This document shows positions 1-64,000 of a stretch of DNA of 64,000 nucleotides, one piece after another. The notes beneath the pieces are model-generated. The model was not told where the DNA came from. It was given only the letters and a program-made list of their open reading frames with translations, and did no database searches. The DNA is from Escherichia coli O157 typing phage 14, in the sequence record KP869112. The stretch is one strand, 5' to 3'. The translations under genes were made by a program, and so were the position numbers. Position 1 is the first letter of the stretch; every line of letters begins with the position of its first letter.

Positions 1-43
1 ACTAATGTATTTTACCACAAAGATACATCAAAAGCAACAATTT

Positions 44-664
44 TTAAAAACTGCGTTTGCGTCTTGGGTGGCGAGGAGGTTGGTTATTTAGACCACTGAT
101 AGGTGTAATCCCCTGGACATCGAACGGTCCGTTGCTGTTTTCATTAAATTTAACCCGAATTCCTTCATCTACACGAACACCACCAATGATAATCATTCTG
201 CTGTAAGCATCTAGCTCAGAATCTACATAGTCTGGGTGTGCCAGCAGCCAATCAAGGAAATCTTTCCATTGGGCGTAGGAAGATCCACCACGAATCTCTA
301 TGGTCTCATCACCTATTTTTTCCAGACGGGAAGTTATACTTGCATTACCGCTGGACACTTCCTGCATCATTAGCCACCGCACAAGCTGCACAAGCACATT
401 GTACTTAAGCAGAGGTAGCTTATCAGGGTCTGCCGGATAATTTAGTTTCAACTTCTCCATGTCAAGGAATGTTTTAATTACCTCATCAGGGAGAGTTTCC
501 TCATCAACATTGCCGAGCAACAACCTCATAATATTAATAAGAGGTTGGTCTGGATCAGGTTCCGGAAGTACAGGATCTTCTTTTGGTGGTTCTTCTGGGG
601 TATCGACTACACCATCATGGTTAGGCGGTGACGGGATAATCTCTTCATCTTCATACCATGCCAT
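44..664 (-). CDS. hypothetical virion/morphogenesis protein
   Basis: Minus-strand ORF at the distal end of the head gene block; start moved to internal ATG at 664 (GAGGT 8 nt upstream). No recognisable motif. Confidence 0.4.
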   Translation of the reverse strand: MAWYEDEEIIPSPPNHDGVVDTPEEPPKEDPVLPEPDPDQPLINIMRLLLGNVDEETLPDEVIKTFLDMEKLKLNYPADPDKLPLLKYNVLVQLVRWLMMQEVSSGNASITSRLEKIGDETIEIRGGSSYAQWKDFLDWLLAHPDYVDSELDAYSRMIIIGGVRVDEGIRVKFNENSNGPFDVQGITPISGLNNQPPRHPRRKRSF

Positions 665-723
665 TTGAAAATACCTCGTAAAAATAAAGCCCCATTCCTG
701 ATTTGGAAGGGGCCTTAACAAAA

Positions 724-1572
724 TTATGCCAGTGCAGCCTCAAAATCTTTCATCATATTTTGGAAAGTTTTTGCCTTACTTAAGGTAACACCGTACTCTT
801 TAGCGAAGGTTTGGAGTGCATCTTTTGAACCACTTTTGTCATCTTCGTTGTTAAGAGCTGCGGCCTGTTTAAGGATTTCATCCTTATTCTCAATGGCTAC
901 AAATGAGGAAGAGGATACAGTCACATCTTGCGGATCTGCTACAGTAACTTCACCGTCACCACCAGGTTCAGTAGGACCTACAGGCGGCTCCGGCTCTGGT
1001 TCAGGCGGCTCCGGCTCTGGTTCAGGCGGTGGAGCTATCGTAGAGACCAGTCCAAGATTTACAACCTGAGAACGTTTCTTAGGCCACTCAATGGTGAAAG
1101 TTTGGGTATCTTCTTCATAAACAATGTTGCATTGCTCATCGTTTATGGTCACTTTTTTAGGCATCCCTACAGGATCCCACAGATGACCTTCTGCCACGGA
1201 AACCTTGAAAGCAGCATCTACCTCTTTAAACACTGACGGAGTGAGTGTGATATTGACATCCCCGCTTTGCAGTGTTAAAGTGCTTTCATCAAGGTTCTCT
1301 GTGAAGAACAGAAGAATAACACCCATACGGATAGTTGAAATACCAGTATCAATTGGCAGGCCTGTATGTTTTGCAATCTTCTCGAAGAAGTCTACAATCG
1401 TTCTGCACGGATAGTGAACACTGCCAATAACGAATTCTGTTGGTGGCAGCAGGGCTGATAAACCAACATTGATTTCTGGGTTATATTGTGCTAAAAATTG
1501 ATAAAAACTTAACTGATTGTTGAAAACTCTTAATAGAGGATCATACTCGACTGGGTAGACGGTTCGCTTCAC
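724..1572 (-). CDS. hypothetical structural protein with Pro-Glu repeat linker
   Basis: 282-aa ORF immediately downstream of the capsid gene; contains PEPEPEPPEPEPEPP encoded by a tandem DNA repeat near 976-1030. Confidence 0.5.
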   Translation of the reverse strand: MKRTVYPVEYDPLLRVFNNQLSFYQFLAQYNPEINVGLSALLPPTEFVIGSVHYPCRTIVDFFEKIAKHTGLPIDTGISTIRMGVILLFFTENLDESTLTLQSGDVNITLTPSVFKEVDAAFKVSVAEGHLWDPVGMPKKVTINDEQCNIVYEEDTQTFTIEWPKKRSQVVNLGLVSTIAPPPEPEPEPPEPEPEPPVGPTEPGGDGEVTVADPQDVTVSSSSFVAIENKDEILKQAAALNNEDDKSGSKDALQTFAKEYGVTLSKAKTFQNMMKDFEAALA

Positions 1573-1646
1573 GGGACACTCCTGTTAAACCCTAATAAAT
1601 AAAAAGGGGAGGGGGAGAACCCCCTCCCCATATGGGATGAATCACC

Positions 1647-2660
1647 TCAGTGATTACCACCTTTCAGAGTTGCTTTAACAACCAGCTCTGGACGGGTGTT
1701 AACTGCCAGCATGGAAGTTTCAGATTCAATCTTCTCTTCACGCAGGTATGCAGAGTGTTTATACCACATATACAGTTCCTGTGCTGGAGTGTTTGCTTCG
1801 TTAACATCGTCTGCCGGAGCAAAGTGCAGCTGGAACATCTGATCAATACCCATCGGCAGGATGCGAGCCTCTTTCTTAGGAATATTGCCAGAGATATCTT
1901 CGATAAAGGTGATACCTTTATGCTCAAACACACGGTATACGCTGTCTTGACCACCCGCACCCAGACGGCGACGCAGAGGTTCCTGAGCAGAGCCGTAATA
2001 GGTGTATGCCAGTTCTACCAGCGGGTGATGGGTAACAGCACTGAAGAACTCCGGTGAGCACAGGGCTACGATGCGATAGCCAGCTGCGTTATCACCAGCT
2101 TGCAGTGCGATGTGCAGACGAGCTTCTTCCAGAACCTCCATAGGATCCTGATCTGCTTTTGCAGGGTCAATCTCAACAGACTTCTGATCCACACCCCACA
2201 GAGTGTAGTAGTTATACTGGCAGGTAGCGTCACCAGGTGCATAGGATTTACCCAGAATAGCCTGGAACAGCGCTTTCTCACGCAGTGCTTCATGGGAAAC
2301 ACGGATACGGCGAACAACGCGGGTTACTACGTCCTGAACAGTTTTCGGAGCATCAGGAGTGAAGTAACGACGGAAGTTCTGAACATCTGCAGCAGTGATG
2401 CCTTTATCCAGAGGGAAGAACGGGATGTTCAGGTTTTTAACCTGAGCACGTTCATTACCAACGTAGTTACGCTCACCACCACGACGGCGTGCCGGAATGT
2501 CTGTTACAACTTCATCAACACGCTCGATCTGAGCAATTGTTGAGGTGCCGAGACGAGTTTCGAACAGATCCATACCAGTAATCAGGCGGAATTGACGCGG
2601 AACAAGGTCCAGAGTAGCACCTAAATCAACAATGCCAAATTCATCTTTACGAGTAATCAT
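1647..2660 (-). CDS. putative major capsid protein
   Basis: 337-aa ORF at the end of the order terminase-portal-scaffold-like-small head protein; size and position fit an HK97-fold coat protein. Assigned by synteny, not by motif. Confidence 0.55.
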   Translation of the reverse strand: MITRKDEFGIVDLGATLDLVPRQFRLITGMDLFETRLGTSTIAQIERVDEVVTDIPARRRGGERNYVGNERAQVKNLNIPFFPLDKGITAADVQNFRRYFTPDAPKTVQDVVTRVVRRIRVSHEALREKALFQAILGKSYAPGDATCQYNYYTLWGVDQKSVEIDPAKADQDPMEVLEEARLHIALQAGDNAAGYRIVALCSPEFFSAVTHHPLVELAYTYYGSAQEPLRRRLGAGGQDSVYRVFEHKGITFIEDISGNIPKKEARILPMGIDQMFQLHFAPADDVNEANTPAQELYMWYKHSAYLREEKIESETSMLAVNTRPELVVKATLKGGNH

Positions 2661-2708
2661 TTATTTCTCCAAAGTAAAACTTAAATATTTTCCCGAACAA
2701 TTTAGGAC

Positions 2709-3098
2709 TTACTCTTCCCCAAGAGTCTGGACGTGAACTTTGTTACCCAGAGCTTCCAGCTTTTCAAGAACAGCCTGCTTAGCTGCTTCACCGTCAGACC
2801 CCAGCAGCTTATCTTTTGCAAAGGTAACACCATGAACTGCAACAACCAGTTTATATTTCTGACCTGTTTTCAGAGGCTCAGCAAGATGAACTTTTCCTGC
2901 ATCTTTTACCAAAGCTCGGTCTACAAGAACACCATAAACGTCTGAGTCATCATCGTTAGCGATAGTGCCAGTTTTTGTTACAACAGTACCAGCATGATGG
3001 TGCTCTGTCAGTATAATTTCCATCTCTTTAAAATTGTAGCCAGCATCGCTAGAATCAACTTTGCCGAGCACGATATCAGAATATTGAGCGGTAATCAT
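2709..3098 (-). CDS. putative head decoration/accessory protein
   Basis: 129-aa ORF directly upstream of the capsid gene; positional inference only. Confidence 0.35.
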   Translation of the reverse strand: MITAQYSDIVLGKVDSSDAGYNFKEMEIILTEHHHAGTVVTKTGTIANDDDSDVYGVLVDRALVKDAGKVHLAEPLKTGQKYKLVVAVHGVTFAKDKLLGSDGEAAKQAVLEKLEALGNKVHVQTLGEE

Positions 3099-3118
3099 TT
3101 ATTTCCCCCGTTAATGTC

Positions 3119-4096
3119 TTATTTGGTAGATTCTGCACGTGCACGAGCAAGTGCTTTTGCAACGTTTTCAGCAAGAATTTCTTCTGCGGATTTTGCAATA
3201 TCATCCACAACAGGTTCGCCATCATTACCATGTTCAGTGGTGGCAAACTCTTCTTTGGTTTTATGCACCTCTGCTTCCAGCTCTTCAATTTTGGCCTGAG
3301 CTTTCTCCAGCATAGCTACGATAGGTTCGTTAGCTTTTTCCAGCATGAAGTCAACCAGGGTTGCATGATCTTCTTCACCAACAAAGCTTAAAGCTTGAGC
3401 CTTAGTCAGCATTTTAGCTTTTTCAACTTCAATCTGGGCTTTGATGATTTCTTCAGCTTTACTCTGGGTTGCTTTCAGCTCTTCTACTTGCTTCAGCAGA
3501 TCCAGATACTCTTTAGTTTTGGTTACGTCCACCGGATTCTCCTCGGTATTTGCGGATTTTGCAACATCATCCACCTCGGTAGTTTTATCCACCTCAGCAG
3601 GTTCCTGTACCGCCTTGATCAGGTTCCCTTCTTTATCGAAGAGATCAGCGGTTACTTGTTCAAAAATCTGTTGTGTTTTTAACAGGCTGTACTGATCTAC
3701 CACACTAAGCTGCTTGCCTTCTTTTGCAGCCTTATGAATGGTCACGTTATCACAACGCTCTTCCAGCCATGCAATACAAGACTCTGCGTCAGCTTGCGCC
3801 CATTCCCAATCAGGATGCTCTTTAGCCCAAGCCTCCTCTTCAATCTCAAAACCAAGCATGTGTGCAAGTGCTTTAGCATCATCATACCACATACCGAAGA
3901 AACGACGCAGGTATTCTTCAAAACTAAGCTCCACAGTAACTTGGCGAAGTGCCTTAACAATATCGTCTGTTAACTGCTCAGGCTTAAGATCACTCTTCAT
4001 CAAAAGAGATACAGGTCTGTTGTTAGCGCTATAGCCTTGCGCCTTATGGCACAGGGCAATCCCCTTCTCTTTAATAGTAATCGTTTTTTCAGACAT
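3119..4096 (-). CDS. putative scaffolding protein
   Basis: 325 aa, acidic, long Ala/Glu/Lys-rich predicted coiled-coil C-terminal half; lies between portal and capsid genes. Confidence 0.45.
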   Translation of the reverse strand: MSEKTITIKEKGIALCHKAQGYSANNRPVSLLMKSDLKPEQLTDDIVKALRQVTVELSFEEYLRRFFGMWYDDAKALAHMLGFEIEEEAWAKEHPDWEWAQADAESCIAWLEERCDNVTIHKAAKEGKQLSVVDQYSLLKTQQIFEQVTADLFDKEGNLIKAVQEPAEVDKTTEVDDVAKSANTEENPVDVTKTKEYLDLLKQVEELKATQSKAEEIIKAQIEVEKAKMLTKAQALSFVGEEDHATLVDFMLEKANEPIVAMLEKAQAKIEELEAEVHKTKEEFATTEHGNDGEPVVDDIAKSAEEILAENVAKALARARAESTK

Positions 4097-4500
4097 TATT
4101 CATTGCCCTCTTCTACAACACTGATCCCGAAGTTTACGTTGGTAATTTCACCAGTTTCTTCATCAACATTACCTGTTGCCTGAATGCTTAGGCCACCAAC
4201 AATGCCAGCCTTCTTAGCTTCCCATAATTCAGGATTATTGTATTTAACTTTAGCAACCCAAGAGCCAGCCTTGATGACCTGCTCAGTGCCAATTACTACA
4301 ACATCAAACTCTTCTTGAATCCACGTCTTTTCAATAGTGAAAGCATCTGTAGAGGTCAAGTGAAAAAGGTTTTCAGAAACTAGTCCTGCGGCGTAGGCTG
4401 CGTCCCAGTTATCTTTAGCCTTTTTGATGGTGTCTTTACTCATCCACTCACCGTGAGCATCTTTAGTGTCAGGTTCGTAGATGATTTCGTAGGAAATCAT
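4096..4500 (-). CDS. hypothetical head-module protein
   Basis: Between portal and scaffold-like gene. Start trimmed to ATG at 4500 (AGGAAG SD); the longer 4671 start would overlap the portal gene by about 90 nt. Confidence 0.35.
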   Translation of the reverse strand: MISYEIIYEPDTKDAHGEWMSKDTIKKAKDNWDAAYAAGLVSENLFHLTSTDAFTIEKTWIQEEFDVVVIGTEQVIKAGSWVAKVKYNNPELWEAKKAGIVGGLSIQATGNVDEETGEITNVNFGISVVEEGNE

Positions 4501-4582
4501 TTCTTCCTGTGGCATCTTATTCCCCATGTGGATTATTTTATCACGCCAAAGGAGGTTTTGCAACCCCCTGTGTTGATAATTT

Positions 4583-6139
4583 TTAATTTTCCATGTTGGA
4601 TATGGAATTATCTCTGGTTGATGATATCTTAGAAGTACCGTTGCCAGTGGATCCTGCAGCCATTCCATCACCAGCTCTACTGATGTCCTGGCCCAAGAGC
4701 TTCATCAGCTCTTCCTGATCCATATCCTCGTCAAATCTTTCATCAAACCCGCCTACTTCAAGAATCTTATTAATTACTGCAGGAGTTTTTGGCAAGTAAC
4801 CTACAGCACCGATCCTCTGAACAAACTTGGAGAAGCTCTCCATGTCCACTTCTTCAATCAGACCAGGTTTCAGTTTAGGCATATCATCATCTTCAAGGAT
4901 GATACCATTCAATGCCAGAAGCTGTGGTATAAGATCTTTATTGAAGGCCTCAGTGATAATATCTATATCACGCTGAACAAAATGACCATGGATAGACTGT
5001 TTTGACTCAGACAGAGAGAAAGATCCGACGTTATCGTTACCGAGGTTAATAAAGCCAGCACCGAAACGGTCAAGAATCGCCTTCTTACGGGCATCAATCA
5101 AATCTTTAGTGGAATACTGCTTACCCATACCGTCAACCCCCTTCAGGGTCATGGAGTAAAGCTCTTTACCAGACTTATCTCTATCAGACGGAAGTATAAA
5201 GAAACTTTGCTCACCACTATGGGCGTTTGCTGCGTCAAGCATAAGGTCTGCAACCATTCTCCCTTCCATTGAATTCGGGTCAATGCTTGCCTTGTTCAAA
5301 ATATTGGAAGGAATTTTCAGCTCAAGCACACCACCAAGGTCTTTGGAACAGCCAACAACCTCAAGGTTTTCAATCAGAACTTTCTCACGGAAAGATCTGT
5401 AGCAACCTATCATCGGTGATACACCTGCAGGGTTAGATTCTGTTCCTGACAGGGTCATGAGCATAAGCTTTTTAGCAGGGATGAAAATTTCAGGCTCATT
5501 AAAGCCTTTTGAAGGCATTGCAGCAAGAGGTCCAGCCCAGCGTGCATTCTGAGTGTTTAGAAATGCATTAGGTGACTGATAAATACCTGTCAGTGTTCTG
5601 CTATTCTTATCAAAAACAAACGGCTCTGATCTGGACAGGCTGGCCTGAGGTCGGAATGCAATTTTATCGATAAGGAGCATCCCGGCATATTTACCTTCTT
5701 TTTCTCTGCGGTATACTTTCTCAAACAGTGAAAAACCATACTCGTTAAAGGTAGCTGCGCTTCTTGCAATATCTCGAAGAGTTTGTTGGTTTGCCAAATT
5801 ACGCAAAGAATACTCTATAAGCTCGGCAGCTTTCTTAGAGTCTTCACTTTTAACATTATAAAGGATCTTAAAATCATTGAATGCTTTCGTGATGAAAACA
5901 TATTTTGTATCTAAGGCAGTAGCAACTGTGGAATCACATTTCATAGTCTCCACTGTGGCAATCAGCTGAGGCCAACGCAATTCCTCAACCATCATAGATT
6001 GCGATTCTGCCATAATTTGGGAAAGTGCGCCAGAACCGATCTCACTCATACGAACATTATGAGTTGGTGCGCCTGCGTTCCCAGATTTATTCACAGTTTT
6101 GGCTGTGGCGTTGTGTTTCCTGCGGTTCTTTTTGGACAC
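4583..6139 (-). CDS. putative portal protein
   Basis: 518-aa ORF immediately downstream of the large terminase gene; size and position typical of portal proteins. Confidence 0.55.
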   Translation of the reverse strand: MSKKNRRKHNATAKTVNKSGNAGAPTHNVRMSEIGSGALSQIMAESQSMMVEELRWPQLIATVETMKCDSTVATALDTKYVFITKAFNDFKILYNVKSEDSKKAAELIEYSLRNLANQQTLRDIARSAATFNEYGFSLFEKVYRREKEGKYAGMLLIDKIAFRPQASLSRSEPFVFDKNSRTLTGIYQSPNAFLNTQNARWAGPLAAMPSKGFNEPEIFIPAKKLMLMTLSGTESNPAGVSPMIGCYRSFREKVLIENLEVVGCSKDLGGVLELKIPSNILNKASIDPNSMEGRMVADLMLDAANAHSGEQSFFILPSDRDKSGKELYSMTLKGVDGMGKQYSTKDLIDARKKAILDRFGAGFINLGNDNVGSFSLSESKQSIHGHFVQRDIDIITEAFNKDLIPQLLALNGIILEDDDMPKLKPGLIEEVDMESFSKFVQRIGAVGYLPKTPAVINKILEVGGFDERFDEDMDQEELMKLLGQDISRAGDGMAAGSTGNGTSKISSTRDNSISNMEN

Positions 6140-6241
6140 AAGCTTTACCCCTCAAAACAGTATAACAAAATAGCCCTCTAACACGAGGGCTAGTATCTCC
6201 GATTACTCTATTCTACCACATCTAATTAAGATTGGCAACAC

Positions 6242-7363
6242 TTAGATAAAACGCTTGAACATAGAAGGTGATGAGATTGATGGAATCACACAAGGGAGTG
6301 CTACCTCCTCTTTCTCCAGGAAATTAATCGCAGAAGCTACACAGTCGGCCCAGTCGTCTTTTCTGTTAAATGTTGATCTTTCCCCGTTGAATTTTTCAAG
6401 TTCAGTCAGAAATGCTTCCAGAGTATCAGGATGGAAACTGGATTTTACAATCCTCACCATTCCTTGTTGTGCAAGATTGGCAAAAGGTGAGAACCTTGTC
6501 AGTTTAGATTTGTTGGAAGGCATTGGGTCTTCTTCAACCCTGAACCCTTCGGCGAGCAAGGATCTGGATGAGGTTAAGAACTCACTCTTACCTGCCTGAC
6601 CAGGGTCCACAGAGAATACGATTATGCAATCATCACCATCAAACTGCGCCTGTTTCCTGATGATCACATCTCGTTCACCAGCCTTTTTACAGAACTTGCC
6701 TTCCAGACCTGTGGAATACCTCCCGTCATCCACGTTCTCAGGACAATAATCACCGGACAGGTAATAAAAGCCGTCGCTATCTTTACTTACCTTAATACTG
6801 GCGGTAAAGTCAGGAAATTTATTACCGGAAGTTCTCTCGGTTCCTGCCTTATCCCATGCCCTGCAAGATACTGATCCAAGGGGTACTCTATCGGCATCAC
6901 GAAGGAAAGATCTTTGAAAATAGTTTGCACCCTCAGGCTTTGCAAACCAGTTGCCATGAAGAAGCTGGGCTTTTTCAAGCTCGGGCAGACCTTCAAGAAA
7001 AGCAAGGTATTCTGGGTTGTCTCTTAAGCAGACAGGATTATCGAATATTGTTGCTCCTATAAACGAGAATGACAACGGTCTTGGCTTGATCTCCACACCC
7101 AGCCCGTTAACCGTGGTGTATTTCTCTATCAACTCTTCTTTGGAGTCTCCCCATATAAATTCACCGTCGCGTCGGATAAAATATCTTTTCTTACCGCATT
7201 TCTCCGGATCTGGATACCCTTCATCGTCCAACCACCATCTAACCAGTTTGGCAAGCATGTGTTCTGAATCGGGGTTACAGCTGATAACCATTCTTGATGG
7301 ATACTTTGACTGAGATCGCAGACGAGACATCAGATAGTCTATCTGCTCCCATTCGAACTGTGT
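6242..7363 (-). CDS. terL: terminase large subunit, exon 2 (nuclease domain)
   Basis: Reading frame is open upstream of the annotated ATG back to 7363 (TQFEWEQIDYLMSRLRS...MVISCNPD); joins in frame to exon 1 after removal of intron 7364-8246. Confidence 0.75.
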   Translation of the reverse strand, partial: TQFEWEQIDYLMSRLRSQSKYPSRMVISCNPDSEHMLAKLVRWWLDDEGYPDPEKCGKKRYFIRRDGEFIWGDSKEELIEKYTTVNGLGVEIKPRPLSFSFIGATIFDNPVCLRDNPEYLAFLEGLPELEKAQLLHGNWFAKPEGANYFQRSFLRDADRVPLGSVSCRAWDKAGTERTSGNKFPDFTASIKVSKDSDGFYYLSGDYCPENVDDGRYSTGLEGKFCKKAGERDVIIRKQAQFDGDDCIIVFSVDPGQAGKSEFLTSSRSLLAEGFRVEEDPMPSNKSKLTRFSPFANLAQQGMVRIVKSSFHPDTLEAFLTELEKFNGERSTFNRKDDWADCVASAINFLEKEEVALPCVIPSISSPSMFKRFI

Positions 7364-8246
7364 CGTTTATGTTCGGGCAAGGTCGCTAGTCTTGCCCCGC
7401 CATTTTCAGGCAGCTGCATGTCTCCATGCAGACCAGACTATATCTTATGAATGTGTAAATACTCTGCCGCTCTAAGAATAGTTTCCTCATCTTCTTGGAA
7501 GAAACCTAAAGCTCTGTTGCATTTATCACAAAGCAACCCTCTTACAGCACCAGTTTTATGGTCATGATCAACACAAAAGAAATCTCTGTACCCTTGCGTC
7601 CTATACTCATTAAGAGATATTCTACAAATGGCACACTTATGATCTTGATCTGAGAGTAGACGATAGTATTCATCTTTTGTTATGTGAAATTTCTTCTCAA
7701 TCTGATAAAACTTTTCACACATCTTACACCTGTTCGTAACCAGATATACTTTACCATAGTCACGTTTTGTGTAAAAACTATCAGCGAGCATACTTTCATG
7801 ACAAGATTTGCATTCAAAAAGTTCACCTTTCTTCAGCAAGTCTTGAATAAACAATGCTGCGTCATCTCTCTTAACCATATTTTTGTTTTTACGAGATCCA
7901 CCCTTCCTGTAGTACATATAGCATTCCTTGCATGTGCCTGAGTATCCATCCTTGCTCTCAGATGATAAAAAGAAATCATCAATAGGCAGAACTCTTTGGC
8001 AATCCATACATTTTTTAGTATTACACATTCACCCTCCCGTTTCGAATCGCTTGATTCTACGTCTTTCGACTAGTCGTTGAACGTTCATCCTCTCGGATGC
8101 TTCGCTGCGGATTATCTAAATTAACACACTGTTACCATACCTTCGATCTCTCTTCGAAGCCTCTATTATGTTACCATAACAGGTTGGTGGTGTCAATAAT
8201 AAAGATTTCCCCGCAATTAGGGAGGTTTTACGAGAGCTACAAATTA
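7364..8246 (-). mobile_element. group I self-splicing intron interrupting terL
   Basis: On the minus-strand RNA all four conserved group I elements are present: P AAUUGCGGGGAAA (plus 8206-8218), Q AAUCCGCAGC (8104-8113), R GUUCAACGACUA (8071-8082), S AAGAUAUAGUCU (7435-7446). Exon 1 ends GAGGGU and pairs with intron GCUCUC as a P1 helix with U.G at the splice site; intron ends in G. Confidence 0.8.
7438..8028 (-). CDS. intron-encoded endonuclease VII-family (HNH-type) homing endonuclease
   Basis: 196 aa with CVDHDHKTGAVRGLLCDKCNRALG (the DHDH...RGLLC..CN signature of T4 endonuclease VII-like nucleases) and Cys-rich N-terminus; ORF lies between intron elements R and S and its last codons overlap S. 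Confidence 0.75.
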   Translation of the reverse strand: MCNTKKCMDCQRVLPIDDFFLSSESKDGYSGTCKECYMYYRKGGSRKNKNMVKRDDAALFIQDLLKKGELFECKSCHESMLADSFYTKRDYGKVYLVTNRCKMCEKFYQIEKKFHITKDEYYRLLSDQDHKCAICRISLNEYRTQGYRDFFCVDHDHKTGAVRGLLCDKCNRALGFFQEDEETILRAAEYLHIHKI

Positions 8247-8672
8247 ACCCTCATCGAAGCAAACCATGGTGTACTCAAGCCCCTGATGGTTAAGCTTATC
8301 TTGTACATACTCCATGTGGCAGTATTTTACAACAGCTCCCTTTTTGCTTCTATCCCACTTACCAGTGTTCGGATCAAACCGTGGAAAAATGAACTTATGA
8401 TCCTTCTCTCTGAACTTTGGCTTAATGTTTTCAGGCAGATCACTATAAATAGCTACTGCTTTAGGCCATAGTCCACCCTCACCTTCCAACTGTGGTGTTG
8501 TTCTTCGGAACATAACCACAGAGCTGTGGGGGTCATCAATAATTTTAAGTGGCATCAACTGCAAGAGGAACGACTTGCCAGACCCTGCGGCACCGCCGAT
8601 TACCAAAATATCTGCATCGTTTTCTAGGATCATCTTCTGCTTTTCAGAACACGGTCCGTAAATCTTAGACAT
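8247..8672 (-). CDS. terL: terminase large subunit, exon 1 (ATPase N-terminus)
   Basis: Walker A GGAAGSGKS and Walker B MVCFDEG; the stop codon right after FDEG lies inside the intron. Confidence 0.75.
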
Positions 8673-8959
8673 TAACCTCTCTCCTTTGGAAACAGTGTTC
8701 TAATATAGTCTTGCAAAATGATCAATTTAGCTCTATCATTGCTACAAGACAGATTATTATCCCTCATAATGCCAGAATTCACTGCATCTGGCGCACCTTT
8801 CTTCAAAGGCATAGCTTTAGCAGGTGGTTTCATGGCACCTTCTGGGGGTTTAACAATCAACCTTCCTACATCCGGAGGGTCAATCTTGTATTCTCTCTCA
8901 ACGCTGGTTACACACCCACATAATAACAAGCACACAATAAACAGTGTAGCAACTCTCAT
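8672..8959 (-). CDS. putative o-spanin (Rz1-like outer-membrane lipoprotein)
   Basis: 95 aa; N-terminal signal peptide with LLLCGC lipobox-like motif, then Pro-rich region (KPPEGAMKPPAKAMP); directly follows the i-spanin-like gene. Confidence 0.55.
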   Translation of the reverse strand: MRVATLFIVCLLLCGCVTSVEREYKIDPPDVGRLIVKPPEGAMKPPAKAMPLKKGAPDAVNSGIMRDNNLSCSNDRAKLIILQDYIRTLFPKERG

Positions 8960-9354
8960 CTACCCTCCTGATTAATACTCTCATTATAAATATCTATAAG
9001 CTGATCAGGGAGTGTTGACTTCTTACCTTCAGGGGATTGGAGGTAGATAATCTGCTTTTCTCTACCTGCCCTCTCAGCTATATTTAATTTATCCTGCAGA
9101 TCAGAAAGAGATTTTTCAAGGTTTTTAACCTCCTCTGCGTGGCCCATTTTAATCTTGTCGGCCTGCTTTTGTTGCTGATCAAGGATCCGTTCCCACTTTA
9201 ACTCTGTTACTGACACACCCTCCTGGTAGGCATCATTAAGCTTGGAGTTAAACCAATACACGGCCCCAAGATAAGCTGTACCTATCGCAGCTGCAAAAAC
9301 TAAACCTTTTATGATCCCTTTATACCTACTCAGCCATGTTAAAACTGAAATCAT
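8956..9354 (-). CDS. putative i-spanin (Rz-like)
   Basis: 132 aa; one N-terminal transmembrane helix (GLVFAAAIGTAYLGAVYWF) followed by a charged coiled-coil-like domain. Confidence 0.55.
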   Translation of the reverse strand: MISVLTWLSRYKGIIKGLVFAAAIGTAYLGAVYWFNSKLNDAYQEGVSVTELKWERILDQQQKQADKIKMGHAEEVKNLEKSLSDLQDKLNIAERAGREKQIIYLQSPEGKKSTLPDQLIDIYNESINQEGR

Positions 9355-9372
9355 TTTAAGGCTCCAGAAACG

Positions 9373-9410
9373 AAAAAACCCCGCAGCTATGCAGCTAACG
9401 GGGCGGGTTA
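9373..9410 (-). terminator. rho-independent terminator
   Basis: Minus-strand hairpin CCCCG...CGGGG followed by TTTTTT, downstream of the 9460-9729 gene. Confidence 0.5.
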
Positions 9411-9459
9411 AAATTGAGTAACCTAAATAGATCGAAACTAACTAAAAGGAGACTAATAC

Positions 9460-9729
9460 TTATCGAGGCACTCGGTGGATGATTCTAACAGTAACTGCAT
9501 TTTCATTCATCAAGTATGCATCTACATCTCTGTAAATATAAAACTTCTGCTCACTATCAACAACACAAGCTACCGCCCCTTCAGAGTTGTCTTCAAAAAA
9601 GACCACCACTGCATCGCAGCTGAGTTCATGATATGACTCTCGAAGATTTACAGCCAGAGGATTGAAATCGTCACGAAAATCTAAGGTATGGGTTGGATTT
9701 ACACGCTCTACAATTTTAAGTGTATACAT
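9460..9729 (-). CDS. hypothetical protein
   Basis: Start trimmed to ATG at 9729 (AAGGAA SD) because the longer ORF overlaps tRNA-Pro. Confidence 0.4.
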   Translation of the reverse strand: MYTLKIVERVNPTHTLDFRDDFNPLAVNLRESYHELSCDAVVVFFEDNSEGAVACVVDSEQKFYIYRDVDAYLMNENAVTVRIIHRVPR

Positions 9730-9775
9730 TTTAAAGGTTCCTTTTGTTTGTATATGTTTAAAGTATAACTGAAAG

Positions 9776-9852
9776 TGGTCTCCACGGAGTGATTCGAACA
9801 CTCGACCTCCTGATCCCAAATCAGGCGCTCTACCAAGCTGAGCTACGCGGAG
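9776..9852 (-). tRNA. tRNA-Pro (anticodon UGG)
   Basis: Hand-folded cloverleaf: 7-bp acceptor stem, T-loop TTCGAAT, anticodon loop UUUGGGA, encoded CCA. Confidence 0.75.
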
Positions 9853-9863
9853 TATTTATTATT

Positions 9864-9938
9864 TGGTGGCCCTGGGTGGAATTGAACCACCGTCTGGCGA
9901 TTATGAGTCGCTTGCTTGAACCTTCCAGCTACAGGGCC
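9864..9938 (-). tRNA. tRNA with CAU anticodon (Met or Ile2)
   Basis: Acceptor GGCCCTG/CAGGGCC, T-arm GGTGG-TTCAATT-CCACC, anticodon arm GCGACUCAUAAUCGC, encoded CCA. The anticodon arm resembles the E. coli ileX type as I recall it, so Ile2 is possible. Confidence 0.7.
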
Positions 9939-9939
9939 A

Positions 9940-10015
9940 TGGTGCTGATGGCAGGACTTGAACCTGCAACCTATTGATTACAAATCAATTGCACTACCAA
10001 TTGTGCTACATCAGC
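9940..10015 (-). tRNA. tRNA-Thr (anticodon UGU)
   Basis: Acceptor GCTGATG/CATCAGC, D-stem GCAC/GTGC, anticodon stem ATTGA/TCAAT with loop UUUGUAA, T-loop TTCAAGT, CCA. Confidence 0.75.
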
Positions 10016-10022
10016 AAAAAGG

Positions 10023-10119
10023 TGCTAGGTGATGGAATCGAACCACCTATGTATTCAACGACTACCTCGTCTATTTTCAGGATTAAAAATCCTCGCCCTT
10101 GCCAAAGGGCTTACCTAGC
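10023..10119 (-). tRNA. atypical tRNA-like gene (Lys-like UUU anticodon loop, 29-nt variable region)
   Basis: Perfect 7-bp acceptor GCTAGGT/ACCTAGC, D-arm GCCC-TTTGGCAA-GGGC, T-arm GGTGG-TTCGATT-CCATC; anticodon arm GAGGA-UUUUUAA-UCCUG (G-G mismatch at 27-43). About 29 nt sit between anticodon and T stems, including an ACGA/TCGT hairpin. No complete encoded CCA. Confidence 0.5.
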
Positions 10120-10216
10120 TCAGTATGTTGACCATGTTGCTAGTCGGCGATGACGACTGTAACATTTGATAATCCGGTTCTGCTTCCGGCTTTCGCTTAA
10201 TTACAAGGTCAACAAT

Positions 10217-10308
10217 ATGGCCGAGGGTAATGGAATCGAACCATCATCAAGTCATCCTCAACGGGACGGTTTTCAAGACCGCTTGAGCACCATTGCTCCC
10301 TACCCTCA
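10217..10308 (-). tRNA. tRNA-Ser (anticodon UGA)
   Basis: Class II tRNA, 92 nt: acceptor TGAGGGT/ACCCTCG, anticodon stem GCGGT/ACCGT with loop CUUGAAA, long variable arm, T-loop TTCGATT, CCA. Confidence 0.7.
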
Positions 10309-10422
10309 TTTATAAACAATACTGATAATGACACTGATTTTCGAGCAGTTAGTGACTAGTATAAACGACGATAAATATCAATGCCATTATCTGTATGATT
10401 TATGCATTTAAAACTATAAATT

Positions 10423-10509
10423 TGGTGGGGAGTGGTGGAGTCGAACCACCCGAGTCGCAATGACAATAGATTTACAGTCTACACCGCTACCTCTACGGGA
10501 TAACTCCCC
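10423..10509 (-). tRNA. tRNA-Tyr (anticodon GUA)
   Basis: Acceptor GGGGAGT/ACTCCCC, anticodon stem GTAGA/TCTAT with loop CUGUAAA, long variable arm (class II, bacterial Tyr type), T-arm GGTGG-TTCGACT-CCACC, CCA. Confidence 0.7.
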
Positions 10510-10513
10510 AATT

Positions 10514-10588
10514 TGGCACCCCGTACTGGACTCGAACCAGTGTCAACGGCTTAGAAGGCCGCTGCTTTATCCACTAAGCTAACAGGGC
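10514..10588 (-). tRNA. tRNA-Arg (anticodon UCU)
   Basis: Acceptor GCCCTGT/ACGGGGT (two G.U pairs), D-stem GCTT/AAGC, anticodon stem GCGGC/GCCGT with loop CUUCUAA, T-arm ACTGG-TTCGAGT-CCAGT, CCA. Confidence 0.7.
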
Positions 10589-10684
10589 ACTGGGTGGCTT
10601 TCTTTTACACCTTAGCCGCCAGAAAAGGTGGGAGACCATGTTTACAATATTACACTGTTAAGCAAAGTTTGTCAAGAAAATATT

Positions 10685-11023
10685 TTAGCTATTGCTAACA
10701 GGTTGTATTTCTGTGGTAAATGGCATAAAAGGTGCTGGTTTTTCAGCCTCTTCTACTACCACCTCTTCCTCTTCACCAAACATCTCATCATATTCTTCCT
10801 GCATTCGGTCTGCCTTATCAAGAACATACTCTGCAATGCTTTGACGAATATTTTGTTTGGTTTTCGGGTCCAACATCAGCTCTCTTAAAACTTTGTGAGC
10901 TTCTGGAACCATCGCTATAAAAGATTCCTTCATATCAAGGATGTTCTTCTCTAGCTGAATGGCGTTGGACTCCTCTTTCAGAGGTCTGCCTCTACGGCGA
11001 CGCTTTTTAGTTGTATCCGCCAT
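10685..11023 (-). CDS. hypothetical basic protein (possible DNA-binding)
   Basis: Start at internal ATG 11023 (GGAGG SD). N-terminus KKRRRRGRP, acidic C-terminus. Confidence 0.45.
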   Translation of the reverse strand: MADTTKKRRRRGRPLKEESNAIQLEKNILDMKESFIAMVPEAHKVLRELMLDPKTKQNIRQSIAEYVLDKADRMQEEYDEMFGEEEEVVVEEAEKPAPFMPFTTEIQPVSNS

Positions 11024-11367
11024 GTTTCCTCCATTATCACGTGATAGGTGGATTTTATCATAGCAAATACTGATTGTCAAGTTCGCCGCAGGGTGGTATT
11101 CCCTGCGACTTGTCCAGCGTCCTGGACCAGCAAGACCCAACAAGTGGGTTACCAGAGCCCATTACCGCGCTTTGGCTAGACCTTATTACAGGTTGGCTGG
11201 GGTCACATCGTCATGTGCTGGCTGCCCCTACCATTTTAAGTGTGGTGCACTATCAAGCCCTCTAAGGGGAACTCAGACTTCTCCGAACCCTGTTTCAAAG
11301 CATCCGGAGATAAAGCCATCAAATTCATCTTTAAATTGGATATTCATCATGATACACGAAAACAACC

Positions 11368-11610
11368 TCATTGTAAAGCACAAATAAATAAAACATACTT
11401 AATTTGTTTGTTATCGGGCTCAGGGTAGAAGTAGAAGATCTTGCTATCACCGATCTGAACACCACCATCCCAACAGCATAACCCATAACCAGTATTCATA
11501 CAAGCTAAGTCGTTGGCAAAATCTATTGCATCATCCAGTGCACGAAATTCACCTTCATCTTCTAAATAATCCTCATTCATGGAACGAAAAACGAGCTTAA
11601 CCTTAAACAT
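11368..11610 (-). CDS. hypothetical protein
   Basis: 80-aa minus-strand ORF in a co-oriented gene block; no motif recognised. Confidence 0.35.
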   Translation of the reverse strand: MFKVKLVFRSMNEDYLEDEGEFRALDDAIDFANDLACMNTGYGLCCWDGGVQIGDSKIFYFYPEPDNKQIKYVLFICALQ

Positions 11611-11686
11611 AGCATTACCTGTAGACCTCGTAAGTTAAAATTGTATCACATCATATTGCAGATCTTATCAGGTAACATTATTTTTG

Positions 11687-11896
11687 TCAACAGATTCCGG
11701 CCTTATCCCTCCTGTCTGCATATTCTTTAATCGCAACCTCATCTGCATTGGTTACTAAATCTTCAAAGTAACTCTCAAGCTCCTCGTCAATGTCAGGAAA
11801 CCAACTCTTTTTCCTGTCAGTGTGAATAGCAGACTTGTTGAATTTATTACAGTTCTTTGCTACCGGATTGTTCATTAATCGCCCCTCAGCGTTCAT
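11687..11896 (-). CDS. hypothetical protein
   Basis: 69-aa minus-strand ORF; no motif recognised. Confidence 0.3.
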   Translation of the reverse strand: MNAEGRLMNNPVAKNCNKFNKSAIHTDRKKSWFPDIDEELESYFEDLVTNADEVAIKEYADRRDKAGIC

Positions 11897-12464
11897 AGTA
11901 AATCTTATTTAACATTACCTCATCCTTTGCAGAAAGGATATCAAGATATGCATCACCAAATCTTCCTGCAACAACCTCTGCATGATACATCACTTCGTTA
12001 ACATCGTCAAGAGTGATAACCGGATGACCATATCTTTCTGAATATTGTCTCAGGGTGCGATGTAACGAGTCGTCATCATATGCAGACTTTTTAATATCAC
12101 AAACACGACGAATAGCCTTGATGTCGAAAAAACCTGTGCGATACCACCCAAGAAAAAGGTTTCGTGCAGTGTCAACATCTACATTGATACCATCAAGAAC
12201 CTTATCTACAAGATAGCTGTCATCCTTTGGACCAGCGTCCTTAGTGCGAATGTAGTTGCCATCTTTTCCAGGCGATAGCTCCTTCTCATCCCCAACCTGC
12301 ATGCCATCATTTGGCGGTGTTAGCCACTTATCCGGATGCTTACGATCACGAGCGTTAGAATGATTACGCTGGAAACCGGGCTTCCACTTGAAAGTTTTCT
12401 CCATCTGTTCTTCATTCTGATAACGTTTTGCAATCTTTTCACGGTCATCTTTGCGTGAACCCAT
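11886..12464 (-). CDS. hypothetical protein
   Basis: 192-aa ORF downstream of the 700-bp non-coding block; no motif recognised. Confidence 0.45.
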   Translation of the reverse strand: MGSRKDDREKIAKRYQNEEQMEKTFKWKPGFQRNHSNARDRKHPDKWLTPPNDGMQVGDEKELSPGKDGNYIRTKDAGPKDDSYLVDKVLDGINVDVDTARNLFLGWYRTGFFDIKAIRRVCDIKKSAYDDDSLHRTLRQYSERYGHPVITLDDVNEVMYHAEVVAGRFGDAYLDILSAKDEVMLNKIYYER

Positions 12465-12968
12465 AGCTGCCTCCTCTTCAAGTTATAGAAAAACTCACTG
12501 TATCGCTTTGTAACGAGCTTTTCTATCAAACTGGTGCGATTGCCTTACCTGGTATAGTTTATATAGCTGTGGGGCTATTTAGGGGCCTCCTTGTCCGTTT
12601 CCACACATAAACTTTATCCAAACTCGCGCGGGAGACTCTTAACCGACTCCTTACGGCGCTGGCAAGCTTTCGTCGGTGGTCCACATTAGTGCTCGGCCTT
12701 TGGCCTGCGCTATCGCTTCGCTCCCACACATGTTAACATACCTGCATGTATGCACTTCTGTTATTGTGTGCACTATGGAGGCCCGGCATCTCGCCCCTCG
12801 TAGGCGAGTGCCAATGAAGGGCCGACACTATCCATAGTAAGCAATAAATTTAAAACATGGTACTTAGGATCTAGTATATTCTACATAAGTTAAGTATATG
12901 TACTTTAGTACCATAAGTACTAGATCTTTTATTTTTTATTATTTAGTTATTTTAGTTATATTCTTTAT

Positions 12969-13093
12969 GTGTCCGTATCACGGACAGTTAGTGTCCGTAT
13001 TACGGGCAGATGTGTCCGCGTGACGGACAGTAGTGTCCGTATTACGGGCAGATGTGTCCGCGTGACGGACAGTGGTGTCCGTATCACGGACAG
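12969..13093. repeat. array of six 19-bp palindromic repeats (iteron/operator-like)
   Basis: Units at 12969, 12991, 13012, 13033, 13054 and 13075 with 21-22 bp period. Three variants: A gtgtccgtatcacggacag, B gtgtccgtattacgggcag, C gtgtccgcgtgacggacag, in order A-B-C-B-C-A. Each unit is an inverted repeat (TGTCCG...CGGACA). An AT-rich stretch flanks it at 12923-12968. Confidence 0.85.
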
Positions 13094-13167
13094 TTGATAG
13101 CTTCTGTCCCATATCGAACATAAAACATACGAATCCTTATAGTACAGATATTTAAGTTTTTACTGGT

Positions 13168-13518
13168 CTAACCAGTTGTTGACATTCGAATAACTTCTTC
13201 TGGTGGCAAAACTTTGGAAAATGTGCATCTTTTACCTCTCCCCTGTGTGGATGTTTCAACCACTCCTGCACATTCTAAAGTTTTAACGCACGCTGCTGCT
13301 TTTGTTTTCTTTATCCCAACATCTGCTGCAATTTTCCTTGTGCTGGGTGTGAAGCGTGAATTTCCTCCAAGTTTATACCAGTTGTGCAGGTAGCAGTATA
13401 CGATCTTGTCATACAAGTCAAGAACAACAACCTCCCCAGTTGTGTCATTCAAAACTTTTGACATAGACAGTATTTCAAGGGGGACTTTAAGATATAGCAG
13501 CTTATCCCCATCTTTCAT
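13168..13518 (-). CDS. hypothetical protein, possible winged-helix DNA-binding protein
   Basis: 116 aa; segment STRKIAADVGIKKTKAAACVKTLECAGVV looks like a helix-turn-helix. Sits beside the repeat array. Confidence 0.35.
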   Translation of the reverse strand: MKDGDKLLYLKVPLEILSMSKVLNDTTGEVVVLDLYDKIVYCYLHNWYKLGGNSRFTPSTRKIAADVGIKKTKAAACVKTLECAGVVETSTQGRGKRCTFSKVLPPEEVIRMSTTG

Positions 13519-13565
13519 ATCTCCTGATTCTCCTTGTGTGGCAATTTTCTTTAAAATAGCAGGGA

Positions 13566-14120
13566 TTACTCCCCGCTGTCAATAGCAAAACTCATTGCAA
13601 TACGGTATGCCTCTTCTAATGGTAAGAGTCTCCCCCACACATCCCAACCGACATCAAGCTGCCTGCCAAACAACTGTTGTGTGGTTCCGTGAGCATGACC
13701 GAACAGTTGGACTGATCCGTGAGGCTTTCTGTTCCACTTTGCAAATTGGTAATGGCTCATACAGATCAAATTCTTGTTGTGGCGAAGCTCGTAATAATCT
13801 ACAACCTCGTGATAGAACTCTTTCATAATTCTGACAGTCGTCCTTGTGTCATGGTTGCCACGAACAAGAATAATATGTCCGTTCAACATATTTAGAATAT
13901 CTGGAAGTAATTTGTTGATATTCTTATCATTAGTGCACGCAATATCTCCCAAGTGGAACACAGTGTCTGCAGGTGACACAACAGAGTTCCACTCGGCGAT
14001 GATTCCCGCATTCATACTGTCAAGATTGTGATCATACTGAGATCTGTGTTTTTGACATGAATCAAACTCCATGACCCGCTGGTGGAGAAAGTGTGTGTCG
14101 CTTGTTACAAAGTATTTCAT
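13566..14120 (-). CDS. calcineurin-like metallophosphoesterase (candidate RNA-end healing phosphatase)
   Basis: Motifs SDTHF, HLGDIA, GNHD and FGHAHG in the order typical of binuclear metallophosphoesterases; start at ATG 14120, just after the kinase stop. Confidence 0.65.
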   Translation of the reverse strand: MKYFVTSDTHFLHQRVMEFDSCQKHRSQYDHNLDSMNAGIIAEWNSVVSPADTVFHLGDIACTNDKNINKLLPDILNMLNGHIILVRGNHDTRTTVRIMKEFYHEVVDYYELRHNKNLICMSHYQFAKWNRKPHGSVQLFGHAHGTTQQLFGRQLDVGWDVWGRLLPLEEAYRIAMSFAIDSGE

Positions 14121-14127
14121 ACATTCC

Positions 14128-14538
14128 TCATTTAAGTTTAATGCAGTTTTTAAGCTGGCGTTCCATACGATCCACAACCTTGTCTGGAACATCATGAATG
14201 CTTTTATTACCGTGGCGGTTTTCAACCACGATCACGGTATAACTATACCCATGACTGATTGCCATGTCAACATATTCCTGCACATGTTTTTCTTTTGTAA
14301 ACGTATTACTTACCACGATACGGTCGTATCCCATACGCATCATATCTTCTACGTTATCTTTGCACCATTTTGCTGCGAGTGTTACTTTACTTGCATCCCA
14401 GTTGTAATTGCCGTCATCGTCATACCAGAACATGTCGTTCTCAAAATGTGGATACAGACCTTCTAAAGATAGCGCATTTGCCAGTGTTGATTTGCCAGAC
14501 CCTGGCAGACCACGCACGATATATAGCATTTTAGACAT
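14128..14538 (-). CDS. pnk: polynucleotide 5'-kinase (T4 Pnk kinase-domain-like)
   Basis: P-loop GLPGSGKST, then acidic NDMFWYDDDG, IVVSNTF and IHDVPDKVVDRM, matching the layout of the T4 polynucleotide kinase domain as I recall it. Confidence 0.65.
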   Translation of the reverse strand: MSKMLYIVRGLPGSGKSTLANALSLEGLYPHFENDMFWYDDDGNYNWDASKVTLAAKWCKDNVEDMMRMGYDRIVVSNTFTKEKHVQEYVDMAISHGYSYTVIVVENRHGNKSIHDVPDKVVDRMERQLKNCIKLK

Positions 14539-14638
14539 AGCAATCCTCCGTTTTAATTTTAATGATAGTATACCTAACTGTTTTGTTAATTTCAAGTGTT
14601 GACACTAGGTTATTTGTGTGGCAGGATAGACTGACAAA

Positions 14639-15574
14639 ATGACAAATGAGGAACGTATGATGAAGTATTTTAATGCAGATGACCTAGTAGACAAAGGTCT
14701 TGTAACCAGTCGGTATTATCCAGATCTTGGATTAAAGATCTATAAATATGCCAGAAAAGTATTCTACAACAATCTGTGGCATTTGTCTCCGCGTTTACTG
14801 GAGTGCCGAGGTATTGTTGTTGGCAATGAGGGGAATGTTGTGGCATGGCCTTTCACAAAAGTATTCAACTTAGGAGAAAACTCCACCAACCTACCGGACA
14901 GTAAACTTGTTACTGCGGTAGAGAAAAAGAACGGATTCCTCGGTGTGGTATCATCTCATAAAGGTGAACTATTGTTCTCAACAACCGGGTCTCTTGATTC
15001 TCCATATTGTAACCTTGCAAAGGAAACCATCCAAGAGCAATGTGGTAATTTAGATCTTATCAAGAAGGTTATGGGCAATGAAAACATGACATTCATGTTT
15101 GAAATTTGTCACCCTTCAGATCCGCATATTGTTCAAGAAGACCATGGCGCATATTTGATAGGTTGCAGATATAATGATTCTGGAATAATGCTACCAGAAG
15201 CAGCTTTAGATGGGATTGCCAAATACCTTGGTGCAAAACGTCCTCACACTGTGCGTGAAATCCCGTTCAGCTATGCAAAAGAATTAGCTGCAGAAACAAG
15301 GGGCGAAGGGTATATGATCCGTAAGCCTTACTACCCTTATGACCTGCAGCTGAAGATCAAGTCTCCATACTATTTGGCACGGAAGGCCGTAATGAGAGGT
15401 AAAGCATGGAAGATTTGGGATGACGATATTTTTAAACGTGTTGACGAGGAGTTTTACGGTATGGTAAAATTTATTCGTAGCAACTATACAGAAGATGTGT
15501 GGAATTGCTTATTAGAGCAGGAGCGTCGCGAGATACTGGACTGCTATTTCCACAACGAGGACTATATGCAATGA
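14639..15574 (+). CDS. rnlA: RNA ligase, T4 Rnl1 family
   Basis: LLECRGIVV, KVFNLGEN and the motif I lysine in VEKKNGFLGVV (KxNG) match the T4 RNA ligase 1 N-terminal region as recalled (ALECRGIMF, KFFNLNEN, TKEDGSL); also EGYMIR and KIKSP motifs. Confidence 0.8.
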   Translation: MTNEERMMKYFNADDLVDKGLVTSRYYPDLGLKIYKYARKVFYNNLWHLSPRLLECRGIVVGNEGNVVAWPFTKVFNLGENSTNLPDSKLVTAVEKKNGFLGVVSSHKGELLFSTTGSLDSPYCNLAKETIQEQCGNLDLIKKVMGNENMTFMFEICHPSDPHIVQEDHGAYLIGCRYNDSGIMLPEAALDGIAKYLGAKRPHTVREIPFSYAKELAAETRGEGYMIRKPYYPYDLQLKIKSPYYLARKAVMRGKAWKIWDDDIFKRVDEEFYGMVKFIRSNYTEDVWNCLLEQERREILDCYFHNEDYMQ

Positions 15575-15921
15575 AGAAGTGGATTGTGTGGCTTGATGAT
15601 TTTAGAGATCCGTCAGATTATGGACTCCCAGACGCTCTGTGGCTAAAGAATTCTTCTGAATTTATGGATTTTCTTAATGATAAGAGAAAGCTCTACAGAC
15701 GCGTATCTGAATGGTATTTTGACAATGATCTAGGTGAAGTTCTTGAAGGGTACGACTGCTTCTCTGCGCTAGAGGAGAAACTTGTATTCGGAAAGCCACC
15801 ACTTATTGACAACGTGATTATTTTCGTGCATACTTCTAATCCATCGGCAGCTCGTAAATTTATGCTTGCTGCTGACTCATTCAAGAAGTTTGGAATAGAG
15901 ATCAAACAAAACATCTACTAA
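15571..15921 (+). CDS. hypothetical protein
   Basis: Start at ATG 15571 overlapping the ligase stop (ATGA); no motif recognised. Confidence 0.4.
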   Translation: MKKWIVWLDDFRDPSDYGLPDALWLKNSSEFMDFLNDKRKLYRRVSEWYFDNDLGEVLEGYDCFSALEEKLVFGKPPLIDNVIIFVHTSNPSAARKFMLAADSFKKFGIEIKQNIY

Positions 15922-15929
15922 GGACATTT

Positions 15930-16691
15930 ATGCGACGACTTATTGTTATTTCTGGTGCTGGTTTGAGCGCAGAATCTGGTATTCCCACCTTCCGATCTGG
16001 TAGCACTGCAATGTGGGAGAATTTCAGCATCGATGAGGTGTGCAACATCCACACCTTTGCCAAGAACTACTATAAGGTGCATGACTTTTACAATGCACGT
16101 CGTGTAGCGCTGGGCAGTGTTGATCCTAACCTTGCACATCTTCGGATCGCTGAGTGGTATTCCCGCTGGTCTGGTCGTGTGATCAACCTTACCACCAATG
16201 TAGATGATTTGCTGGAGCGTGCTGGTGTAAAACATGAAGATATTTTACATGTCCACGGGTATTTGCCTGAAATCACCTACGAAGATGCTGAAGGTAATGA
16301 TGTAATTAAAAATATCGGATACACGGAGGTAGATACAGGCAAGTATACCTGGGTTAAGCCCAATGTAGTGTTCTTCGGCGAGGTTGCTCCTAAGTATACA
16401 GACATGTATGACCTGTTGACATCTCTCACCAGCAATGATATGGTGATCCTAGTGGGTTGTTCTAACACAGTTATTAATTTTAACTGGGAATTGTTTCCTG
16501 CTACTTGTAAAGGAACAAAACTGCTGATTGTAAACAAGTATGATTCGCAGAGTGCAGATGGAAGTGGCATTTCACGTAGCGACCTTTATCAATATGAGGA
16601 TCGCGGGATCCCTGTATGGTTTAACGGTGCTGTTGACGCTTTCTCTGATAAAGCATTTATTGAAACTGTAGAAAACTTTATGGAACTTTAA
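15930..16691 (+). CDS. Sir2-family (sirtuin-like) NAD-dependent protein
   Basis: Canonical sirtuin motifs GAGLSAESGIPTFR, TTNVDDL, HVHG and VVFFGE, but no Cys4 zinc ribbon between the HG and FGE motifs. Confidence 0.75.
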   Translation: MRRLIVISGAGLSAESGIPTFRSGSTAMWENFSIDEVCNIHTFAKNYYKVHDFYNARRVALGSVDPNLAHLRIAEWYSRWSGRVINLTTNVDDLLERAGVKHEDILHVHGYLPEITYEDAEGNDVIKNIGYTEVDTGKYTWVKPNVVFFGEVAPKYTDMYDLLTSLTSNDMVILVGCSNTVINFNWELFPATCKGTKLLIVNKYDSQSADGSGISRSDLYQYEDRGIPVWFNGAVDAFSDKAFIETVENFMEL

Positions 16692-16704
16692 AAGGAGACC
16701 TTTA

Positions 16705-17418
16705 ATGCTGAATACTAAACTGATCGACAACCTGGAAAAACTGTCTCAGCCTGAAAACTACCTTTGGTCTGCCAATTGGGTGGAAAACTGGAACCGTGTG
16801 GCAGCTAAAGTGAAAAAATCATACACACCATTCGAATTACAGCTTAGCTTCATTGAGGAAGAGTTCAATGAGGTTTTGGAAGAGCTGGAGAAAGGTGATG
16901 GTGGAGATCACCTGCTAAAAGAGGCCTGCGATCTTCACGTTGTCACAAGTTATGCCGCTTATCTTGTTAATGATAATCACGAAAAGTGGTCAAACCTGTT
17001 TGATAATCCGCGAGGTCTTAAGTTCAAGATCGGCGAGTTCTATGATACACTGATCGCTGCGAAAAACACCTCTAAGCAAAGAGCGTCTGCTTACCGCTTA
17101 GCAGAGTTGTCAACAGCTTTGCTGTTCCAGCTTCGCGGCGATGTGTGCGGGATGATGCGTAAGGTTCTCAAATCGAATGACAGCAAGTTTGCACGGGTCA
17201 ACCATCTACGGTATTCACACGGTGCCAGTGCAGATATGCCTGCTGAACAACTAATCGAGTTGGAGATTAAAGATCTTGAACGACGCTTTGATGGTCGATA
17301 TGAAGGTTTTGTTGCCAAGGAAGAATTCTACAACGGTAATAAAGTTATCATATTCCTTGACAGTAAAGGTAAGATCATGAAGCCTTCGAGCTTCAAGGAT
17401 GTAACAGAGTATATTTAA
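16705..17418 (+). CDS. MazG-like nucleotide pyrophosphohydrolase
   Basis: EExxE...ExxD pattern (FIEEEFNEVLEEL...KEACDLHVV) typical of all-alpha NTP pyrophosphatases. Confidence 0.5.
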   Translation: MLNTKLIDNLEKLSQPENYLWSANWVENWNRVAAKVKKSYTPFELQLSFIEEEFNEVLEELEKGDGGDHLLKEACDLHVVTSYAAYLVNDNHEKWSNLFDNPRGLKFKIGEFYDTLIAAKNTSKQRASAYRLAELSTALLFQLRGDVCGMMRKVLKSNDSKFARVNHLRYSHGASADMPAEQLIELEIKDLERRFDGRYEGFVAKEEFYNGNKVIIFLDSKGKIMKPSSFKDVTEYI

Positions 17419-17480
17419 CAACATAGCCGGGATTACCCGGCTTTACTTATTATGGAAAGTATGCAGTGAGGTAGTTAGTT

Positions 17481-17789
17481 ATGTACAAGCATTCCAGAGA
17501 TCTTGAAAAAGATGCTGTGTTTGGCGATCAGATGAAGGAGCTGATCAAACTTATAGGTAGAATGGAAGATAAGTTTGACACTAAAATCTACATCGATAGC
17601 AAGATCTTCAACCACAAAATATGGACAAATGTGTGTGTTGGGCTACATGGTGATAAAGATATTGTAAATTTGGTTGTAATAAAGTTCATAGTGTGGCAGA
17701 ATAGGACTATACGTTATTCCGATCCACACTTACTTGTTTATCCTATAAAAGACCTACTACAGAAGGAGGACTGCAATGCCGTTATTTAA
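17481..17789 (+). CDS. hypothetical protein
   Basis: 102-aa plus-strand ORF; no motif recognised. Confidence 0.35.
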   Translation: MYKHSRDLEKDAVFGDQMKELIKLIGRMEDKFDTKIYIDSKIFNHKIWTNVCVGLHGDKDIVNLVVIKFIVWQNRTIRYSDPHLLVYPIKDLLQKEDCNAVI

Positions 17790-18045
17790 TCTTGCTAAAC
17801 CTGTAGAAGCCCACCAGTTTGACGGAAGCTCTTCATCAGTAGCTGATCTGCAACGGTGGATTGATACAGGTGTGTTTACATCGTCACCTGTTCGGACCAG
17901 AGATATTCGTCGCATGTGTGAGCTTGTCGAGCCTTTTGGTAACCTTGTCTTGTACCAGGGAGATTGGCTAGTTGACTTTATGGGAGACTGGTTGGTAATG
18001 AGTAAAGAAGAGATGTTTAAAATTTTTAAGGAAGAGGCCGAGTAA
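17776..18045 (+). CDS. hypothetical protein
   Basis: 89-aa ORF abutting the ligase start; no motif recognised. Confidence 0.35.
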   Translation: MPLFNLAKPVEAHQFDGSSSSVADLQRWIDTGVFTSSPVRTRDIRRMCELVEPFGNLVLYQGDWLVDFMGDWLVMSKEEMFKIFKEEAE

Positions 18046-19328
18046 TGCATCAAATCAAAACAACACTGTACGCACTGAACAAAGATGGCAGCTACCAACA
18101 GTGGAAAGTATTCACGGATGGTGATAAGGTTATCGTAGAGTTTGGCAAGCTTGATGGTAAACTGCAATACAAAGAGACGATCTGCACACCTAAGAACGTT
18201 GGTCGCGCCAATGAAACTACAGCTGAGCAACAGGCCGAGCTGGAAGCGATCAGTAAGTGGGAAAAACAGGTCCGACTCGGGTACGTGGAGAGTATGGAAG
18301 ATTGTGAGCAAGGTGTTGATCTTTTACCCATGTTGGTGCATGACTACCTGAAGCGTGGCAAGGCACTTAAATTACCTTGCTGGATCTTGCGTAAGTTAGA
18401 TGGCCTTCGTCTACTTGTTGTTTTCCAGAATGGTGAGCCTAAATTTATTTCCCGTGGTAATAAATCCTACCCTATTCAAGGAAAGCTTCTGGAGCAACTT
18501 CGCTCTTTCCACCTAACCACCGGGATTAAACAGCTCGACGGAGAGCTCTATATTCATGGTCTGCCTCTGCAGAAAATAGTGTCTCTTGCTAAACGGTGGC
18601 GCACACAGGAAGAAATTCAGGCCGAGATCGATAAAGACTACGAGGCAGATAAAAAACGCCGTCAGGCTGCGATTAAGGCAGGTTTAGCAACATACAAAAA
18701 CTTCAACAAGATGGATATTCCTGTTGATGTTGAGCCTGTTCGTGATGATTTGCGTTACGGAGGGTACTGCAGCTACGACTTAGAGTATCATATTTTCGAT
18801 ATTCCTAGCGATAAGGTGTGGTGGGATCCTGAAACAGAGTCTGGACGCTGTAAGGATCTTATGGAGGCAAATGGTGCTATTGCTTCTTTGATGCTTGACC
18901 ATATTAAGGTTGTTGATGCAGAGCTTGCATACACAGTTGATCGGTGCGAAGAGTCTGTTGGTATATTTATGTCTGAGGGATATGAAGGTACCATTATGCG
19001 TAACTTCTGTGGTAAATATGAGTATGGTCAGCGAACATCTGAAGCATTGAAATGGAAAAAGTTCAACGACGCAGAGGTGAAAGTTATTGACGTTGAGAAA
19101 GATAAGAATGATGAAGGTGTTCTTATCTGTGTTGACAAGGAAGGTGTTGTTGTTAAAATGAAGATGAAAGGCACGCACGAGGAGCGTAGCTATGACAGGA
19201 TGCAGGAAATGATCGGCAAGTTTGTCACCTTCAAATATCAAGCAAGGACAGAAGACAACAACTACCAATTCCCTGTCGGTATCTGCGTCCGAAATGTTAA
19301 CCCAGACACTTGGGAGGTTCTGGAATGA
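18045..19328 (+). CDS. ATP-dependent DNA ligase
   Basis: 427 aa with nucleotidyltransferase motif I KLDG (LRKLDGLRLLVVF). Confidence 0.7.
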   Translation: MHQIKTTLYALNKDGSYQQWKVFTDGDKVIVEFGKLDGKLQYKETICTPKNVGRANETTAEQQAELEAISKWEKQVRLGYVESMEDCEQGVDLLPMLVHDYLKRGKALKLPCWILRKLDGLRLLVVFQNGEPKFISRGNKSYPIQGKLLEQLRSFHLTTGIKQLDGELYIHGLPLQKIVSLAKRWRTQEEIQAEIDKDYEADKKRRQAAIKAGLATYKNFNKMDIPVDVEPVRDDLRYGGYCSYDLEYHIFDIPSDKVWWDPETESGRCKDLMEANGAIASLMLDHIKVVDAELAYTVDRCEESVGIFMSEGYEGTIMRNFCGKYEYGQRTSEALKWKKFNDAEVKVIDVEKDKNDEGVLICVDKEGVVVKMKMKGTHEERSYDRMQEMIGKFVTFKYQARTEDNNYQFPVGICVRNVNPDTWEVLE

Positions 19329-19452
19329 TGTAGGATGGTTTAGTAGGTAACGGTAGCCAATTGAATGATGGTTTTTCAATTGGCACCTACATAACCACAC
19401 TATGCAGTGTTGTTGATCGGGTTAGTTATGAGTAAACTGGAGAGTATGAAAA

Positions 19453-19923
19453 ATGAAACTTGATAAAAATGTTCAACGAAAAGCTTTCTTGGATATGATC
19501 GCATATTCGGAAGGAACAGATAATGGTAGACAACCTACCAAGGATCGGGGATACGATGTAATAGTCGGAGGCAAGCTGTTCAGCGATTACAGCAAGCATC
19601 CCGGTGTTTACGTTAAGCTAAATGCTAAACTTACCTCCTCCGCTGCTGGGCGTTACCAGGTTTTGGAGAAGTTTGCTAAACACTACATGAAACAGTTAGG
19701 ATTACCAGATTTTGGCCCTGCCAGCCAGGACAATATTGCGTTGCAACTGATCCGTGAGTGCAAGGCTCTTGCCGACATTGACGAAGGTCGTATCCACGAA
19801 GCTATCCGCAAATGCCGTTCCCGCTGGGCTTCGTTACCTGGTGCTGGGTATGGTCAGCATGAACAGAAGATCGAGAAGTTGATCGAGGTGTTTAAAAAGG
19901 CAGGCGGCGTTGTCCTGGATTGA
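19453..19923 (+). CDS. endolysin, lambda R-like lytic transglycosylase
   Basis: Near-colinear with lambda R as recalled: QRKAFLDMIAYSEGTDNGRQ, YDVIVGG, AGRYQ, KQLGL.DF, WASLPGAGYGQ. Confidence 0.9.
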   Translation: MKLDKNVQRKAFLDMIAYSEGTDNGRQPTKDRGYDVIVGGKLFSDYSKHPGVYVKLNAKLTSSAAGRYQVLEKFAKHYMKQLGLPDFGPASQDNIALQLIRECKALADIDEGRIHEAIRKCRSRWASLPGAGYGQHEQKIEKLIEVFKKAGGVVLD

Positions 19924-19986
19924 TCATTGACATAACCACACGGACGTGGTATTGTTACCTCATAGAATGTTCGAGAGGGTTTAACC

Positions 19987-20193
19987 ATGAAAGATTTTCT
20001 GTTGGCAATTTTGTTCATGGCAGCATGTCTGGCCTGTGGTGTCGTGTTTGCAGGTGAAACAGCGTATCTTGTCGATGTATATCGGGACAATGGTAAACGT
20101 ATTTGCCTTTATGAGACAAGCCAAGGTGAGCTCTACGAGCTTGTGAAACAAGGCGAGGCTGGATCTTGTCCTCGCACCCATTTCTTTGAATGA
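19987..20193 (+). CDS. small secreted/membrane protein
   Basis: 68 aa with hydrophobic N-terminus (LLAILFMAACLACGVVFA) directly downstream of the endolysin gene; role in lysis is speculative. Confidence 0.35.
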   Translation: MKDFLLAILFMAACLACGVVFAGETAYLVDVYRDNGKRICLYETSQGELYELVKQGEAGSCPRTHFFE

Positions 20194-20202
20194 GGAGAAT
20201 AC

Positions 20203-20667
20203 GTGGAAGACGGACGTTTAATGAAGTCTGAACGCAGGCTTATTGTGCAACTGATCCCAGAAACAGCTTGGTATAATAACCTCCGGAACGCTGTGAAGAA
20301 GAGTGAGTGGGATAAGATCCGCAAGAAGTGCTATAGAGAAGCCAACTACACTTGTGAGGTGTGCGGCGGTAAAGGCAGCAAACACCCAGTGGAGTGTCAT
20401 GAACTTTACACTTTCGAAGAGGGAGTGATCCGGCTTGTCGGACTGATAGCGTTGTGCCCAGATTGTCACACATCGGTGCATCCTGGGTTAGCAAATATCC
20501 GTGGAAAGTATGCTCAAGCAGTTAATCAGTTGGCTAAGGTGAATAAGATCACCAAAGGTATGGCAGAGGCGTATTACCGAGACTGCTTTGCAGAGTGGCG
20601 TGAGCTTAGTAAAGTTCCAGAATGGAAGACTGACTTTTCGTGGATAGAGGGTTACCTTGATGGCTAA
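20203..20667 (+). CDS. zinc-binding HNH-like protein
   Basis: CEVCGG...HPVECHE...CPDCHTSVH (CxxC, H-H, CxxCH) resembles an HNH nuclease fold; GTG start after GAGGAG. Confidence 0.4.
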   Translation: MEDGRLMKSERRLIVQLIPETAWYNNLRNAVKKSEWDKIRKKCYREANYTCEVCGGKGSKHPVECHELYTFEEGVIRLVGLIALCPDCHTSVHPGLANIRGKYAQAVNQLAKVNKITKGMAEAYYRDCFAEWRELSKVPEWKTDFSWIEGYLDG

Positions 20668-20950
20668 GAGACCTGTAAAAGAGAAATTCGATAAGACAGC
20701 TTTTGTATTCGATACACCTCTGGACGATATCATCAGAGGTATGCAAGCCTTGTATCGGAAGGCTGAATCTGAGCAGTTGTCTGAATCAGAACTTTACTGG
20801 CTTGGTTGGTGGGAGTTAAACCTGCCTAAAGCTGAAAGTTCTTGTCTGAGAACTGTTAAAACGTGCGCCCAAGAAAACGCTGCACTTGGAATCTACCACA
20901 AAAGGAAAAGATCAACAAAAAGCTCTCCAAGAAAGACTAAAAAGTCTTGA
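20657..20950 (+). CDS. hypothetical protein
   Basis: 97 aa, basic C-terminus; no motif recognised. Confidence 0.35.
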   Translation: MMAKRPVKEKFDKTAFVFDTPLDDIIRGMQALYRKAESEQLSESELYWLGWWELNLPKAESSCLRTVKTCAQENAALGIYHKRKRSTKSSPRKTKKS

Positions 20951-20976
20951 CAAAAGTGTTATTAATCTGATATTAT
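20947..20976 (+). promoter_or_regulatory. sigma70-like promoter
   Basis: TTGACA, 18-nt spacer, TATTAT. Confidence 0.4.
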
Positions 20977-21009
20977 CGGTCAGATATCTATAAACTAGGA
21001 GAACTAGAT

Positions 21010-21318
21010 ATGCTTAAAATTTTTATTGTTGAAGATAAAGATATTGTCCAGTTGTATGCAAACGAGAATCATAAAGGTATGATTCTGAAGAAGGCAAGCA
21101 ACCTTCATGAAAACACAATTCAACCTGGCGATGTAATTAAGATCTGTGGTTATATGATACCAGACTCCTTGATGAAAATAACCCACCACTGGGGGTCTAA
21201 TCCGTTCCTTTTTGAAAAGTATTGGGATGTTGAGTCACTTATTGCAGAGAGTGATGATGCATTCCATTACAGCATCCAACCATCTTGCAGAATAACTAAC
21301 AGGAGGGTCTTTGAGTAG
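21010..21318 (+). CDS. hypothetical protein
   Basis: 102-aa ORF; no motif recognised. Confidence 0.35.
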   Translation: MLKIFIVEDKDIVQLYANENHKGMILKKASNLHENTIQPGDVIKICGYMIPDSLMKITHHWGSNPFLFEKYWDVESLIAESDDAFHYSIQPSCRITNRRVFE

Positions 21319-22450
21319 AGAATATCCACTTATTGAGTCCATAGATTGTCTGGCTGATCTTCTTGAACCTGACGCTATAGTTTATTATGACTTCGATCAG
21401 GTTGCATATCAAGCTGCAGCAAGTTGTGAAAAAAGGACAATTGAGGTAACACACAAAGCCTCCGGACGTAAGAAGATGTTTAAAACACGAACAGAGTTCT
21501 GGGGGCGGCAGAAGAACACCGTTGGTGGTTGGTTAAAAGCTGAGAATACCAACCGTGAAGCTGCATGTAAAAAGGCTGGCAAGGAGTTTATTCCGTGGAC
21601 ACGAGAAGATTTCGATGTCTTGGATATCCAAACCCCTGATCCTGTAGAGAACTGCTTGCACACAATTAAGTGTAAAGCTAATGCAGTCCTTAATTATCTC
21701 GGTATTCCGGAAGATCGGTGCGTGGGGGTACTTGGAGGCACAGGTAATTTCAGACTAGATCTTCCCATGCCGGAAAGATATAAAGCCAACCGTAACAATA
21801 CTCTTCGACCACTGCTGCTTGGAGATGCAAGACAGTATCTCCAAAAGCAGTATAATGCTCAAGTGATCAACGGTATCGAGGCTGACGACTGGTTAGCTAT
21901 TCAGCAATTTGAAGGTTGGAACCACTACCAAAAAACAGGTAAGTTCAACAAGTTTATTATCTCTATTGATAAGGACCAAAGAACACTACCTGGGCTTGTG
22001 TTCGATCCCATGCGAAACGATAAGGGGGATTTTGTAAGGGAAACCCCTATGCTGATCGATAACGGTATGGGTAACATCTTCATGAAGCCTAATGGAGAGG
22101 TTGGTGGTTACGGAATGCTGTTCTTCGGATACCAAATGCTGTGTGGTGACTCTGCTGACAACATTAAGCCGTATCAAGGACTTATCGGTAAGGGTAAGTT
22201 CGGAGATGCCTCAGCATTCTACCTACTGTCTCAGTGCAGCACTCCAAAGGAGATGTGGGTGGCTATTATTGATCAGTACAAGAAGTGGTTCCCGAAAGGT
22301 GTTGTTAAGTATACTGACTTCAATGGTGTTGATCGTAGAATTTCCGTAGGTCAATGGATGAGTATAATTTTTGACTGTTTGTATATGAAGCGAACATTCA
22401 ATGATCAAACAAAACTTGTTAACGTTCTTAGAAATGTTGGAGCAATCTGA
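21311..22450 (+). CDS. 5'-3' exonuclease / flap endonuclease (RNase H-like)
   Basis: GIEADDWLA and LCGDSADNIKPYQGLIGKG match the metal-binding and helix-3-turn-helix motifs of the FEN / T5 D15 / T4 RNase H family; TTG start after AGGAGGG. Confidence 0.6.
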   Translation: MSREYPLIESIDCLADLLEPDAIVYYDFDQVAYQAAASCEKRTIEVTHKASGRKKMFKTRTEFWGRQKNTVGGWLKAENTNREAACKKAGKEFIPWTREDFDVLDIQTPDPVENCLHTIKCKANAVLNYLGIPEDRCVGVLGGTGNFRLDLPMPERYKANRNNTLRPLLLGDARQYLQKQYNAQVINGIEADDWLAIQQFEGWNHYQKTGKFNKFIISIDKDQRTLPGLVFDPMRNDKGDFVRETPMLIDNGMGNIFMKPNGEVGGYGMLFFGYQMLCGDSADNIKPYQGLIGKGKFGDASAFYLLSQCSTPKEMWVAIIDQYKKWFPKGVVKYTDFNGVDRRISVGQWMSIIFDCLYMKRTFNDQTKLVNVLRNVGAI

Positions 22451-22782
22451 TGACTAAAAATGCTGTAGATAACGCAATTATGGAAGCTGTTTTTGAGGAT
22501 GATCATACAACAGGGACACTTAAAACAAAAAATACATTCGTTGTTGCCACAGGTATGTGGCGGTTGTATGAAGATGACACCATTTCATACATCCTGTACA
22601 CGGATGATTACGCAGATGACCGTGTATGGTCTGCTGTTTTAAAAGAGGATTGTGAACTGATTGAGGGCGAGCGGTTATGCATGTTCACCAGTGTGGAAAC
22701 AGATGTTAAGCTTTGCTCTCTCGTCTTGTTCAAAGATAAGGCTTATGCTCCTGATGAAGGAGAGGAGGATGAGGAAGCATGA
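22450..22782 (+). CDS. hypothetical acidic protein
   Basis: 110 aa with acidic C-terminus (EGEEDEEA). Confidence 0.35.
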   Translation: MTKNAVDNAIMEAVFEDDHTTGTLKTKNTFVVATGMWRLYEDDTISYILYTDDYADDRVWSAVLKEDCELIEGERLCMFTSVETDVKLCSLVLFKDKAYAPDEGEEDEEA

Positions 22783-23408
22783 GAGAGCGTCTATTATCCA
22801 TAGACCAGTCGTTGACACACACAGCTTGCGTTGTATGGGACGATGGAAAGCCTGTTCATAAGGTTGTATTACGAACTCAAAGCTCATCTGCAAAAGAGAA
22901 GAAACCAGGGACGGTTTCTTTTGCAACAGCTGCTGAGCGTATTGACTGGATCTGCAAACAGGTCAGATATTATATCCACACGCACGGAGTTGACACCGTG
23001 GTTATGGAAGGGCTTTCCTTTGGATCACGCGGGGATGCCACACGTGAACTGGCTGGGTTGTTTTACGGTCTTGAAGTTATGCTTTGGGATGCCTTAGCTG
23101 ATTGTGAAAATGACGGCCTGTTTAAGGTCCACACAGTGACACCAACAACTGCCAAAAAGTTTGCTCGTAGTCATCTTCCTGAGGAACTTGCTTTTGAGGA
23201 GAAGAAAAAGCTTGACAAAAAGACAGGTAAAGAGCATACTGTGAAGAAACCTGTTACGATGGATAAAAAGTTGATGGTTAAGGCCTGCGAAGTATCTGAA
23301 CCTGGGTTCCTAGATGGGATCAATTTGGTACAAGGTAAGGCCGATCTTGCAGATGCTTATTGGATAGGCAGGGCGCATCTGGAGGGATTATCGCAAAGCG
23401 TAAAATAA
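22779..23408 (+). CDS. RuvC-like Holliday junction resolvase (putative)
   Basis: RNase H-fold pattern: LSIDQSLTHTACVV, VVMEGLSFG, DLADAYWIGRAHL. Confidence 0.45.
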   Translation: MRERLLSIDQSLTHTACVVWDDGKPVHKVVLRTQSSSAKEKKPGTVSFATAAERIDWICKQVRYYIHTHGVDTVVMEGLSFGSRGDATRELAGLFYGLEVMLWDALADCENDGLFKVHTVTPTTAKKFARSHLPEELAFEEKKKLDKKTGKEHTVKKPVTMDKKLMVKACEVSEPGFLDGINLVQGKADLADAYWIGRAHLEGLSQSVK

Positions 23409-23965
23409 GAAAGAAAGCTGTCAAAGCTCCCGTTCATAACGGGTGGTTAAAAGATTCTAAGGACATAGCCAACTTTCGAAAAGAATTGTCAGAGGAGCAG
23501 GATGGTCTTGATCCAATCTTGTGCGAGCCACTTCGTAAGCCTTGTTTAGATCATGATCATCTGACTGGTCGTTGCAGGGGTGTTTTGTCTCAATGCACTA
23601 ATACCTTTGAGGGGTATGTGCTTAAATACTGGATGAAATACTGTAACGAGTATACAGATTGCAGTTTATCAGAGGCGTTGCGCCGGATGGCTGACTATTT
23701 GGAGAAAGACTACAGCGACTTCCCGCTCCACAAAAACTACAGAGATGATATGACAAAGTTCTTGAGGAGATGCTCTAAAGCTACGATTATTGCACGAGCA
23801 GAATCAGATCTCAATCTTGTCATTAATCCGGAGTGCACCAAGCATGAGGCTATTGAGTTCTACATGCAGGAGTTTATAAAGAAAACTGAGGAGAGAGATT
23901 TCTATGGGGATGAAAAAGGTATTCAATCCTTGCGACTCAGTCCTGATCAGGATGAAATACCGTAA
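23360..23965 (+). CDS. endonuclease VII-family nuclease
   Basis: CLDHDHLTGRCRGVLSQCTN signature; TTG start overlapping the upstream gene, so exact start is uncertain. Confidence 0.55.
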   Translation: MDRQGASGGIIAKRKIRKKAVKAPVHNGWLKDSKDIANFRKELSEEQDGLDPILCEPLRKPCLDHDHLTGRCRGVLSQCTNTFEGYVLKYWMKYCNEYTDCSLSEALRRMADYLEKDYSDFPLHKNYRDDMTKFLRRCSKATIIARAESDLNLVINPECTKHEAIEFYMQEFIKKTEERDFYGDEKGIQSLRLSPDQDEIP

Positions 23966-24125
23966 CTGGAAAGGTGTTGTTGCAGATCGCTGCGTTACTG
24001 AGCCTAATTTATGGTTTGGCTCTACAGAGTATCATAAAGAAGAGCAGTGGTTGATGCGTGCCTTCGATGTAGACAAGGGCGAATATCGTGACTTCGCTTT
24101 AAAAGACATTCTTCAGTTTTACTAA
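23904..24125 (+). CDS. hypothetical protein
   Basis: 73-aa ORF overlapping the preceding gene's 3' end; no motif recognised. Confidence 0.25.
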   Translation: MGMKKVFNPCDSVLIRMKYRNWKGVVADRCVTEPNLWFGSTEYHKEEQWLMRAFDVDKGEYRDFALKDILQFY

Positions 24126-24137
24126 GGAATCTTAACG

Positions 24138-25121
24138 ATGATGACAAAGTTAACTCTTGAGCAAATTTTAACACTAAAGCAACAGGGATACACTAATAGA
24201 CAAATTGCTCGTGAATTTTTAGGCCGTGAGTCACGTGAGAGCTGGATCCGACTACAGCTTAAACGTGCACAAGAGAATATGTCAGAGATTGTAGGAGAAG
24301 CAACGGAGCGCTTCCTTGAAGAGCACAAAGGCGCTAAAGTTTGGGTGTATGATACAGAGACATCCCCAACAAACGGCTGGTTCTTTGGGCACTATAAGAC
24401 CAACATTCAAACCTGTGGTATTGAAGTTATGCCTTATATGCTAACTTTCGCAGGTAAGTGGTTAGACAGCCCTAGTGTGGTTGACTGCGCTCTTCCCGAT
24501 TACAAAATGTGGGATGAGGATATTCACAATGATCTCGAATTGATTCAGGATTTGTGGTATTATCTGGATAAATGCGATGTCGCAGTAGCCCACAATTCAG
24601 GTTTTGACTGCGGGTGGGCCAACCAACGATTTGCATTTCACGGGTTGCCTCCAACAAGCCCCTACAAAGAGGTTGACACCCTTAAAATGATCAAGAAGGC
24701 ATTCCGTTTGAATGCAAACACTTTGGAGTATGCATGCAAATACTTCCAACTGGCCCGACAGAAACTGATTGATCACACATTTGAAATGTGGATCAAGTGT
24801 GTCCATGGCGATCTTGAGGCATTTAAACAGATGCGGGAGTATAATGTTGGTGATATCCTGTCTCTGGAAGGACTGTATTTGCTGGCTCGCCCGTTTGCTA
24901 AGCAGCACCCAAACATGTCATTGTACTACCAGGACGAGGAGCCAAAGGTTCGTTGCCCACGCTGTGGTGGAGAACACCTTCACGAGGAAGAAGCTTTGGC
25001 ATATACTCAGCTGAGTGCATTTAAAACATACCGCTGCGAAGGTTGTGGATCTGTTGTTCGTGACCGTAACAACATCCGTACCAGAGAAGAAATGAAAAAC
25101 ACCCTGATTCAGATAATCTAA
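24138..25121 (+). CDS. DnaQ-like 3'-5' exonuclease with N-terminal HTH and C-terminal zinc ribbon
   Basis: Exo motifs VWVYDTETSP, VAHNSGFDCGW, YNVGD; HTH-like YTNRQIAREFLG; C-terminal CPRCGG...CEGCG. Confidence 0.55.
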   Translation: MMTKLTLEQILTLKQQGYTNRQIAREFLGRESRESWIRLQLKRAQENMSEIVGEATERFLEEHKGAKVWVYDTETSPTNGWFFGHYKTNIQTCGIEVMPYMLTFAGKWLDSPSVVDCALPDYKMWDEDIHNDLELIQDLWYYLDKCDVAVAHNSGFDCGWANQRFAFHGLPPTSPYKEVDTLKMIKKAFRLNANTLEYACKYFQLARQKLIDHTFEMWIKCVHGDLEAFKQMREYNVGDILSLEGLYLLARPFAKQHPNMSLYYQDEEPKVRCPRCGGEHLHEEEALAYTQLSAFKTYRCEGCGSVVRDRNNIRTREEMKNTLIQII

Positions 25122-25129
25122 CAATTATA

Positions 25130-25157
25130 GGGAGGCTTGCGCCTCCCTTTTCCTTTT
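25130..25157 (+). terminator. rho-independent terminator
   Basis: GGGAGGC-ttgc-GCCTCCC hairpin followed by TTTTCCTTTT. Confidence 0.6.
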
Positions 25158-25166
25158 GGAGGCACT

Positions 25167-25985
25167 TTGAGCAAGAAAGAGTCCAACGACAAATATTACA
25201 CAAACCCTGAGTATGCAGAATATCTTGTTGGTAAAGTAAAAGATAACTATGGGAATTGTGCATACGTTGAGCCCTCTGCTGGGAGGGGTTCTTTTTCAAA
25301 ACTATTTTCAGAGATACTGTCGTACGATTTAGTACCAGATCCTGAATTTGAAGGGCCAACACCGTGCATTCAGGCAAACTTCTTGGAGGTGCACCCCAAG
25401 GCAGATGTCTTCATAGGTAACCCACCATTTGGCAAGAATTCATCTTTAGCTTGCAAATTCTTCAACCATTGTGCATCATTGCTAGAGCTTGGAGGGGCCA
25501 TAGCCTTCATCTTGCCACGGACATTTGAAAAAATATTTTTTGCAAACAAATTGGACATGTCGATGCACCTTGTCTACAGCGAAAGGTGCCCTAAGAATTC
25601 GTTTTTACTTAATGGCAAACCTTATGACGTGCCGTGTGTTTTCCAAATTTGGGAGAAAAAGGCGTGTAATAGGGATCCTGTAGAGATTGGAGAGAATAAG
25701 TTATTTTCTTTTAGCACTCCAGATGACTACGACTTCTGTGTAAGACGTGTTGGGTATAATGCTGGAAAAGTATTGGGGGATGATGACCCAAAATCTGAAG
25801 AATCGACATATTTCATAAAATCTTTAGTTGACGGTGTTGACAGAGTGTTTGCTGAATGCTATTCTTCTTTTCAAGAAGAAGCAGGTAAGACTGCCGGAAT
25901 GAAGAGTATAGGCAAGAAAGAACTACAATACATTTTGGAGACCAGGTATGATCAAAAGCATAGACTTGACCAAAGAACTCACTGA
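25167..25985 (+). CDS. DNA N6-adenine methyltransferase (putative)
   Basis: YYTNPEY, motif I-like SAGRGSFS, motif IV FIGNPPFG. Start placed at TTG 25167 after GGAGG because the longer ORF begins inside the terminator hairpin. Confidence 0.55.
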   Translation: MSKKESNDKYYTNPEYAEYLVGKVKDNYGNCAYVEPSAGRGSFSKLFSEILSYDLVPDPEFEGPTPCIQANFLEVHPKADVFIGNPPFGKNSSLACKFFNHCASLLELGGAIAFILPRTFEKIFFANKLDMSMHLVYSERCPKNSFLLNGKPYDVPCVFQIWEKKACNRDPVEIGENKLFSFSTPDDYDFCVRRVGYNAGKVLGDDDPKSEESTYFIKSLVDGVDRVFAECYSSFQEEAGKTAGMKSIGKKELQYILETRYDQKHRLDQRTH

Positions 25986-26406
25986 TGCGAAAGCTTTTGG
26001 TGAGACAGCGGTACAAAGGGGGCAGGCAATGGGACTGGCACTACCTTTCGTCTTAAAAGAGCACTTTACAGATTTTCAACTTATCAAGGGCGATAAGGGA
26101 ATGCTTATCCTGGAGCATAAGTTGAGTAAGAAACGCTACAAAGTTGTTTTTAATTCTAAAGCCCCAACAAAACTTGGATTCAGAACTTACAATCTCAACC
26201 CATCCTATACTAAGGGTGTTGGAAGGGTAGAACAACAGCATTTCAGTGCTAGAGCTTCTTTAGCCCCTTTGATGCTAAATTTCTCAGGGGTGGCTTTAGG
26301 ATACCTTGATAAGAAAAGAGTTCTTCATGTCCGTTTCACAGACTTTGTAACGCTTTTAGCTAACAACGAAGTTGATGAAAAGGGACGTGTAAAAACAAAC
26401 TTCTAA
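25948..26406 (+). CDS. hypothetical protein
   Basis: 152-aa ORF; no motif recognised. Confidence 0.4.
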   Translation: MIKSIDLTKELTDAKAFGETAVQRGQAMGLALPFVLKEHFTDFQLIKGDKGMLILEHKLSKKRYKVVFNSKAPTKLGFRTYNLNPSYTKGVGRVEQQHFSARASLAPLMLNFSGVALGYLDKKRVLHVRFTDFVTLLANNEVDEKGRVKTNF

Positions 26407-26421
26407 TAACGCATGGTATGA

Positions 26422-26625
26422 TTGGAGACCACAATGACACTAAAGTTAACAATTCCAGACAGTTTTTCAGAAAACTTTATCCCAGAAATGATGGGTAAGA
26501 TGCGATCATTGCTTGATCAGATTGAGGAAGCTGTTTGGGGAGACGATGCTGTAGTGGCTAACGAGCTGGTAGATAAGTGTAAAAGTATTATTGATGCAGT
26601 TGAAGAATACCACGGAGGTTTTTGA
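26422..26625 (+). CDS. hypothetical acidic protein
   Basis: 67-aa ORF; no motif recognised. Confidence 0.35.
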   Translation: METTMTLKLTIPDSFSENFIPEMMGKMRSLLDQIEEAVWGDDAVVANELVDKCKSIIDAVEEYHGGF

Positions 26626-27239
26626 TGGATATTATTGTTCTTAACGCCCCACCCAGCAGTGGTAAGGATCACATTGCAGATCTCTTGTTGGAAGCTATTC
26701 CTAACTCACACCACCGTGAGGTTAAGGAGATGCTCTTCAGCGTGGCAATTAAGGCAGCTGGTGTAACTCCTCAACTCTGGAATGCACTTTATGACCGCCA
26801 CTACAAAGAAGAGCCTTGCCCTTTCTTAATGATAGACGGCAAGCATGTTTCTCCGCGAGAATGGATGATCCATTGTAGTGAAAATCTGATTAAACCTATC
26901 TTTGGTGAAGATGCTTTCGGTAAGGCCGCAGTCACATCCTTGAAGAAAGATTTCCCTAAAGGTAAAGGGGTTGTTGTTTACTCCGATGGTGGATTCAAAG
27001 AGGAGCTGGCATGCCTTAGCGAGTACGCATACAGCACAGGTGGAGATCTGTTGTTGTTCCGTATTCACCGTGTCGGATATGACTGGGGAAATGATTCCAG
27101 AACCTATCTAAGTCTGGAAAAGAACGGAATAAAAGGGATTGAGTTCGATGTTGTAAACCCTGAAGGTGCACCTTGGGAGTGTGCATCGGAGATTGTGTGC
27201 AAGTATATTGATGCTAAAGAGGCCCAAGAAGAATGTTAA
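26622..27239 (+). CDS. deoxynucleoside monophosphate kinase (putative)
   Basis: P-loop variant NAPPSSGKD, similar to the SGKD P-loop of T4 gp1 dNMP kinase as recalled. Confidence 0.45.
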   Translation: MMDIIVLNAPPSSGKDHIADLLLEAIPNSHHREVKEMLFSVAIKAAGVTPQLWNALYDRHYKEEPCPFLMIDGKHVSPREWMIHCSENLIKPIFGEDAFGKAAVTSLKKDFPKGKGVVVYSDGGFKEELACLSEYAYSTGGDLLLFRIHRVGYDWGNDSRTYLSLEKNGIKGIEFDVVNPEGAPWECASEIVCKYIDAKEAQEEC

Positions 27240-27826
27240 TCGGAATTGATGTAGATTTGACACTGGTAGATTCAGGAACAGCATGGTGGGAGTGGTTGGA
27301 GCGTTTGTATGGTCCAGCCAGTAAGACAGTCGCTAAACCTTCTAATGGACTGATGTATTACGATCTGTCAAAGTATTGGCCTGATCGCCCCAAAGAAAAC
27401 ATCATAGGGCCTTTTGATTTCTGGAGTGACCCATTCCTCTACGACTTTCTTAAGCCTGAAGAGGGGGCTATTGAGGTTATGAAAGATTTGGTGGCTCGTG
27501 GTCACAAGCTTGCATTTATCTCGGTATGCAAGAAAGGTCACCTTGCATCTAAATCAAGGTTCTTAAAGCGTTGGACCAGTGATTTTATGGATCTGGACGA
27601 TCACACCCAGGGTCACGGCTTCTACGCCACACATTTCAAAGGAAATGTGGCTGTAGATGTTATAATTGACGACAGGCATGAATACCTTAACCAATTCGCT
27701 TCACGACCTGAAGTTATTAAAATCCTAAAAGATACGCCTTATGAGCAATTCGAGGAGTTAAAGGTCAGTGTTGACTATACCGCTAATAGTTGGTATAAAA
27801 TAGGAAAGTTTTTAGAAGGTATTTGA
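27233..27826 (+). CDS. HAD-family phosphatase, putative 5'(3')-deoxyribonucleotidase
   Basis: HAD motif I GIDVDLTLVD (DxDxT) plus downstream K and DD motifs. Confidence 0.5.
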   Translation: MLIGIDVDLTLVDSGTAWWEWLERLYGPASKTVAKPSNGLMYYDLSKYWPDRPKENIIGPFDFWSDPFLYDFLKPEEGAIEVMKDLVARGHKLAFISVCKKGHLASKSRFLKRWTSDFMDLDDHTQGHGFYATHFKGNVAVDVIIDDRHEYLNQFASRPEVIKILKDTPYEQFEELKVSVDYTANSWYKIGKFLEGI

Positions 27827-27827
27827 A

Positions 27828-28028
27828 ATGGGCAGATGTTCTAAAGGTGGCGATCCTGTAGTCAGATACGGTGACTGGCTGGAGGTATATGATCTGGGGG
27901 GTAAGCTAGTGTATGCCTCCAGGATCACCCAAGATATGTGCTCTGATATGTTTAACAGATACCTTGCATTTAAGGCCAATATAAACCCAGACGAAATTTC
28001 CAAAATTAAAACAAGGAGAGCTAAATAA
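27828..28028 (+). CDS. hypothetical protein
   Basis: 66-aa ORF; no motif recognised. Confidence 0.3.
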   Translation: MGRCSKGGDPVVRYGDWLEVYDLGGKLVYASRITQDMCSDMFNRYLAFKANINPDEISKIKTRRAK

Positions 28029-29011
28029 TGCTAAAACTGTGCACTGCAAAGATCATTGCTGACAGCATTTCCGAGAAAGGTAAGCGTATCACCACTTTTG
28101 AACTAGAGTATCCTCGAATTATTCACTCAGAGCTTATGACGCACCGAGTATTCAGCCGAAACGCCATGTCTTCCCGTGCAGTGCCTGTCGGCAAGATGCT
28201 GCAGCAGATTGTGGAGAATCCGGCAATGCCAGTTCGCTTCGGTGTAAATAAGCGAGGGATGGAAGATGGTGGGGAACACGATCAAAAGATCCGTGTAGAG
28301 TACACTGACATGGAGCTAACCCCTGAAGAGTTTTGGAAAGAAGCTGCAAAAAACGCCGCTTGGCATGCAGAGAAGTTCGCCCTTGCTGGTTACCATAAAC
28401 AAGTATGTAACCGCTTAGTGGAGCCGTTTCAGCGCATGAAAACAGTTGTAACAAGCACAGAGTGGAATAATTTTTTCCATCTCCGTTGCTGGCACGATGC
28501 GGATCCTACGATTCAGATGTTGGCTAATTGTATGTGGGAAGCTCTTGTGAATAGCACTCCTGAAATCCTTAAACCAGGTCAATGGCACACTCCATATGTA
28601 GAGCACGTTTATTTGGACGGAGAGTTTAACTACGCTGTACGTGACACAGAAGGAAAGCTCTGCATTCTTGATACTAAAGAAGCTCTGTCTATTAGTGCTA
28701 GTTGCTGTGCACAAGTATCTTATCGAAATATTGACAGCACGTTTGAAAAGGCAGACAGTGTGGCTAAAAAATTGATTGGTGGGGATCGTATTCATGCAAG
28801 CCCTTACGAACACCAGGCAACACCTATGGATCATGATAACGCAATGGAACGTTTAAACTACTACCTGTCTTCATGTGAAATCACACAAGACATTAGTACT
28901 TGGCAGGAAGGTGTAACCCATCAAGACCGTGATGGTAAATTCTGGTCTGCCAACTTTTGTGGGTGGGTTCAGCACAGACAACTGCTTAATAACCACTTCG
29001 TGAAAGGTTAA
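28028..29011 (+). CDS. thyX: ThyX-like flavin-dependent thymidylate synthase (putative)
   Basis: ELMTHRVFSRNAMSSRA resembles the ThyX RHRx7S motif, with T in place of the first R. Confidence 0.45.
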   Translation: MLKLCTAKIIADSISEKGKRITTFELEYPRIIHSELMTHRVFSRNAMSSRAVPVGKMLQQIVENPAMPVRFGVNKRGMEDGGEHDQKIRVEYTDMELTPEEFWKEAAKNAAWHAEKFALAGYHKQVCNRLVEPFQRMKTVVTSTEWNNFFHLRCWHDADPTIQMLANCMWEALVNSTPEILKPGQWHTPYVEHVYLDGEFNYAVRDTEGKLCILDTKEALSISASCCAQVSYRNIDSTFEKADSVAKKLIGGDRIHASPYEHQATPMDHDNAMERLNYYLSSCEITQDISTWQEGVTHQDRDGKFWSANFCGWVQHRQLLNNHFVKG

Positions 29012-29040
29012 TCCTATCACAGCGATAGGTAACTTTTGTG

Positions 29041-29069
29041 TTGACTAATAGTATCAGATAATCTATAAT
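29041..29069 (+). promoter_or_regulatory. sigma70-like promoter
   Basis: TTGACT, 17-nt spacer, TATAAT. Confidence 0.55.
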
Positions 29070-29109
29070 AATGGCTCACTTTGTTGGTGAGCCAGAAATG
29101 GAGACAGAT

Positions 29110-29571
29110 ATGAGTAATGTTATGATTCCTAAAAAGACATTTATTTCAGTTACTTTAGATTTCCTAGCTACCGTCCCTGGGTTTAACGTTCGCACACGAA
29201 ACGGTCTCCGAGCTGCACTCTTCGCCGTAGGGTTTGATTTAAAAAATATTGATGTTCTTCGTGGAAAAAACGTTAGATGCAAAAATAAGCCAACCCATTA
29301 TCGAAAGGCAGATGTATTTGCTGGTGTCATGCGTGCAGACTTTAGATACCCACAAATGTATAACGGTGTAGATATTTTAGATGTAGATAAAGCACCTGGT
29401 GAGGCAATGCTTGTTCAAGATCTTCCGTATGATATCCCTGTAGAGGATCGTGTTAATGTAAGAAAGTATACAAAACAATCTGAAAAGGCTGAAGATATTC
29501 ATATTGTTGATGAACCTTTCAATTTTGAAGATCTGCATCGCCTAGAAAAATTATTCGGTATTGAAAGCTAA
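29110..29571 (+). CDS. hypothetical protein
   Basis: Start moved to ATG 29110 (GGAG 7 nt upstream) because the longer ORF begins inside the promoter -10 region. Confidence 0.4.
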   Translation: MSNVMIPKKTFISVTLDFLATVPGFNVRTRNGLRAALFAVGFDLKNIDVLRGKNVRCKNKPTHYRKADVFAGVMRADFRYPQMYNGVDILDVDKAPGEAMLVQDLPYDIPVEDRVNVRKYTKQSEKAEDIHIVDEPFNFEDLHRLEKLFGIES

Positions 29572-29812
29572 GGTGGTGAAGATGAGTCATAACTCCAAGT
29601 GGAAGGATCTTGGTTTTGCAAGTCGGGCAGAATATGTTGGCTGGCTTTGGTTCAACGGCCTGACAAACGATATTAAAATGTATGATGATGTTTATTATGA
29701 CGAGTATACAGGTAAAATTATAAATATCTCTGTAGAAGAGGATACCTTTGTCCAGCAAGATACTGATACCTGCCTTGATAAATACGTTAATGAAGTGGAG
29801 GAAGCAAATTGA
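29561..29812 (+). CDS. hypothetical protein
   Basis: 83-aa ORF; no motif recognised. Confidence 0.35.
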   Translation: MKAKVVKMSHNSKWKDLGFASRAEYVGWLWFNGLTNDIKMYDDVYYDEYTGKIINISVEEDTFVQQDTDTCLDKYVNEVEEAN

Positions 29813-32124
29813 TCACCAAGGTAATTAAAAGCAACGGATGTGAAGTGGCATTCGATCCAGAACGTTTAAATAAGGCAGCTATTTTCGGTGACGACGGTAA
29901 CGGCAATTGGTCACACATTGCACTGGATGCATACAAACGACTGTATGATGGATGTACAACCAAAGAAGTTAACCAAGCTATCATAGACTCCTGTGTTAGC
30001 CGTAAAGACGAAGCACATTCCCGTATGGCTGGTCGTGTTCTTATTGGTCAGATTTATAAAGAGGCTTTTGGAGGGTTTACAAAGATCCCTTCCTTACCAT
30101 CCTTTTACAACGACATGGTTGAGAAAGGGTATTGGGAGGATATGGGTTATAGCTTTACCGAGTTAAACACTTTAGGCACGGTTATTGATCACAGTAAAGA
30201 TCTCGGTTATGGCTATGCAGTCCTTAAACAGTTTCGCGACAAATACGGGATCAAGGATACTCTTAAAGACACCTTGTTTGAATCTCCCCAGATGATGTTT
30301 ATGGGGATAGCAATGGCTGTCATGAAGAATATGCCGAAAGAACGTCGTATCAACGATGTTGTAAAATTATACACTTATCTGTCCGACTTAAAGATCAATG
30401 CCCCGACACCGTACTTAAACGGGCTGCGTACAGGTAAGACAGGGTATGCATCTTGTTGTGTAATAAAAGCTGATGATACAGCAAAATCTATTGGTGTGGC
30501 ACGTGAAGTTGCGTACACAATGACGGTTAACCAAGCAGGTATCGGCTACTATTTATCATCAAGATCTGCAGGCGATGGTGTTCGTGGTAACACTATTAAA
30601 CACATGGGTAAGATTCCATATTATCGAGGTATTGATGCTGGGGTTAAGGAGAACAGACAACAATCACGTGGCGGTTCTGCAACAGTATCATTCCTTGCAC
30701 TAGACCCGCAGATTGATGAGCTAATCCGTTTGAGAAACCCTATGACTGTTGCTTCAAAAAGAATCAACACCATGGACTACTCTATAGGTATTAATAGGTC
30801 GTTTATCAACCGTGTGGCTAAGAATTTAGATTGGATGCTTGTTTCTTATAAGCACGCGCCTCAACTGCATGAAGGTATCTTCACCATGTCTATGGAGGAG
30901 TTTGATGCAGAGGTTGATCGTATCGCTAAAGATGACAGTATTCCTAAAACATGGATCCGAGCTAGAGATCTTGCTGTTGAGCTGATCACGCAGCGTACCG
31001 AGGTGGGAAGACTGTACGTATACTGGACAGATGAGATGAATAGACATACACCTTTTAAAGATGTGATCTATTCAAGTAACCTGTGTGCAGAAATAGCCCT
31101 CCCGACAAAAGGCTATTCAGATATGCGTAATATCTTCAAGTACGATGTTGATGATGGTGAGGTTGCATTGTGCTTCCTGTCATCCCTTGTAGCTGGAAGG
31201 GTTACCCCAGAGGAGTATGAGGATGTTGCATACTACACGGTGCTTATGATTGACAATGTTATGGAAATCATGACATATCCGTATGAAAATATGGAGAGTA
31301 CTGTTAAAAAACGCAGATCCATCGGGGTTGGCCTTACCAATGTTGCACATTTTATTGCCAGCCACAAGGTTACTTACGGATCTCCTGAAAGTAAACAGCT
31401 TGTTCACGATCTTGCAGAACTTCACAGCTACAGCTTGCATAAGGCAAGTTTACGGTTGGCAAAAGAGCGTGGTGTCTGCGAGTGGATGCATAAGACAAAA
31501 TATCCAGAAGGTTGGTTACCAATCGACACCTATAACAAAGAGGTCGATAGCGTGGTGAAAGATCCTTCTCTTAAACAGGATTGGGAAGGGTTACGTAAAG
31601 AAATCATTGAAAATGGTGGGCTACGTAATAGCGTTCTTGAAGCATATATGCCTAATGAAAGCTCTTCGCTGGCAACAAACACCACTAACGGGGTCTATCC
31701 TGTCCGTGAGCACATTATCTTTAAAAAGTCGCCACAAGGGCAGGTGCTGTTTATCGTTCCTGACTATGATGAGTTGAAAGAGTATTACACTTCGGCTTGG
31801 GACGTTGATACTAACGACATGATCGATATGTATGCTGTGATTCAAAAATTCACAGGTCAGGCAATCAGCGCGGATTTGTACATAGACTACACCAAGTTGA
31901 AAGATGGTAAAATTTCAATGAAGGAGCAGCTAGGGTACCTTATCCGTGCCACTAAATTCGGGATGAAGACATGGTATTATTTAAACTCTAGGGTTGGTGC
32001 TGGTGACTCCTTGGCAGAGGAACTTCATGCCAAGAAACAGGCTGAAGATGAAACCAGAAAGAACTATCCTTTGATTGCAGATAGTTCAGTTGAAGATCCG
32101 TATTGCGAAAGCTGTGCACTATAA
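29809..32124 (+). CDS. nrdA: ribonucleoside-diphosphate reductase alpha subunit
   Basis: 771 aa; class I RNR active-site motif SNLCAEIALP, C-terminal Cys pair (YCESCAL); TTG start after GGAGGAAG. Confidence 0.85.
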   Translation: MITKVIKSNGCEVAFDPERLNKAAIFGDDGNGNWSHIALDAYKRLYDGCTTKEVNQAIIDSCVSRKDEAHSRMAGRVLIGQIYKEAFGGFTKIPSLPSFYNDMVEKGYWEDMGYSFTELNTLGTVIDHSKDLGYGYAVLKQFRDKYGIKDTLKDTLFESPQMMFMGIAMAVMKNMPKERRINDVVKLYTYLSDLKINAPTPYLNGLRTGKTGYASCCVIKADDTAKSIGVAREVAYTMTVNQAGIGYYLSSRSAGDGVRGNTIKHMGKIPYYRGIDAGVKENRQQSRGGSATVSFLALDPQIDELIRLRNPMTVASKRINTMDYSIGINRSFINRVAKNLDWMLVSYKHAPQLHEGIFTMSMEEFDAEVDRIAKDDSIPKTWIRARDLAVELITQRTEVGRLYVYWTDEMNRHTPFKDVIYSSNLCAEIALPTKGYSDMRNIFKYDVDDGEVALCFLSSLVAGRVTPEEYEDVAYYTVLMIDNVMEIMTYPYENMESTVKKRRSIGVGLTNVAHFIASHKVTYGSPESKQLVHDLAELHSYSLHKASLRLAKERGVCEWMHKTKYPEGWLPIDTYNKEVDSVVKDPSLKQDWEGLRKEIIENGGLRNSVLEAYMPNESSSLATNTTNGVYPVREHIIFKKSPQGQVLFIVPDYDELKEYYTSAWDVDTNDMIDMYAVIQKFTGQAISADLYIDYTKLKDGKISMKEQLGYLIRATKFGMKTWYYLNSRVGAGDSLAEELHAKKQAEDETRKNYPLIADSSVEDPYCESCAL

Positions 32125-32131
32125 TTTTAAA

Positions 32132-32150
32132 GGGGCTTCGGCCCCATTTT
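32132..32150 (+). terminator. intercistronic hairpin (possible terminator/attenuator)
   Basis: GGGGC-ttcg-GCCCC followed by ATTTT, between nrdA and nrdB. Confidence 0.4.
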
Positions 32151-32162
32151 AGAGGTAGAATA

Positions 32163-33251
32163 ATGGCTGTATTTAATGCTGAGAACACCGCTCATAAAAC
32201 TGGTGACTATCCGCTGTTTCTGGGACAGCAAATGGGTATGTACGACTCTATCAACAAAAAATATCCACAACTGTTCGAACTGTACAAAAAACAAAAAGAA
32301 CAAGACTGGGCAGAGGATGAAGTGGATTTGTCGCAATCTATTTCAGATTTTGTAACATGCTCAAAGTCAACTTATGACGTGATGGTGCAGACCTTGATGT
32401 GGCAATGGGAGGCTGATAGCGTTGCGGCAAGATCAATCATCTGCCTCTTTTCACCATTCATCACTAATAGTGAGCTTTTCACTCTATTGATGAAACAGTC
32501 AGAGATTGAAGTTCTTCACGCACTAACTTACTCAGAGATTGTTAGACAATGCCTCCCCAATGCCCGTGAGATTATAGAAGAGATTCAGGAAAACCAAAAC
32601 GTTCTGAGCAGATCTGGCGTTATTGTAAAATACATGCAAGAGCTTGAGATTATTGGTGCAAAATACCGACTGGATCCTTCTAGTGTTGAAGAAGATATTG
32701 TGCGGAAATGCATTCTTAGAGCGCTTTTTGCACTTTTAGCCCTGGAAAGTATTGAGTTTATTGCAAGTTTTGCATGCACTTTCGCAGTAGCTGAACAGGG
32801 TATTTTTGTTCAGGTGGCGCAGCTTGTTCAAAAAATCATGCTTGACGAAATGCTACACTCGAAAGGTGATTTTGCCATCATTGATATCCTGCTTAATGAT
32901 CCAGCATGGGAGAAAAGCTTCCTTGAGATAAAAGGGGAGTTAAAAGAGATTCTTGATGAAGTACGAACCAAAGAGTACGGTTGGAGTGACTATATTTTCA
33001 GCGAAGGAAGAGCGATTATAGGTCTTAACTCACCGTTGCTTAAAGAATGGGTTGACTATAACTGCTCACCGATTTATGATTACTACGGCATCGACAAAGA
33101 CTTTGTGCCGCCAACAAAGGACCCTCTACCGTTTATGCAGGTGTGGATGAAACCTTCATTGCAACAGACGGCGAACCAAGAAATGTCGAACACTGACTAC
33201 CGCGTCAACACAACTGTTAATGACGCTGAAGAAGAAATTTGGGAGTTTTAA
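32163..33251 (+). CDS. nrdB: ribonucleoside-diphosphate reductase beta subunit
   Basis: Follows nrdA; start set at ATG 32163 downstream of the hairpin rather than the overlapping 32103 start; ferritin-like features and C-terminal EEIWEF tail. Confidence 0.7.
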   Translation: MAVFNAENTAHKTGDYPLFLGQQMGMYDSINKKYPQLFELYKKQKEQDWAEDEVDLSQSISDFVTCSKSTYDVMVQTLMWQWEADSVAARSIICLFSPFITNSELFTLLMKQSEIEVLHALTYSEIVRQCLPNAREIIEEIQENQNVLSRSGVIVKYMQELEIIGAKYRLDPSSVEEDIVRKCILRALFALLALESIEFIASFACTFAVAEQGIFVQVAQLVQKIMLDEMLHSKGDFAIIDILLNDPAWEKSFLEIKGELKEILDEVRTKEYGWSDYIFSEGRAIIGLNSPLLKEWVDYNCSPIYDYYGIDKDFVPPTKDPLPFMQVWMKPSLQQTANQEMSNTDYRVNTTVNDAEEEIWEF

Positions 33252-33254
33252 TAC

Positions 33255-33533
33255 ATGAGCTGTGAAAAATCTTTTTTCTTTATTATTTACGGTAAAGATA
33301 ACTGCCCACATTGTGTAAGAGCAAAAGAATTTGCAGTCAGTAAGGGTCTGCCTTTTGTATATAAGACACTTGGCGAGGGTTACACAAAAGAAGAGCTTAT
33401 TGAGAAGTGCAGTCCAATCGTACCCAGAACGTTGCCGCAGATCTTCTTAGAAAGTAATCTTGAAAGTGTCCATATAGGCGGTGCCGACGATTTCATCTCT
33501 TTTGTTAAGAATGGTTTTGGAGAGAAAAAGTGA
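33255..33533 (+). CDS. glutaredoxin-like protein (NrdH/Grx)
   Basis: CPHC active-site motif near the N-terminus; sits between nrdB and nrdD. Confidence 0.7.
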   Translation: MSCEKSFFFIIYGKDNCPHCVRAKEFAVSKGLPFVYKTLGEGYTKEELIEKCSPIVPRTLPQIFLESNLESVHIGGADDFISFVKNGFGEKK

Positions 33534-35653
33534 AAGTTGTAAAACGGGACGGTAGAGAAGAGGTCTATAACGGAATTAAGGTGATCAAGGCGGCAGAGTC
33601 CGCCTTACTTGAGTCTGGACATACTGAAGAAGAAGCTTACCGGATCGCCTGCGCGGTTAATGAAGTTGTTGCTAACAATCTACCAACCGACCAGTGCACG
33701 ATCTCTGTAAAAAATATCCATATCCTTGTTGAAGACGCTCTTATGGATATGGGTTTAAAATGTGCAGCCAGAGAATACATCCAGTATAGGCAGACAAGAG
33801 ATAATAACAGAGAGGCAGGTGGAAAACTGCTTGCAGATATTAGTGGCTTCTTGGATCGCACTTGTGATGAATTTACAAAAGAAAACGCAAATAAGCCTAC
33901 CAATCATGTACACACTCATCGTGACCTGCTTGCAGGCATCCTTAGCAAACACCTTGCATCAACACAGATCCTGCCAGACCGTGTCTCAGAAGAGCACAAT
34001 AGAGGCTTCATCCATGTGCATGATCTTGACTACTTGATCAGTCCGTTAACAAACTGTTGTTTGGTAAATTATCCAGATATGTTGGAAAACGGATTCAACA
34101 TTGGTAACGCCCATGTCAGTAAGCCTAAGTCAATAGGGGTTGCAACAACAATCCTTAGCCAAATCTCTAGTGCAGTAGCTAGTGCTCAATATGGGGGTCA
34201 GACTATGAGCCATATTGATCATTATCTGGCACAGTATGCTGAAGCGACCTATGAGAAGAACCTTAAATTTTGCCAGGAACATTGGTTGCCAGATGCTGAG
34301 ACTGTTGCAATGCAAATGACAGATAAAGACGTATTTGACAGCATGCAGACTTTGCTCTATCAAATCAATACGTTAACTTCTGTCAACGGGCAAACTCCAT
34401 TCATCACATTAAGTTTAGGACTGGATACCTCGGTCTTTGGTAGAATGATTACCAAAAATTACTTGAAAGTCCACAAAATGGGTCTTGGTGAAGAACGTAT
34501 CACACCTGTGTTCCCTAAAGTGCTATTCTTCCTAGAAGAGGGTGTCAACATGAACCCTGGAGATCCTAACTATGATTTGAAACGATTAGCTCTGGAATGC
34601 TCTGCAGAGCGGATTTATCCTGACTTTGTTTCTGTTCCACTAAATCGTAAAGTGACAGGCTCGACAGATGGTAAAGTAACGAGCATGGGTTGCCGGAGTT
34701 TTCTTAGCAAATATAATGACTTGGAAACAGGCGAGGAGAAATACCTTGGCAGATTTAACTTAGGCGTTGTTAGCCTTAACCTACCAATGATTGCGGCAAA
34801 AGCTAAAACGGAAGGTGTTGATTTCTTTGCAGTTCTTGACGAATACCTGGATCTTGCATACGAGGCTCACCTTGTAAGGGTTAACCGTCTAAAAGGAACA
34901 AAGGCAGGGCAGAACCCTATCATGTGGTGTGAAGGCGCTCTTGCTCGCCTGGATCCTGAAGAGAGTATTGATAAACTCTTCTATGACGGGTACGCTTCCA
35001 TCAGTATTGGGTATATTGGTGTGTATGAAACCTGTCAGATTTTGGGCAGGGAGGGTGACAAGGCTTTAGCTCTTGGAATACTTCAGCACATGAGAGATGC
35101 TTGTGAGCGATACAAGAAGGAAAGTAGACTAGCGTTTAGCTTGTACGGCACCCCTTCTGAGAGTCTATGCTATAAAGCTGCAACCTGTCTGGATCGTGAA
35201 TATCCCGAAGTGTTGAAGCACGAGCATGAATATCTCACCAACAGTTTCCATCAGCCAGTATGGATCAATAGCTCTCCTTTTGATAAGTGGGAGTATGAGG
35301 AAGGTTTTGCTATGATCTCCTCTGGTGGCAACATCGGATATGTAGAGACACCAAATCTGAAAAACAACTTAGATGCTTTAGAGGCTCTTGTTGACTTCGG
35401 GTATAAACACATTATGTATTTTGGTATTAACCAACCTGTGGATAAATGTCTCAAGTGTGGTTTCTCTGGTGAGTTTAGTGCAACAGCTAAAGGCTTTGTA
35501 TGCCCAGAGTGTGGAAACCATGAAGAGGGAACGATCAGTGTAATTCGACGTGTGTCTGGATACCTTTCCAGTCCTAACTCCCGTCCTTATAATAAAGGTA
35601 AGCAAGCGGAAGTTATCGAGCGAGTTAAGCACTATGGAAGTTGTAGTTGCTGA
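33530..35653 (+). CDS. nrdD: anaerobic ribonucleoside-triphosphate reductase
   Basis: 707 aa; C-terminal glycyl-radical motif RRVSGYL and Zn site CLKCG...CPECG; GTG start overlapping the upstream stop. Confidence 0.85.
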   Translation: MKVVKRDGREEVYNGIKVIKAAESALLESGHTEEEAYRIACAVNEVVANNLPTDQCTISVKNIHILVEDALMDMGLKCAAREYIQYRQTRDNNREAGGKLLADISGFLDRTCDEFTKENANKPTNHVHTHRDLLAGILSKHLASTQILPDRVSEEHNRGFIHVHDLDYLISPLTNCCLVNYPDMLENGFNIGNAHVSKPKSIGVATTILSQISSAVASAQYGGQTMSHIDHYLAQYAEATYEKNLKFCQEHWLPDAETVAMQMTDKDVFDSMQTLLYQINTLTSVNGQTPFITLSLGLDTSVFGRMITKNYLKVHKMGLGEERITPVFPKVLFFLEEGVNMNPGDPNYDLKRLALECSAERIYPDFVSVPLNRKVTGSTDGKVTSMGCRSFLSKYNDLETGEEKYLGRFNLGVVSLNLPMIAAKAKTEGVDFFAVLDEYLDLAYEAHLVRVNRLKGTKAGQNPIMWCEGALARLDPEESIDKLFYDGYASISIGYIGVYETCQILGREGDKALALGILQHMRDACERYKKESRLAFSLYGTPSESLCYKAATCLDREYPEVLKHEHEYLTNSFHQPVWINSSPFDKWEYEEGFAMISSGGNIGYVETPNLKNNLDALEALVDFGYKHIMYFGINQPVDKCLKCGFSGEFSATAKGFVCPECGNHEEGTISVIRRVSGYLSSPNSRPYNKGKQAEVIERVKHYGSCSC

Positions 35654-35719
35654 TACTTGACAAAAGCCACAAGGATGTGGCACCCTTAGTTCAAAGACGA
35701 GAACTAAGAGGATTCAGCA

Positions 35720-36880
35720 GTGAGAAAACTTACAACCGAAGATTTTATAGAGGGGGCGAAAGCAGTTCATGGTGATAAATATGATTATTCCAAAGTCAAA
35801 TATGTGGGTGCACACACCAAGGTTGTAATTATATGCCCTGAGCATGGAGAATTTAAGAAAACTCTTGGAGATCACCTCCGTAAAAAACAGGGTTGCCCAA
35901 AATGTCAGATTGAAGCAGAAAGAGCGGCTTCTGCTGAAAAATTTAAAGCGGAGGCCGAGGCTAAGTATAATTATAAATATGATTACTCTAAGGTAGAGTA
36001 TGTAAATGCTAAAACTAAAGTTGTGATTGTTTGTCCTGTTCACGGCGAGTTTGAGCAAAAGCCTTATAACCATCTCCGCGAGGGGGGTTGCCGTAAGTGT
36101 GGAGGGACTGAGAGAAAGACTACTGAAGAGTGGATCGCTGAGGCAAAAGCGCTTCATGGCGATAAGTATGATTACTCTCTTGTAAATTATAAAACCTGTA
36201 ATGATAAAGTGGAGATAATCTGTAATACATGTGGTGCTCACTTCCCACAAAGACCTCATGACCATGCACCAAGTGGAAACGGTTGCCCCGAGTGCGGGAA
36301 GAAGAAGGTGGCCGAGGTTAGTAGGAAGACGCAGAGAAAGAAAGCATCTGAGGTAGCTAAAAGGTTTGAGGCAAGAGCCAGAGCTATCCATAAAGATAAA
36401 TACGATTATTCCAGGGTGGAATATGTTAATAGGGAGACAGAGGTCACTATCATCTGTCCGATTCACGGGGAGTTCACACAAAAACCGTTTGTCCACATCA
36501 ACCAAAAAGCTGGCTGTCAAAAATGTGCTAAAGTCGGCTTCTTATCTCATGAACATGGTAGCCTTTATATCATGGTTGACGATCTGGAAGTACCAACTAT
36601 GATGAAAATTGGTGTGAGTGTCCGGGTAGATGAACGAAGAAAAGATGTGTTAAAAAGAGCTAAAAAAGCTGGTGCTAGATTCTCTGATCTACATGTTATA
36701 AAAACTTGGGAAGGAACAACAGACGACATGCAAACTTTAGAAAAAGCTATGCACCAAGCCTTGAGCCAATACAAAATCAACTTCACAGAGAAGTTTGATG
36801 GCTGTCGAGAGTTCTTCTACTACAGACCGGAGGTATTCGAGCTAGTAGAAGAACATTTGAAGAAATTTGCTAATAAATAA
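35720..36880 (+). CDS. T5orf172 (GIY-YIG-like) domain protein with four tandem zinc-binding modules; candidate free-standing homing endonuclease
   Basis: Four repeats of HGDKYDYS.V.YV....KV.I.CP.HGEF...P..H....GC.KC, then a C-terminal SLYIMVDD...KIGVSVRVDERR region fitting the T5orf172 pattern; inserted between nrdD and nrdG. Confidence 0.55.
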   Translation: MRKLTTEDFIEGAKAVHGDKYDYSKVKYVGAHTKVVIICPEHGEFKKTLGDHLRKKQGCPKCQIEAERAASAEKFKAEAEAKYNYKYDYSKVEYVNAKTKVVIVCPVHGEFEQKPYNHLREGGCRKCGGTERKTTEEWIAEAKALHGDKYDYSLVNYKTCNDKVEIICNTCGAHFPQRPHDHAPSGNGCPECGKKKVAEVSRKTQRKKASEVAKRFEARARAIHKDKYDYSRVEYVNRETEVTIICPIHGEFTQKPFVHINQKAGCQKCAKVGFLSHEHGSLYIMVDDLEVPTMMKIGVSVRVDERRKDVLKRAKKAGARFSDLHVIKTWEGTTDDMQTLEKAMHQALSQYKINFTEKFDGCREFFYYRPEVFELVEEHLKKFANK

Positions 36881-36941
36881 TAACACACAAAGGGCCAGCT
36901 TTATTCTAGCCCTTCAGTCCGTTGTAAATTAAGGAGTTGTT

Positions 36942-37067
36942 ATGTCATCTGGTGGCTTTAAAGTAAAAATTTGTAAACACTGCGGTTGTAAGTGCAACCT
37001 TCGTTGGTGCAAGTCACTAGACGATTTTATTTGGCATTGCCCTAAATGTGATGCGGAGTATCTATGA
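36942..37067 (+). CDS. small Cys-rich zinc-ribbon protein (41 aa)
   Basis: AAGGAG SD 6 nt upstream of ATG; CKHCGCKC...CPKCD; stop overlaps the nrdG start (ATGA). Below the 60-aa ORF-track cutoff. Confidence 0.45.
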   Translation: MSSGGFKVKICKHCGCKCNLRWCKSLDDFIWHCPKCDAEYL

Positions 37068-37537
37068 ACATTGTCGGATACACAGAAATATCTTACACCG
37101 AAGGGCCAGGTATTAGAACTGCCTTGTGGGTATCTGGGTGCCCACACGCTTGCCCTGGTTGCTTTAATCAGGCATTTTGGTCAAAAGATAAGGGGAGGGA
37201 GTTCACTGAAGAAGATTTGCAAAAAATCTTGTCAGATTTAGATAACCCGTCTGTGTGCGGTATCTCTCTGCTGGGTGGAGAACCCTTAGCCTACTATAAT
37301 GAGCCAGATATTATTAGCCTGATGGAGAAAATTAAGGAAAAATTTGGTGACAAGAAAACTATTCTTGTATATACTGGGTTCACATTTGATCATATCTCTA
37401 GTGATGTTCTTAAACTGGCTGATATCATCATTGACGGTAAGTATGTAAAAGATTTACCAACCAAGAAACCGTTCCGAGGTAGCGATAACCAAAGAATGTT
37501 TAAAAAAGTAGCAGGCGGTTGGGTTCAGGTAGACTAG
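37064..37537 (+). CDS. nrdG: anaerobic ribonucleotide reductase activating protein (radical SAM)
   Basis: CPHACPGC (Cx3Cx2C) radical-SAM cluster motif. Confidence 0.8.
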   Translation: MNIVGYTEISYTEGPGIRTALWVSGCPHACPGCFNQAFWSKDKGREFTEEDLQKILSDLDNPSVCGISLLGGEPLAYYNEPDIISLMEKIKEKFGDKKTILVYTGFTFDHISSDVLKLADIIIDGKYVKDLPTKKPFRGSDNQRMFKKVAGGWVQVD

Positions 37538-37540
37538 TTG

Positions 37541-37570
37541 TTGACAAAGCTTTGTTTAGATAGGTATAAT
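37541..37570 (+). promoter_or_regulatory. sigma70-like promoter
   Basis: TTGACA, 18-nt spacer, TATAAT, upstream of the small basic ORF. Confidence 0.55.
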
Positions 37571-37601
37571 TATCGTAAAATGAAAGCAGAGGAGGTGCCA
37601 A

Positions 37602-37715
37602 ATGGCTAAAAAAGCCTTGAAGAAGGCGTACAAAAAAGAGATTGCGCTTGAGCTTAAGAAAAAACACAAGCGTGAAAAGAAATATCATGAGGATGAAGAG
37701 GGGGTGCAACAGTGA
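37602..37715 (+). CDS. small Lys-rich protein (37 aa)
   Basis: AGGAGG SD then ATG; MAKKALKKAYKKEIALELKKKHKREKKYHEDEEGVQQ; below ORF-track cutoff. Confidence 0.4.
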   Translation: MAKKALKKAYKKEIALELKKKHKREKKYHEDEEGVQQ

Positions 37716-38062
37716 CACAAGAACGTATCGATTTGGCTAATAAGTTTGTAGATCTCATTTTGCCACGGTTAGTTACTCAACATGCAGACGCTATTTCTAC
37801 TAATCTTGATGGCTTACGCCTAATGCTGAATCGCACAGATGATCCTCGTATTCGAGCTGATTTAGAAGCCTCTGCCAACAAACTGGAAAAGTTCTTGCAA
37901 GTAGATACGCAAGAAGCCTTACACAAGATTATGGTGGAAGGTTTCTCTAAAGAATTTACCATTAAAGAGCTTAAGGAGCTGATCCACCAAGAAGAGATGA
38001 ATATCCGAGTTCAGGCTGTTGCAAGCAGCATGGAAGCGGCTATTGAAAAACTGTTGCAGTAA
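37712..38062 (+). CDS. hypothetical protein
   Basis: 116-aa ORF with GTG start overlapping the preceding small ORF. Confidence 0.4.
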   Translation: MTQERIDLANKFVDLILPRLVTQHADAISTNLDGLRLMLNRTDDPRIRADLEASANKLEKFLQVDTQEALHKIMVEGFSKEFTIKELKELIHQEEMNIRVQAVASSMEAAIEKLLQ

Positions 38063-38100
38063 AAGTACTTGGCACATCTCAATCTGAAAGGAGTCCCAAC

Positions 38101-38889
38101 ATGGGTCGAGCTAAAGAAACAAAACGCATGCGTGATGAAGCTAGAGAGGCTCGCAAATCTGATCGCCTGCGTAAGGCTGCTGAGAAATTTGCTGACGAAC
38201 GAGAGCACACCGCTCCAGCTCTCCGACCAATGAATAAAAAGCAGCAAAAGTATCTTGATTATCTAGGGTCACGTAAGATTATTATTGTAAACGGTGTGTT
38301 TGGATCCGGTAAGACATTCATGGCATCTGCATATGCAGGTGATCTTCTGCGTAAGAATGAGATTGATAAGATCATTGTTGCACGTCCTTATGTACAGACC
38401 GGAAAATCAAGCGGATACAAACCGGGAACGTCAATGCAGAAGCTTTGGCCTTACCTTCGTAGTATGATGGACACTATTTGTCGTCGTGTTGGCAAAGGTG
38501 CTTTTGCCGCAATGCTGGGAGATGGTCAGAACAGCCGTATCGAGATTTGTGAAGTTGAAAGCATTCGTGGTCGTAGTTTCGATGAGCGATGCTTTGTCCT
38601 GATTGACGAGGCACAGCAAACTAACCCTGAAGAAATGTTGTCAATTATTACAAGGATCTCTGATCAGGCCACCCTTGTAATTATGGGTGATAATAGTCAA
38701 CGTGACATCCCTGGTAAATCTGGCCTTGCATGGGTGACGGATTTCTTTACTCGTCATCCAGATCCTGAGGTTGGAATGATCAGCTTTGATAGTCCAGACG
38801 ATGTCGTTCGTTCCGGGTTGGGCCGTCAGATTGCTCTCAATCTTATAGAGGATCGTGCAAATCATATTTGGACCCCTGTTTCCGAGTAA
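38101..38889 (+). CDS. phoH: PhoH-like ATPase
   Basis: Walker A GVFGSGKTFMA, Walker B FVLIDEAQ. Confidence 0.8.
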   Translation: MGRAKETKRMRDEAREARKSDRLRKAAEKFADEREHTAPALRPMNKKQQKYLDYLGSRKIIIVNGVFGSGKTFMASAYAGDLLRKNEIDKIIVARPYVQTGKSSGYKPGTSMQKLWPYLRSMMDTICRRVGKGAFAAMLGDGQNSRIEICEVESIRGRSFDERCFVLIDEAQQTNPEEMLSIITRISDQATLVIMGDNSQRDIPGKSGLAWVTDFFTRHPDPEVGMISFDSPDDVVRSGLGRQIALNLIEDRANHIWTPVSE

Positions 38890-38933
38890 TACAGAAGGGT
38901 GGTTATTCCACCCTTAAATATCTAAAACAGTTG

Positions 38934-38962
38934 TTGACAAACAGGTAAGCTTTAGATATTAT
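38934..38962 (+). promoter_or_regulatory. sigma70-like promoter
   Basis: TTGACA, 17-nt spacer, TATTAT. Confidence 0.45.
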
Positions 38963-38992
38963 TATCGGACAAGACAAGTAGAAGGAGATAGT

Positions 38993-39304
38993 ATGGCTAC
39001 AATACAAGAAAGACTGAATAAAATATACTGCCTGTTTGTCTATAAAGGCGAGACAATTTTGGCAAATAAAGGATACAAGAATGTGTGGATCAAGGACAGT
39101 GGTGGTAATATAATCAACTTAGCGTTGCTACGTGAGCGCCGACACAGATTCTTTATCGAGTCTCGGATTATTGAAAGCAGCACCTGCTACAGAACCGGCG
39201 ATAAAGTAATTGTTGACAATGATACGTGGTATGTGGTAGACTGGCAATCATTGAGCTGTGATGCTTCTGACAATCGTAAGTATTCCCTAGTGATTGCTAA
39301 ATAA
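38993..39304 (+). CDS. hypothetical protein
   Basis: 103-aa ORF; no motif recognised. Confidence 0.4.
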   Translation: MATIQERLNKIYCLFVYKGETILANKGYKNVWIKDSGGNIINLALLRERRHRFFIESRIIESSTCYRTGDKVIVDNDTWYVVDWQSLSCDASDNRKYSLVIAK

Positions 39305-39364
39305 AGGTAAATGTGAATCAGGTTTAAATAAATAGCTTTCAACTTCCAATATTAAGGATTTCTC

Positions 39365-40414
39365 ATGAATTTAACACCTCGCAGCACCATGGTACACGGC
39401 ATGAAAGAAAAACAGAACGGTTTCGAACCTATGAGTAATAAAATGTTTGGTATGCCGGGTGGTATTATGGAAACATACAGCTACCCAACACCTGTTGTTG
39501 ACCACGTTCTTTATATCGACGATTTGGAAGACTTACAAGATCATATGTCTCGTCTGCAGACGATCCGTATGGCTCAGCCGGAAGAAAGCATTCGGGTGAT
39601 CATCAATAGCCCTGGGGGTTGCGTGCACATTGCAATGGCTTATCTGCAGGCATTCCGCGAGTCTCAGGCAAGCGTTGTTGCACATGCTGAAGGGATGTGC
39701 TGCTCTGCTGGAACAATCTTATGGCTTGGTTGTAAAGAACGTACTGTGGCTCCGGACACAGAATTTATGTTCCACTACTATCAAGGTGGCACTTATGGTA
39801 ACGGTGTGAACATGAATACTCAGGTCAGCTACTGGAAAAAACGTTTTGAACGCCTGATCGAAAAATACTACGGTGGGGTGCTGACAGAAGATGAGATCGC
39901 ATCCATCACAGCTGGTGGCGAAGTGTGGTTGGACGGAGAAGAGCTGGCAGCACGCACTGGAGCTATTATTCTGGATGAAGGCAACATACAACGCATCCAG
40001 AACGGACAAAAACCGAAAAAGCTTCTGGCAAAAGGTGATGAAGAGGGCGTGTTAGGTGAAGCAGGTCTTCCGGAGATTCACCAGTGCACATCTTTAGATG
40101 AGTTAGTTCATGCTGTTGAATCTGCAAAAGCGGGTGGTTCGAAAGGTGATGTTCACACTGTGTTCCTGAATCTGCAGATGGAAAGTGGCGAGACCGTCCG
40201 AATTGCCCTGGGTGAGATTACTTCAGAAGATCTGCAGAGATTCTCTGTCGTTGAACTTCAGGATATTCTGTCTCAATTGAAGACTACTCTGAACGGCGGT
40301 GAAGAGGTTAAGGTGAAAGATAAGACTCGCAAGCGTCTGGTGGATAATATTATTAAAACAGCAAAAGAGCTCAATGAAAAAATCCTGGGCGCAGGAATTG
40401 TCGAAGAAGTTTAA
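39365..40414 (+). CDS. ClpP-like serine peptidase (S14/S49 family) with long acidic C-terminal extension
   Basis: IINSPGG and GMCCSAGTILW resemble the ClpP nucleophile region; C-terminal half about 170 aa, acidic. Confidence 0.5.
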   Translation: MNLTPRSTMVHGMKEKQNGFEPMSNKMFGMPGGIMETYSYPTPVVDHVLYIDDLEDLQDHMSRLQTIRMAQPEESIRVIINSPGGCVHIAMAYLQAFRESQASVVAHAEGMCCSAGTILWLGCKERTVAPDTEFMFHYYQGGTYGNGVNMNTQVSYWKKRFERLIEKYYGGVLTEDEIASITAGGEVWLDGEELAARTGAIILDEGNIQRIQNGQKPKKLLAKGDEEGVLGEAGLPEIHQCTSLDELVHAVESAKAGGSKGDVHTVFLNLQMESGETVRIALGEITSEDLQRFSVVELQDILSQLKTTLNGGEEVKVKDKTRKRLVDNIIKTAKELNEKILGAGIVEEV

Positions 40415-40426
40415 ACATTAATTCTA

Positions 40427-40450
40427 AAGCCCTCTTCGGAGGGCTTTTAT
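40427..40450 (+). terminator. rho-independent terminator
   Basis: AAAGCCCTC-ttcg-GAGGGCTTTT. Confidence 0.6.
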
Positions 40451-40465
40451 GATCTGGAGATTTGC

Positions 40466-40999
40466 ATGACTTGTGCTAGAAAACCTGATGAACAACGTAA
40501 CGCCTACGATGAGTATGTGACACCGGAGTGGTGTGCAGAAGGGCTGTATGACCTTATTCCGTTCCCAGAAGACTGGACCTACTTAGAGCCTTGCAGGAAT
40601 AGTGCCTCAGGTGTGTTCTACTCCCGTATGCCGTTAGGATCTGCATGGGGAGAAATCCAAGAAGGTGTTGACTATCTGAATACAGAATACAACCATGTTG
40701 ACTGTATTATCACCAACCCACCATACAGCTTGGCTCGTGAGTTTGTAGACAAGGCGTTGAAAGATGCTGACGTAGTTATTATGCTTTTACGTCTTAATTT
40801 TCTGGAAAGCAAAGCCAGATTTGAATGGTGGCTTGATAATGCACCTACCACTGTGATCACAATATCTAAGCGTCCGTCATTTCAATCAAATGGCAGAACT
40901 GACGGGCAAGCATATGCATATTTTGTGTGGGATAAGAAAAACCGTTTAGGCTTGCCGCCATTTATGTGGTTGGCACCCCCAGAGGTAGACCTGAAATGA
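40466..40999 (+). CDS. DNA N6-adenine methyltransferase (small phage Dam-like)
   Basis: 177 aa with motif IV ITNPPY. Confidence 0.6.
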   Translation: MTCARKPDEQRNAYDEYVTPEWCAEGLYDLIPFPEDWTYLEPCRNSASGVFYSRMPLGSAWGEIQEGVDYLNTEYNHVDCIITNPPYSLAREFVDKALKDADVVIMLLRLNFLESKARFEWWLDNAPTTVITISKRPSFQSNGRTDGQAYAYFVWDKKNRLGLPPFMWLAPPEVDLK

Positions 41000-41280
41000 A
41001 AATGAGTGCTAAGGACAAATTACACCAGTTAGCGCTAAAATGTCCTGTAACGCTCCCTGACGAGCTTAACTCCATTTATGATGCGATTGTAGGGGAGATA
41101 CAAAATAAAGCGTTAGCAGGCTTTCTGGGATGCGGATTTTCGATAAATCTACCCTCGCATCTCTCAGATTACTTCCCGCATATTGTTGGGGATTTGAGGG
41201 CAGGAGGTCTGCAGGTAGATGTTGTTGGCATCTCTCCAGAGAAAAATAATACGGTTGCCTACTTGACAGTAACCTGGTAG
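40996..41280 (+). CDS. hypothetical protein
   Basis: Start at ATG overlapping the methyltransferase stop. Confidence 0.35.
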   Translation: MKMSAKDKLHQLALKCPVTLPDELNSIYDAIVGEIQNKALAGFLGCGFSINLPSHLSDYFPHIVGDLRAGGLQVDVVGISPEKNNTVAYLTVTW

Positions 41281-41287
41281 TAGTGTA

Positions 41288-41554
41288 TTGTTGTTCTCAA
41301 CAAGGGGGTCATTTATGTACAAGTCATTTTCAATTTACTCAAGACAGGCGAAACACTACACAGAGATCCTGATTACTCAGAAAAAATCTGTAGAAGGTGA
41401 GTGGGAATATCACCATAAAATGTTGCGTCCAGATTGGGTTTTTGATAGACTTATTGCCATGATCCCTCTTGGGGAAGTATACCCTCTGACAGGTGGGAGG
41501 GATGCTTGGGATTTAATTGATTACATAGATTCATTTAAGGAGCCCAGTGTATGA
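41288..41554 (+). CDS. hypothetical protein
   Basis: 88-aa ORF; no motif recognised. Confidence 0.35.
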   Translation: MLFSTRGSFMYKSFSIYSRQAKHYTEILITQKKSVEGEWEYHHKMLRPDWVFDRLIAMIPLGEVYPLTGGRDAWDLIDYIDSFKEPSV

Positions 41555-41949
41555 AGATTGAGATCACTAAAGAAGGTAAGAAAGTGTCTGGAGACTATGC
41601 AACAGTAATTCGAGATTTAATGTTTGAAACCACCAAGTTCGGCACATCTAAAGTTGGTCAAACTGTTAGTGTGCAAGGCAATATCACCACAGGGGAGAAG
41701 ATAATCATTGTAATCAAAGGGCAGGATCCTGTGGAAGGAACAGTGGGCCGAGGAGGATACCTGTGCATTTCTGAAGAGCCACGTATGCTGGTGGCTGACC
41801 ACACTACAGGTGGGAAACGTGTGTGCGAGGCGAATGAGGTAATGATTATTCAACCTGTTGATCCAGATGATCCAGCAACTTGGGTGGTAGGAAATGAAAT
41901 CTTCTCCTTAGAAGAGTTATCCTTCCCAGCCCCACGCTCTGTTCAGTAA
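41551..41949 (+). CDS. hypothetical protein
   Basis: 132-aa ORF; no motif recognised. Confidence 0.4.
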   Translation: MKIEITKEGKKVSGDYATVIRDLMFETTKFGTSKVGQTVSVQGNITTGEKIIIVIKGQDPVEGTVGRGGYLCISEEPRMLVADHTTGGKRVCEANEVMIIQPVDPDDPATWVVGNEIFSLEELSFPAPRSVQ

Positions 41950-41988
41950 TAATTTATCTTACCATGGACGGTAGAAGCAGGAGGTAGC

Positions 41989-42222
41989 ATGAAAGTTAAA
42001 TTTCTTACAGATTTAGGGTACCCTTCCTTGGTTGACTGCATTGGTAAAATTGTGGAAGCAAAACGGCTATCTGCAAACGATAATGTTGTCATGGTTAAGG
42101 GAAAAGATTTATTAGCTGCAGGTGCAGAGTCTGGCAGGATCTCTCCTGACTATACATATTACTTATCTTTAAGTAATCTACCAGAACGAGGCGGCAAAGG
42201 CCTTGAAGTTGTGGAGGAGTGA
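41989..42222 (+). CDS. small acidic protein, paralog family member
   Basis: MKVKFL..., VVMVKGKDLLAAGAE, C-terminal GLEVVEE; shares these with 45388, 45605, 47477 and 47745. Confidence 0.5.
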   Translation: MKVKFLTDLGYPSLVDCIGKIVEAKRLSANDNVVMVKGKDLLAAGAESGRISPDYTYYLSLSNLPERGGKGLEVVEE

Positions 42223-42764
42223 CAGGTATGCTTCTGATTAACTGGGAAGACCTCTATGGGGACAAAGACCCTGTTGCGTTTGTTGATCGTAGATGGAGAT
42301 ACACTGAAGAACAACTGGCTGCAAAAAATTTAACTGCGAAACGCAGAAAGATCATCCAGTGCAAGTACAAATACGCACAATTTGCTGCAAAAGTGTCTCC
42401 ACAAATCGAGAGTTTTGTACTTAAATTGTATGACGAATACCTCAAGTTCAAATTGGATTTTGTACAGGTGTACCGTGCACAGGTACGCCCAGATACCAAC
42501 ATATGTAGATGGAAGGTTGTTTGTGACGGTAAAGATTTGCCGCTCAGCTTGACAATTGAGTGGCGTTATGGGTATCATGAGTGTGGTCTGTATGATATTT
42601 GGGATGTCATTGTAGATCCTGCTAAGTACCTGAACACAGAGGAGCTGGAATATATCAATAAGGTTATTCTCGATATGTTTTTCAGATACACCCGTGAAAA
42701 CTCTGAGAAAGAACGGGATGATTTTCTTGACACCATCAGCAACCATCTGCAGTATACAATTTAA
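42219..42764 (+). CDS. hypothetical protein
   Basis: 181-aa ORF; no motif recognised. Confidence 0.4.
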   Translation: MTGMLLINWEDLYGDKDPVAFVDRRWRYTEEQLAAKNLTAKRRKIIQCKYKYAQFAAKVSPQIESFVLKLYDEYLKFKLDFVQVYRAQVRPDTNICRWKVVCDGKDLPLSLTIEWRYGYHECGLYDIWDVIVDPAKYLNTEELEYINKVILDMFFRYTRENSEKERDDFLDTISNHLQYTI

Positions 42765-42782
42765 CCTACAAAGGGAGGGCTA

Positions 42783-43019
42783 ATGAGTATAAATGTTGTG
42801 CTAATAGGCTACCTGGTAATAGCCGTTATAACAGCGGTATTCTTGACAGGTATATGCATCGTGTCTAGACGAAAGGTGAAGTTTGATGATTTTATCACCA
42901 TCATCACTGCTGCACCTTTTTGGCCTATTGTTATCTTCATCGTAATAATGTGCCTAGTTGATTACTACAAGAATATTCGTAAGGAGAAAAAGGAGAGTAG
43001 GGATGGAGACCGCACCTAA
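42783..43019 (+). CDS. small membrane protein
   Basis: Two hydrophobic segments (LIGYLVIAVITAVFL, FWPIVIFIVIMCL). Confidence 0.4.
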   Translation: MSINVVLIGYLVIAVITAVFLTGICIVSRRKVKFDDFITIITAAPFWPIVIFIVIMCLVDYYKNIRKEKKESRDGDRT

Positions 43020-43132
43020 AGCTGTTTATACTGTTCTTAAAGAGATTGCGTTCTACGCAGATCTTAGCCAGGCACCTTTATGGGAAAAGAGCATGTATTT
43101 AAAATGGTGCGTTAATTTAGGGAGACCTTCCA

Positions 43133-43621
43133 GTGTTTCAAGCCATGTTTATTGAGATGCTATCTGGGGTATTGTTACTGGTAGCCATCTTAGGTGGTGC
43201 AGTTCTGATGTATAACTATCTTGAAAAAGGAGAAATTTTAACAAAATCTGGAAAGATAACTTTGATACCTCTTGATAGTAAAGGTAAAGACCCGTCACGA
43301 CTTGTTATAGATGATTACGTTACAGGTGTGACGTTCGAGGTCTCTGTGGAGAGGTTAATACGCAGAGCTGGCGGCCCTTATGACCGAAGAGAGTATGTTT
43401 TCGATTCCGTTACAGAGATGGGGGAGCATCCGTCTTTAATGTTCAGGATGGTAATCAGGGATATGAGGTCATCTATAGATAGGATCGTAAAGGACATTAA
43501 GGAACCTTTTAGGGTAAAAGTTAAGAAGTTTTTTGATTCTAAGATTAACATACTTGCTGTTGTGCTAGGCGTAATTCAACTTCTGTTAATTTTGCACTAT
43601 TTTGAACTGTTGTTTAAGTAG
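43133..43621 (+). CDS. membrane protein
   Basis: Hydrophobic helices at N- and C-termini. Confidence 0.4.
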   Translation: MFQAMFIEMLSGVLLLVAILGGAVLMYNYLEKGEILTKSGKITLIPLDSKGKDPSRLVIDDYVTGVTFEVSVERLIRRAGGPYDRREYVFDSVTEMGEHPSLMFRMVIRDMRSSIDRIVKDIKEPFRVKVKKFFDSKINILAVVLGVIQLLLILHYFELLFK

Positions 43622-43681
43622 TGTGCAACAAGGCACAAAGGATGTGCCATAATTAAACAAATTAAGAAAGAGGTAGAGAGA

Positions 43682-44029
43682 ATGTCAAAGATTAAATCGA
43701 TATTAATGTGGGTAGCTGTTGTGGCTTTTGTAGGATACTGGACTTGGGAAACTGAATTAAAAGATATCGGATATACCAGTCTTGAGAGCAAGGCATGCAT
43801 TGGCATAACCGATGCATTCAGGCAAAATGCTATGGATCACGAATGTGTCGATGCAGATATAGATGAGAAACTATCTAAGGACAAGGATTTTTACCATGGT
43901 CATGCCTTGCTTGATAGTGGTGACACTGTAGAATTCTGGTCGTGGTTCCGTGAAGATGGAACAATAAAGACAGCAGTAAAGATTTCCAACAAAGAGTTAA
44001 TGCTGTTGCAGCAGAAGGAGGCTCAATGA
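43682..44029 (+). CDS. hypothetical protein with N-terminal transmembrane segment
   Basis: ILMWVAVVAFVGYWTW. Confidence 0.4.
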   Translation: MSKIKSILMWVAVVAFVGYWTWETELKDIGYTSLESKACIGITDAFRQNAMDHECVDADIDEKLSKDKDFYHGHALLDSGDTVEFWSWFREDGTIKTAVKISNKELMLLQQKEAQ

Positions 44030-44313
44030 TCTGGATATCTTATACTGATGGCACCATGCTGTATACTGCAGGTACCAGATATGAAGTTCAGGAGAACGAT
44101 AAAAAATTTATCGTAAGAACATTTGACAAGGACGACAACCTTTTGCTAGAATTGACTTACAAGGTTGGAGAGGTATCCAATATCCAATTGGATTGTGGTC
44201 ATAAAGATAATCCACTCAAAAAACCTGGAATAGGCAAGGCTTCAGAAGAACGTTTGTCTCGTATTGCAGAAAGCGTTTCTCCCCAAAAATCCAAGAAGAG
44301 GATTAGAAAATGA
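44026..44313 (+). CDS. hypothetical protein
   Basis: 95-aa ORF, start overlaps upstream stop. Confidence 0.35.
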   Translation: MIWISYTDGTMLYTAGTRYEVQENDKKFIVRTFDKDDNLLLELTYKVGEVSNIQLDCGHKDNPLKKPGIGKASEERLSRIAESVSPQKSKKRIRK

Positions 44314-44510
44314 GTGACAAAATTCTTAAATTTAATACCTACTATGAGAATGATTTGAACGATCTGTATTATATAGTGCGTAGCGAAAACCCAAATGTAG
44401 TTCTGTTTTGCCGAGAACCTTTCAAAAAAGAGGAGATTGAATCTACCATGAATGTGGATCAGATTTCACACCTGCTGCTCCTTGGATCATTAAAAGAGGC
44501 AGTATTCTAA
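44310..44510 (+). CDS. hypothetical protein
   Basis: 66-aa ORF, start overlaps upstream stop. Confidence 0.3.
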   Translation: MSDKILKFNTYYENDLNDLYYIVRSENPNVVLFCREPFKKEEIESTMNVDQISHLLLLGSLKEAVF

Positions 44511-44529
44511 ACCAGGGTGGAGGGTTTTT

Positions 44530-44715
44530 ATGAAGCATTATTGTCTGTCTGGTAGATTGGGTGCAGATTGTGATTGGGTTTTCTTAAAACTTGTCAGCAT
44601 TCGAGAGTCCATCTCAGAAGAAGAGCAAGAAAGTGAGCTGATGTCATGGATCAACCATTACGGTAACACTTTTCGGCATGTTAAGGTAGAAGAGTTGCCA
44701 AGCGAGGCTGATTGA
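44530..44715 (+). CDS. hypothetical protein
   Basis: 61-aa ORF. Confidence 0.3.
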   Translation: MKHYCLSGRLGADCDWVFLKLVSIRESISEEEQESELMSWINHYGNTFRHVKVEELPSEAD

Positions 44716-44810
44716 CTATGATTGCATCAATATTAACGTTTATGGGTGGCGTGGCATTCGGATTCATTGTTTGCCTGTTTATAGTGATTATGTCTATGCG
44801 AGGCTGAATT

Positions 44811-45107
44811 ATGAAACTTTTTGAGTGGTTTAAAAAGTTTAAATATAAAGCTGTAGCCATCGTGCCGTGGTCCATTCAGTGGGTTGATGAAGGTGGTCTA
44901 CCAATACCTGGTGACAAAGATACTGGGTACTGGATTATGATGGAGAACGGGTTTGGAAAGCGAAAGTATACGTGCACAAACTCTACTCGATCTGCGCTTA
45001 ATAGAGTGCCTGGTTACAAACTTATGGTTGTGTGGAAAATGTCAGGCGTGCCTCCAGCTAATGCTCAATTTCTTACTGACAATCCGACCACGGTAGAGGG
45101 AGATTGA
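44811..45107 (+). CDS. hypothetical protein
   Basis: 98-aa ORF. Confidence 0.35.
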   Translation: MKLFEWFKKFKYKAVAIVPWSIQWVDEGGLPIPGDKDTGYWIMMENGFGKRKYTCTNSTRSALNRVPGYKLMVVWKMSGVPPANAQFLTDNPTTVEGD

Positions 45108-45391
45108 TAATGAAAAAGATTAACAGTGGTGAAGTTGAGTTTAAACTTGTCGGGAAAGGCACTTACTGGGAAGTTCGTCAAAAGGTATATTTGTTCGGTC
45201 TTATTCCCTATTGGTCTAAATTCTACTGGGGAGCTAACGAGTGGGGAAGATACGCCACCAAATCAATGGCACTTATTGGTATAGCAGAGTACATTGCAGC
45301 CAGAGATAGGGTTGGAGACACTTATTACTATACTGCGGACGATATTCGTAACAGTGTTTACGTCCCACAACCACCTGATGGAGACCGTTGA
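45104..45391 (+). CDS. hypothetical protein
   Basis: 95-aa ORF. Confidence 0.35.
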   Translation: MIMKKINSGEVEFKLVGKGTYWEVRQKVYLFGLIPYWSKFYWGANEWGRYATKSMALIGIAEYIAARDRVGDTYYYTADDIRNSVYVPQPPDGDR

Positions 45392-45615
45392 TGAAAGTTA
45401 AAGTTTTAGATTCAAGCTTCTATATTGGTCAGGAGCCTTTAGTAGGAAAAGTGTTTACTGCTGTCCCTAACGAAGATTACCCTGACCTTTTAAAAATAAA
45501 AGGAGCAGATCTTATTGCCGCTGGTGCATCTCAGGAATGCTTTGACAGTCAGTGGACCTACAACTTTGCCCTAGGTGAGGATGTAGAGGTAGTGGAGGAC
45601 GATCATGAAGGTTAA
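45388..45615 (+). CDS. small acidic protein, paralog family member
   Basis: MMKVKVLDSSFYIGQ..., LLKIKGADLIAAGAS, EDVEVVEDD. Confidence 0.5.
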   Translation: MMKVKVLDSSFYIGQEPLVGKVFTAVPNEDYPDLLKIKGADLIAAGASQECFDSQWTYNFALGEDVEVVEDDHEG

Positions 45616-45859
45616 AATTCTTGATTCTAACGTCTACTTGGGACAATCCTTCCTGAATGGAAAGGTCGTTCCTGCGGTATACTTTGAAGGGTTGCCGTGG
45701 GATGATCCTGTGCGGCAACATCACAGTTATGTAGGCCACAACGTGGTGTTTATCTTGGGATCAGACCTGATCACCGCTGGTGCACCTGAATATTATTTCG
45801 GGGAAGAGTCCTACTATGCCTTTGGGGTAGGGTCAGATGCAGATATTGTAGAGCTGTGA
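45605..45859 (+). CDS. small acidic protein, paralog family member
   Basis: MKVKILDSNVYLGQ..., VVFILGSDLITAGAP, DADIVEL. Confidence 0.5.
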   Translation: MKVKILDSNVYLGQSFLNGKVVPAVYFEGLPWDDPVRQHHSYVGHNVVFILGSDLITAGAPEYYFGEESYYAFGVGSDADIVEL

Positions 45860-45871
45860 TGGGTAACCGTT

Positions 45872-46270
45872 GTGAAAAATAAACTGTTTAAAGTTACAAT
45901 GAAAATTCGCGGGGCTTGGAGCGTAAAGCAAGGGCGTATTCCAGAATTTGAGAAAGACTTCTACGTAGTCTCCACCTCGGAGGAGGCTGCATGCTGGCAG
46001 GCTGGCTATGCCTATGCAAGAACCTGGTACGAAGGATACCAGACTGGGGGCTATGACGGAGAAATTATCAGCAAGGGTGTAGAAGAAATTAATGTGTTGA
46101 CAAGTGAAAAAGTTTTTGTTATAGTGCATCCAGATTCCAGAGTGAAGCATTACTGGAATGCCAGAACAAAAACTTGGACACCGTTTGCAGATTCTGCTAC
46201 GCCACTTTTAAACCAGAAAGCTCTTGACTCTGCCCCAAGTTATGGGGTTGTTGAAGAAAAGCTAAACTGA
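45872..46270 (+). CDS. hypothetical protein (second paralog pair, with 48077)
   Basis: Shares HYWNARTKTWTP / YYWDVLNNEWTP and overall layout with 48077-48472. Confidence 0.4.
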   Translation: MKNKLFKVTMKIRGAWSVKQGRIPEFEKDFYVVSTSEEAACWQAGYAYARTWYEGYQTGGYDGEIISKGVEEINVLTSEKVFVIVHPDSRVKHYWNARTKTWTPFADSATPLLNQKALDSAPSYGVVEEKLN

Positions 46271-46287
46271 AACAGTGAGGTGTCACC

Positions 46288-46578
46288 ATGATGGATTTAA
46301 TTCTAAATATTGATAACGCAGGAGAGTTTAAAGACGAGGGTGTAACAAGCATGGACAAACCCTGCTCTGCTAAGGTTGACTCAAAATGGACCTACAAGTT
46401 TGACGGAGAGATCTTCGCAAATGATGAGAAGGTTGTAGATGCTGCAGCCATTTTAAACGCTCTAGGGTACGACCCTGTGAATTCTTTGATCAAGGATCCT
46501 GTTGAGTTTGCAGAGTATGTTCGAAAAATGGCAGATCTTGCTGTGGATATTTTAAAAACTATCGACAACAAGCTGTAA
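46288..46578 (+). CDS. hypothetical protein
   Basis: 96-aa ORF. Confidence 0.35.
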   Translation: MMDLILNIDNAGEFKDEGVTSMDKPCSAKVDSKWTYKFDGEIFANDEKVVDAAAILNALGYDPVNSLIKDPVEFAEYVRKMADLAVDILKTIDNKL

Positions 46579-46584
46579 AAACTG

Positions 46585-46613
46585 TTGACACAACGCTTCA
46601 GATTTAGTATCAT
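46585..46613 (+). promoter_or_regulatory. sigma70-like promoter
   Basis: TTGACA, 17-nt spacer, TATCAT, upstream of the hpf-like gene. Confidence 0.4.
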
Positions 46614-46660
46614 TGTTTTCAAAGATGGTTTGGTTCCCTCTTCTTTAAAAGGAACACGTT

Positions 46661-46978
46661 ATGCAAATTGAAATCACTGGCAACGTAGAAATCACTGAAG
46701 GTATGGTGTCTTTCATTTCCCACAAAATGTCTAAGCTGGAGCGTTTGCACCCCTCTGCCAACTATGCACGTGTGAGTGTAAAAGTTGAAAATGATCACCA
46801 GGAAGTTATGGCGCTCATTTTTGACAATTCTGGAAAAGAAGTTATTGCCAAGGCTAAAGGTAGTGATGCTTACGAGGCAACTGACCGTATGGTAGATGTT
46901 GCAGCACGTCAGCTGGCTAAATGCGGTGGAAAGAAAGGTAAGGGGAAAGGCAAAGTAAAGATTGACTTTGGAGAATGA
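46661..46978 (+). CDS. hpf: ribosome hibernation promoting factor homolog (HPF/RaiA/YfiA family)
   Basis: MQIEITGNVEITEGM...SKLERL...VSVKVEN...GKEVIAKAKGSDAYEATDRMVDVAARQLAK aligns along its length with E. coli HPF as recalled; Lys/Gly-rich tail. Confidence 0.8.
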   Translation: MQIEITGNVEITEGMVSFISHKMSKLERLHPSANYARVSVKVENDHQEVMALIFDNSGKEVIAKAKGSDAYEATDRMVDVAARQLAKCGGKKGKGKGKVKIDFGE

Positions 46979-47115
46979 GGTGCTACAATGGGCGTGATTA
47001 AGAAACTAGTCCCAAATGTAGAGATTGCATGCTTTGAAATTATGTTTGCAATCGCAGTTGTAGTTAATGTGTTAGGTTACGGCTATTAATATCAAATAAT
47101 TGAGGAGACCTCTAA

Positions 47116-47385
47116 ATGAAAATTAAATTATTCAAAACTGAGCTGGCAGACAAAAACTGTGGACTGGTTGAAGGCATGATTGTCGAAGCACAACCAGTTG
47201 ACTATATGAAGGTGGTTCGTGATGCCCTGGGTGAAGGTTTTGATCTGATGGAGCCAGCTCTGCGAGAAGATGTTATCGAGATGGCTAAAAAGCACACACC
47301 TGAAGGAATGGTGGTGTTTGTTGCACCAGGTAACGGAGAAGAGTTGATTGTAACTCCGGATGTGTATGAGATTGTAGAGGAATAA
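47116..47385 (+). CDS. small acidic protein, probable distant paralog family member
   Basis: MKIKLF..., MVVFVAPGNGEEL, C-terminal VYEIVEE. Confidence 0.4.
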   Translation: MKIKLFKTELADKNCGLVEGMIVEAQPVDYMKVVRDALGEGFDLMEPALREDVIEMAKKHTPEGMVVFVAPGNGEELIVTPDVYEIVEE

Positions 47386-47476
47386 TCCTGCTTGGATTAG
47401 CATACTTCCTCGACAAGGAAGGTTTGTAATTATTTGTGGGAAAGGAATCCCAATCTCTTACCATAGGTGATACTAT

Positions 47477-47740
47477 ATGATTGTTTATTTTAAAACTTCA
47501 GGTGGATACCCTGATTCTCAAAGCTTGATCGGAAAAACGTGCACAGCATACTCACCTCTTGATGAGGAGGTAGGCGATATTCTACGAAATATGTATCGGA
47601 TTGATCCCCAAGAAGCCTTTGATCAAAACCTTGTATTTGTCAAGGGCTCAGACATGAAGTCTTTGGGAGCATTCCCTGAAGCAGATGATGATGCCGTTTA
47701 TTCGTTCATGACCCCTTTTGAAGCTATGGTTGTCGGGTGA
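47477..47740 (+). CDS. small acidic protein, paralog family member
   Basis: LVFVKGSDMKSLGAFPE. Confidence 0.45.
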   Translation: MIVYFKTSGGYPDSQSLIGKTCTAYSPLDEEVGDILRNMYRIDPQEAFDQNLVFVKGSDMKSLGAFPEADDDAVYSFMTPFEAMVVG

Positions 47741-47744
47741 TAAT

Positions 47745-48077
47745 ATGAAAGTACGCTTTATTGGTGAAACAATTCCTGTGCATCTCCGGTCGCCTGAGGA
47801 TTCTGCAGATCTTGCATCTCAGAAAGCGAGAGGCTATGATAAGAAAGTAACCTCAACCGGTGTAGTGCTTGAGGCTACTAGTCTACCTGACCCTGCTGCA
47901 TTCTTTAATCATTATGGGTACTATTTCAGCAATCTTATGAATATCGGTGAGCTTGTGTTTATTAGTGGTGGAGAGATTGTTAGCAAGCTTGGCGGCGATC
48001 CGGATGTCTTTCATGAAACCTGTCCTTTTGCATTTGTGGTAGGTTCAGATGTGGAAGTTATTGAGGAGGTGCGGTAA
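47745..48077 (+). CDS. small acidic protein, paralog family member
   Basis: Start at internal ATG (MKVRFIG); LVFISGGEIVSKLGG, VVGSDVEVIEEV. Confidence 0.45.
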   Translation: MKVRFIGETIPVHLRSPEDSADLASQKARGYDKKVTSTGVVLEATSLPDPAAFFNHYGYYFSNLMNIGELVFISGGEIVSKLGGDPDVFHETCPFAFVVGSDVEVIEEVR

Positions 48078-48472
48078 TGGTAAGCCTATACCGTGTTGAG
48101 TATAGCTCAGATACTGTATACAACGTAAGAAGCAAAGATCGCAGCAACAGAGTGCAAGAAATGTATGTTCTTGCCGACAGTCCGTTATCTGCAGCGTTCA
48201 AGGCAGGGGCTCTTGCATCTCGTTGGAAATTTGAAGGCGGATCTTTCTATGAAGAAACCCTTGAAGATTCTGTTGTTATTTCTTCTGTAGAGGTTTCAGA
48301 TGACTACGAAGGGAAAAAGTTCGTAATGCGGCACCCACACAGCAACATTGCGTACTACTGGGATGTTCTGAACAACGAGTGGACCCCAGATCTTCAGAAG
48401 GCCACTGTGCTAACACCGTTTTTGGCAGATAAGTTCCCACCAGAAGGTAATTTATCCGCACTGTTTCAGTAA
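48077..48472 (+). CDS. hypothetical protein (paralog of 45872)
   Basis: YYWDVLNNEWTP region shared with 45872-46270. Confidence 0.4.
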   Translation: MVSLYRVEYSSDTVYNVRSKDRSNRVQEMYVLADSPLSAAFKAGALASRWKFEGGSFYEETLEDSVVISSVEVSDDYEGKKFVMRHPHSNIAYYWDVLNNEWTPDLQKATVLTPFLADKFPPEGNLSALFQ

Positions 48473-48548
48473 TTTTCTTGCACACAGGTGTTGACAACAC
48501 CAACCCTGTGTGAAATAATACCTTCATCTTAACAAGACGGGAGACTGA

Positions 48549-48809
48549 TTGATGAAGATTAAACTGAAAAACCTTGAAATGGCAGAGATTCAGGATGGTG
48601 TTGATTTCCGCTCTAAAGATGGTGACATCTTAGAGGTAAATCTTCCAACCTACGAGCTGATTAAAGGTTTTGGCAACGTTCAGGAAGAGGATATTCCAGA
48701 AATTCTTATGATGTTGATTCTTGACGGAACTGTGTTTGTAGGTGAAGGTGAGAACGCTATTGCAATCCCAGGCCATTTTTATGAAGTAGTTGACGAAGAG
48801 GTGCTGTAA
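48549..48809 (+). CDS. small acidic protein, probable distant paralog family member
   Basis: MMKIKLKNLE..., TVFVGEGENA, YEVVDEEVL. Confidence 0.4.
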   Translation: MMKIKLKNLEMAEIQDGVDFRSKDGDILEVNLPTYELIKGFGNVQEEDIPEILMMLILDGTVFVGEGENAIAIPGHFYEVVDEEVL

Positions 48810-49160
48810 ATGAAAGTAGAAATTACTGGTTTTGATGTTAGTGTGGTTCCGGAAGATATTTTAGCTAACTTACCGGAAGGTTTTGGTAACGGTGTTGTGG
48901 TGGATGCTGTTCCTCCTACCAAAGACATTCTGCTGCAGTATGGTGTAGCAGAGGAAGATGTCGATAAAGTTCTTACAATGATGGCAATCGATCGTGTTGT
49001 CGTTGTTAAAGGTCTCGATAATTTTGAGAGTGATCCTCTGATTATTCGCGGAGATGACTACAAAATCATCGATAATGAAGGCCAAGAGTTCTATGAGCCT
49101 TGTGCAGAAGATATTCTTAACTTATTACTGGAAGCAGGCACCGAAGAGGAGGACGAATAA
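48810..49160 (+). CDS. small acidic protein
   Basis: MKVEITGF..., VVVVKGLDNF, acidic tail. Confidence 0.4.
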   Translation: MKVEITGFDVSVVPEDILANLPEGFGNGVVVDAVPPTKDILLQYGVAEEDVDKVLTMMAIDRVVVVKGLDNFESDPLIIRGDDYKIIDNEGQEFYEPCAEDILNLLLEAGTEEEDE

Positions 49161-49489
49161 TGAAGATTGACCAGTTACTGAAGGCTCGTGCAGAAAAAGC
49201 GTACACCATTAAGCTGACCAACCTGGTTCCTACTTGTCATCCGGATGTAGGTTGGCCCGAAGGTCTGGTAGAGGGAACTGTAACAGCTGCATACCTTCCT
49301 AACATCAAGTACCTTATGGAGATCTTAGAGATGGATGAGGAAACTGCAGAACAGTTCCAGTTAGATATGAAACAGAGTGGGACTCTGGTTATTCACGGGT
49401 GGTATAATACTAAAGATGCAGAAGACCCTCTGGTAACTTCTAATCTGGCATATGAAATCTTAGGGCCTTTGAACCTGGAGGAAGACTAA
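49160..49489 (+). CDS. small acidic protein
   Basis: 109-aa ORF, C-terminal AYEILGP. Confidence 0.35.
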   Translation: MKIDQLLKARAEKAYTIKLTNLVPTCHPDVGWPEGLVEGTVTAAYLPNIKYLMEILEMDEETAEQFQLDMKQSGTLVIHGWYNTKDAEDPLVTSNLAYEILGPLNLEED

Positions 49490-49776
49490 TGAAAGATCTG
49501 GTTAAGATTAAGATTAAAGATACCAATGGAGAACTCAGCCATTTTGGAATTAATGATGGTGACGAGCTGATCGCACACCTGCCTACTAAGGAGGTTGTAA
49601 GCAAAGCAGTTGCAGGAGAAGAAGCTGCAATGCAGGCTGCAGGTGTGGATGAAAACTATGTAGCTATGTGCATGTGCCGAGATCAGGTTGTTCTGTATAA
49701 AGCGTATCGACCAAACGGAGCCACGGAGTGGCTTGTATTCCGACCCGAAGGATATGAAATCTTAGAGGCACTATGA
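49489..49776 (+). CDS. small acidic protein
   Basis: 95-aa ORF, C-terminal GYEILEAL. Confidence 0.35.
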   Translation: MKDLVKIKIKDTNGELSHFGINDGDELIAHLPTKEVVSKAVAGEEAAMQAAGVDENYVAMCMCRDQVVLYKAYRPNGATEWLVFRPEGYEILEAL

Positions 49777-49865
49777 TAAATCTTGCCAAGGTTGCAACGG
49801 CACTGCTAATTATTTGCTGGTCAGTAACCTTAACACTGTGTCTTGTATTTCAGTGAGGTGCTTGT

Positions 49866-50129
49866 ATGAACATCCTGATGTGGGTTATAGCAGTGGCGTT
49901 TGTTGCATGTTTTTGCTGCTGGGTTGCGGTGAGGATTTCTGTAGCTACCCTTCGGAAGTTGGGGTTCTCAGAATGGGATATTAATATCCTTTCTTTTCGC
50001 AATGAAACAATCTCAGCCGCCCTGCTTTGTAAGAAATTCAAGTGGGAACCTTGTGAGGTCATGAGCTATCTAAGAACAGGCGATATCCCTGAAAGATTTA
50101 AAAAAGTTCTTGACGGCAAGGATAAATGA
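49866..50129 (+). CDS. small membrane protein
   Basis: N-terminal hydrophobic helix ILMWVIAVAFVACFCCWVAV. Confidence 0.4.
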   Translation: MNILMWVIAVAFVACFCCWVAVRISVATLRKLGFSEWDINILSFRNETISAALLCKKFKWEPCEVMSYLRTGDIPERFKKVLDGKDK

Positions 50130-50284
50130 CAGTATAGTGACTAACAAGAGGTGAGGAGTGACTGATTTTACTGAAGCTTTAATGATGGCCTTGTCTGTTT
50201 TAGCGCTATCGGTGTGTTTTGGGGCGTTATTCACATCTCTGGTTAAAGTTTTACATACAATATTATTACCCAAGGAGCGCAGTA

Positions 50285-50536
50285 ATGACGAAGATTGACT
50301 TGAATGCTGGCGATCATGTTGTTGTCAAATGCATTGGAGATTATCTTGGATTCACAATCGGCAATACTTACGAGGCGGTAGTGGCGAAGGTTTATCATGA
50401 TAAAGTCCTCAGTCTTGTATTTGACTGCGATGATGATGGGGATGACCGATACGTCTGTGAGGTGCTGGCACGAGACGATAGTGAAGACCAGAAATTTCTG
50501 GTTATTGAACTGAACGGTATTTTTGTAGAACGTTAA
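50285..50536 (+). CDS. hypothetical protein
   Basis: Start at internal ATG (MTKIDLNAGDH). Confidence 0.35.
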   Translation: MTKIDLNAGDHVVVKCIGDYLGFTIGNTYEAVVAKVYHDKVLSLVFDCDDDGDDRYVCEVLARDDSEDQKFLVIELNGIFVER

Positions 50537-50564
50537 TTTAAAACAACATAAGGAGACTCTTACT

Positions 50565-50870
50565 ATGGCTAAATCTAAAGTTGAACTGTTCACCTCTCTT
50601 CCTTCTGACACTGCAGAGCGTGATCGCCTTCGCAAAACAATCGAAGAACTGGTGGAACTCCAACTTCAGATTAAAGATCTGAAAGATGCCATTAAGGATA
50701 TCATTCTTGTTGAGAAGCAGGATCATTTGTATTCTCCTAAATTCATCAAATCTCTGGTGGCTACCGAGTTCGATATTCGATATGAGGCTGAAAAACGTCG
50801 AGCTAAAATCGAAGAAGAGGTTGAGCACATGTCTGAGGCAGACATTCTGTTCAAACGCTCTGTAGAATAA
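50565..50870 (+). CDS. hypothetical protein
   Basis: 101 aa, charged; followed by a terminator. Confidence 0.4.
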   Translation: MAKSKVELFTSLPSDTAERDRLRKTIEELVELQLQIKDLKDAIKDIILVEKQDHLYSPKFIKSLVATEFDIRYEAEKRRAKIEEEVEHMSEADILFKRSVE

Positions 50871-50876
50871 TGACAA

Positions 50877-50904
50877 AGAGGGGGGGCTTAGGCCCCTCTT
50901 TTTA
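50877..50904 (+). terminator. rho-independent terminator
   Basis: AGAGGGG...CCCCTCT hairpin followed by TTTTT. Confidence 0.6.
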
Positions 50905-50926
50905 CTATCTATGAAGGAGATTTGAG

Positions 50927-51259
50927 ATGGGCATGCCGATCACTGTAAAAGAATTGAATGAACGTGATGCAGGTGGTCTATGGCCTGCACGAAAAATCCG
51001 TTGCATCCGTATGAAAGAGAACCTTGAACATCTTGAGCAACAGAAACGGATTGAGGTTGGTGATATTTTCGAAGTATTTTATTCTGATCGCCGTAACTGG
51101 GAAACCATTCAACCTTCCGGTCTTGTTCTTGCTAAGCTTGACACTGGAGAAGTGATTGTTCCTGGGTTGGATATTGTCTTCGAAATTATCCAGGAGTGGG
51201 ATCCGGACAAGATTAGATACGAAGAGTTATTCGGTAAAGGTATTATCAAACCTGTGTGA
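50927..51259 (+). CDS. hypothetical protein
   Basis: 110-aa ORF. Confidence 0.4.
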   Translation: MGMPITVKELNERDAGGLWPARKIRCIRMKENLEHLEQQKRIEVGDIFEVFYSDRRNWETIQPSGLVLAKLDTGEVIVPGLDIVFEIIQEWDPDKIRYEELFGKGIIKPV

Positions 51260-51567
51260 GGTGGATTATGTCTACAAAGGCGGCTAAATACTCCTACATA
51301 CCATCAACCTCTGCAGAGGTAGACTTTAGTTTCGATGTGTTTCCACTGTTTGAGGTGGTTCTGGCATACCCAACAATACTATCTACTCCTGAGTCACTTG
51401 TGCCTGTTAAGTTGCAGAACGCTATGCATTCTATGCACTACAACAATAAATGTAGGCACAGATGGTGTCAGGACGAGGAAAAAGATCTGGATAGTTTGAG
51501 AGATTTTGACAATCACCTTTTGACACCTTTCAGCTACTCCAACCTTGATAAGCCCTCATGGGTATAG
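51256..51567 (+). CDS. hypothetical protein
   Basis: 103-aa ORF. Confidence 0.35.
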   Translation: MRWIMSTKAAKYSYIPSTSAEVDFSFDVFPLFEVVLAYPTILSTPESLVPVKLQNAMHSMHYNNKCRHRWCQDEEKDLDSLRDFDNHLLTPFSYSNLDKPSWV

Positions 51568-51592
51568 CAAAATATCAAATTTAAGACACCTA

Positions 51593-51618
51593 GGACGCTC
51601 TGTGGCGTCCTTTTCTTT
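51593..51618 (+). terminator. rho-independent terminator
   Basis: GGACGC-tctgtg-GCGTCC followed by TTTTCTTT. Confidence 0.55.
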
Positions 51619-51780
51619 ATCTGGTGCACGATTGCATACCTTTGACAGATAATCTCATTACAGAGCGTTTAAGAGCTTCCTACAAACAAATCTCTCTTTC
51701 GAGCGTAGCGAGAACGCACGTCCGTTTTGACCCAAATCACCATACGCTCGGATTTTAACCAAACCCTCGCGGCGTTTCTA

Positions 51781-51809
51781 TTGACACATTACCGCTCCAG
51801 TGATAATAT
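51781..51809 (+). promoter_or_regulatory. sigma70-like promoter
   Basis: TTGACA, 17-nt spacer, TAATAT. Confidence 0.5.
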
Positions 51810-51841
51810 CCACACATAGTTTGTAGAATATGGGGTACACT

Positions 51842-51931
51842 ATGAGAACATTGTCCGAAGTTTTGGTGGTGATCCTGATGATCATTACGTCCATAGCGGC
51901 TGTTGCCGGAATACTCACGGGTGGAACATGA
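51842..51931 (+). CDS. small hydrophobic peptide (29 aa)
   Basis: MRTLSEVLVVILMIITSIAAVAGILTGGT; downstream of the promoter; stop overlaps the next ORF start. Confidence 0.3.
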   Translation: MRTLSEVLVVILMIITSIAAVAGILTGGT

Positions 51932-52140
51932 TAAACACACATGCATCTGAAGAGACATCCAAAGGAGTGACTATATGTCCCTTGGCTGAGCCAGTGAAAG
52001 AGGAAAACTTCGATTCTGAAGATTCTCCATCTTCGCTCCAGGTAGATCCTGAGGCTGATGACCTAACGTGGGAAGACATCGTAGATATCTGGTTCTCTAT
52101 TATGCCTGAGCACGAAGAGTTCAGGGGTGGTAGACTATGA
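51928..52140 (+). CDS. hypothetical acidic protein
   Basis: 70-aa ORF. Confidence 0.3.
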   Translation: MINTHASEETSKGVTICPLAEPVKEENFDSEDSPSSLQVDPEADDLTWEDIVDIWFSIMPEHEEFRGGRL

Positions 52141-52261
52141 AGCACCGAGCCCACACAGGTTCCTCATGCTAAAGCATGGCCTGAAGAGGCAAACGTGCAT
52201 AATTCCTGTACATTGGGACGTATAAAACCCTGTTCACATTCTCATTTCCAGAGGAGATTTC

Positions 52262-52477
52262 ATGAAGATAGAAATATTTGGTGGAGCTGACAATACTCGT
52301 GGCCTGATTTACCTTGAATTCGATGAATCATACCTGCCAGAGGTGTTAAATATGGACTCTGTTGCTGATGCTTTGGGAGTAAGTCCTAAAGATCTCTACT
52401 CTGGTGCTGAGATTGATGGTTGGGAGGAGACCATGAACATTGATTTCAGTGAAGTAGGTGATGAACCACTGGACTGA
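52262..52477 (+). CDS. hypothetical acidic protein
   Basis: 71-aa ORF with GGAG SD; last plus-strand gene before the non-coding region. Confidence 0.35.
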   Translation: MKIEIFGGADNTRGLIYLEFDESYLPEVLNMDSVADALGVSPKDLYSGAEIDGWEETMNIDFSEVGDEPLD

Positions 52478-54020
52478 CACACAATTAGCTACCCGGCTAA
52501 AGTGCTGGGAGCACCTATAACACATCTTTCAACTAAATTTCCTACCACCACAATCACTTACCTCCCACACATGACTGTTTGCTTGTTTAGTGAGCAGTCA
52601 TGCCTTGACATTCTTGCCTATCCTGATAAAATTAAGTTCTTCTCTTTTCTTTTACCGAGTAATTCGGGTTTTCTGTTCTCTTCGGTTTGAAGGGGTATGG
52701 AGATACACCTGAGTGAACAGGGTGAACAACCGAACCATTGGCTATGGCATTAGCATGGCGAAGCGGACGGGTGACGAAAGAGGGGCCGGAGGACACCAGT
52801 CACTGCCATATGATATATAGGTGATAACCTGAAGAGTCTGAATAAGTGTTTAAGTACCAGTCAGAGGAAAAGGTGAATGGTAGCCGAAGGGGGAGGGGGG
52901 TTTCTTGTATCTTTAATTTGTATATTATGTATACACTTGTAAACCAACACCATCTGAATTTGCTTACCACACAAAGCGGATAGAGACAAATATTACCTAT
53001 TAAACTTGAATTATTTATAGAAAATACCACAACACCACTTAAGTCTTTGATTTTACACATAAATCCTACAGATATTCACCCTCCATATTTAACATACTTG
53101 TAACATATCTATACCCAACCTGTCTGATCAACTCACCCAACTACATCCTCCATATTTCCCCTGTCTGTACTACCCCTGCCCAGCCGGGAGTCCCGTCATA
53201 TCTGGCTTTCCAGCAAATATCACACCCACAAATATCATTGCCTGAAGAGGGTTTCATCCCATAATACATGCCTTACCTGAAGAGCGCTTCATACACCACG
53301 TAAATTTTTTAATTGACCTGCAATTTTCCCGTCATGACCCCCTGCCCCGCCAGAGAGGTTGACTTTTCCCACACAGACCTGAAGAGCCAGCCAGAAATAT
53401 CTGAACAGGTCCAGTTATACCACGATTTTGACCTGACCGACAGGAGTGCCTCCCTGTCAGGAGCCGGTAGCGACTGGAGTGCTGCCAGGCGGACGAAATG
53501 GGAATACTTCTCATTCTTATAATAATTCTCAAATATCGAGGCAGTGAGGCAAATTAATAGGTGAGGCCGTTCACACAGTGGCACAACATTTGCAACCTAT
53601 CTTGTGGGGTGAATGAGAATACCTATCATTGTGAGAATAGTTATCATTACGGGCAATTTAACATAATACCCATTATGCGCACCACTGGCGATACATACAG
53701 GGGTTGATAACATGAGTTACTGTTTACGCACATAACAATTATATTTCTTACTATTTGTGTGGGATATAGTTAGCAGCCGATAGATTAGATATTGACCTGT
53801 AGACTTCCAACCGTCTAGACGTCTAAACGCCCACACAACAAGGCTTATACATACATCACTGAATGTAAACAGGACCGCAAAAATGCTACCATACAAGCTT
53901 GTAAATTTTTCATGCAGCACTTGACAAAGAGGAGGAAAACTTGTCTGACACACTGGGCACAACATAACATACTGCAGCACAATATGACACAATAACGACT
54001 GTTATTATTTCATGTTTCAC

Positions 54021-54080
54021 TGTTCACGTATAGATTGTTCCCGCATAGACTGTTTACGCCTGGATAGTTCACGCATAGAT
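54021..54080. repeat. four tandem ~15-bp direct repeats
   Basis: tgttcacgtatagat, tgttcccgcatagac, tgtttacgcctggatag, ttcacgcatagat in tandem. Confidence 0.7.
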
Positions 54081-54086
54081 GATAAG

Positions 54087-54317
54087 CCATGCCATTCGTT
54101 TGCATGACAATAATTAACTTGTTTACAATAGATGACATAATATAAAAGCAGGGCAACTATTAGAAGATCATAGTTGCCTTGCTTGTTATGTCATGATTAA
54201 CTAAATACAAGGCAACTATGATCTGATTAATAGATTGCAGACAAACTATCACGGGGGTGATTGTTACTGCTTTTATATTATGTCGCGACTCCGTCGCGCC
54301 ATGCCATTCGTTTGCAT
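54087..54317. repeat. nested repeat structure: 19-bp direct repeats flanking a 17-bp inverted-repeat pair
   Basis: ccatgccattcgtttgcat at 54087-54105 and 54299-54317; acataatataaaagcag at 54135-54151 with exact reverse complement at 54268-54284; internal palindrome ggcaactat...atagttgcc (54151-54177). Confidence 0.8.
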
Positions 54318-54981
54318 AGTTGCCTTATTGTTACAGATAAAATAATTGTATTGTTAATTATTTCTTATCTTTCTATTAGTCATCTAATGATTTCAGTTAG
54401 TATAGTAACGTACAGTAAACATTAGACGACTAAAGATTTCTCTGCTTATAATAACCTAACGTGACAATTCCGGACTGTTTACGAAAAATGTTGACACCTG
54501 AGCTGATTTATGTTATGCAGTTTACACGAATAATTATTTTATGCAGGTATTGACTATTCTGTTATTCTATGGTTGGAATAAATACTTAGCAGGCTATAGA
54601 ATGGTGAGCGTACGTAAATTCTAAGATCTGGCGGCTATAGTTATGCCCGATTTTTCACGTAGAAAACGCTTTTATGAGTGTGTAAGTGTATGACTTATAA
54701 AGATTTTTAGTTGTTGACAAGATACTGAAGATGTGCATCAGGTTAAATTTTGTGCAATAGCGGCATTACGTGCAATTTTGGAAGGAAAAACGTGTAAAAA
54801 ATGGCGCTGCTACCACACAATGAAAGATTATGCAATAGCTATTTTACATGTATGTTTGTACAGTGGTGGTAATTGATGGCTTGTCGATTATTCCACTTGC
54901 CAGGCTGGGCCGTTTGTGGTAGGGGAAATACAGACAAAAAGAAAGGGGCCTTTTAAAGCCCCTGATAGTTTAGTTAATAAA

Positions 54982-55401
54982 TTATAATGATTCGTATATT
55001 TCAAAAATCCGATTTGCCAGGTCGTTACGGTACCGGAATTTTTCTTCACGTTTGATCATTAGATCTTTGAAGCCGTATTCTTTAAGCACTTCATTAACTT
55101 TATAGCGGCATACCCTCATATTGTCTTGCGCGTCACCGATAAACTTGTTGCTATGGTGCATGGCTTTAATTTCTTCTTCCAGGACCAGGGCAACTATGCG
55201 GACCGGATCAAGCTGATAGGCGGTAACATCCATGCGGCATTGTAAACGGCTTTTTACGTCTGCCACCGGGTATACTGCAACCTCTTCCCCGTCAACATTG
55301 ACAATAATTAGTTTACCATCGATTTCGAATCCTTTCGCCGCCGGACCGTGACAAAAAGCGTTATCAAAGCTATATGCCGGATTATTAGATTTGATGTTCA
55401 T
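54982..55401 (-). CDS. hypothetical protein
   Basis: 139-aa ORF with AAGAGG SD and an upstream sigma70-like promoter. Confidence 0.45.
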   Translation of the reverse strand: MNIKSNNPAYSFDNAFCHGPAAKGFEIDGKLIIVNVDGEEVAVYPVADVKSRLQCRMDVTAYQLDPVRIVALVLEEEIKAMHHSNKFIGDAQDNMRVCRYKVNEVLKEYGFKDLMIKREEKFRYRNDLANRIFEIYESL

Positions 55402-55450
55402 GGTGTTTTTACCTCTTAGTTAATTTTCTTACAACTTCCCTTCAAAAAAG

Positions 55451-55479
55451 AATATAGCAAAACTGCCGATCCTTGTCAA
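55451..55479 (-). promoter_or_regulatory. sigma70-like promoter (minus strand)
   Basis: On the minus strand: TTGACA, 17-nt spacer, TATATT, upstream of the 54982-55401 gene. Confidence 0.45.
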
Positions 55480-55548
55480 CCAAGGATAGCATAATTTTTA
55501 TGTGATCAAGGGGCTTTATTGCCCCCTCTGATCGTGCAACTTGTTGTA

Positions 55549-55812
55549 TTATTTGTTGCTCATCCAGTTTTCCCAGGCTGCCTGATAATCTGCCTCACTG
55601 CGGCGGATCTCTTCTTGCTCTTCAAGTCGGATCTCTTCTTCCAGGTACCCCAAGATGTCAGCCTTTTTGGTCTGGCGTAGCATCCAGTCATCTTTTTTGC
55701 GGGTAAAGATCTTATAAGCTTTCTCGCAAACCTCTTTTTTGCTACCTTTTTGGACTTCAAGAATTCTGTAGGCCATGTACTGAACTAATTTAAGCTGATC
55801 CAGACGTTTCAT
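55549..55812 (-). CDS. hypothetical protein
   Basis: 87 aa; AAAGAGGAAA SD. Confidence 0.4.
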   Translation of the reverse strand: MKRLDQLKLVQYMAYRILEVQKGSKKEVCEKAYKIFTRKKDDWMLRQTKKADILGYLEEEIRLEEQEEIRRSEADYQAAWENWMSNK

Positions 55813-55889
55813 GATGTTTCCTCTTTATGTGGTTCGTTTTGATTAGTTGATAATACAGCAGTTCGCAGATCAGTCTTTAGCAATTCATG

Positions 55890-56108
55890 CTATTTACTCA
55901 CAAGGGTGTCGAAAACAAATTTTTCTTTATTGTCTAAACTCACGTATCCGATTCGACCACGCAAGCCGCAAGTAGTGCCGTACTCGTAACCATTAAGGCC
56001 TTTAACCTTCCAATCCGTACCCATTAAAACCGCATTATATTCCTGACCAACTACAAAAGCGCCCCCAGTCGATTCAATGCAAACAACTTTAATTTTACGG
56101 GTTGTCAT
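55890..56108 (-). CDS. hypothetical protein
   Basis: 72 aa; preceded by GGGCC-aaaa-GGCCC hairpin and AAAGAGAGAAAG SD. Confidence 0.4.
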   Translation of the reverse strand: MTTRKIKVVCIESTGGAFVVGQEYNAVLMGTDWKVKGLNGYEYGTTCGLRGRIGYVSLDNKEKFVFDTLVSK

Positions 56109-56168
56109 TTTCTTTCTCTCTTTGTGTGGTTCTGATTAGTGGGCCTTTTGGCCCGTGTCATTATCTTA

Positions 56169-56441
56169 TTACTTGCGGCGGCAGAATTCAAGCGTTTTTA
56201 ATTGATAATCTTCCTCAGCCTGGAGTACGACCGCCTCGATCATTTCGTTGGCATTGTTAAAGCCATAACCTTTAGCGAACTCATCCGCGCCACCTTCGTG
56301 ATCATGTTCTGCGTTCATCGCTTCCACAAAATGGAATTCCAAATTGTTGAGGTAGGGGCTTGATGTTCCGTCCTCTTTTTCGATGAGATCCCAAATAGCA
56401 TTAAAACGTGATTCGACTTCTTGATTAATCCAGCTTGACAT
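56169..56441 (-). CDS. hypothetical acidic protein
   Basis: 90 aa; preceded by a GC hairpin and GAAGAGAGGAAA SD. Confidence 0.4.
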   Translation of the reverse strand: MSSWINQEVESRFNAIWDLIEKEDGTSSPYLNNLEFHFVEAMNAEHDHEGGADEFAKGYGFNNANEMIEAVVLQAEEDYQLKTLEFCRRK

Positions 56442-56652
56442 AATGTTTTCCTCTCTTCTGGTTGTTGTGTGGGCACTTTTGCCCCTTCAAGATAAATGTT
56501 ACCCCACCCCCTGGCAGATGTCAACGGTTTTTATAGTTCTTATATGACAGGCACCCCCGGTGATTGTCTCCCCCCGTCGCCAGGTGCCTGCCGTGGAATA
56601 AGTATAACAAAAAACAGGACCATTGCAAGCCCTGTTTTGTAGTTTATAAATA

Positions 56653-56844
56653 TTATATTTTTTCGCCTATGTAGTCCGGTCGGTTTTTCTCTGTCATGCG
56701 CTTTAGCAATTCTTGAATAATCCATATTGCGGTCAATGTCTCATCTTCACGCTTTGAGTCAACATAATCAGGATCGTTTATAACCTTTGTTTGATTATGA
56801 TATCTCAATACCGCCAACACTTTTACAGCTTCATCAGTGGTCAT
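56653..56844 (-). CDS. hypothetical protein
   Basis: 63-aa ORF. Confidence 0.3.
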   Translation of the reverse strand: MTTDEAVKVLAVLRYHNQTKVINDPDYVDSKREDETLTAIWIIQELLKRMTEKNRPDYIGEKI

Positions 56845-56989
56845 TATCGCACCTAAAACAATGAGTTAATATATAACACCAGATCGCTGACCACTAGAAT
56901 AACACTGATCAGCACATACCTAACCATAAGGGGAAAGAGCGCCAATATTGCCACCACAATCCCCAAGGTGATGATTATCTTTTTCATGG

Positions 56990-57274
56990 TTAACGGTTCA
57001 CGTAAGTTTTCCCGTTCACGGTTATGGGCAGATCCTCCAGGTCTGGGTCTTCCTTAAGGTCGCGAGCAAGCTCACCGCACCGGATACCCTCGAATCCGTA
57101 GTACTCTGTTGTACCGTCATTAAAAGTTTTAGCGGCAAGGCATAAGCGATAAGTAACCCCGATTTGATTGACGGCATGGATATCCGTTAGATCAACCTCT
57201 TTTGCCAGCTCTTTAGCCATTACAGGCGCATTAAGTCCAACAACCAGGGCAACCACTGCGATCATCTTTTTCAT
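56990..57274 (-). CDS. secreted/periplasmic protein
   Basis: N-terminal signal peptide MKKMIAVVALVVGLNAPVMA. Confidence 0.45.
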   Translation of the reverse strand: MKKMIAVVALVVGLNAPVMAKELAKEVDLTDIHAVNQIGVTYRLCLAAKTFNDGTTEYYGFEGIRCGELARDLKEDPDLEDLPITVNGKTYVNR

Positions 57275-57365
57275 TGTGTCTATCCTCTTTCTGCTACGTT
57301 TAAGGCGGCGGTAACCGCCTGTTTATGCTTTGTTGGTTAATTTTCAGGTATCTGTATAAATTAAA

Positions 57366-57590
57366 CTATGCTGTACGCTCAACTATAACAACGGTTTGGG
57401 GGATCTCACCTTCCACCACTAGTAAGGCCTTTTTCTGCGTGATGGATATCTTTACCCGTTGCAGCGTGGCGGTGAAGTCTTTCATTTCGTCACGTGGTGT
57501 TTTAGTGCAATGCCAGATCTCAGGCTTACCTATTTGCAAGCCGCGTAAAAATTCTGTTTTACCTGTCTTATTCGTGATCATTTTATTCAC
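57366..57590 (-). CDS. hypothetical protein
   Basis: 74-aa ORF. Confidence 0.35.
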   Translation of the reverse strand: MNKMITNKTGKTEFLRGLQIGKPEIWHCTKTPRDEMKDFTATLQRVKISITQKKALLVVEGEIPQTVVIVERTA

Positions 57591-57592
57591 CT

Positions 57593-57695
57593 TAACCGAT
57601 ACCGTGGGAAGATAGGATCATGTTAGCCATAGTTGCAACCACTCCAACCGATAATGCCAGGCCAACTACTACAACCGTGAAAATTTTCTCTAACA
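57593..57695 (-). CDS. small hydrophobic peptide (about 33 aa)
   Basis: Hand-translated: MLEKIFTVVVVGLALSVGVVATMANMILSSHG..., GAGGGT SD; below ORF-track cutoff; coordinates approximate. Confidence 0.3.
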
Positions 57696-57782
57696 TGATT
57701 CTACCCTCATTAATGGGCGTTGCCTTATTGCCCCGCCCTACGAAATACATTCTACCCGATTTGTAATTGTTGTCAAACTATT

Positions 57783-57962
57783 TTAACGATAATCATCATA
57801 TGCTTTATTTACCTGGCGAATATAACATTCAAAAGCCAGATCAATAGATTTATATTCACGAATATACTCACCATAGGAAACCACATACATTTCTATAGCT
57901 TCCTCATATGCGAGGAGAATAGAATCTAAGCCTACGATCTCAGTCTTTGCAATAATAGCCAT
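57783..57962 (-). CDS. hypothetical protein (59 aa) missing from the ORF track
   Basis: Hand-translated: MAIIAKTEIVGLDSILLAYEEAIEMYVVSYGEYIREYKSIDLAFECYIRQVNKAYDDYR; preceded by a GC hairpin and AAAGAGGA SD. Confidence 0.45.
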   Translation of the reverse strand: MAIIAKTEIVGLDSILLAYEEAIEMYVVSYGEYIREYKSIDLAFECYIRQVNKAYDDYR

Positions 57963-58038
57963 GATTTTTATCCTCTTTGTGGTTGGTGGGGCTTGTTGCC
58001 CCCCTTTGATTTATATATTACAGTCTTATATGGTCATG

Positions 58039-58272
58039 TCAACTATTTTCAAAAAATTTTTCTGCTGTGATATTTTTCCCGGTCGGATTCGCTACTTTCA
58101 AAATTTTATCATGTACTGGACGCCCAAAAGAATAAGATCCGTATACAGTAAACCAATAATCGCCGTCAGGCTGTACTATTACCGCCGCATATGGTACGCC
58201 TTTTTCGTTTTTGCTGACAAAATAGATCACATTGCCATTAATAGCCTCAGCGCGTTTAATTTGTTCCATCAT
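58039..58272 (-). CDS. hypothetical protein
   Basis: 77 aa; preceded by a GC hairpin and AAAGAGAGG SD. Confidence 0.4.
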   Translation of the reverse strand: MMEQIKRAEAINGNVIYFVSKNEKGVPYAAVIVQPDGDYWFTVYGSYSFGRPVHDKILKVANPTGKNITAEKFFENS

Positions 58273-58326
58273 GATGATTTACCTCTCTTTATTTTCATAA
58301 TTGGGGCCTTTTCGGCCCCGCCAGGT

Positions 58327-58611
58327 TTATTTATTGATAGCGTGCAGCGGGAAAGGTACGCCAGGTTGATAGATAACTTTTACAACCTCATCAGGGCAAA
58401 AGAAATTGCAGAATTCCCCCTGATAAGCCTCATCCTCTTTCAATTCTTCATCAACATACTCAAAAAAGTAGTCAACACTTGGATAATCTTGCCCTGGGTT
58501 ATAGTCAACCATTGTCAGGACCAGTTCAAGATCGTTGCGTAGGATATGCATACCCGCTTTTAAGTATTTTGCTTCCATTTCTACTACATCGCCAGCGGTA
58601 ACAATAGCCAT
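58327..58611 (-). CDS. hypothetical acidic protein
   Basis: 94 aa; upstream TATGGATAAT extended -10-like motif and GGGGGG...CCCCCC hairpin. Confidence 0.4.
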   Translation of the reverse strand: MAIVTAGDVVEMEAKYLKAGMHILRNDLELVLTMVDYNPGQDYPSVDYFFEYVDEELKEDEAYQGEFCNFFCPDEVVKVIYQPGVPFPLHAINK

Positions 58612-58813
58612 GGTTTTAACTCCTATCTATCCGGTTAATGATTGGGGGGCCTCCCCCCTGACACGTCCTATTATCCATATTGTAGGGCTTGATGCAAGTA
58701 CTTCTTTAAAAAATTTTTAAGCGCCTTGGGGCCGCTGTAACGCTAAAATAATAAAGGCCATGCAACCGCATAGCCTTTATGTGATTATATCACTGCAGGA
58801 CCTGCTAGAGGCC

Positions 58814-59164
58814 TTATTTTGCATTCTTGCCTGTATTGCCGCCACGGTACCAGCGTTTGCGGTGAAAATGGTAATAATCACCCTCGGCATTAAACATCAG
58901 ATGATTTTCAATAACCAGCTTACGAAGGTGGGCCGGATCTTGTTCCATTCTTGCCAGATTCCGGCGGCTGTTACGTAAGCGTATAAATTCCATATTCAGG
59001 CCGTTGATTGCAGCATGGATGTCAAAGTAACCACCTTTGAGACGTTCACGCATGGCGTTAAGCTCAACACAATATACAGATTTCTCACAAATCAAGGTAT
59101 TAGCTAGGGCGCGGACCTGGGCAAGGGGGTTAAGCTCATTAAGGTAATATAGTTTGACTTTCAT
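58814..59164 (-). CDS. hypothetical basic protein
   Basis: 116-aa ORF. Confidence 0.4.
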   Translation of the reverse strand: MKVKLYYLNELNPLAQVRALANTLICEKSVYCVELNAMRERLKGGYFDIHAAINGLNMEFIRLRNSRRNLARMEQDPAHLRKLVIENHLMFNAEGDYYHFHRKRWYRGGNTGKNAK

Positions 59165-59181
59165 AAAATCGCCTGCTGAAA

Positions 59182-59481
59182 TTAGTTTGAGAAAACATCG
59201 TTCACAATAGCGATCACAATGCCGCCCACCTTGTCACGGTCAACAATGCACAAATCACCATGGATCATGCGGTAGTCTGGATGATCTTTCACAGAATAGT
59301 CAATAAGTGTTTTCTTGTCGTCCAGCTTCGTAACTTCCATTCTCATAACGATATGAGAATCATCAAAGGCATTATTCCGAAAAGTCATAGCCTGACCGCC
59401 AGGGCACCCGGTGATCTCCACTTCCACACCATCTACGATCTGACCATCAAAGAAATAAAGATTATTAGCCTGGATAAACAT
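59182..59481 (-). CDS. hypothetical protein
   Basis: Start at ATG 59481 (AAGGA SD). Confidence 0.4.
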   Translation of the reverse strand: MFIQANNLYFFDGQIVDGVEVEITGCPGGQAMTFRNNAFDDSHIVMRMEVTKLDDKKTLIDYSVKDHPDYRMIHGDLCIVDRDKVGGIVIAIVNDVFSN

Positions 59482-59574
59482 GTCTATCACTCCTTGTTAA
59501 CTGCGTGGTATTTTAACAGGGTTTAAATTTACTTTATTGATGGCCCTGGAGTCAAGGCCATCTAAAAATAAATT

Positions 59575-59775
59575 TTACAGGCCTACAATCTCTTTGATTC
59601 GTTTAACCGCTGCCTCAGCGCCTTGGGGGTAAAAATTATGGTAACCAATCACGCGAGTGATACTAATCGCCGTTTGATGATCTTCATAGTCGCCCTTGAA
59701 GATTTCTTGACCGTCAATCAGCACGGCAATTTTTTCTTCTTTTTTGAAGTTAATAACGCGGATATTGTTGCTCAT
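59575..59775 (-). CDS. hypothetical protein
   Basis: 66 aa; upstream TATGGATAAT motif and GGGGA...TCCCC hairpin. Confidence 0.4.
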   Translation of the reverse strand: MSNNIRVINFKKEEKIAVLIDGQEIFKGDYEDHQTAISITRVIGYHNFYPQGAEAAVKRIKEIVGL

Positions 59776-60030
59776 TTTGTTTCTCCTTTCTGGTTTTTGT
59801 GTTGGTGGGGATGTTTCCCCGTTGATTGTTATTATCCATATTGCGGACCAGATTGCAACACCCTGGAAGAAAAATTTTTTGAAAAAGTTAAGCCCCCCAT
59901 GATCGGGGGCGTTATCAGTTACTTATAGCAATAAAGTACATTCCTACCCCTAACAATATTTCAAGGGCGATGATCTCAAGCCATACCATAACCTGGCGCA
60001 CCTTATCGGTGCGGGGCTTATCCTTGGTTG

Positions 60031-60276
60031 TCATCGTCTCCCCCTTTCCTCCTGGTAGTAGTGACGTAGTTTACAATGGCCCCCAGGAGTACCATCACCA
60101 CGCACATCATAAGAAAAATTATCTCTGTCGTTGTTCGATCCATTGTTATAAAATTCCTCAAGATCAGGCCTGAAAATAAAGCGTTCGTTATTGAATCCAT
60201 CACGCCAGGCGGCTGGCTTCAAATCTTCATTAAAGGGATTAATTAACGTGGTATTATTTAAACGGCTGGCCCACAT
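60031..60276 (-). CDS. hypothetical protein
   Basis: Start at ATG 60276 (GAGAGGAA SD); overlaps the upstream gene's 3' end by about 22 nt, so uncertain. Confidence 0.3.
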   Translation of the reverse strand: MWASRLNNTTLINPFNEDLKPAAWRDGFNNERFIFRPDLEEFYNNGSNNDRDNFSYDVRGDGTPGGHCKLRHYYQEERGRR

Positions 60277-60625
60277 ATTTTCTATTCCTCTCAAATAGGC
60301 GATCCGCCTCAGTTAAACATATCTCATGGGCTTGATCTCTGGTTTTAGCCTCATCAAAAACTTGTTGTGCCAGGCTGCAGCGCAAGGAGACCGGAAGATC
60401 ACTATAATAGGCGTTAACAAAAGTTTGGGCGTCATACAGGTCGGAAAATACTTTACCCTTCTTATTATTATCCTTGTCAACAATTGCAAGGATAACTAGT
60501 ACAATGGTTGCAACCACCCCCAAGAAAATAGATATAATAAACCATAAAAAGGCGGATCTACCCATCTTGCCAGCTATCCAGGCGTTGAACAAGGCAACTA
60601 CTACAGCCAAAATAATAAATTCCAT
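60254..60625 (-). CDS. membrane protein
   Basis: Start at internal ATG 60625 (AAGAGG SD); two transmembrane helices (ILAVVVALFNAWIAG, LWFIISIFLGVVATIVLVILAIV). Confidence 0.45.
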   Translation of the reverse strand: MEFIILAVVVALFNAWIAGKMGRSAFLWFIISIFLGVVATIVLVILAIVDKDNNKKGKVFSDLYDAQTFVNAYYSDLPVSLRCSLAQQVFDEAKTRDQAHEICLTEADRLFERNRKYVGQPFK

Positions 60626-60692
60626 TCTATGTACCTCTTTTGCAGTTCTGTTTAACAATAAGGCGGCAAATATGCCGCCGCCTGTTACCTGA

Positions 60693-61073
60693 TTAAAAAC
60701 TATCGCCGTAAATCTTCCCGCTTTCTGCCCACACCACCACGCGGGGCATACTATCCCACACATCTTGTTTTAGATTGAGCGCGTGCAATTCTTCGATGGT
60801 GCCCATACCGGGCACGGGCTGATTGTATACTGCAAAACGACCACCCGCATAATCATAGGCTAGAATTAAATCACACTGGATCATCTTTTTGATCATGGCA
60901 TTAAGCATGGCGTTAGCCGCATACTGATCACGTTTTAAAGGCAACTCTTTGATTAGTTTGCGATAGTTTTCGATATGGTCGCACACTGTTTCACGCGGAA
61001 GATCTTTCATATCCTCGCGAAAGGTAACCAGGTTAAACATAACGGTGTAAATAGCTTTGGTAGTGTTTTTCAT
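60693..61073 (-). CDS. hypothetical protein
   Basis: 126 aa; upstream minus-strand promoter-like TTGCAA, 17-nt spacer, TATATT. Confidence 0.4.
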   Translation of the reverse strand: MKNTTKAIYTVMFNLVTFREDMKDLPRETVCDHIENYRKLIKELPLKRDQYAANAMLNAMIKKMIQCDLILAYDYAGGRFAVYNQPVPGMGTIEELHALNLKQDVWDSMPRVVVWAESGKIYGDSF

Positions 61074-61162
61074 GATGTTTTCCTCTTTGTTTTGTGTGGG
61101 GGCAAACGTCTTGCCCCTTGAGTTTTAATATAGCAGGTTTTTAGGTTATTGCAACACTTTAT

Positions 61163-61786
61163 TTATGAAAAAGTCATCTCGCCATATTCATCCACATCAA
61201 ACCGCCAATCATTGGCCTCGATAAGGCCGATCAGGTTTTCGGTGGTGAATTGTTCAAGATAGGCTTGCTCCAGGTCTACGTAAACCTTGCGGGATAACTC
61301 CCGTACCGTCTCGGTGATCAGCTCTTCCAGCTCTTCAACTTTATCCTCTTGCTTGGTGGTCAGGTCTAGCCAATTGGTATCGATGCACCCGCCTATTGTG
61401 TTTTCGTGATGATAATGGCTAAACGGGATACGTTCAACGCTGGCTGACAGTTCGCCATCATGCATTGTGCCGAACAAGTGTCTAATTAAGCGGAATTTTG
61501 TAAGCGCTTTAACCTTACGCAAGAATTTTTCTAAGTTTACATTTTCAGCGCTAATTGATGCGCCGTCGCCTTGACACCAAAAGCCGGACCAATGTATTTC
61601 GGTATCTTCAAGGCCATACTCTGGAAAAACATATTCTTTATAGTACTCAATTACACTTTCTGCAAAAAAGTTATCCCCGCTGTGTTCTTCTCTTTCGCGG
61701 ACCATTTCAACAGCTTTTTCTTTTTGTTCGTCGGTCAGCACGTCGAAAGATAAATTGTAACCTGTAGTAATGTTAACGGTGGTCAT
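61163..61786 (-). CDS. hypothetical acidic protein
   Basis: 207-aa ORF ending about 35 nt before the N run. Confidence 0.45.
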   Translation of the reverse strand: MTTVNITTGYNLSFDVLTDEQKEKAVEMVREREEHSGDNFFAESVIEYYKEYVFPEYGLEDTEIHWSGFWCQGDGASISAENVNLEKFLRKVKALTKFRLIRHLFGTMHDGELSASVERIPFSHYHHENTIGGCIDTNWLDLTTKQEDKVEELEELITETVRELSRKVYVDLEQAYLEQFTTENLIGLIEANDWRFDVDEYGEMTFS

Positions 61787-61820
61787 GATATTTTCTCCTA
61801 TTTTCTTTGTTAGTGGCGGG

Positions 61821-62094
61821 NNNNNNNNNNNNNNNNNNNNNNNNNNNNNNNNNNNNNNNNNNNNNNNNNNNNNNNNNNNNNNNNNNNNNNNNNNNNNNNN
61901 NNNNNNNNNNNNNNNNNNNNNNNNNNNNNNNNNNNNNNNNNNNNNNNNNNNNNNNNNNNNNNNNNNNNNNNNNNNNNNNNNNNNNNNNNNNNNNNNNNNN
62001 NNNNNNNNNNNNNNNNNNNNNNNNNNNNNNNNNNNNNNNNNNNNNNNNNNNNNNNNNNNNNNNNNNNNNNNNNNNNNNNNNNNNNNNNNNNNNN
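61821..62094. other. assembly gap (run of 274 N)
   Basis: Uninterrupted N characters. Confidence 0.99.
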
Positions 62095-62247
62095 TTTAAT
62101 CACTGGACGGCCTTGCCAGTGCCCTTGGAGAAAGCGCGCTTTAACTTTATCGGTGGAACTATCACGCCACCAAACGGCTTTATTATTGCAGTAGTAAAAA
62201 TTATTCAGGACAACATCGACTTTATCAAAATTTTTTAATTTACGCAT
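62095..62247 (-). CDS. hypothetical protein, 3' end lost in the gap
   Basis: Minus-strand ORF starts at 62247 (MRKLKNFDKVDVVLNNFYYCNNK...) and runs into the N run. Confidence 0.3.
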
Positions 62248-62450
62248 GGCGTTTACTCCTTCCTTCTTGCTTTGATGTGGTTAGTATATCCGGACTATCC
62301 CAAGGTGTCAAGCTTTAAATAGAATCACTGTCAATAATATTTTTAACGCCATAAAACGGCCCTAGACGCTGTTTTCAGGTTAAGAAAGGGGATTGCATAG
62401 GTAGGGGCCTTTATGGCGCTTGTAGGGCCAACCAGGGGCGCTATCGGCGG

Positions 62451-62484
62451 GATAGAAATAAAAAGCCCCGCACAATGGCGGGGC
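62451..62484 (-). terminator. rho-independent terminator (minus strand)
   Basis: Minus strand: GCCCCGC-cattgt-GCGGGGC followed by TTTTATTTC. Confidence 0.6.
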
Positions 62485-62492
62485 GTTGGTTG

Positions 62493-62714
62493 CTATTTGT
62501 CTTTGTGGCGGTATCGTTCCGCCTGTCGTTCACGTTCCAAAAGCAGGCCCGGTAATTTGCGATCATAGTGATTTCTCCAGATCTTCCCGAACCTTTTCGG
62601 TTTATTCGGTTTATTGTTACGCTGGCGGCGTTCCGGCAGCTCTTCGGAATCGTGGGGGCGCTTTACAATTTTTTCGAAATTAATTTTCATAAACGCCCCC
62701 TTTACTGATCTCAA
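62493..62714 (-). CDS. hypothetical basic protein
   Basis: 73 aa, Arg/Lys-rich. Confidence 0.4.
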   Translation of the reverse strand: MRSVKGAFMKINFEKIVKRPHDSEELPERRQRNNKPNKPKRFGKIWRNHYDRKLPGLLLERERQAERYRHKDK

Positions 62715-63051
62715 TATTTGCCTGAATCGCCCGGATACGACGTTTTATAGTCTCCTGATCCTTGCAATCATATCCCCAAAAGTCTACGATTTTTGCGCCG
62801 CCAGCCTTTAAGCGGTATAATGTTTCTTGCATCTTGTAAGCTGGGATCGGTCTCGGTGTTACCTGGTCCCCTTTCTCATCCTTGTACTTGATAATGTAGT
62901 CTTCATTGTCGTTGAATACCCAAAATGGGTATTCTGTAAGCGCGTTGCTCTCTTTTTCGTTTTTGGATTGGATCTTGTTTACAATTAAAGCCGTAGCAAT
63001 AGCGCCAATAATAAAACTTGCCCCGCTGATCATGTTACTTTCTCCTTTCAT
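62680..63051 (-). CDS. hypothetical protein with N-terminal transmembrane segment
   Basis: ISGASFIIGAIATALIV then soluble domain. Confidence 0.4.
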   Translation of the reverse strand: MKGESNMISGASFIIGAIATALIVNKIQSKNEKESNALTEYPFWVFNDNEDYIIKYKDEKGDQVTPRPIPAYKMQETLYRLKAGGAKIVDFWGYDCKDQETIKRRIRAIQANIEISKGGVYEN

Positions 63052-63109
63052 TGTGCTGATAAACTATCTTTATAGATGGCCCTGCTACCAGGACCACCGA
63101 AAAAACAGT

Positions 63110-63355
63110 TTATTTGACGATACCGACAAAACAGATCCCGCCTTCCCCTATATAGGCAACATCGGTAATTTTATAATTTGTCAAGATCCGCGTGTTCAGA
63201 TCATTAATAAAATCGGTCATCGCGTTGGTGTAGTTGTCTTCCGTGTCTAAGGCATAATCCCAGGTGTAAACCTTTTTACGTCCGAAGCCTTTTACCATGA
63301 TACGGGCGCTTTTGGTGTTGGTAGGGGCATAATATTTGGTGATTAGTGCTGCCAT
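63110..63355 (-). CDS. hypothetical protein
   Basis: 81-aa ORF. Confidence 0.4.
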   Translation of the reverse strand: MAALITKYYAPTNTKSARIMVKGFGRKKVYTWDYALDTEDNYTNAMTDFINDLNTRILTNYKITDVAYIGEGGICFVGIVK

Positions 63356-63444
63356 GGTTTTAACTCCTCTGAATTAGTTCAGTGTTAACAGTATAAAGTT
63401 TACTTTATTGATGGCCCTGAAGTCAAGGCCATCTAAAAATAATC

Positions 63445-63786
63445 TTACTCGTTTTCTTCCAGCTCTGCAAGCTCTTCTTTTGCTTCTTCTAACTCTGTCT
63501 GTAGTTCCTGGTATTCTTCATCGTCCTCAATATCCAGGCTGTCGATGTAGTCGCTAAATCCGCAGCGGTAAGCGATAGGATCTAGCTCCTCGAGGATACG
63601 CGACGGAAGAAAAGAAATGTTTCCGATCATAATTTCGCCGTAGATCTCGTCTAACCATTCATCATAGTTTTCGTCGTACTTGTCCTCGTCGATTTCAAAG
63701 TTATCGATCTTATTCTCAAGGTCTGCGATCTGTTTTTTCAGCGCGGCGATCTGCATGGCTTTTTCTGCGGCGGTCATAGTAGTCAT
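63445..63786 (-). CDS. hypothetical acidic coiled-coil protein
   Basis: 113 aa, very acidic. Confidence 0.4.
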   Translation of the reverse strand: MTTMTAAEKAMQIAALKKQIADLENKIDNFEIDEDKYDENYDEWLDEIYGEIMIGNISFLPSRILEELDPIAYRCGFSDYIDSLDIEDDEEYQELQTELEEAKEELAELEENE

Positions 63787-63864
63787 GGTGTTTTTCTCCT
63801 TTTGTGTGTTCTGGGAAGTTTTCCCGTCTATGTGTTTAGTATACTGATCTAAGTTAGCTTGTCA

Positions 63865-63984
63865 ATTAAAAGTTTAAGAAAAATTTTGCGATACCGTTGG
63901 CGCTACCCATCAACATTTGCGCCAGGATGTAACCAATGATGCAAACGATAATAGTTACCTTTGTGTGCTGGCGTGTAGTACTCA
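63865..63984 (-). CDS. small hydrophobic peptide (about 39 aa)
   Basis: Hand-translated: MSTTRQHTKVTIIVCIIGYILAQMLMGSANGIAKFFLNF; AAGGGGG SD; coordinates approximate. Confidence 0.3.
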
Positions 63985-64000
63985 TCTTTAAGCCCCCTTT

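Follow-up and report, generated by a model that had tools for sequence, protein, structure and literature searches.

The 386-aa open reading frame between the anaerobic ribonucleotide reductase genes nrdD and nrdG of Escherichia coli O157 typing phage 14 (KP869112) is most probably a free-standing homing endonuclease gene (HEG) of the T5orf172 branch of the GIY-YIG nucleases, carried on a 1.3-kb cassette in the nrdD-nrdG region. We refer to the whole 64,000-nt stretch that was analysed as the window. The sporadic distribution of the gene, the conservation of its cassette, the fold and motif of its nuclease domain and the existence of decayed copies all support this reading, and every computable consequence of the homing endonuclease function put forward in the original prediction (absence from most relatives, a conserved and bounded cassette, a nuclease motif and decayed copies) was borne out. 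In the proposed mechanism, four zinc modules arranged as beads on a string would jointly recognize an extended stretch of DNA within the nrdD-nrdG region of cassette-less phages, and the T5orf172 domain at the C-terminus, in which Arg306 and Glu341 would be catalytic, would cut near the bound site. During a mixed infection, the break would be repaired by recombination from the cassette-bearing genome, and the recipient would thereby acquire the cassette together with part of the DNA beside it. We infer the cleavage activity, the position of the target and homing itself from what is known of the family.

Locus and genomic context

The gene (positions 35720-36880, + strand) begins with a GTG codon, is preceded by a Shine-Dalgarno sequence (AAGAGGA, 35706-35712) and matches exactly the 386-aa gene that the original prediction described as separating nrdD and nrdG. 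Its left neighbour is nrdD, encoding the anaerobic ribonucleotide reductase (33530-35653, +; Pfam NRDD at 6.3e-161, Gly_radical and ATP-cone), and its right neighbour is nrdG, encoding the activating enzyme (37064-37537, +; Pfam Fer4_12 at 9.4e-43, Radical_SAM). The wider neighbourhood comprises a glutaredoxin gene, nrdA and nrdB upstream of nrdD and phoH downstream of nrdG. The start of nrdG is overlapped by a small Cys-rich ORF of 41 aa (36942-37067, +; phrog_20137), and the inserted gene is located between nrdD and this small ORF. The region shares 94-98% identity with rV5-like coliphages, which belong to the genus Vequintavirus, and the window is a Vequintavirus (rV5-like) genome.

The gene is intergenic, has its own ribosome-binding site and lies outside any intron or intein. 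In the window nrdD is uninterrupted; several relatives carry an insertion in nrdD at a point corresponding to 34389|34390 (blastn against FFH2, ECML-10, WalterGehring and SophiaRose). An intron context was considered and rejected, as no Rfam match was found in 33400-37700 at E<=1 and the insertions that interrupt nrdD in FFH2 and SophiaRose gave no group I intron match at the gathering level. A tblastn search detected no paralogue of the 386-aa gene elsewhere in the 64-kb window.

Cassette boundaries and distribution among relatives

Homology with phage FFH2 stops at 35682 and resumes at 36981, which delimits a putative mobile cassette of 1298 bp (35683-36980, +) that comprises the HEG plus 39 nt from the 5' end of the small ORF and replaces 64 bp of the empty-site relatives. 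In these relatives, nrdD and nrdG are separated by a 176-bp spacer with a zinc-ribbon-like ORF of 38 aa, corresponding to the 41-aa ORF of the window, in which the first ~13 codons fall within the cassette and form a divergent variant with three extra codons. The earlier view that nrdD and nrdG are normally adjacent has to be amended, because even in relatives without the inserted gene a spacer with a small ORF lies between them.

With the intact empty junction as a query (in FFH2 or rV5 it contains ...GCCACAAGGATGTGGCATATTATTGACACACAGTGAGCTAGGAGGTACAGTATGTC...), uninterrupted junctions were found in ~92 GenBank records. The same insert as in the window was present in one of 120 records matching the flanks, namely that of SophiaRose, whose copy is annotated in GenBank as "putative GIY-YIG nuclease family protein", and four other alleles occupied the same insertion point in ~22 records. 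The window-type gene is variably present at this junction and clearly not conserved in all relatives, which would have spoken against the original prediction; its presence among sequenced relatives is ~1-2%. This pattern bears directly on whether the protein might be an accessory subunit or regulator of the anaerobic ribonucleotide reductase that is functionally placed between nrdD and nrdG. The position within the nrd cluster would fit such a role; however, the close relatives with an empty junction keep both nrdD and nrdG, the domains of the protein are those of a nuclease and zinc fingers, and homologues that share its architecture turn up in many unrelated settings (808 phage records), including beside terminase and capsid genes (PMC10448857). 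Given the presence/absence pattern, we consider an accessory role exceedingly improbable and effectively refuted.

The cassette differs from its SophiaRose counterpart at 5 of 1298 positions (99.61% identical), while the two flanks differ at 66 of 1293 and 82 of 1399 positions (94.9% and 94.1% identical, respectively; Fisher p 5e-20 for cassette versus flank divergence). Such near-identity of the cassette in two genomes whose flanks are 5-6% diverged indicates recent lateral transfer, and the sequence data point to a recent arrival of the cassette between the two ribonucleotide-reductase genes. All five differences map to the zinc modules, four being non-synonymous.

Decayed copies were also recovered. 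In public assemblies, P0002 carries a 327-aa truncated copy of the same protein that is frameshifted in the nuclease domain, and the CM1 and PMBT16 copies of a sister allele (the I29 type, described below) are annotated as split or shortened ORFs, showing that a decay phase occurs in this lineage. These copies leave room for the window gene being a spent homing endonuclease gene whose frame looks intact, whose cleavage activity has been lost and which persists as a passenger until it decays. We regard this as very unlikely for the window copy, which is full length and retains every conserved nuclease residue, and the near-identical cassette between diverged flanks argues for a recent successful transfer.

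The C-terminal nuclease domain

The C-terminal part of the protein (aa 270-386; 36527-36877, +) had been described as a T5orf172/GIY-YIG-like region, and this was confirmed by two Pfam families that exceeded their cut-offs over residues 282-384, i.e., T5orf172 (PF10544; 26.6 bits versus 20) and MUG113 (31.2 bits versus 22.3). The protein also matched PHROG 681 ("endonuclease") at 1e-80. The conserved nuclease residues are Y283, K296-I-G298, R306, E341, G361, E364 and F366: K296, G298, E341, G361, E364 and F366 were invariant in 34 aligned homologues, Y283 was invariant in the 13 full domains aligned, and R306 was conserved in at least 70%. The tyrosine of the first motif is present (L-Y283-I), and in the second motif (K296-I-G298) a lysine that is invariant in the family replaces the tyrosine, which is typical of T5orf172 and not of canonical GIY-YIG domains. 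No invariant His or Tyr was seen in helix 1 among the aligned homologues. R306 follows G298 by eight residues, the same spacing as between G19 and R27 in I-TevI.

An hhalign comparison with ICP1 Odn (gp88, origin-directed nuclease) gave a probability of 81% (E 1.2e-5) and placed E341 on Odn E180, and the profile alignment also paired L-Y283-I, K296-I-G298, R306 and E364-F-F with their counterparts in Odn. The two proteins thus share the T5orf172 domain with Y283, K296-I-G298, R306, E341 and E364 aligned, as well as a lysine in the second motif (K-V-G in Odn) and the lack of an invariant His/Tyr in helix 1. The E180A substitution in Odn abolishes cleavage both in vivo and in vitro (PMC8263062). 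Because E341 is aligned to this residue and the motif residues are invariant, the nuclease domain of the window protein looks catalytically competent as far as sequence can tell.

Structure prediction was consistent with this assignment. The C-terminal part was poorly modelled in the full-length AF2 model (pLDDT 50-65), and it was modelled well alone with a dedicated alignment (pLDDT 88.9, pTM 0.79), where the predicted structure is a GIY-YIG alpha/beta fold with a three-stranded sheet flanked by helices; the putative catalytic Arg (R306, in helix 1) and Glu (E341, after strand 3) are both in place. Foldseek gave only sub-significant matches to GIY-YIG structures (E 0.09), and the full-length model, searched against PDB, had no match at E<=0.001. 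A PDB sequence search with the C-terminal profile likewise had no meaningful match, including to any solved GIY-YIG structure. The eukaryotic proteins Slx1 and At-HIGLE, at 13% identity, differ from the window protein: they are structure-specific nucleases of DNA repair that end in a RING/PHD finger and work with an Slx4 partner, and their biology is unrelated.

Two further readings of this domain were examined. A role in defence was set aside; PADLOC returned a single weak match (7.7e-4), which covers the nuclease domain and is to a family of candidate status. An anti-satellite nuclease like Odn, the only T5orf172 nuclease shown to cut DNA, would have a satellite-derived RepA_N DNA-binding domain fused to T5orf172. 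Pfam found no RepA_N domain in the window protein, in which the four DUF723/DUF4379 modules take up all of the N-terminal 269 residues.

The zinc-module array

The four tandem modules fill aa 1-62, 63-127, 128-192 and 193-269 and are 36-52% identical to each other in pairwise amino-acid comparisons, which together with two Pfam families above their gathering cut-offs substantiates the four tandem repeats noticed originally. DUF723 (PF05265) matched in three stretches (2.4e-15, 56.6 bits versus a cut-off of 20.9), and DUF4379 (PF14311), described as a "probable treble clef zinc finger", matched in two stretches (8.5e-12, 45.5 bits versus 24.5). The module had not been recognized as a named domain, but it is one: Pfam names it DUF723/DUF4379 (related to CapR). 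Its length had been put at ~45 aa, and this fits the conserved core (H17 to C62, ~46 aa) but not the repeat period, which is 63-78 aa owing to a further helix at the N-terminus of each module. As judged from the sequence, a four-fold repeat of this kind is far beyond chance. At the DNA level, the four copies are spaced by 198, 189 and 234 nt and are 61-71% identical; the repeats are old and not the product of recent duplication.

Each module starts with a helix, which is followed by a beta-hairpin bearing Cx2H (Cx2C in the third module) and by a short helix; a G-C-x2-C knuckle then forms the beginning of the next helix. Module 1 (35720-35905, +) is of the DUF723 type, with C39, H42, C59 and C62 as putative ligands and an AF2 pLDDT of 79-88. 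Module 2 (35906-36100, +; pLDDT 84-90) is of the same type (CPVH...CRKC, putative ligands C105, H108, C124 and C127). Module 3 (36101-36295, +) is a four-Cys variant (CNTC...CPEC, putative ligands C168, C171, C189 and C192) and contains the best DUF4379 stretch (residues 159-194). Module 4 (36296-36526, +) is again of the DUF723 type, with a long helical linker (aa 190-224) and putative ligands C246, H249, C266 and C269. Both zinc knuckles, Cx2[H/C] and Cx2C, are therefore present in all four modules; the CxxH pattern first reported for the repeats applies to modules 1, 2 and 4, and module 3 has CxxC instead. C246, G265, C266 and C269 were nearly invariant in 40 homologues. According to DSSP of the AF2 model, C39 and H42 lie at the turn of a hairpin (strands 34-39 and 43-48), and C59 and C62 at the start of a helix (residues 60-83); in modules 2-4 the DSSP string of the same model places the knuckles in the same way, with pLDDT 80-90. 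A PDB sequence search with the zinc-module region gave no meaningful match to a solved structure.

We propose that these are treble-clef-type modules of the DUF723/DUF4379 kind and relatives of the CapR DNA-binding zinc finger, for which a close relationship with DUF723 and DUF4379 has been reported (PMC10448857) and in which both Cys pairs are needed for DNA binding, as found with Cys-to-Ser mutants (PMC8096241). By analogy, the modules would bind zinc and recognize DNA in a sequence-specific manner. The likeness to CapR, a protein of the Vibrio cholerae PLE satellite, rests on the published relation of the zinc modules (PMC10448857), and CapR differs from the window protein in having a single module and no nuclease domain and in being a transcriptional repressor.

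An allelic series at one insertion point

The alleles that share the insertion point with the window-type gene are the I29 type (19 records, at least 98.7% identity), ECML-10, phiWec189 and WalterGehring, and their nuclease domains are 57-70% identical to that of the window. With A denoting a DUF723-like module, A' its CNTCG variant and B a DUF4379-like module, the array is A-A-A'-A in the window and SophiaRose, A-A-A' in phiWec189, A-A-B in I29 and A141, A-A'-B in WalterGehring and A-B-B-B in ECML-10. The A' module is thus third in the window and phiWec189 and second in WalterGehring. The A' copies of phiWec189 and WalterGehring are 74% identical to each other, and module 3 of the window is 61% identical to module 3 of phiWec189 and 54% identical to module 2 of WalterGehring. 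E. coli genomes and two lambdoid phages, mEp013 and mEp021, carry short relatives with one B module and a 60-74% identical nuclease domain, indicating that the nuclease domain circulates among unrelated coliphages.

In the alleles examined that have a standard nrdD 3' end, the insert starts at the same base after GTGGCA, one nucleotide past the hairpin GCCACAAGGATGTGGC. I29 and A141 have a diverged nrdD 3' end (75% identity over the last 178 nt), which is consistent with co-conversion. The left boundary is the same in all these alleles. Repeated independent insertions and one ancestral invasion, after which the insert diversified in place and was exchanged by way of homologous flanks, are therefore equally likely; the shared boundary could reflect a single ancient insertion with ordinary recombination and not repeated homing.

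A signature of target-site immunity was looked for at the same junctions. Three empty and seven occupied junctions had suggested one in the ribosome-binding site and start of the small ORF (GGTACAGTATGTCTACA versus GGTGCAGTATGTCATCA), which was dropped once five more empty junctions were added, as the empty junctions of Gotham, AlexBoehm and rV5_ev168 carry the "occupied" variant. With this enlarged sample, no immunity substitutions tracking HEG presence were found. The private 5' end of the small ORF occurs only in the window-type allele, where it is located inside the cassette.

It is tempting to extend the modular reading further, such that each module would read a short DNA sub-site more or less independently and the family would constitute a programmable recognition scaffold. 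We consider this strong form unlikely; if true, the scaffold would be comparable to zinc-finger or TALE arrays, and the allelic series would be the material with which to decode it. The idea of a modular array itself is already published for this class (PMC10448857).

Comparison with known homing endonucleases

T5orf172 HEGs were described as a class by Barth, Dunham & Seed in 2023 (PMC10448857), with examples including ICP1 gp53, gp121, gp130, gp165 and gp174 and the HEGs of Vibrio phage Helene. In that study, 87% of T5orf172 HEGs had CapR, DUF723 or DUF4379 zinc fingers, often multiple and arranged as "beads on a string", ribonucleotide reductase genes were found in 33% of the HEG neighbourhoods, and repeat-mediated deletion and domain swapping were reported in Vibrio phages (PMC10448857). 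The window gene shares with these HEGs the N-terminal zinc-finger array and C-terminal T5orf172 nuclease, the free-standing state beside essential genes, and the gain, loss and swapping of modules, and it also resembles them in that nuclease genes were found at boundaries of genetic exchange (PMC10448857). It differs in that its host lineage is Vequintavirus, that the window allele consists of four DUF723-type modules, and that in vequintaviruses a single insertion point holds at least five alleles mixing two module types. Vequintavirus was absent from the main text and from five supplementary files of the 2023 study (PMC10448857), and the window gene is new for the described class in this sense.

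These observations extend the 2023 description, which dealt mainly with Vibrio phages, to a well-sampled coliphage genus and do not overturn current understanding; what the series of five alleles at a single site adds is modest. For annotation, the gene could be given a specific call as a mobile T5orf172 homing endonuclease with cassette boundaries in place of "hypothetical protein" or "GIY-YIG nuclease". The cassette would also explain local mosaicism in the nrd cluster of rV5-like phages, including WalterGehring and AlexBoehm of the BASEL collection, and the multi-allelic hot spot provides a convenient system for T5orf172 homing, its cut sites and the specification of DNA targets by DUF723/DUF4379 arrays.

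A broader likeness is with I-TevI and the T4 Seg proteins, which are built as beads on a string, are free-standing or intron-associated in nucleotide-metabolism loci and spread via double-strand-break repair; the modular design and the nucleotide-metabolism locus are shared with the window gene. In contrast to I-TevI, where the nuclease is N-terminal and is combined with one zinc-finger linker and a helix-turn-helix, the window protein has a C-terminal nuclease and four zinc modules, and its second motif is K-I-G and not Y-I-G. I-TevI, like CapR, acts as a repressor.

Predicted regulatory context of the insertion

A -35-like hexamer (TTGACA; 35657-35662, +) lies just upstream of the cassette and may be part of a promoter. 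In empty-site phages it is followed 18 nt downstream by a -10-like hexamer (CATATT). In the annotation of the Gotham record, a predicted promoter covers precisely this TTGACA-18 nt-CATATT stretch; in the window, the insertion begins within the -10 position (CACCCT). The location of the cassette inside a predicted promoter would suit a domesticated nuclease, i.e., a protein now serving as a weapon against co-infecting phages (marker exclusion) or a satellite, or as a DNA-binding regulator at the nrdG promoter. The T5orf172 domain has been co-opted at least once (in Odn), a CapR-related zinc finger is able to act purely as a repressor, and the non-synonymous changes confined to the zinc modules in the SophiaRose comparison could reflect selection on specificity. 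On balance, however, we think that domestication is unlikely: no RepA_N or other satellite-derived binding domain was detected by Pfam, the PADLOC match is weak, and presence in ~1-2% of sequenced relatives is more in keeping with a selfish than with a beneficial element. A purely repressive role is also not indicated, since the nuclease motif is intact.

A hairpin just 3' of the nrdD stop (GCCACA-AGGA-TGTGGC; 35666-35681, +), identified from the junction alignment and RNA folds, is kept in both HEG-bearing and empty genomes. A second RNA hairpin (CCUUAGUUC...GAACUAAG.GG; 35683-35711, +) is predicted for the first 29 nt of the cassette and would pair most of the Shine-Dalgarno sequence at 35706-35712; the 72-nt leader has a minimum free energy of -21.6 kcal/mol (z -4.4), and none of 200 shuffled sequences folded as well. 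By covering the ribosome-binding site, this predicted hairpin may hold back translation of the nuclease; such pairing was predicted in the window and ECML-10 and not in phiWec189 or WalterGehring.

Mosaicism around the nrdD-nrdG junction

Divergence at this locus extends on both sides of the homing endonuclease gene (HEG). Upstream, the window and SophiaRose, a relative with the same HEG, share only 78% identity over a patch of about 100 bp at 35500-35600, at the 3' end of nrdD, the remainder of which is 95-99% identical between the two; nrdD of I29 and A141 is divergent across this stretch too. The patch may be the footprint of an earlier recombination or co-conversion event beside the HEG site. 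Downstream, the first ~350 bp of nrdG in the records of rV5 (L005) and WalterGehring (L009) are too diverged to be aligned with window 37072-37420, and the spacer 5' of nrdG is likewise too divergent for alignment in both phages. In rV5, two extra small ORFs (gp110 and gp111) lie between a conserved small ORF and nrdG, and, together with the divergence of the nrdG 5' region, these constitute further mosaicism at the junction.

The conserved small ORF itself encodes 41 aa in the window (36942-37067), carries CxxC-type motifs (MSSGGFKVKICKHCGCKCNLRWCKSLDDFIWHCPKCDAEYL) and overlaps the start of nrdG. It is kept, as 38 aa, in every vequintavirus examined. The window-type cassette supplies a 5' end of its own for this ORF, which is divergent in sequence and three codons longer. 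The sole source of its "ribonucleotide reductase" label is phrog_20137.

Other variable sites nearby

A separate insertion point lies inside nrdD, exactly at window 34389|34390, where the window gene is uninterrupted. The insertion there is ~798 bp long in FFH2, ECML-10, and WalterGehring, where it codes for an HNH endonuclease; in SophiaRose it is 257 bp long and contains no ORF. The nrdD gene is annotated as a joined CDS in the BASEL records, which implies an intron; when the FFH2 and SophiaRose insertions were searched against Rfam, no match to a group I intron reached the gathering score. SophiaRose also has a second gene annotated as "GIY-YIG nuclease family protein" (930 bp; 7140-8069 of its record, L001), inserted 3' of phoH. 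The corresponding spot in the window, between phoH and the next ORF (38889-38993), is empty, which makes it a second variable site for HEGs within a few kb of the nrdD-nrdG site.

Modularity of the nuclease and zinc modules

The T5orf172 domain also occurs in a short protein of the temperate lambdoid coliphages mEp021 (L019, 2402-2875) and mEp013 (protein P0138), with 72% nucleotide identity to window 36508-36837, which suggests that the nuclease domain has been exchanged between unrelated coliphage groups. In mEp021, a separate gene for a "zinc-ribbon domain-containing protein" lies immediately upstream. The zinc-module array, for its part, seems to occur together with nucleases of more than one type: many metagenomic matches are long arrays of 5-9 DUF723 modules that lack T5orf172 and have other domains at the end, and the terminal region of one homologue-search match (P0068), read by eye from its sequence, resembles a Vsr/DUF559-type endonuclease.

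Host labels of related records

Eighteen GenBank records (MG0656xx; A141, C12, D1, and others) are named "Campylobacter phage". Over the nrdD-nrdG locus they share 93-97% identity with rV5-like phages of E. coli. One of these records, that of A141, was inspected; it bears the UNVERIFIED flag and assigns the phage to Vequintavirus. Their Campylobacter host labels look unreliable.

Follow-up and report, generated by a model that had tools for sequence, protein, structure and literature searches.

Ocr, ArdA and T7 gp5.9 are small, very acidic, early and accessory proteins, which block DNA-binding host enzymes by imitating DNA; the known DNA mimics are elongated helical or β-sheet dimers. Nip, from the Bacillus phage Φ3T, binds and inhibits the TIR NADase SpbK, a defence effector (PMC11984713), and bas54_0140 of phage Bas54 is an anti-DS-28 gene, the target system of which was validated by knockout (bioRxiv 10.1101/2025.11.20.689424). 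An orthologue of the latter anti-defence gene lies 1.5 kb downstream of the gene array described here, which is found in Escherichia coli O157 typing phage 14, an rV5-like E. coli myovirus (Vequintavirus; identity with FFH2 98.6%). The window, i.e. the whole stretch of DNA that was analyzed, comprises 64,000 nt of this phage (record KP869112). Work on phage therapy and biocontrol of pathogenic E. coli makes use of rV5-like phages, the early genes of which are for the most part without an assigned function. The array itself is annotated as hypothetical proteins throughout, behind sigma-70 promoters. Twelve of these "hypothetical" genes, here named by their first nucleotide in the window, can now be sorted into three families (A, B and C) in which each copy is conserved.

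All ORFs listed in the initial annotation are present on the plus strand, with three starts corrected to the ATG of the rV5 annotation (45391, 47745 and 48552), while the others stand (Table 1). The array had been read as about ten diverged paralogues; the families proved to be real, but they consist of five (A), five (B) and two (C) members and do not form one sequence family. The motifs described for them were recovered in the alignments, namely an MKVK(F/V/I)L start, a GK-V--A middle, the pattern G-x-D/E-L/I---(A/L)G(A/G) and a terminal E-V-V-E-E strand, the signature of family A being MKVKLL...G-DLI-AGA...EVVEE. By employing all-vs-all BLASTP with SEG masking, we found 41989, 45391 (as the originally listed ORF 45388) and 45605 to be linked at E-values of 6e-12 to 8e-8, and the proposed pair 45872 and 48077, i.e. 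family C, to share 28% identity over 119 aa (E 2.4e-8; both in phrog_7379), although these E-values are optimistic because the database was tiny. In leave-one-out profile HMM searches every A and B member was the best non-training match among the 470 ORFs of the window, with E-values ranging from 1.6e-13 to 2.5e-6 in family A and from 7e-6 to 4e-4 in family B. Masking of 6 N-terminal and 12 C-terminal residues left four out of five A members recoverable (E 8e-8 to 5e-4), but 47745 was lost (E 2.3); the B members all kept the first rank, though weakly (E 3e-6 to 0.13). Since members are found with their termini masked, the families are independent of the acidic tail, which in the A and B models corresponds to the last β-strand of the predicted fold.

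Table 1. Genes and promoters of the array and its surroundings, in window coordinates. E-values in the seventh column are from the leave-one-out HMM searches.
Feature	Position	Strand	Length (aa)	rV5	Bas54	HMM E	Remarks
A member 1 (41989)	41989..42222	+	77	gp122	bas54_0166	2.5e-6 (rank 1)	phrog_5009 E 6e-36
A member 2 (45391)	45391..45615	+	74	gp135	bas54_0159		modelled A member
A member 3 (45605)	45605..45859	+	84	gp136	bas54_0158	1.6e-13	phrog_5009 E 4e-32; 10-aa insert, strands 2/3; 11-nt overlap with preceding gene
C member 1 (45872)	45872..46270	+	132	gp137	bas54_0157		last gene of first A-A-C triplet
Promoter, sigma-70-like	46585..46613	+		P144			11/12 consensus match, intergenic gap; annotated promoter in rV5
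Ribosome hibernation factor (HPF/RaiA) homologue	46661..46978	+					Pfam Ribosomal_S30AE E 8.8e-13
B member 1 (47116)	47116..47385	+	89	gp141	bas54_0153	4e-4 (rank 1 of 470)	
A member 4 (47477)	47477..47740	+	87	gp142	bas54_0152	9e-7	25-aa insert, strands 2/3
A member 5 (47745)	47745..48077	+	110	gp143	bas54_0151	2e-6 at full length	most divergent A member; inserts in both long loops
C member 2 (48077)	48077..48472	+	131	gp144	bas54_0150		last gene of second A-A-C triplet; start overlaps stop of 47745
Promoter, sigma-70-like	48491..48519	+		P150			11/12 match, extended -10 TG; annotated promoter in rV5
B member 2 (48552)	48552..48809	+	85	gp145	bas54_0149		modelled B member
B member 3 (48810)	48810..49160	+	116	gp146	bas54_0148	8e-6 (3e-6 with termini masked)	acidic C-terminal extension; net charge -22.5, pI 4.05
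B member 4 (49160)	49160..49489	+	109	gp147	bas54_0147	4e-4 (rank 1)	
B member 5 (49489)	49489..49776	+	95		bas54_0146	1.3e-5 (rank 1)	split into gp148 and gp149 in rV5 reference
Anti-defence gene orthologue	51268..51567				bas54_0140		

When A was compared with B by hhalign, the probabilities were 2.6%, 6.3% and 1-3% (P about 0.015), which is not significant, although the alignment was colinear. Likewise, the B members scored no better than E 0.6 with the A HMM, and the A members no better than E 8 with the B HMM. A single ten-member sequence family of A and B was consequently rejected, and what the two appear to have in common is only their predicted fold. AlphaFold models of one member of each family, 45391 and 48552, are alike, as the proposal of a common fold would have it: both are SH3-like small β-barrels with a pLDDT of about 90. 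In the models, five antiparallel strands follow each other in the order a, long loop, b, loop, c, hairpin, d, short turn, e, and the barrel closes. In the A model strand 3 is followed by an additional short helix, and in the B model two helices are inserted between strands 2 and 3. According to the alignments, the insertions of the paralogues are located between strands 1-2 and 2-3. With the A model as Foldseek query, the CM1 orthologue of 47477 (A0A5B9MW73) came second (TM 0.81), while no recognisable B orthologue was found among the 50 matches listed. No SH3 or KOW profile of Pfam matched any of the ten A and B proteins at E up to 1, and no SH3/KOW-type match was obtained from NCBIfam. Compared with the SH3, KOW (NusG/Spt5) and PsaE barrels, the A and B proteins stand alone and are not domains of larger proteins.

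No relative of the array families was found in Pfam, NCBIfam or the PDB, and the PHROGs entries are all of "unknown function". PHROGs contains the same proteins as phrog_5009 (with 13367, 7345 and 8603), as phrog_7379 (both C members) and as the single-lineage entries 13920, 13661, 11868, 12359, 12155, 12457 and 12794. The phrog_5009 HMM is matched by 41989, 45391 and 45605 at 6e-36 to 4e-32, by 47477 only at 1.2e-4, and not by 47745. As the ten proteins are thereby split into eight families, the five-member family A, family B and the common fold are not visible there. The family A profile matches 43 clusters at 50% identity, and distant relatives match phrog_5009, 13367 and 7345. Family A is found in unrelated temperate and virulent phages, often as two to three tandem copies, e.g. 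between the Q antiterminator and the lysis genes in lambdoid prophages, between RecT/YqaJ/Dcm genes and NinX/integrase in another prophage, and also in a Proteus podophage and a Krischvirus. In some of these proteins two to three copies are fused in a single chain.

The arrangement of the genes is ordered, with each C gene following two A genes in one of two A-A-C triplets. The promoter P144 is situated upstream of the HPF gene, B member 47116 and the second triplet, and P150 upstream of a four-gene B operon. The array is part of an accessory gene block, which we take to be early from the consensus promoters only. The HPF/RaiA homologue, inside the array, belongs to none of the three families, and a ClpP-like protease gene is found in the same block, a few kb upstream.

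Another layer of functional information came from published transposon sequencing of the orthologous phage Bas54 (bioRxiv 10.1101/2025.11.20.689424, Extended Data Table 8), a genetic result hitherto undiscussed in this connection. On E. coli K-12, 10 of the 13 Bas54 orthologues, including HPF, are classed as "Non-essential", three as "Intermediate" and none as essential (bioRxiv 10.1101/2025.11.20.689424). On the clinical isolate CFE311, zero insertions remained in bas54_0152 (47477, A), bas54_0151 (47745, A) and bas54_0150 (48077, C), with log2FC values of -7.16, -6.17 and -6.77, respectively, the means being 71-142 reads per site on K-12 versus 0 on CFE311 (adjusted p about 0; bioRxiv 10.1101/2025.11.20.689424). 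The other C gene, bas54_0157 (45872), was partly depleted on CFE311 (log2FC -2.14, adjusted p about 0), bas54_0153 (47116, B) was "Intermediate" on K-12 with a non-significant log2FC of -2.78 on CFE311, and bas54_0166 (41989, A) was non-essential on K-12 and unchanged on CFE311 (bioRxiv 10.1101/2025.11.20.689424). A significant host-specific requirement is thus seen for two of the five A members and none of the five B members, on the single isolate CFE311, and eight members are without effect; the supplementary sheet labelled CFE303 holds the same numbers as CFE311, so the clinical-host figures represent one isolate. Insertions in HPF and bas54_0154, upstream of the three-gene block, were not depleted (bioRxiv 10.1101/2025.11.20.689424), which argues against simple polarity from upstream. 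Within the block polarity is possible, and 48077 alone might therefore be the required gene. Taken as they stand, the data make two A genes and their unrelated C neighbour appear to be needed on CFE311 and not on K-12. Being dispensable on laboratory E. coli and apparently needed on one clinical strain, these genes are candidates for disarming particular hosts, and a short list of candidate host-range or counter-defence determinants is thereby obtained.

A fast-diverging family under diversifying selection at a phage-host interface had been proposed for the array. For the interface, indirect support is given by the dispensability on K-12, the loss of insertions in 47477, 47745 and 48077 on CFE311 and the nearby bas54_0140; the selection part of the proposal was not supported. 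Over 10 genomes, gene-level dN/dS by the Nei-Gojobori method lay at 0.03-0.17 in each of the 12 genes of the three families and did not exceed the range of the neighboring genes (0.01-0.29); no member was missing from any of the genomes compared. B and C members each occur in 118 Vequintavirus records, where 48077 has at least 95% amino-acid identity. Within the genus each paralogue is under purifying selection; the copies are old and stable, and each is conserved on its own.

The most likely role of the array proteins, to which we would give about an even chance, is to act early and to bind host or defence proteins stoichiometrically. Each protein would be made early from host-type promoters and would bind, and most likely inhibit, a host target of its own, which in some cases at least would be a component of anti-phage defence. 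The two long loops on either side of the common SH3 binding surface, into which the insertions of the paralogues fall, would determine specificity. By duplication and later specialisation, several targets could come within reach of a single phage, and the second A-A-C triplet may function as one unit. This explanation is favoured by the conditional requirement on CFE311, the spread of family A, the nearby anti-defence gene and the precedent of Nip. Against it stand the small number of members with a host-specific requirement, seen on one isolate, and the low dN/dS, which is not predicted by an ongoing arms race at a binding surface. A more specific version is possible, though we hold it only tentatively: family A would be a new, widespread counter-defence family, repeatedly amplified into tandem copies each neutralising a different host immunity protein, and the Vequintavirus triplet 47477-48472 would form a complex disabling a defence of uropathogenic E. 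coli CFE311, while family B would represent a second branch of this scaffold, decorated with helices. Should the candidates be confirmed, the anti-defence repertoire would gain a scaffold for protein binding that unrelated phages, temperate as well as virulent, have put to repeated use, and the clinical strains open to a therapeutic Vequintavirus could be better predicted.

Charge leads to another reading, in which the proteins are DNA mimics whose dense negative surface blocks restriction-modification, RecBCD or other nucleic-acid-sensing defences. Nine of the ten A and B proteins have a pI of 4.05-4.8 and a net charge of -6 to -22.5, the extreme being reached in the 116 aa of 48810. The proteins are also small and probably early, and they can be dispensed with on K-12 and are partly host-specific. 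We nevertheless consider mimicry unlikely, given that the predicted fold is a compact barrel unlike the known elongated mimics, that 41989 is barely acidic (charge -1.5), and that much of the acidity resides in the conserved last strand (E-V-V-E-E), a structural element. The barrel could also be of the KOW or ribosomal-protein kind and dock on the ribosome, RNA polymerase, NusG partners or Rho, thereby modulating host translation or transcription. This is slightly less probable still: no KOW or ribosomal-protein profile matched at E up to 1, acidic proteins bind RNA poorly, and a general takeover leaves unexplained why the requirement on one clinical isolate is nearly absent on K-12.

The retention of all members throughout the genus and the strength of purifying selection, both of which fit a housekeeping-type function, together with the position of the ClpP-like protease gene, could instead point to a role inside the phage, as protease adaptors, chaperones or small regulators, with an indirect effect on CFE311. 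Yet none of the genes is essential on K-12, family A occurs at moron-type prophage positions in phages without such a protease, and a host-specific requirement is not expected from such a role, making it an improbable one, a little behind the docking of barrels on host machinery. Scarcely credible, and in fact already refuted, is that the similarity is due to chance or low complexity and that some ORFs are not genes. The proteins are indeed short, and the B core is weak once the termini are masked, but every left-out member came first of about 470 ORFs, and the dN/dS values, the confident models and the orthologues annotated in more than 100 genomes all speak against it.

With the binder role as the preferred reading, the array can be set beside the described systems. 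Like Ocr, ArdA and T7 gp5.9, its proteins are small, mostly very acidic, probably early and accessory, while their predicted fold differs. No relationship of bas54_0140 to A, B or C was found by HMM, but it is situated in the same accessory block and, in the same data set, is likewise dispensable on K-12 and depleted on CFE311. The A and B proteins, with 74-116 aa and a single domain, do not have the architecture of Nip, a protein of 279 aa from a Gram-positive temperate phage with two SH3-like domains and an HU-like dimerisation domain (PMC11984713). The parallel with Nip would be a functional analogy only, drawn from an early phage protein with predicted SH3-like domains that is clustered with another counter-defence gene (PMC11984713).

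All ORFs named in the initial annotation, here referred to by their start coordinates, were present in the window, although 45391, 47745 and 48552 use an ATG slightly downstream of the longest-ORF start. In an all-against-all BLASTP with SEG masking, where the database of just 19 sequences makes the E-values optimistic, 41989, 45391 (initially 45388) and 45605 were mutually linked (E 6e-12 to 8e-8), and were joined by 47477 and 47745 at 4e-4 to 8e-3. These five constitute family A. Within family B (47116, 48552, 48810, 49160 and 49489), 48552 (initially 48549) was linked to 48810 (E 2e-4) and 48810 to 49160 (E 6e-3), while the second pair noted initially, 45872 and 48077, was confirmed across 119 residues (E 2.4e-8) and makes up family C. 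A fairer test was the leave-one-out search, in which a four-member profile was run against every window ORF of 40 amino acids or longer (n = 470). In 10 out of 10 cases the omitted member was the top non-training match, with E-values of 1.6e-13 to 2.5e-6 for A and 7e-6 to 4e-4 for B, the next ORF having E >0.1. Loss of the similarity on masking of the acidic tails had been set initially as grounds for refutation; after trimming 6 residues from the N-terminus and 12 from the C-terminus, 47745 was lost (E 2.3), but the other four A members were still clear (E 8e-8 to 5e-4), and all five B members still ranked first, albeit weakly (E 3e-6 to 0.13). Together, the SEG-masked BLAST and terminus-masked searches rule out a low-complexity artefact. 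The pI was 4.05-4.8 in nine of the ten A and B proteins, and no further A or B members were retrieved from the 470 ORFs with broad A and B HMMs.

The relationship between A and B was addressed by profile-profile comparison with hhalign, which returned a probability of 2.6% when each family was represented by five sequences, 6.3% when the alignments held 30 and 37 sequences, and 1-3% when the A alignment was broadened. The A/B alignment was colinear, from the initial MK(V/I)K through the terminal E(V/I)(V/I)E, and in cross-HMM searches the A HMM did not retrieve B, nor the B HMM A. A single family of ten was thus rejected, as neither the three hhalign runs nor the cross-HMM searches reached significance, and A and B are therefore treated as two families. 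The array described initially as about ten paralogues is real, but its count is 5 + 5 + 2 genes, with A and B common only by a predicted SH3-like fold.

This fold is predicted from one modelled member per family. AlphaFold2 with family alignments gave a pLDDT of 89.6 and a pTM of 0.77 for 45391 (A), and 90.4 and 0.78 for 48552 (B), and both models have five strands in identical order. A short helix follows strand 3 in the A model, and the B model has a two-helix insert between strands 2 and 3, at the site where the A members 45605, 47477 and 47745 have 10-25-residue insertions. What had been described as an acidic hydrophobic C-terminus is in the models the final barrel strand, with no disordered tail. 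When the A model was compared to viral predicted structures with Foldseek, the CM1 orthologue of 47477 was found (TM 0.81), along with many small uncharacterised proteins from T4-like, Certrevirus and other enterobacterial phages; a B orthologue was not recognisable among the 50 matches listed.

Pfam, NCBIfam and PDB sequence searches gave nothing meaningful. In PHROGs, three A members belong to phrog_5009, both C members to phrog_7379, and the A and B members outside phrog_5009 each to a separate family, all of them function-unknown. No mention of phrog_5009 was found in the literature, publications on rV5 paralogues and on early genes of Vequintavirus offered no clue to the function of A, B or C, and an mBio paper on defences targeting Vequintavirinae holds nothing about these genes. 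The three families, which have no described function, are thus a defined candidate set and not the discovery of a mechanism.

Over its 7.9 kb, the region has 98.6% identity to Escherichia phage FFH2 and 96.9% to rV5. GenBank has 121 phage records with similar DNA, practically all of them Vequintavirus, and a sensitive blastn of the region gave no matches in other genera. Eighteen records titled "Campylobacter phage" (MG0656xx) share 94-97% identity with window 41900-49800, and are probably mislabelled or contaminant genomes. The genes are on the plus strand throughout and densely packed, with several start/stop overlaps. In rV5 they correspond to ORF127-ORF154, every product being annotated as hypothetical except the ribosome hibernation factor (HPF) homologue, whose gene appears to share a transcript with the B gene 47116 and the second A-A-C triplet (47477, 47745 and 48077). 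Elsewhere in the window, seven tRNA genes are clustered at 9776-10588 on the minus strand; one of these, of 99 nt (10021-10119), was given a four-base anticodon without amino-acid assignment by ARAGORN, and scored 35.5 bits with the Rfam tRNA model.

Features in and near the array, with the effect of transposon insertions in Bas54 orthologues on E. coli CFE311 relative to K-12
Feature	Window position	Family or type	Details
bas54_0157 orthologue	45872 (start)	C	log2FC -2.14; adjusted p about 0
Promoter P144	46585-46613	sigma-70-type	rV5 annotation and own consensus scan; intergenic gap
HPF/RaiA homologue	46661-46978		mid-array; Pfam S30AE E 8.8e-13
bas54_0153 orthologue	47116 (start)	B	log2FC -2.78; not significant
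bas54_0152 orthologue	47477 (start)	A	log2FC -7.16; zero reads, adjusted p about 0
bas54_0151 orthologue	47745 (start)	A	log2FC -6.17; zero reads, adjusted p about 0
bas54_0150 orthologue	48077 (start)	C	log2FC -6.77; zero reads, adjusted p about 0
Promoter P150	48491-48519	sigma-70-type	rV5 annotation and own consensus scan; intergenic gap
bas54_0140 orthologue	51268-51567	unrelated to A, B, C	1.5 kb downstream of array

In a word-indexed search, the only A or B match outside rV5-like contigs was an A protein of 75 aa, with 45% identity to 41989, in lambdoid E. coli prophages, where the gene is flanked by the Q antiterminator and a holin gene. It is present in 13 out of 5,426 complete E. coli genomes. 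An HMMER scan of the A profile against 1.84 billion representatives extended the family to 43 clusters with E-values no higher than 1e-3, having the consensus MKVKLLNDGGY-GM--V-GKVV-A...I-G-ELI-AGA...F....Y-F--G-E-EVIEE, some of the proteins carrying two or three copies within one chain. Members of A were also found in a Proteus podophage, in a Krischvirus and on viral contigs of about 20-66 kb, on one of which the gene lies between RecT/YqaJ/Dcm genes and NinX/integrase, and tblastn gave, among the matches listed, single candidates in Pantoea, Aeromonas and Klebsiella phage records. Several of the non-Vequintavirus loci have two or three A genes in tandem. Conserved A-C linkage was not seen beyond Vequintavirus, the 17 further A-carrying loci being without B or C relatives; in GenBank phages and the large protein collection, B and C were limited to Vequintavirus at the sensitivity available.

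Ten genomes (the window, rV5, FV3, MaxBurger, YP-6, ECP26, JEP1, EPFV3, typing phage 4 and nomo) were compared with regard to selection. Nei-Gojobori dN/dS was 0.03-0.17 for the twelve A, B and C genes and 0.01-0.29 for neighboring genes, which at the gene level contradicts the initial proposal of a fast-diverging family under diversifying selection. All members occur in all ten genomes, except for one 49489 orthologue failing the coverage filter, probably that of rV5, which is annotated there as two ORFs. The low dN/dS and the presence across the ten genomes indicate that the paralogues are old and individually constrained. In rV5 (10852-11122 in our copy) this tenth member, window 49489-49776, is annotated as the overlapping short ORFs gp148 and gp149, the cause being a frameshift or else an error in the rV5 sequence; the gene is uninterrupted in the window, FV3 and other genomes with inspected annotation. 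Array copy number changes occasionally: in three independent assemblies (contigs L027 and L028 among them, positions 1501-1713) one 70-aa hybrid substitutes for the adjacent 45391 and 45605, at the locus corresponding to window 45391-45859. Its N-terminal half is that of 45391 and its C-terminal half that of 45605, the crossover falling at the conserved DLIAAGA motif. Another hybrid, P0028, combines a prophage-type N-terminal half with a 45391-type C-terminal half, and was seen on a single 1.6-kb contig only. Small genes spanning about 1.9 kb at window ~43130-45100, including an ORF labelled "virion structural protein" in rV5, are missing from Bas54, which retains all A, B and C genes.

Genetic data were available from a 2025 HIDEN-SEQ preprint on transposon-insertion sequencing of Bas54, i.e. 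MaxBurger (bioRxiv 10.1101/2025.11.20.689424), to whose genes bas54_0146-0166 the window genes were assigned through gene order. Three Bas54 genes, corresponding to 47116, 47477 and 47745, were classified as "Intermediate" on K-12, insertions having been recovered at 69-73% of their TA sites, and the remaining A, B and C orthologues as "Non-essential" (bioRxiv 10.1101/2025.11.20.689424). Values for the uropathogenic isolate CFE311 versus K-12 were taken from the resampling table of the same preprint; apart from the five genes with values listed in our table, the other eight members were without change (bioRxiv 10.1101/2025.11.20.689424). Insertions were not depleted in the HPF gene, non-essential on both hosts (bioRxiv 10.1101/2025.11.20.689424), or in bas54_0154, both upstream on the same presumed transcript as bas54_0150-0152, nor in the A genes that precede bas54_0157, which argues against strong polarity; inside the three-gene block bas54_0150-0152 polarity may still operate. 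Validation in the preprint was confined to bas54_0063 and bas54_0140, the latter being required to overcome DS-28, a predicted defence system of E. coli CFE311, and bas54_0150-0152 go unmentioned in the main text (bioRxiv 10.1101/2025.11.20.689424). In supplementary file 9 of the preprint, the sheet before "Data S7", labelled K-12 vs CFE303, is numerically identical to the CFE311 sheet and lacks the bas54_0108 depletion that the text gives for CFE303. It is probably a duplicate, so only one clinical host is readable.

The same data touch on window 52480-54980, about 2.5 kb with few ORFs where plus- and minus-strand genes diverge, the sign of GC skew switches and GC drops to 0.39. The motif ATAGTTGCCTTG occurs 4-5 times in this stretch, and at 54086-54333 perfect direct repeats of 20 nt, spaced 212 bp apart, are densely clustered together with inverted repeats of 18 and 17 nt. 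Since its Bas54 counterpart is an intergenic region yielding no transposon insertions (bioRxiv 10.1101/2025.11.20.689424), this stretch probably serves as an essential cis element, for example an origin of replication.

A number of roles may be considered for the A, B and C proteins. DNA mimicry by acidic proteins may be one, the charge being the sole point in its favor; modulation of the ribosome or RNA polymerase may be another, in line with the KOW-like fold and the HPF neighbor; and the proteins may also have a phage-internal role. The most economical reading is that they would be stoichiometric binders of host proteins, some of these being defence components, and that duplication and specialisation would have diversified the binders. 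Such binding is suggested by the small, acidic, single-domain protein-binding folds combined with host-type promoters, by dispensability on the laboratory host while at least one triplet is needed on the clinical host, and by the proven anti-defence gene contained in the block. It is also consistent with the accessory ("moron" or early-left) positions of relatives in unrelated phages, with recurrent tandem amplification, and with paralogues differing mainly by insertions in two loops flanking the usual SH3 binding face. The host-interface role put forward initially is hence plausible, with indirect genetic support from the CFE311 depletion, but the diversifying selection attached to it was not seen. 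A functional precedent for host-protein binding is found in Nip of phage Φ3T, a counter-defence protein with predicted SH3-like domains that binds and inhibits a TIR NADase (PMC11984713); Nip is an analogue in function and not a relative.

Follow-up and report, generated by a model that had tools for sequence, protein, structure and literature searches.

[quoted passage not shown] The first-pass annotation of the window (the whole 64,000-nucleotide stretch of record KP869112 analysed here) had described a homolog of the HPF/RaiA proteins inside an array of small genes, preceded by its own promoter-like element and ending in a Lys/Gly-rich tail, and had suggested that it could silence or protect host ribosomes during takeover. 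The features considered here are as follows, with positions given in the coordinates of the window.

46585-46613, + strand: sigma70-type promoter TTGACA-17-TATCAT, 11 of 12 consensus matches
46649-46653, + strand: Shine-Dalgarno AAGGA, 7 nt 5' of the ATG, from sequence reading
46661-46978, + strand: HPF-like ORF, ATG to TGA, 105 aa
46661-46927, + strand: HPF/RaiA (Ribosomal_S30AE) domain, residues 1-89, from Pfam, NCBIfam and PDB matches and the predicted fold
46928-46975, + strand: Gly/Lys-rich C-terminal tail, residues 90-105 (GKKGKGKGKVKIDFGE), predicted to be disordered
46976-46978, + strand: stop codon TGA of the HPF gene

The 4 kb surrounding the gene share 99.3% nucleotide identity with Escherichia phage FFH2 and at least 98% with phage rV5, and exceed 90% identity to approximately 120 phage records, nearly all of them from the genus Vequintavirus. 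By sequence, the window is assigned to an rV5-like Vequintavirus, an FFH2-like isolate. The HPF-like protein was found by tblastn to be encoded in 118 phage records (115 of these at 95% identity or more), that is, in 118 of the approximately 120 related records. Record DQ832317 (rV5) lists the gene as ORF144; its position is shared and its product (ABI79209) is 99% identical to the protein studied here, the single difference being L52 versus F52, such that the two genes do not differ substantially. The gene has carried an annotation ever since the rV5 record (ORF144/P144 in DQ832317, with the genome paper in 2013), and Mizuno et al. characterised and tested it in 2019; its existence is therefore already known. 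What is new here relative to earlier work is the strong purifying selection, the old acquisition and the pattern of contact residues. Separately, 18 records named 'Campylobacter phage' (GenBank MG065635-MG065684) are approximately 98% identical to the coliphage region and contain the same HPF gene; these records are probably mislabelled or contaminated.

Membership of the HPF family was assessed by profile search, with significant results. Pfam PF02482 (Ribosomal_S30AE) matched residues 3-88 with an E-value of 8.8e-13; its score of 49.2 bits exceeds the gathering score of 23.7. NCBIfam TIGR00741 (HPF/YfiA family), for which the cutoff is 40.9, gave 46.6 bits. The best sequence matches among solved structures were to E. 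coli HPF (2RQL, 4V8H and 6H4N; E approximately 4e-12), with residues 1-89 aligned to residues 1-89. Similarity to HPF/RaiA at the sequence level is far above that expected by chance. Pairwise identity was 43% to E. coli HPF (residues 1-89) and 25% to RaiA; when compared with the PDB, the E. coli reference sequences used were exact for HPF and off at one tail residue for RaiA. The protein scored below the cutoffs of both the enterobacterial short HPF equivalog (NF007780, 55.8 bits, cutoff 125) and the RaiA/YfiA equivalog (NF007654, 17.7 bits, cutoff 158). Furthermore, with 105 aa, a single Pfam domain and a disordered tail, it lacks the C-terminal dimerisation domain of the long HPF proteins. 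Together, the missed equivalog cutoffs and the absent dimerisation domain place the phage protein as a divergent member of the short-HPF type, and as the equivalog of neither host factor. The alignment along the whole length of HPF/RaiA that had been claimed for the protein holds for residues 1-89, while the last 16 residues (GKKGKGKGKVKIDFGE) have no HPF counterpart; these residues form the Lys/Gly-rich tail, which was correctly recognised.

An AlphaFold2 model was built from five phage sequences and had a mean pLDDT of 83.9, with block means of 86-95 for residues 1-80 and 79 for residues 81-90, and values below 50 for tail residues 91-105. The predicted elements (E2-7, H13-29, E33-42, E47-55, E60-67 and H70-89) follow the canonical beta-alpha-beta-beta-beta-alpha order. 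A Foldseek search against the PDB returned 35 matches at E<=1e-3, all 35 of which are hibernation factors of the HPF/RaiA/protein Y family, including RafH. The leading matches were Vibrio cholerae HPF (4HEI, rmsd 1.1 Å) and E. coli HPF (2RQL/6H4N, 1.2-1.5 Å, 42% identity). Sequence and predicted fold thus both indicate a true HPF-family domain, and the profile, structure-database and fold evidence agree with the original identification of a phage-encoded HPF/RaiA homolog.

The closest match in both sequence and fold is the short HPF of E. coli (YhbH; 2RQL, 6H4N, 6Y69), a protein that likewise consists of one domain with beta-alpha-beta-beta-beta-alpha architecture and begins with almost the same N-terminal sequence, MQ[LI]xITGNxVEITE. 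The two differ at the C-terminus, where E. coli HPF ends in KDKLKQH and the phage protein ends in its 16-residue Gly/Lys tail, and in pI (8.7 for the phage protein versus 6.5 for E. coli HPF). E. coli RaiA (YfiA, protein Y) likewise shares the domain and, in common with the phage protein, possesses a C-terminal extension past alpha2. However, the RaiA tail is acidic (net charge of about -3 to -4 over 25 residues) whereas the 17 residues from 89 to 105 of the phage protein are basic, with a net charge of +4.

Ribosome-contact positions were taken from the cryo-EM analysis of Gram-negative HPF/YfiA (bioRxiv 10.1101/2025.10.07.680626). Contact or near-invariant positions kept in the phage protein comprise K23, K26, E44, E60, D69, Y71, D75, R83, K87 and a lysine near 91, and contact position Q29 is occupied by R. 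Four positions have been replaced: K80 is V in the phage protein and T in the diverged sister clade described below (K in 20 of 25 cellular sequences); K89 is G/S (K in 18 of 25); T53 is L/F/R; and H55 is F. In the cryo-EM work, R83 contacts m4C1402, H55 contacts uS9 and T53 belongs to the m2G966 contact motif (bioRxiv 10.1101/2025.10.07.680626). The basic ladder of alpha2 (positions 80/83/87/89/91/93) reads VRKGKG, compared with KRKKKK in E. coli HPF, and four to six of its six positions are basic in most full-length cellular members. Overall, identity to E. coli HPF was 32% at contact positions versus 42% elsewhere. The same split for RaiA versus HPF gave 32% and 40%, and RaiA occupies the same site. 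The ribosome interface of the phage protein appears to have been altered without being taken apart, and the charge of the flexible Gly/Lys tail could make up for the lysines missing from the helix.

The gene lies, as first described, within a long run of small genes. In the rV5 genome paper the corresponding stretch is reported to comprise 88 mainly small ORFs, and 33 sigma70-like promoters were predicted (PMC3606486). The promoter-like element upstream of the HPF gene also withstood closer inspection: it coincides with the annotated sigma70 promoter P144 of rV5 (DQ832317) and was conserved in all orthologs examined. All nine close orthologs keep both hexamers along with the AAACTGTTGACA motif that flanks them, and the diverged clade (64% protein identity) retains TTGACA-17-AATTAT upstream of its own HPF copy. 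The Shine-Dalgarno is similarly kept in orthologs, and the record of phage Murica marks an RBS there. Sites with at least 11 of 12 sigma70 matches number 17 in the window versus 1.55 ± 1.25 in simulated sequence, an 11-fold enrichment, so that near-consensus promoter-like sites can be taken as a genuine characteristic of this genome. Eleven of the 17 are on the + strand, most of those in the small-gene array; sites at 37541-37570, 44123-44152, 46097-46125 and 48491-48519 are among the 17. From these promoter sites we infer that the HPF gene would be transcribed early by the host RNA polymerase. Its constitutive-type sigma70 promoter differs from the stationary-phase control of E. coli HPF.

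A hairpin in the 5'-UTR, between promoter and RBS, was considered as a regulatory element and rejected: the consensus structure was weak (-8.35 kcal/mol), covariation was essentially nil (term +0.03; a compensatory change in one of 16 pairs), and 197 of 200 shuffles folded at least as well as the UTR of the window (z=+1.67). At the other end of the gene, a TG-extended promoter-like site (TTGACT-16-TACAAT, 46962-46989) is located within its 3' end and is followed directly by a 33-aa hydrophobic ORF (46988-47089), which is ORF145 of rV5 and is named 'putative membrane protein' in some records.

Potential partner genes were sought in the surrounding DNA. None of nine neighbouring ORFs had a Pfam match, and no RMF-like or other translation factor was found among them. 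The HPF gene is flanked by two copies of a duplicated small-gene module. One family of approximately 75-110 aa (41989-42222, 45391-45615, 45605-45859 and 47745-48077) has a mutual identity of 30-40%, and the two copies of a second family of approximately 130 aa (45899-46270 and 48077-48472) are 31% identical; neither family has Pfam matches. Elsewhere in the window, a tRNA cluster at 9776-10588 on the - strand encodes Pro-TGG, Met-CAT, Thr-TGT, Ser-TGA, Tyr-GTA and Arg-TCT, together with an odd tRNA-like gene of 99 nt (10021-10119) for which ARAGORN calls a 4-base anticodon and the Rfam tRNA score is only 35.5 bits.

Does the protein act on ribosomes? In Mizuno et al. 2019 (PMC6375957), the 105-aa rV5 protein ABI79209 is listed together with its relatives as phage HPF, and the phage HPFs are placed among those of gammaproteobacteria. 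For that work, E. coli NM522 was made to produce the rV5 protein from pBAD24. Mass spectrometry identified peptides of the protein in the crude extract and not in the 70S or 100S fractions of sucrose gradients, and its expression led to no discernible change in 100S particles, RMF-inducing conditions not having been used. Cells were collected as exponential growth ended, their ribosomes were pelleted for 20 h through a cushion containing 500 mM NH4Cl, and the accessible text mentions no host-HPF positive control (PMC6375957). Growth phase, the salt wash and a genuine loss of binding are offered by the authors as possible reasons. Under continuous arabinose-driven expression of the rV5 protein, E. 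coli grew to an OD of 1 (PMC6375957). As far as the published description extends, we do not regard the negative co-sedimentation result as decisive because it was obtained with a high-salt cushion, late-exponential cells and no host-HPF control. In protocols of the Wada laboratory, RMF, HPF and YfiA reportedly stay in crude ribosomes and are largely stripped by high-salt washing. A literature search found no functional work on phage HPF, and no Vequintavirus transcriptomes, after Mizuno 2019.

Taking these observations together, we lean with modest confidence towards a single joint reading: that a short-HPF ortholog was captured long ago by a phage ancestor from a gammaproteobacterial host, and that it now serves as an early, salt-labile binder of 30S/70S particles which parks or protects idle ribosomes and does not build 100S dimers. 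Following early transcription by host RNA polymerase, the protein would dock in the decoding channel of the 30S subunit of vacant ribosomes in the manner of HPF/RaiA, using the retained basic residues of alpha1 and alpha2 (K22, K25, R28, R83 and K87) together with D75. The poly-Gly/Lys tail would act as a looser electrostatic anchor in place of the lost K80 and K89, and may reach toward the mRNA-exit/RMF side of the ribosome. Idle 70S ribosomes would be parked and protected, reversibly and in a salt-labile manner, either during takeover or in starved hosts. By analogy with RaiA, such action would be of the 70S type, as opposed to RMF-dependent formation of 100S.

Family scores, fold, retained contacts, selection, distribution and the conserved promoter all count in favour of this parking role. 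In the published experiment, the lack of toxicity on continuous expression fits a factor that acts on vacant ribosomes only, and the unchanged 100S fraction fits action of the 70S type and not of the 100S type. Against it count the loss of K80 and K89, two of the six positions in the alpha2 ladder, and of T53 and H55, the 32% identity at contact positions, the missed equivalog cutoffs and the reported failure to detect the rV5 protein in purified 70S and 100S ribosomes (PMC6375957).

The same losses can be read differently. It is possible, though we think it rather unlikely, that the protein is no longer a classical hibernation factor and that selection has reshaped its ribosome face (K80, K89, T53 and H55 lost; K59, K64, K66 and the Gly/Lys tail gained) to yield a phage-specific modulator of translation. 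Were this true, the protein could block RMF or host HPF, thereby keeping or waking ribosomes in starved hosts, or it could bind only infection-modified ribosomes or a non-ribosomal target. A modulator of this kind would explain why the published work, as described, failed to find the protein on ribosomes.

A more specific proposal comes from Mizuno et al. 2019, in which a viral HPF is suggested to prevent dimers by competition (PMC6375957). As an anti-hibernation decoy, the phage protein would compete with host HPF, RaiA and RMF, prevent or dissolve 100S particles and free ribosomes for phage mRNAs; for example, its tail might occlude the RMF site so that ribosomes of slow-growing hosts are kept available. 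The tail is very basic and 10 residues longer than that of E. coli HPF, and might disturb RMF by analogy with the RaiA tail, which blocks RMF; the weakened contact set could also ease displacement by initiation factors. However, an occupant of the HPF site itself blocks tRNA and mRNA, and a decoy must out-compete the host factors yet leave easily, whereas the weakened interface argues against out-competing. Furthermore, the small 100S fraction was unchanged on expression and binding was not seen in the reported experiment (PMC6375957). We consider this explanation improbable.

Equally doubtful, in our estimation, is a repurposed domain in which the HPF fold has been kept and the target switched to another RNA, to a phage or host protein, or to a small molecule. 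The only experiment showed, as reported, no ribosome association (PMC6375957), several conserved contact residues are lost, and four conserved, phage-specific patches are common to both phage clades (LHP 29-31, DHQEV 45-49, AKAKG 63-67 and DAYEATD 69-75). A possible analogy is provided by Acb4 of phage SPO1 (9E4W), a small phage protein with an HPF/dsRBD-like fold, tetrameric with extra helices, in which an HPF-like fold has been turned into an anti-CBASS nucleotide sponge. Unlike Acb4, the protein studied here retains clear HPF sequence homology including R83, K87 and D75, and 9E4W was absent both from the PDB sequence matches (E<=10) and from the best 50 Foldseek matches. The idea of an Acb4-like sponge is accordingly given low weight, with no sequence or top-ranking fold similarity among the matches listed. 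Moreover, the negative ribosome result was obtained with ribosomes washed in 500 mM NH4Cl (PMC6375957).

Whether the gene performs any function at all was addressed through its origin and mode of evolution. A word-indexed homolog search returned five phage proteins only. When 1.84 billion representatives were searched exhaustively with phmmer, a single match fell below 1e-10, a protein of 103 aa (P0004) with an identity to the phage protein of 65% by phmmer and 64% by BLASTP/MAFFT; cellular phmmer matches were all at most 45% identical. No close cellular donor or prophage copy was found among one genome each of 185,579 prokaryotic species. P0004 is encoded in contigs of 125-137 kb; the Logan/ENA contigs L002-L005 that carry it measure 15.7-125.8 kb, for example ERR6997038_58 (125.8 kb). 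These contigs were not present in the phage collection searched. P0004 occupies the matching place in a syntenic small-gene array, and over approximately one-third of the region the contigs share 72-78% nucleotide identity with Vequintavirus; they represent a sister lineage to that genus. The GC content of the HPF gene (43.1%, GC3 38.7%) is fully adjusted to that of the phage (42.3%). Taken together, cellular relatives at no more than about 45% identity, a phage-like GC content and a syntenic 64% copy argue that the capture is old, not recent, and predates the split between Vequintavirus and its sister lineage. A capture before that split qualifies the suggestion of Mizuno et al. 2019 that HPF transfer was "relatively recent" (PMC6375957).

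Selection was estimated over core residues 1-88 in ten orthologs, and informative pairs gave dN/dS values of 0.02-0.13 with dS up to 0.76; pairs involving the 64% clade (L002) gave no dN/dS, probably because synonymous sites are saturated. The tail is conserved as protein, differing over 15 codons between the window and L007 at six nucleotides and one amino acid. The sister-clade tail differs yet is still basic (SKSKGIDKRTAKWDY). Core and tail both bear the signature of strong purifying selection, and by this evidence the gene is clearly functional in the phage.

The A/G-rich DNA of the tail is also subject to one-base indels, as in APECc02 (L008, 601-906) and Murica (L009, 601-900), where the tail is changed or cut short (…KCGRKKGKGERQSKD and …GKGKAK) and the HPF domain is intact. 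Such frameshifts may reflect natural slippage, or they may be errors of sequencing.

These data bear on the view that the gene is a neutral passenger or decaying relic, a host gene acquired by chance and now without function. The surroundings, composed of many small, unknown and apparently dispensable genes, and the two isolates with frameshifted tails could be cited for it. Conversely, the low dN/dS, the retention of the gene by approximately 118 of 120 related genomes as well as by the sister lineage at 64% identity, each with a conserved promoter, and the GC content adjusted to the phage all oppose it. The strength of purifying selection rejects this reading, which we consider effectively refuted and very improbable.

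The naming of the gene has been inconsistent, with "sigma 54 modulation factor", "ribosome hibernation promoting factor", "hypothetical protein" and "ribosome-associated translation inhibitor RaiA" (also the RefSeq product) all in use. The least probable explanation of all, a regulator of sigma54-dependent transcription, has nothing in its favour other than the historical name in rV5 and other records, a name that arose from the place of the gene beside rpoN in enterobacteria, and the PDB deposits the same proteins as ribosome-bound hibernation promoting factor. Annotation errors extend further: in several genomes, OR062525, OR062530, MT884008 and MT884010 among them, the gene is named 'ATP-dependent protease La type I', and in APECc02 (L008, 1057-1326) and ECP32 (L012, 1056-1325) the label 'sigma 54 modulation factor' has been put on, or additionally on, an unrelated downstream ORF of 89 aa.

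HPF-like proteins are also found in jumbo phages of E. coli and Cronobacter (GAP32 K4F6Q6 and PBECO4 L7TII8), as single-domain S30AE proteins of 106-127 aa. These are the nearest predicted viral structures to the typing phage 14 protein, yet are only 17-24% identical to it. They belong to PHROG 8990 whereas the present gene belongs to PHROG 12469, and no tblastn match was obtained at E<=1e-3. The different PHROG and low identity point to independent acquisition of the jumbo-phage genes.

The evidence from sequence describes what is clearly an ancient and functional gene of this phage lineage, for which the silencing or protection of host ribosomes is a candidate role. Phage copies of ribosome-associated factors suggest direct viral manipulation of the translation apparatus. 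In the present case the gene is near-universal and strongly constrained, with a promoter of the predicted early type, in a genus widely used in the biocontrol and typing of E. coli O157, and its function would bear on the performance of these phages on slow-growing or stationary hosts. The phage protein departs from host HPF precisely in a portion of the surface that faces the ribosome and in the tail, which narrows the question of what it does.
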